Positions 1 through 10,909 of a DNA stretch of 10,909 bases are shown in pieces. The notes under the pieces were generated by a model. The model made no database searches. It worked only from the letters and a program-made list of their open reading frames with translations, and was not told where the DNA came from. This stretch comes from Candidatus Aenigmatarchaeota archaeon (GTDB lineage: Archaea; EX4484-52): assembly GCA_023137195.1 (NCBI GenBank), contig JAGLPV010000030.1:1-10909 (forward strand). Direction: 5' to 3'. How positions within the stretch are numbered: the first letter of the stretch is position 1; every line of letters starts with the position of its first letter. Made by a program: the position numbers and the translations under genes.

Positions 1-107
1 TATTATTAACTCTTATTTGTAAGATTCTTCTTCTTACTTTTCCTATAATTCAATGCATTGCATATTTTTATTGTTTTGCTAATGATTAAGACGATAAAAA
101 ACAATAT

Positions 108-117
108 AAAGTTTAAG
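108..117 (+). promoter_or_regulatory. Putative archaeal BRE/TATA promoter of the toxin-antitoxin operon (AAAGTTTAAG)
   Basis: Ends 27 nt before ATG 144. The identical 10-mer lies about 30 nt upstream of yhhQ on the minus strand (8494-8503). An SD-like GGTGA is at 135-139. Confidence 0.5.
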
Positions 118-135
118 CACCAATATATATTAGTG
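118..135. promoter_or_regulatory. Near-perfect 18-bp palindrome CACCAATAT|ATATTAGTG, candidate TA autoregulatory operator
   Basis: 9+9 inverted repeat with one mismatch, between the TATA-like box and the antitoxin start. This is the usual position of type II TA operators. Confidence 0.4.
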
Positions 136-143
136 GTGATAAA

Positions 144-341
144 ATGGAAACTGTATGTATACCCAGAGAAAGATACAATTATTTGACAAAATGCGAACAT
201 CTGGTGGATATGGAGTTTGAAGAGAAATTCTCTGATGAGTTTGTAGCCGAAGTTAAAGAAAGCCAGAAAGCATACGAAAGAGGCGAATTTGTAGAAGTGA
301 ATAATGAAGAAGAGAGAAAGAAATTATTTGAATCCTTATAA
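144..341 (+). CDS. Putative type II antitoxin (small acidic protein, partner of a RelE/ParE toxin)
   Basis: 65 aa and very Glu-rich. It has an N-terminal ETVxIPxExY motif and a C-terminal FSDEFVAEVKESQKAYERGEFV segment resembling archaeal RelE-associated antitoxins. GGTGA SD upstream; lies directly upstream of the toxin frame. Confidence 0.75.
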   Translation: METVCIPRERYNYLTKCEHLVDMEFEEKFSDEFVAEVKESQKAYERGEFVEVNNEEERKKLFESL

Positions 342-598
342 TTCCAAGATATAAGGAAAATTATACAAACTATTTTTTGGATGATCTTAAAACAATCAAA
401 AAAGACAAAGTGTTGTTGGATAGACTGCATAAAAAAATAAATCAAATCATTGAAAACCCAGGACATTACCCATTAAAAAGACATAATTTGAGAGGTAAAA
501 GAAGTGCCCATATTGGCTGTTATGTCGTTCTTTTTGAAATTATGGGCGATGCGATACTATTTCATCGGTTTAAGCATCACGACCATGTTTACAAGTAG
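338..598 (+). CDS. RelE/ParE (YafQ/RelE-like) family toxin; natural start position is ATA at 338, ORF track uses TTG 377
   Basis: The frame is open from 332. From 338 it reads IIPRYKENYTNYFLDDLKTIKKDK...KKINQIIENP...LRGKRSAHIGCYVVLFEI...FKHHDHVYK. This matches the RelE pattern (Y-x-x-x-Y-T-x-x-F-x-x-D-L-K, I-x-x-N-P, L-x-G-x-R, H-H-D-x-V-Y) and is basic. Confidence 0.8.
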   Translation: MIPRYKENYTNYFLDDLKTIKKDKVLLDRLHKKINQIIENPGHYPLKRHNLRGKRSAHIGCYVVLFEIMGDAILFHRFKHHDHVYK

Positions 599-603
599 CT
601 TAT

Positions 604-1458
604 CTAATTCTTTGAATTTGTGTTTTCACAGATGTCTTTTAGGTTTTTGATTCCTGAGAGTACGGAGAATATTGCTAAGGAGATAAGGGCTACAAAATAA
701 GTTAGTTTTTTGAGTTCTTTGTCTTTATATTCTTTTAGGGTATCTATCCTGTCTTTAGTATTGATTTCAAAAGAATCTACCCTAGTTTCATTTTTATCCA
801 AAAAAATTATATCTATTGAAGTGTCTTCTTTTGAAGTAATAGGAATTGCAAACTGGCTTTTATTAAATCGTAAAATTTGGTTATCACCAGATATTCCAGT
901 GCCCATTTTATCAAAATACAAGATATTGATTCGAGTAATTATATTTTCTTTAAACTCTTCAGACATATTTATCTCGCACTTTATTGCTTCTCCTTCTACA
1001 AAACCATTATATTTGGAATTGCAATCTATGGGGAACTTATTCCTATATGTATTATCTGAATAAGGGAGATCTGATGGAAAATAAGCTCGCAAGAGGAATA
1101 TTCCAATCAGAAGAGTTAATGTAATTAGATACATTGCTGTTGATACATAGATATTTCCTTTGAATGAAATTTTATTTAAAATCCATAAAAATAAAAACCA
1201 TCCAATTATACCAATTAATAATAAAATACAAAGTGGAATTAAAATATCTTTAGTTAAAAATATATCCGAATAAAATTTTTCAAATGCGTCTATTATATAA
1301 CCCATAACCAATAAAAGAAGAATTATGCTTATTATTAACTCTATTTGATATTTGAATTCTTGAAAAAACTCTTTTAAACCTCTCTTCATTCTTTCGAATA
1401 AATTACAATATGTTTTTTTACCGACTTTGTTTTTTAGTTTCTTTTCTTTCTTTATCAT
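604..1458 (-). CDS. Hypothetical membrane protein: 3 N-terminal TM helices, a ~125-aa extracytoplasmic beta-rich domain, 1 C-terminal TM helix
   Basis: 284-aa ORF with a basic N-terminus, three hydrophobic stretches (about aa 39-59, 72-94, 103-123) and one at about aa 252-270. The loop has two Cys and sequons NMS, NKS and NET. Starts 10 nt after the NACHT stop. Confidence 0.8.
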   Translation of the reverse strand: MIKKEKKLKNKVGKKTYCNLFERMKRGLKEFFQEFKYQIELIISIILLLLVMGYIIDAFEKFYSDIFLTKDILIPLCILLLIGIIGWFLFLWILNKISFKGNIYVSTAMYLITLTLLIGIFLLRAYFPSDLPYSDNTYRNKFPIDCNSKYNGFVEGEAIKCEINMSEEFKENIITRINILYFDKMGTGISGDNQILRFNKSQFAIPITSKEDTSIDIIFLDKNETRVDSFEINTKDRIDTLKEYKDKELKKLTYFVALISLAIFSVLSGIKNLKDICENTNSKN

Positions 1459-1468
1459 ATCCAGATTA

Positions 1469-3277
1469 TTAAATATTCAAAATTTCTTCAATTGATTTTT
1501 CTGTTTTTTTATGTTCTGCTATTATTTTATCTAAAACATACATGGAACATTTATATTGAAAAGAATGTATGCCATATTTAGCAAATAGTTTGAATACTTT
1601 TTCATTGTCTTCATTTTTACTAAAAACCACATGTATAGGATAATTGTATTGATTTAAAAGTTTTTTTAATTCTTTGGAAAAACAAATTCTATTTCTGTAA
1701 GGAAATAATTCTCCACTACTAAAATGGTTTTTTTGAAATTCATATATATTTACATAATTATAATTAATAAAGGTCATTACCGAAACTCCATTATAGAACC
1801 CAACTGTCCAAGAACTGTCATTAATTAAATAAAAAGTATTTATATAGTTCTTGTAGTAATATACCAGAGATTCATCTTTACTAATACTACCCCATTTTGT
1901 TTCTTTTTTTATTTTCTTTAATTTATCTATCAAGTAATCTTCCTCAAATTTTTCTCTATCTATTTCAAAAACAAGTCTCATAGCGATATCAAAGTTTTTC
2001 TTATTTTCTAATTTTTCCAATAATTTTTTTCTTAATTTAGAATTTACATGCACGATGCATAATGCTGAAAAGTATTCTTGAAATGTTCTGTGTGTGAATG
2101 TGTATTTAATGCCGTCCGGTATAAGTACGCATATTGTTTTTGTTAAATCACAAAAAAAATTATTTTCATCAAAATCTAAATTTGTTATTTTTTTTGAAGA
2201 TTTCAAATATCCTAATGCTTCTTCTTTTGTAAAAGTTATTTTATTTTTCAAATAAGTATATAAACAAAAAAATGACAAAATCTTTTTGAAATCATCTATT
2301 TCTAAATTCGTATAATGTATTCTTTTATAGCCTGTTTTCGTAGCATCATGCTTGATAAAAAGCGTTTCAAATGCCATAGAATAAAAGAGATGTATTTTAT
2401 CAGGAATATCCGCATATTCTCTAAATGTCATTAACATAAGTATTAACAATAACGGATTTGATGCAAATGACTCATGCATGTCGTATAAGTTTACATTCAG
2501 TTCATTATAAAATTCTTTTTTTATTTTTTGATCATAATCAATTTTATCTATTAACTCTAATGATTTTTCTTTTGACAAAGGCAATACTTTCAACTCTACG
2601 AAAGTACTCCATGAAATGTATCTATTCTCTGGTCTTGAAGTGATAATAAAATTATTTTTATAATATTTGTCTTTGAGTTTTAAAAGTTCCCTTTCTATTT
2701 TATCTGTGTTTTTTTCTTCTATTTCATCAAACCCATCAAAAAATAAAATAAACTCACCACTTTCTAACAATTTTTCAAAATATTCTTTTTCTAGATTAAA
2801 ATTTAAATTGGATAGATTTTCATATATAGAATCTATTAATGCTTTTTCTGTATCTATATTTTTTAATTCAATAAATATCGGAATGTGACGTTGTCCTTTT
2901 ATTGTATTGAGAAATAGATGCTTGATTAATGTGGACTTTCCACAACCTGCCGTACCTGTAATCAAAATATTTTTACTTTTTGATGTTAAATTATCAATCT
3001 TGTTTGTATTGATTATCTTTTTTTTATTGTCTTCTAAATCAACATTAACATAAAAATCATATAAATTAACAGGAGTTTCTCTATATAATATTGTTTTCGT
3101 TTGAACATATTTATTTATTGAAGTTTTGTAATACTCTTCAAATGCTTTTTTTGTCTTAATAAGAATTTCATTATGAACATCGTTTCCAAAAGATACTGTT
3201 TTTTTAAATATATTATCAAACTTTTGATTAATAAATTCAACTGCTATTTTAATAAGATAATCTTCATATTCCGCCAT
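1469..3277 (-). CDS. NACHT-family STAND NTPase (NLR-related), putative antiviral defence protein
   Basis: 602 aa. Walker A GTAGCGKST (GTAGCGKS at 2933-2956), PIFIELK strand, Walker B FILFFDGFDEI, sensor IITSRP, NPLLL motif and winged-helix motif FTHRTFQEYFSA. Very AT-rich. Confidence 0.92.
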   Translation of the reverse strand: MAEYEDYLIKIAVEFINQKFDNIFKKTVSFGNDVHNEILIKTKKAFEEYYKTSINKYVQTKTILYRETPVNLYDFYVNVDLEDNKKKIINTNKIDNLTSKSKNILITGTAGCGKSTLIKHLFLNTIKGQRHIPIFIELKNIDTEKALIDSIYENLSNLNFNLEKEYFEKLLESGEFILFFDGFDEIEEKNTDKIERELLKLKDKYYKNNFIITSRPENRYISWSTFVELKVLPLSKEKSLELIDKIDYDQKIKKEFYNELNVNLYDMHESFASNPLLLILMLMTFREYADIPDKIHLFYSMAFETLFIKHDATKTGYKRIHYTNLEIDDFKKILSFFCLYTYLKNKITFTKEEALGYLKSSKKITNLDFDENNFFCDLTKTICVLIPDGIKYTFTHRTFQEYFSALCIVHVNSKLRKKLLEKLENKKNFDIAMRLVFEIDREKFEEDYLIDKLKKIKKETKWGSISKDESLVYYYKNYINTFYLINDSSWTVGFYNGVSVMTFINYNYVNIYEFQKNHFSSGELFPYRNRICFSKELKKLLNQYNYPIHVVFSKNEDNEKVFKLFAKYGIHSFQYKCSMYVLDKIIAEHKKTEKSIEEILNI

Positions 3278-3300
3278 ATTAGGATAAGTAATAATTAATC

Positions 3301-3308
3301 TATATAAA
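3301..3308 (-). promoter_or_regulatory. Putative TATA box (TTTATATA) for the NACHT gene, likely leaderless mRNA
   Basis: TTTATATA on the minus strand ends 24 nt before ATG 3277. No SD motif. Confidence 0.5.
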
Positions 3309-3382
3309 TATTAATCTTTATCAATAAATTCGGGAATTTTCTTCTCATTTACGCCCGTCTTATTTATTTCAACATTCACCAG

Positions 3383-3395
3383 ATACTTTTAAATA
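3383..3395 (+). promoter_or_regulatory. Putative BRE/TATA (ATACTTTTAAATA) for uvrB
   Basis: Ends 23 nt before ATG 3418, which supports a leaderless start there rather than TTG 3409. The same ATACTTTTAAA lies upstream of EF-1beta (7768-7778, minus strand). Confidence 0.5.
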
Positions 3396-3417
3396 TTATT
3401 ATTCTACATTGTATTCT

Positions 3418-5370
3418 ATGAACAAATTCCAATTAACCTCAACTTACACCCCAAAAGGAGACCAACCCCAGGCAATCAAACAACTAACCGACAACCTAAA
3501 ATCAAAAAAATTCCAAACCCTCCTCGGAGTCACCGGCTCCGGTAAAACCTTCACAATGGCAAATGTAATCCAAAACACCCAAAGACCAACCTTAATAATC
3601 TCCCACAACAAAACCTTAGCCGCCCAACTATACAGCGAATTCAAAGAATTTTTCCCAAATAACGCAGTAGAATATTTTGTCTCCTATTACGACTACTACC
3701 AGCCCGAAAGCTACATTGCCTCAACAGACACATACATCGCAAAAGACGCGGCAATAAACGACAAGATAGAATTGATGAGACTCTCGACAATAAAATCAAT
3801 AATCGAGAGAAAAGATGTAATCGTAATTGCATCTGTCTCCTGCATCTACGGCTCGGGACAAAAGCAGGATTACGAAGCAATGATTTTCCCTGTAAATAAA
3901 AACCAGAAGATTTCAAGAAACCAAATAATAAAACAGCTTGTGGATATGCAGTACGAAGCAAACAACATCGCCCCGAAAAAAGGGAATTTCAGGGTTTCAG
4001 GAGATACAATAGATGTATTTTTAAGCTATGAAAAAAGCATTTTGAAGATTGAAACATTCGGCGACGAAATAGAGGATATCTCTCTTCTTGATTCCATGAC
4101 AAATGAAATCATAGACACACCCAAACATTACAATATATTCCCTGCAAAGCATTTTGTGATGCCGGAAGAAAAACAGAACATGGCATTGGACAAAATAGAG
4201 GAAGAATTGCAGGATAGGATTAATTTTTTCATGGACAAAAATATGCTGGTGGAGGCAAAGAGGATTAAGCAGAGGACAGAATATGACCTTGAGATGATAA
4301 GGGAAATCGGGCACTGCAATGGGATTGAAAATTACTCAAGGCATTTTGACAACAGGAAGGAAGGACAGCCGCCTGCCACTTTGATTGATATGTTTGACAA
4401 AGATTACCTCCTGATGATTGACGAGTCTCATGCGACACTTCCTCAACTCCATGCTATGTATCACGGCGACCATGCAAGGAAAATGTCATTGATTGACAAT
4501 GGATTTAGATTAGAAAGTGCATACGACAACAGACCGTTAAAATTTGAGGAATTCTATAAGAAAGTAAACAATGCAGTATTTGTCTCTGCAACACCGTCTG
4601 CTTATGAAGTGGAGCAAAGCGGTAATGTGGTTGTCGAGCAGGTTGTAAGACCCACCGGCTTATTAGACCCAATAATAGAAATCCGACCGTGCAAAACGCA
4701 GGTAAAGGATGTGATTGTCCAGATTAAAAAAGAAATAAAGCACAAGAGGCGTGTGCTTGTGACGACCATTACAAAGAAGCAGGCAGAGGAATTATCGGCT
4801 TACCTTGACGAGCAGAAGATAAAGACAAGATGGCTTCACAGTGAGGTAAAGACTCTTGACAGGGCAAACATCATAAGGGATTTTCGGCTCGGAAAATTTG
4901 ATGTAATCTGCGGGGTGAATCTTTTAAGGGAAGGACTGGATATCCCGGAAGTCTCTCTTGTTGCGATTTTGGATGCAGACAAGGAAGGTTTTTTGAGGAA
5001 TACAACTTCCCTTGTTCAGACTGTGGGAAGAGCGTCGAGAAATATCCATTCAAGGGCAATACTTTATGCAGACAAACAAACCAAATCAGTAAAGGAGACC
5101 TATGACCAGATACAGAGTAGAAGAAAAGTTCAGGAAGCATACAATAAAAAGCACGGCATAACTCCAAAGACAATAGAGAAAAATATTGCAGCGCCAATGA
5201 GTGCTGAAGAAGAAAAAGAAACGATAAGTTTGAAGAAATTCAAGACAATAGAGGAAAAAGAAAAATATATTGTTGACCTTGAATTCAGGATGAAAGAAGC
5301 GGCAGAGAATCTGGACTTTGATATGGCAATAAGGTTAAGGGATGAACTGGAATTGATGAATGCTTCTTAA
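3418..5370 (+). CDS. uvrB: Excinuclease ABC subunit B (UvrB)
   Basis: Motifs PKGDQPQAI, Walker A LLGVTGSGKTFT, HNKTLAAQLY, beta-hairpin YFVSYYDYYQPE, GIENYSRH, IDESH, FVSATP, NLLREGLDIPEVSLVAILDADKEGFLR and GRASRN, plus a C-terminal UVR coiled coil (AAENLDFDMAIRLRDEL). Confidence 0.98.
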   Translation: MNKFQLTSTYTPKGDQPQAIKQLTDNLKSKKFQTLLGVTGSGKTFTMANVIQNTQRPTLIISHNKTLAAQLYSEFKEFFPNNAVEYFVSYYDYYQPESYIASTDTYIAKDAAINDKIELMRLSTIKSIIERKDVIVIASVSCIYGSGQKQDYEAMIFPVNKNQKISRNQIIKQLVDMQYEANNIAPKKGNFRVSGDTIDVFLSYEKSILKIETFGDEIEDISLLDSMTNEIIDTPKHYNIFPAKHFVMPEEKQNMALDKIEEELQDRINFFMDKNMLVEAKRIKQRTEYDLEMIREIGHCNGIENYSRHFDNRKEGQPPATLIDMFDKDYLLMIDESHATLPQLHAMYHGDHARKMSLIDNGFRLESAYDNRPLKFEEFYKKVNNAVFVSATPSAYEVEQSGNVVVEQVVRPTGLLDPIIEIRPCKTQVKDVIVQIKKEIKHKRRVLVTTITKKQAEELSAYLDEQKIKTRWLHSEVKTLDRANIIRDFRLGKFDVICGVNLLREGLDIPEVSLVAILDADKEGFLRNTTSLVQTVGRASRNIHSRAILYADKQTKSVKETYDQIQSRRKVQEAYNKKHGITPKTIEKNIAAPMSAEEEKETISLKKFKTIEEKEKYIVDLEFRMKEAAENLDFDMAIRLRDELELMNAS

Positions 5371-5894
5371 CTTAAAGGTACATTATCTCCTATGTTTGCT
5401 TCTGAAGGACAGTCTTCTTCCCATATCCTCAAACATTTCTGCTTTGCTTCGCACCACGTGTATCCTGCCATCAACATGCATCCATGTTCGTCTGTATCTC
5501 CACCGATGGCTCTTTCATGTTTGCAATAGCAATTGCATTGCCCTTCTTTTTCGCAATGTTTTAAATCCACAGTAGCCTGGCAAACGCCAATCTCTACATC
5601 ATCGTCGCGTATTTCGTCAGACCGCATACAATGCCCTGCATCATATTCCTTTTCGATACACTCTGAATTACATGTCTCTAAATTAAAAGTTTCACATGGC
5701 TCTTCCCATGTCCTCAGGCATTTCTGCTTTGCCTCGCACCATGTATATCCAGCCGTATTTAAACAGCCGTGTTCATCTGTCTCTCCACCAATAGATTCAT
5801 CCATATGTGAATCATCAGTATTGCTAAACAAAATTCCACTAGCGAGTATAACACAAAATGCCACAATTCCATAAACTATTTTTTTGTTTTCCAT
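5367..5894 (-). CDS. Secreted or membrane-anchored Cys-rich protein with two GGxxDEHGC...AGYTWCEAKQKCLRxWEE repeats
   Basis: 175 aa with a signal-like N-terminus (MENKK plus hydrophobic core) and 16 Cys in the mature part. Two 33-aa repeats. AGGT lies directly before the ATG. Stop overlaps the uvrB stop (TTAA 5367-5370). Confidence 0.85.
   Translation of the reverse strand: MENKKIVYGIVAFCVILASGILFSNTDDSHMDESIGGETDEHGCLNTAGYTWCEAKQKCLRTWEEPCETFNLETCNSECIEKEYDAGHCMRSDEIRDDDVEIGVCQATVDLKHCEKEGQCNCYCKHERAIGGDTDEHGCMLMAGYTWCEAKQKCLRIWEEDCPSEANIGDNVPLS
5409..5507 (-). repeat. Intragenic 99-bp repeat copy 2 (IGGDTDEHGCMLMAGYTWCEAKQKCLRIWEEDC)
   Basis: 27/33 aa identical to copy 1 at 5694-5792. Many synonymous differences at the DNA level. 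Confidence 0.93.
5694..5792 (-). repeat. Intragenic 99-bp repeat copy 1 (IGGETDEHGCLNTAGYTWCEAKQKCLRTWEEPC)
   Basis: 27/33 aa identical to copy 2 at 5409-5507. Confidence 0.93.
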
Positions 5895-5941
5895 ACCTAT
5901 TATTTCTTAAATTAAAATTTATTAAATGTTTTGTAAGTGCA

Positions 5942-6092
5942 GAACCATTAAAATCCACGGAAGACACAAGAACATAGGAGAAGAAAACAAATCACTTTCC
6001 TGTGGATTAAGTCGGTTCCTGTGGGTTCCGTACGTTATTCAACAAAGTTGAATATGCAGAAAATCTCTGATTTTCTCGCATCCTGTGGATTA
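5942..6092. repeat. Structured intergenic repeat element (REP/MITE-like, or secY 3' UTR/terminator structure)
   Basis: TCCTGTGGATTA exact at 5998-6009 and 6081-6092, with a variant TCCTGTGGGTT at 6017-6027 and an inverted variant AATCCACGGAA at 5952-5962. Perfect 8-bp hairpins TATTCAAC-AAA-GTTGAATA (6036-6054) and AGAAAATC-TCT-GATTTTCT (6058-6076). Confidence 0.7.
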
Positions 6093-7448
6093 CATCTCAA
6101 AATACTTTCTCAGCGTAGGATTCATATCCTTCATGTATTGTGTTGCTATCTGCTCATACAACTGGTATATAATCATGACTACTAATAATATCCCCGTACC
6201 ACTCGCAAGAGAGCCGGTAAAGTCAGCAAACGATGCAAGGAATCCTACAAAGGCTCCACCCATCAAGGCAAGCGGCATGATGTATCTTCCAAGCACTTTT
6301 TCTATGACTCTGGGGTCTCTCCTGAATCCTGGAATCTGCATACCTGTGTTTTGTATCTGCTTCGCAACAGATCCCGCATCCATTCCACTGGTCATCACCC
6401 AGAATATCGCAAATACAGCACTGCCGATAATCATGAACAAAGAATATGTTATGACTCTCAGGACATCTATCCCAAGAATATTAAATTGAAGGACATTCTG
6501 TAAAAAATTAGTTGGCGGACTCAACAATAAAAGGGGTCCTCCAACAATAGCTCCATCGCTATATTCTCCCAGAATATTTATGCCTTTAGAGCTTAACATC
6601 TGTCCGGCAACGCTTATATTAATCAAAAGAACAGCAACCAAAATTACAGGGATAACTGATGCATATATGAATTTTAATGGCCATTTTCTTCCGAATCCCT
6701 TTATTGAACCAAATGCAAGGGGTATTTCTATTTTCAATGTCTGGGCATATATTACGATTAAAAAAACAAGAGCTGTTGTCAAAAGAGGCGTCAGCAAGGG
6801 CATAATCGTCTCGTAAGAGAAAGCTCCGCCAACAACAGTTTCAATCAATGCAGGAATTTTTCCTATCAGGTAACCTGCCTCAGACCTTGCGAAACTGAAC
6901 GCTTCTGTAAAAATCTGCGTACTGACATTTGCCGCGATAAATAATGATATCCCTGAACCAATACCCCATTTAGTAATCACTTCATCAAAAAATACAATGA
7001 TTAGTCCGCCAAGGAATAATTGAAAGCATACAGTTGATGCCATCCCGGCTTTTGGGACAATAGCACCAAAATATGCAAAAGCAAAGGATTCTATTGCACA
7101 GAACCCGAATGCCATTAGTTTTTGTATCTGTCCAAATCTTGCTTTTCCTGCCTGTGTGGACAGGTCAAATTCCACTATCTTTGAACCGACTAATAATTGA
7201 AGTATAATAGAAGATGTAACAATGGGACCAATACCTAGTGTCAAAATAGAACCGAAACTTGCTCCCATCAGCATAGATACTCGTTTTAACAACTCTGCTG
7301 CACTCTCTGATCCATAAAGAGGAACGTTTGACAGAATGTAAAATAGAACTAATATAATTGCTGTCCATTTCAGCCGTGTATTGAAATTTACTTCTTTTTT
7401 CGGGGCTTCCACAGAAGGTAGTTTGTTTAATATTGCATCCCAGTTCAT
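6090..7448 (-). CDS. secY: Preprotein translocase subunit SecY (archaeal Sec61alpha type)
   Basis: 452 aa, polytopic. Motifs LPSVEAP, RLKWT, GSILTLGIGPIVTSSIILQLLVG, DEVITKWGIGSGISLFIAA, PLKFIYASVIPVIL, GMQIPGFRRDPR and GTGILLVV are characteristic of archaeal SecY. Confidence 0.97.
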   Translation of the reverse strand: MNWDAILNKLPSVEAPKKEVNFNTRLKWTAIILVLFYILSNVPLYGSESAAELLKRVSMLMGASFGSILTLGIGPIVTSSIILQLLVGSKIVEFDLSTQAGKARFGQIQKLMAFGFCAIESFAFAYFGAIVPKAGMASTVCFQLFLGGLIIVFFDEVITKWGIGSGISLFIAANVSTQIFTEAFSFARSEAGYLIGKIPALIETVVGGAFSYETIMPLLTPLLTTALVFLIVIYAQTLKIEIPLAFGSIKGFGRKWPLKFIYASVIPVILVAVLLINISVAGQMLSSKGINILGEYSDGAIVGGPLLLLSPPTNFLQNVLQFNILGIDVLRVITYSLFMIIGSAVFAIFWVMTSGMDAGSVAKQIQNTGMQIPGFRRDPRVIEKVLGRYIMPLALMGGAFVGFLASFADFTGSLASGTGILLVVMIIYQLYEQIATQYMKDMNPTLRKYFEM

Positions 7449-7467
7449 ATTATCTAAAATTAATCAT

Positions 7468-7731
7468 CTAAACTAATGTTGCGCTGTCACATTCAACGCT
7501 TTCAATCTGCTCTATTTTTTCAAGTTCTTCCTGCAGTTTGTCTGTAATACCCGCTGTATCTTCTGTAACATACAGTGCTCTTAGCATCTTTATTCCAAAT
7601 GCAACAGATTCTATTTTAAAATTCTCAACTGACCCGGCGTGTTTTTTTTCTATGTCTTTCTTGAGTTTATCAAAATCACATTCTACTGACGTTGGCATTA
7701 TCTTAAAAGAAATTAATACTTTTCTTGACAT
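7468..7731 (-). CDS. ef1b: Archaeal translation elongation factor 1-beta
   Basis: 87 aa with the aEF-1beta pattern: V-x-x-x-x-KIMP-x-S-x-E, E-x-VAFGIK-x-L, TD-x-L-x-E-x-L-x-x-I-x-x-I-E-S-V-E. Confidence 0.9.
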   Translation of the reverse strand: MSRKVLISFKIMPTSVECDFDKLKKDIEKKHAGSVENFKIESVAFGIKMLRALYVTEDTAGITDKLQEELEKIEQIESVECDSATLV

Positions 7732-7766
7732 AATATTTACCTTGTATTTTATATTAAATATAATAT

Positions 7767-7778
7767 CTTTAAAAGTAT
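7767..7778 (-). promoter_or_regulatory. Putative BRE/TATA (ATACTTTTAAAG) for the ef1b-secY transcript
   Basis: Shares an 11-mer with the uvrB upstream element. An SD-like AAGGT lies a few nt before ATG 7731. Confidence 0.45.
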
Positions 7779-8464
7779 TATGACGATTTTGCCTTGGTTT
7801 TATCTATCAAACTGCATGCAAGATAAATAAACGGCGTATCGATAACTGCGATAATCATTTTTACTACCCATTGCCCGAAAATCAACGGAGCAATTGGCAT
7901 TACTCCCCAGAAAGCAATAGTGACGAATATTGCCGAATCAATGAACTGTGATACAACAGTTGATGCATTGTTCCTTAGCCATAGATATTTTCCTCCTGTT
8001 TGTTTTTTCCAGAATTCAAATGCTATGACATCGTGGTGTTGTGATATTAGGTAAGCAATCATCGAGGCAAAAACAATCCTTGGCGCAGAAGAAAATATCA
8101 TATTAAATGCAGATAAAAATTCTTCGCTCATAAAGATAGCAGGTGTCCACAGGACGGATATCTTAATGATGATTACCATTGCAACGCTTGCAAGAAATCC
8201 ACACCATACTGCTTTTTTGGCGTATTTTTTACCCCATTTTTCAGACAGGATATCTGTCAGCAAAAAGGTTGCAGAATAGGCAATAATTGCTGCAGGAACA
8301 ACGAAATTTCCAAATGTTACTACTTTTGATGCAACCATATTTGCTACCAATACAAGACCTGCAAATACTGCAATTATGTATTCAACGCCGTGTCTTTTAC
8401 CTATGACAGCAACGAGGGTTGCAAATGATAGGACAATCAGGATATATAGGATTTCTGTTAACAT
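7778..8464 (-). CDS. yhhQ: Queuosine/archaeosine precursor (preQ0/preQ1) transporter, YhhQ/DUF165 (VUT) family
   Basis: 228 aa, polytopic. Motifs ANMVASK, FLLTDILSEKWGKKYAKKAVWCGF, PRIVFASMIAYLISQHHDV, LWLRNNASTVVSQFIDS and K-x-x-IAVIDTPFIY. Confidence 0.93.
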   Translation of the reverse strand: MLTEILYILIVLSFATLVAVIGKRHGVEYIIAVFAGLVLVANMVASKVVTFGNFVVPAAIIAYSATFLLTDILSEKWGKKYAKKAVWCGFLASVAMVIIIKISVLWTPAIFMSEEFLSAFNMIFSSAPRIVFASMIAYLISQHHDVIAFEFWKKQTGGKYLWLRNNASTVVSQFIDSAIFVTIAFWGVMPIAPLIFGQWVVKMIIAVIDTPFIYLACSLIDKTKAKSS

Positions 8465-8534
8465 ATTATTCTTCTATAAACTATAGTGAACTTCTTAAAC
8501 TTTCTATTCCTAACCCTTTTTTGTGCATTCTGTA

Positions 8535-8551
8535 GGTATTTACTAAATACC
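8535..8551. promoter_or_regulatory. Perfect 8-1-8 palindrome GGTATTTA-C-TAAATACC, candidate transcription-factor site between divergent promoters
   Basis: Lies between the yhhQ promoter-like AAAGTTTAAG (8494-8503, minus strand) and the ROK promoter-like GAAAACTTATATA (8570-8582, plus strand). Confidence 0.5.
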
Positions 8552-8614
8552 AGAACTATTTTTCTGTGAGAAAACTTATATACTTCATTAATCAATAATA
8601 AGCAGGGATTAAAA

Positions 8615-9628
8615 ATGGATGCTATTTATGGTGTAGATTTCGGCGGGACGAATTTAAGGATTGCCGAAGTGAACCCAATAACAGGAGCATTAATCAAAAG
8701 CGTGTTTTCTGTTCCTGTAACTTCTGTTAAGACCAATGATGAATTGACTCATCTTGTGCTATCCCAGCTTAAGGGAGCGAAACATATTGGGATTAGTGCT
8801 TCTGGAAATATTGATGAGAAAAATTTGATAATTAGAAACTCACCAAATTCTCATATAAAAGGAAACATAACATTTGGGAAAACACTTAGGCAAAAAGGGT
8901 TTGATGTGGTTATGTGCAATGACATAAAGGCGGCAGTGCAGGGAGTTGCAAGATTTGGCGAGGGAAAAAATTATAATAATGTGCTGGTTGCGACCTATTC
9001 TTCAGGCTATAATTGTGCGGTTTGCAGGGATAAAAAAAACACGACAACAGCAGAATTCGGACACACAATCTACAAACCAAACAGTGATCTATTCTGCGGG
9101 TGCGGTGGAATTGGGCACCTGGAAATATTTGTTAGCGGCAATGGGGCGGCATCTATGGCGAAGCAGTATTTTTTGATTACGAAACAGAGGAACCACTCTA
9201 TGATAAAATTCTCCCTGAGAGACTACAATGAAAAAAACAGCACGAAATATACTCAGGATGCCCTGAAAAATCCAGACTTATTTGCCGTGGTTGTTTCTAA
9301 TATTACTTCAAGGCATGTATACGGGGCATATGCATCTGATCCAAAGCAGGAGCCACAGCGCAATATCCGGGAAGTCCAGGTGCGTGCTATAGCAGATTCT
9401 TTTGGCAAAATGAATTCTGCCTTTAATCCTTTGGATATAATGGTGTTGATGGGCGGACAGACAAAAGACAAAAAAATATTGTTTGATCCGGCGATAAGAT
9501 TGTATAATGATTCTGTTGGAGCATACCAGCTTCATACCTTAAACAAGCCGAAAATTGTTATCACTAAGCTCGAAGAAGTCAGTCTTGTTGGAGCAGTTGG
9601 TTATTTTTTGAACCAGAGAGAAGCATAA
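8615..9628 (+). CDS. ROK family sugar kinase (no HTH domain)
   Basis: N-terminal ATP-binding GVDFGGTN, IGISASG, NDIKAA, EFGH followed by CGCGGIGHLE, and C-terminal VLMGG and LVGA. Confidence 0.9.
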   Translation: MDAIYGVDFGGTNLRIAEVNPITGALIKSVFSVPVTSVKTNDELTHLVLSQLKGAKHIGISASGNIDEKNLIIRNSPNSHIKGNITFGKTLRQKGFDVVMCNDIKAAVQGVARFGEGKNYNNVLVATYSSGYNCAVCRDKKNTTTAEFGHTIYKPNSDLFCGCGGIGHLEIFVSGNGAASMAKQYFLITKQRNHSMIKFSLRDYNEKNSTKYTQDALKNPDLFAVVVSNITSRHVYGAYASDPKQEPQRNIREVQVRAIADSFGKMNSAFNPLDIMVLMGGQTKDKKILFDPAIRLYNDSVGAYQLHTLNKPKIVITKLEEVSLVGAVGYFLNQREA

Positions 9629-9634
9629 TAGAGC

Positions 9635-10171
9635 ATGGAAAAAATAATATTAATTACGCTGGTCATTTTAGTTCTTTTATCCGGCAGCGGATGTCTTGAT
9701 TATATTTCTGAAGTAGAGGGAGATTCCAACGAAAATAACAGCCTCGCACCGGGTTGTGAAGAACCAAAAGGGATTTTTCCACAGACAACAGGCTGCCTGG
9801 GAAAATCAGGCATAAAAGATATTTCAGTTGAGCCAACAATAGAGTGTCTGGAATTGCGTGCTAATAATTGTAATGGAGGTGTGTTGGGAATTTCCAATAA
9901 TTGTAATTTTGATTTGCAAATTGACGATGTGATTATTTCTCCCGACACATATAAGAATATAGAGTTGACAAGAAACAAGGACGGCAAAGTTGTTGTTGTT
10001 GAACCTAAAGGAAATTTTGATTCCTATAATCCACAAAATGAAGATTTATTAGAGGCATCAGCAACTCTTGGAGACCAAATCATTACTATTTCCTATCTAA
10101 AGAAAAATGTCTGTGGAAGAGAGAAAACTCCAAATATTCCAATGAATGAAGATGAAGACATATGGCAATAA
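9635..10171 (+). CDS. Hypothetical lipoprotein, Cys-rich
   Basis: 178 aa. MEK plus hydrophobic core plus lipobox-like SGSGC; six further Cys. Starts 6 nt after the ROK stop. Confidence 0.8.
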   Translation: MEKIILITLVILVLLSGSGCLDYISEVEGDSNENNSLAPGCEEPKGIFPQTTGCLGKSGIKDISVEPTIECLELRANNCNGGVLGISNNCNFDLQIDDVIISPDTYKNIELTRNKDGKVVVVEPKGNFDSYNPQNEDLLEASATLGDQIITISYLKKNVCGREKTPNIPMNEDEDIWQ

Positions 10172-10173
10172 AT

Positions 10174-10617
10174 ATGAAAAAATACATATCAATCATGGCG
10201 ATAGTTGCTATGCTAATTGTCGTTTCGGCATGTATTGGACCGGACAACCAGGGAGAAGACGACTTAAATCGGTTTAAAGGGATATCCACTGCGGAGATTG
10301 ATTCAAATTGCGTTGAATATAGAGATGATGTTTGCGCTTTATTTGAGTGTATGGTTGAGAGATGCTGGTGTGATGATTCCAGCCCGGAATTGCCAATCTT
10401 ATATGAAAAAGAAGGAATTTCTATTGCTGATGAAGAAGAGGCAATTGCCATAGTAGGAGAATATATCCAAGACAGTGAATATAAGGATTATGATGTCATA
10501 AGGGTTATTAAGCTCAACAATGTCTTTTTTAATGTGTTTGCCCAAAATGCAGATGATGAAATAGTTTTTACCATTGCCGCGGATGGGACTATAATAAAAA
10601 CAATTTGTGGTGTTTGA
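10174..10617 (+). CDS. Hypothetical lipoprotein with a Cys cluster and a C-terminal PepSY-like domain
   Basis: ATG 10174 (MKKYISIMAIVAMLIVVSAC) gives a canonical lipoprotein signal 2 nt after the previous stop; alternative ATG at 10162. Contains C-x7-C-x4-C-x4-C-x-C, then EEEAIAIV...FNV...VFTIAADGTII resembling PepSY. Confidence 0.8.
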   Translation: MKKYISIMAIVAMLIVVSACIGPDNQGEDDLNRFKGISTAEIDSNCVEYRDDVCALFECMVERCWCDDSSPELPILYEKEGISIADEEEAIAIVGEYIQDSEYKDYDVIRVIKLNNVFFNVFAQNADDEIVFTIAADGTIIKTICGV

Positions 10618-10624
10618 ATAAGAA

Positions 10625-10909
10625 TTAAACAGAATCACAACTCTTGAGTTCCTTATGATAAATTTTTTCTGCATCCATTATTATTTTCCTATGGTCAAAT
10701 GCTATATTTTGCGGAAGATTGTCAAAGGCAAAGTATTTGACTTCTTTTGCTTCTTCTGTTTTTTTTGCGGTGCCATTTATTGTTTCGAGCAGGTATGCTA
10801 TAGTTATTGTATGCCTGCGTGGGTCTCTTTTAGGATTTGAGTATACCCCGACAAGTTTTTTTGTTTTTGTGGTCAAGTTGGTTTCTTCATGTATTTCTCT
10901 TTCGACTGC
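10625..10909 (-). CDS. Nudix hydrolase (ADP-ribose pyrophosphatase-like), 5' part outside the window
   Basis: The frame is open to the window edge: AVEREIHEETNL (end of the Nudix box), then GVYSNPKRDPRRHTITIAY and IAFDHRKII, typical of archaeal ADPRase-type Nudix proteins. Confidence 0.9.
   Translation of the reverse strand, partial: AVEREIHEETNLTTKTKKLVGVYSNPKRDPRRHTITIAYLLETINGTAKKTEEAKEVKYFAFDNLPQNIAFDHRKIIMDAEKIYHKELKSCDSV

Follow-up and report, generated by a model that had tools for sequence, protein, structure and literature searches.

Within the bacterial NLR-related proteins, "clade 14" includes bNACHT01, bNACHT02, bNACHT11, bNACHT12 and bNACHT23. As summarized in the preprints on these proteins, members of the bNACHT01 clade act as single genes, and the short N-terminal extension serves as their effector (bNACHT preprints). 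For bNACHT11, the corresponding preprint reports a heptamer with an N-terminal extension of approximately 45 aa as effector, a requirement for an MDPIT/MEPIS-like N-terminal motif, and binding of phage proteins by the SNaCT domain (10.1101/2024.12.17.629029). In Avs proteins (Avs1-24) one polypeptide likewise unites sensor, STAND NTPase and effector and is activated by viral proteins, according to a recent preprint (10.64898/2026.01.04.697583). The archaeal locus analyzed here encodes a NACHT protein that would follow the same single-chain logic as Avs, although most Avs proteins are larger and have enzymatic effectors as well as sensors of the TPR or another type. It resembles bNACHT01 and clade 14 in its length, its collinear homology, its NLRC4-like NACHT fold, its repeat-free and variable C-terminus and the absence of a recognizable enzymatic effector domain. 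In contrast to bNACHT01 and clade 14, its host is an archaeon (aEF-1beta), its N-terminus is devoid of an MDPIT-like motif, and a gene for a membrane protein with several transmembrane (TM) segments follows 10 nt behind the NACHT gene.

Identity of the NACHT protein

The features identified in the window, by which we mean the whole stretch of 10,909 nucleotides that was analyzed, are compiled in Table 1. A preliminary description of this DNA had assigned the 602-aa protein to the NLR-related NTPases of the antiphage kind, with about 100 aa in front of Walker A and no recognizable TIR, SIR2, nuclease or protease domain, and our analysis bears this out. The Pfam NACHT model matched residues 104-243 with 43.9 bits (cut-off 26.7), and approximately 107 aa precede the Walker A motif GTAGCGKST (residues 108-116; nt 2930-2956), which is followed by DGFDE at residues 181-185 and FTHRTFQEYF near residues 393-403. 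All invariant columns of the family are kept (G111, G113, K114, D184, E185, H396, F399, Q400 and E401), and the best 25 of the 32 families matching the protein included none of the TIR, SIR2, nuclease or protease type.

Table 1. Positions of the features discussed in the text, with the evidence on which each assignment is based
Feature	Nucleotides	Residues	Strand	Basis
DUF2683 protein, 65 aa, likely antitoxin	144..341		+	Pfam; context, outside the NACHT unit
RelE/ParE/YafQ-like toxin, 73 aa	377..598		+	Pfam, YafQ model, PHROGs; context only
Membrane-protein gene, 284 aa, unnamed family	604..1458		-	ORF list, hydropathy, AlphaFold2, family alignment
Ectodomain of the TM protein, Ig-like beta-sandwich	739..1080	127-240	-	Alignment, AlphaFold2, structure searches
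bNACHT01-like NLR-related NTPase gene, 602 aa	1469..3277		-	ORF list, Pfam, AlphaFold2, Foldseek, BLASTP, PHROGs
C-terminal tail, 187 aa, repeat-free, hypervariable, SNaCT position	1472..2032	416-602	-	Alignment entropy
NACHT module (nucleotide-binding domain, helical and winged-helix parts)	2033..2977	101-415	-	Pfam, invariant columns, Foldseek, PDB profile matches
N-terminal extension, putative output/effector segment	3149..3277	1-43	-	Helical, variable; role by analogy with bNACHT11
TATA-like box TTTATATA	3301..3308		-	24-31 nt 5' of the NACHT ATG; function from position only

When the AlphaFold2 model of the whole protein (pLDDT 83.1) was searched with Foldseek, the best structural matches were the animal NLRs NLRC4, NOD2 and NLRP3, with identities of 14-16% and E-values down to 3.4e-11 (NLRC4). 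At the sequence level, the family profile also found NLRC4 and NLRP3 in the PDB, and the similarity includes the winged-helix motif FxHxxFQEY. Unlike these animal proteins, the archaeal protein has neither an LRR sensor nor a CARD or PYD domain.

In BLASTP, WP_015632533.1, the product of a Klebsiella plasmid gene that has CBASS genes next to it, aligned over 392 aa with 29% identity (E 8e-34), and the alignment is collinear (residues 44-418 against 44-422) between proteins of 602 and 609 aa. This Klebsiella pneumoniae protein is the one named bNACHT01 in a preprint on bacterial NACHT proteins (10.1101/2022.07.19.500537). The archaeal protein thus combines a Walker A/B and FQEY module, homology to bNACHT01 and a short, fast-diversifying C-terminus, as found in clade 14, a likeness judged by BLASTP and architecture. 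Over its full length it matched phrog_18297 (E 1.5e-103), and its closest homologues (P0003-P0005) share 46-47% identity across the entire protein, tail included. The homologues are located in defence islands, plasmids and prophages; they occur on 209 plasmid records, and one of them lies between McrBC and type I restriction-modification genes on a Bacillus plasmid. PADLOC returned for the archaeal protein only weak P-loop matches to mad8 and SspF, and none of its Avs models matched. Judged from sequence and predicted fold, the protein is an NLR-related NTPase, and antiphage activity has been published for proteins of this kind.

N-terminal extension and C-terminal tail

Homology to bNACHT01 begins at residue 44 in both proteins, and the segment in front of it therefore has the length expected of the bNACHT type. 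In the AlphaFold2 model this extension forms helices at residues 2-27 and 34-42, and in the family alignment it is variable, with an entropy of 2.49 bits and a median identity of 22%. When the first 100 aa were searched separately against Pfam, the only match was SF0329 with an E-value of 0.14. The N-terminus reads MAEYEDY and does not contain an MDPIT/MEPIS-like effector motif, and among the 120 listed homologues a resemblance to this motif was found only in P0056 (MPDPIPG) and P0057 (MEPDF). The protein had initially been called effector-less; this is not supported, since it is a homologue of bNACHT01, whose clade is described as acting from a single gene with the short N-terminal extension as effector (bNACHT preprints).

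The C-terminal tail is the most variable part of the protein and outpaces the NACHT module in diversification: across 31 homologues its entropy is 2.70 bits compared to 1.62 for the module, and its median identity is 19% compared to 49%. As had been noted at the outset, the protein is without TPR, WD40 or LRR repeats and ends in a tail of about 190 aa, which corresponds to no Pfam family. Where the archaeal protein has this tail, homologues carry Pfam SNaCT6, SNaCT7, SNaCT12 or SNaCT13 (residues 444-607). The preliminary description had asked whether the tail belongs to the SNaCT or another NACHT C-terminal domain, and in Pfam, unlike in the SNaCT-bearing homologues, the last 172 aa matched no family at E<=10, SNaCT models included. 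The bNACHT01 protein itself is likewise without a SNaCT match at E<=0.001, and the bNACHT11 structure 9ORF was not among the matches obtained from our PDB copy with either the profile search or Foldseek.

The membrane protein and its relation to the NACHT gene

As described initially, the NACHT gene is followed on the same strand by a gene for a protein with three plus one TM segments, and the reading frames, the 10 bases between the NACHT stop codon and the next ATG, and the hydropathy profile (segments at residues 41-59, 72-90, 105-123 and 249-267) all agree with this layout. The greater AT-richness of both genes relative to uvrB and secY was likewise confirmed: the GC content is 0.21-0.25 across positions 1000-3400, whereas uvrB and secY have 0.37-0.44 and the genome as a whole 0.353. 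With GC contents of 0.234 and 0.265, the NACHT gene and the TM gene fall in the lowest 0.6% and 2.1%, respectively, of the 847 ORFs of at least 200 aa in the genome, so that both are compositional outliers. The TATA box proposed for the two genes is present as TTTATATA and is a possible archaeal promoter that might give rise to a leaderless or short-leader transcript, but the seven TATA-like motifs of the window are not above chance (shuffle mean 5.07; at least seven in 50 of 200 shuffles). In front of the TM gene no consensus TATA box was found. The 10-nt spacing, this missing consensus TATA box and the common extreme AT-richness are compatible with one transcription unit and perhaps with a joint acquisition, which makes co-transcription of the two genes plausible. 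The stretch with the junction between them is present in contigs of four DNA runs from one cold-seep study.

Defence systems with separate TM effectors exist, for example those of the CBASS or Thoeris type, and the order of an NTPase or sensor gene followed by the gene of a multi-TM protein is shared with them. In a narrowed form of the idea in the preliminary description, the NACHT protein and its neighbor might constitute a lineage-specific two-gene system in which the sensor, after its transfer into an archaeon, came to signal via the co-transcribed TM protein as an in-trans membrane effector or adaptor. The tight same-strand spacing without an intervening consensus promoter, the outlying composition of both genes and the NACHT N-terminus lacking an MDPIT-like effector motif are in keeping with such a system, and an unbroken junction was also seen in a contig from another sample, which belongs to the same study and hence lends no independent support. 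However, most of the TM protein is an extracytoplasmic Ig-like domain, no cytoplasmic domain for binding a signal could be detected in it, and it is not a conserved neighbor, all of which differs from the CBASS and Thoeris types; to a cytoplasmic NTPase it would offer only short cytoplasmic segments. Moreover, bNACHT01 works alone, as reported (bNACHT preprints).

Our survey of gene neighborhoods also argues against a two-gene system. The TM-family profile matched at 0 of 80 bacterial and 0 of 60 viral-contig loci of NACHT homologues, 140 loci other than those of the closest NACHT homologues (P0003-P0005) and the closest TM homologues (P0002, P0123 and P0124), and it found nothing at E<=0.001 in four whole genomes that hold near NACHT homologues. 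Conversely, the TM-family genes of two related archaea (G010 and G025) have no NACHT neighbor at either of the two readable loci, these members being distant from the TM protein (62 and 40 bits). Because no member of the TM family exceeds 466 aa, a fusion to a NACHT domain is absent from all 21. The TM gene hence does not seem to accompany NACHT genes regularly, and a system of two cooperating genes appears unlikely. The preliminary description had regarded the NACHT protein as coupled to the TM protein and had proposed to score how often their homologues are neighbors, which in the surveyed loci they never are. Of its overall picture, the NLR-related NTPase, the foreign islet and the toxin-antitoxin pair are supported, while the absence of an effector and the coupling to the TM protein are not.

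Multi-TM ORFs downstream of NACHT homologues were also considered as analogues. They occur at three of the 80 bacterial loci (L007, L024 and L076) and at one of the 52 assessable viral loci (L111), and none matches the TM family. Of the three bacterial ORFs, one is presumably a histidine kinase, one a CobS-like frame and one an unrelated 5-TM protein.

From a basic, cytoplasmic N-terminus the TM protein continues through three TM helices and an ectodomain to a C-terminal TM anchor, which is conserved. In its AlphaFold2 model (pLDDT 82.7), three helices are followed by a beta-sandwich at residues 133-233 and a C-terminal helix at residues 241-283. The sequons and the Cys pair previously seen in the outer domain were recovered as N164, N199 and N223 and as Cys146/Cys161. 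This pair is invariant in the family, and summed over the sequences compared about 55 sequons lie in ectodomains compared to about 10 elsewhere. On these sequence features, the ectodomain is probably disulfide-bonded and glycosylated. Structure searches pointed to a fold rather than to a specific function: Foldseek against the PDB returned Ig-like, MG and RhoGDI domains (E about 6e-4), BFVD yielded weak matches to Ig-like membrane glycoproteins, the wide VIA search gave helical hairpins (Z<=10.2) and beta-sandwiches (Z about 7-8) within the background of the tool, and the ESM Atlas provided no usable feature match, only beta-sandwich look-alikes of low TM-score.

Sequence searches of PADLOC, PHROGs, Pfam and NCBIfam with the protein were all negative. 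The word-index search gave two matches per run, metagenome scans with the family alignment and with the homologue P0002 found nothing, and 1.84 billion representatives contained the 21 members. Within the phylum, the family was present in three of 42 genomes. All members with known flanks form low-GC single-gene islets (0.286 vs 0.43-0.46, 0.291 vs 0.50 and 0.241 vs 0.378). The flanks of these islets are higher-GC housekeeping genes. Taken together, this is a small, rare family, newly defined here by its Ig-like ectodomain, two invariant cysteines and C-terminal anchor.

The rare and patchy occurrence of the family, its habit of single-gene islets, and an Ig-like ectodomain with an invariant Cys pair and enriched sequons would also suit two independent cargo genes in a variable islet, the TM protein being a mobile stand-alone surface module that happens to be parked behind the NACHT gene and that might serve, for example, in virus-entry exclusion, receptor masking or cell-cell recognition. 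The missing database matches, the absence of family members from viral contigs with two pattern sets, and functional clues that end at fold and topology speak against this arrangement, which we regard as improbable and which overlaps with our preferred explanation instead of excluding it.

That preferred explanation, which we consider on balance to be the probable one, is that the NACHT protein represents a transferred single-protein sensor of the bNACHT01 type, and that the TM gene is a separate accessory, neither a conserved nor a required partner. The NACHT protein would then most likely be a self-contained abortive-infection sensor, whose variable tail would, by analogy with bNACHT11, bind one or more viral proteins. 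The TM gene would encode a rare accessory membrane protein and would probably be co-transcribed.

Origin of the NACHT gene and its implications

The NACHT gene was found in one of the 42 genomes of the phylum (G000). It was not found in the other 41, which indicates that it was probably acquired by horizontal transfer. A genome of the same genus, with a uvrB gene that is 92% identical, has other genes upstream of uvrB, all 80 named loci of NACHT homologues are bacterial, and the GC content of the gene is among the lowest of the long ORFs. The apparent donors are bacteria.

The gene is located in a compositionally foreign islet beside a toxin-antitoxin pair, whose position next to the two genes had been recognized in the preliminary description. 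The antitoxin candidate scored 27.6 bits with DUF2683 (cut-off 27) and the toxin 32.3 bits with ParE_toxin (cut-off 23). The toxin further matched phrog_1213, which is RelE-like, and reached 37.9 bits with a YafQ model, below the cut-off of 87. A small toxin of the ParE/RelE fold is thus preceded by a small antitoxin gene, as in type II toxin-antitoxin systems; the toxin gene is convergent with the TM gene, and their stop codons are 5 nt apart.

Being unique in the phylum and of extreme foreign composition, the NACHT gene might in principle be a recent passenger that is non-functional or non-immune in its host, either a signaling NTPase or decaying foreign DNA. We judge this to be very unlikely, as the frame of 602 codons is intact and the family-invariant columns, including Walker A/B, are kept. 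In addition, the same sequence was found in further samples of the cold-seep study, where the contigs listed do not differ from it in any letter. According to the explanation favored here, a small-genome archaeon of a cold-seep community would have acquired a bNACHT01-like gene, which came to lie next to a toxin-antitoxin pair of the RelE/ParE type in an accessory islet of low GC content.

The locus thereby places an NLR-related sensor of the bNACHT01 type in a small-genome archaeon, apparently through transfer from bacteria. According to a published account, DPANN archaea are enriched in compact single-gene defences, and transfers between the domains are mostly directed from bacteria to archaea (PMC12988326); the NACHT gene adds a concrete case to this picture. 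The proposed output of the sensor is reported to lead to plasmolysis in E. coli, which raises the question of how it could act in a cell with an archaeal envelope, given that the N-terminus does not carry the known motif. It is conceivable, though quite unlikely, that the answer is a split NLR unique to small-genome archaea, in which the transferred sensor has lost the MDPIT-type motif and signals via the co-transcribed, glycosylated Ig-like membrane protein; if this were true, events at the cell surface might be linked to a cytoplasmic NTPase. Our analysis also introduces an unnamed family of membrane proteins with Ig-like ectodomains that resides in low-GC single-gene islets of archaeal genomes.

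The locus and its surroundings

The source genome (1.42 Mb in 57 contigs, 84.8% complete) contributes one entire contig of 10,909 bp (C24), and, judged from its genes for aEF-1beta (TIGR00489, 63.1 bits versus a cut-off of 61.2) and for a SecY matching PRK08568, the host is an archaeon. The NACHT gene and the neighboring TM gene constitute a compositionally foreign block, since their GC contents of 0.234 and 0.265, respectively, compared to 0.353 for the genome, belong to the lowest 0.6% and 2.1% among 847 ORFs of at least 200 aa. A TTTATATA box placed before the NACHT gene in the preliminary description was found 24-31 nt upstream of its ATG, and the frequency of such motifs across the window was not above chance expectation. 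For the ParE/RelE/YafQ-like toxin, profile matches begin only at position 9-13, and the ORF may have a non-canonical true start or encode an N-terminally short protein.

The window also contains an interspersed repeat, some 60-120 bp long and with CCTGTGGATTA-like words, that recurs on about 20 other contigs of the genome and in G003, a genome of the same genus; it appears to represent a MITE-like or intergenic repeat family. The 175-aa protein encoded beside it combines a signal-anchor-like N-terminus with two near-identical Cys-rich segments (GGxTDEHGC...AGYTWCEAKQKCLRxWEE) and matched no Pfam or NCBIfam family, while two adjacent small proteins, each with an N-terminal hydrophobic segment and several cysteines, had no match in NCBIfam. 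A second NACHT/STAND-like ORF, with a borderline score of 26.4 bits, is found on contig C45 of the source genome together with several of the genome's lowest-GC long ORFs, and this may be another accessory or defence island.

Table. Features of the window (C24 of genome G000) and of other contigs, with positions on the contig or locus named
Feature	Location	Strand	Remarks
NACHT gene, 602-aa ORF	3277-1469	-	
TM gene, 284-aa ORF	1458-604	-	10 nt after NACHT ORF
DUF2683 protein, 65 aa			convergent with NACHT/TM genes
ParE/RelE/YafQ-like toxin, 73 aa	377-598	+	convergent with NACHT/TM genes; ORF start TTG
uvrB	start 3409		divergent from NACHT gene
175-aa protein	5367-5894	-	
Interspersed repeat	5950-6095		between 175-aa ORF and secY 3' end
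Small Cys-containing proteins	9635-10171; 10162-10617	+	adjacent
TM-family member, 219 aa	L088 3978-4637 (G010:C48)		between cyclophilin-like and PQQ-repeat-like genes (named by eye)
TM-family member, 326 aa	L090 7001-7966 (G025:C102)		directly downstream of uvrA
TM-family member, truncated	L089 7749-8039 (G000:C17)		second copy in G000; at contig end
Sites of interest on G000:C45	e.g. 2686-3000; ORFs near 7293-8271, 19226-19913, 26089-29686		

Architecture and relatives of the NACHT protein

The Pfam NACHT domain was detected above its cut-off (43.9 bits) at residues 104-243, and the Walker A motif GTAGCGKST (108-116) and DGFDE (181-185) are both intact, in agreement with the layout originally described (about 100 aa, NACHT, tail of about 190 aa). 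The AlphaFold2 model (pLDDT 83.1) best matched NLRC4, NOD2 and NLRP3 (E down to 3.4e-11), and NLRC4 and NLRP3 were also recovered by sequence with a profile of the protein's family. Families of the TIR, SIR2, nuclease, protease or repeat type were absent from the Pfam matches listed (best 25 of 32). The architecture itself has precedents: 420 homologues of about 600 aa were found, and several carry SNaCT6/7/12/13 (Short NACHT-associated C-terminal domains, Pfam) at the exact position of the tail. Moreover, in an alignment of 32 sequences the tail (416-602; entropy 2.70 bits, median identity to the window protein 19%) diversifies faster than the NACHT module (1.62 bits, 49%), similar to SNaCT, for which fast diversification is given as the defining hallmark (10.1101/2022.07.19.500537).

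Searching plasmids with the NACHT protein (tblastn) returned 209 records, 101 of them from Klebsiella, including WP_015632533.1, which adjoins CBASS genes (locus L094, NZ_CP009116.1). On the Bacillus cereus plasmid NZ_CP085502.1 (locus L095) the homologue is flanked by McrBC-type and type I R-M genes, and both homologues are thus placed in defence-gene neighborhoods. WP_015632533.1 is reported to be bNACHT01, whose gene is described as lying outside any operon and as protecting E. coli when expressed by itself (10.1101/2022.07.19.500537); the window protein and bNACHT01 align collinearly, starting at residue 44 of each, with 29% identity over 392 aa (BLASTP, E 8e-34). The related bNACHT11 is described as assembling into a heptamer, as binding several phage proteins through its SNaCT domain, and as triggering plasmolysis-like death through an N-terminal extension of ~45 aa with an MDPIT motif (10.1101/2024.12.17.629029). 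Since, according to these accounts, bNACHT01 acts alone and bNACHT11 kills via its N-terminal extension, "effector-less" need not mean that a partner is missing, and the initial reading of the term in this sense was not borne out. Unlike bNACHT11, however, the window protein begins with MAEYEDY, and an MDPIT/MEPIS-like N-terminus was present in only 2 of the 120 homologues listed; therefore, a bNACHT11-type output is not established for this subgroup.

The TM protein family and its relation to the NACHT gene

Hydropathy and an AlphaFold2 model (pLDDT 82.7) concordantly gave the TM protein a basic N-terminus, three TM helices, a beta-sandwich (133-233) and a long C-terminal TM helix. In structure searches the beta-sandwich was Ig-like in a generic way, with similarity to macroglobulin MG, RhoGDI and FN3 domains and no specific match, and no family in Pfam, NCBIfam, PADLOC or PHROG matched the protein. 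When 1.84 billion representatives were searched exhaustively with HMMER, only 21 relatives (190-466 aa) were recovered; in the alignment of 20 of these, C146 and C161 are invariant, a shared FPSxLP motif follows the preceding TM helix, and the C-terminal anchor FSVxSxxxNLKxI is conserved. Across the family, sequons lie predominantly in the ectodomain, which supports the earlier proposal of an extracytoplasmic, probably glycosylated domain. Within the phylum, members were found in 3 of 42 genomes, and wherever flanks were readable, the family gene stands as a single low-GC gene (0.24-0.29) amid higher-GC housekeeping genes (0.38-0.50), together suggesting a mobile or fast-evolving accessory gene. 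The proximity of family genes to uvrA in G025 (L090 3915-7966) and, at a distance of 1.9 kb, to uvrB in the window (604-5370) may be a coincidence.

The preliminary description had proposed a candidate antiviral system coupling the two proteins, with the TM protein as a possible in-trans effector or surface sensor. However, the TM-family profile matched no ORF at 80 bacterial NACHT loci (flanks up to 5 kb) or 60 IMG/VR NACHT loci (4-kb flanks), nor, with E<=0.001 as threshold, any sequence in the complete sets of contigs from four genomes holding near NACHT homologues, so that the NACHT homologues at these loci occur without such a neighbor. Likewise, TM homologues occur without a NACHT gene at both readable loci (G010 and G025), and none of the 21 family representatives is a NACHT-TM fusion. 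Of the three outcomes that the preliminary description had named as speaking against the coupling, two were thus observed: NACHT homologues and TM homologues that each stand without the other. Few NACHT homologues are followed directly by a multi-TM ORF (3/80 bacterial and 1/52 viral loci), and these ORFs, being unrelated to the TM family, were rejected as partner analogues. Since TM-family genes are low in GC at each locus, AT-richness is a family trait and no evidence that the two genes arrived together. Co-transcription is likely, as the genes are 10 nt apart and no consensus TATA box precedes the TM gene. The closest relatives of both proteins are from environmental contigs, and a recent, lineage-specific functional link appears improbable. 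Most likely, the TM gene is an unrelated neighbor of the NACHT gene, belonging to an uncharacterised accessory membrane-protein family.

Origin of the NACHT gene

Of the 42 genomes of its phylum, only that of the window yielded the NACHT protein; in a genome of the same genus, whose uvrB is 92% identical, the gene upstream of uvrB is instead glucan-phosphorylase-like (named by eye). All 80 homologue loci from species-representative genomes are bacterial. In a FastTree phylogeny of 86 rows the protein falls inside a supported clade of ten rows, unnamed or "uncultured bacterium", whose neighbors include Bacillota, and the prophage protein family phrog_18297 matches it over its full length (E 1.5e-103). 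Horizontal acquisition is the simplest reading, and it fits a reported picture of archaeal defence genes as patchily distributed, with transfer biased from bacteria to archaea and compact single-gene systems enriched in DPANN archaea (PMC12988326). The NACHT gene represents a new archaeal member, probably acquired by horizontal transfer, of a family already known for single-gene defence.
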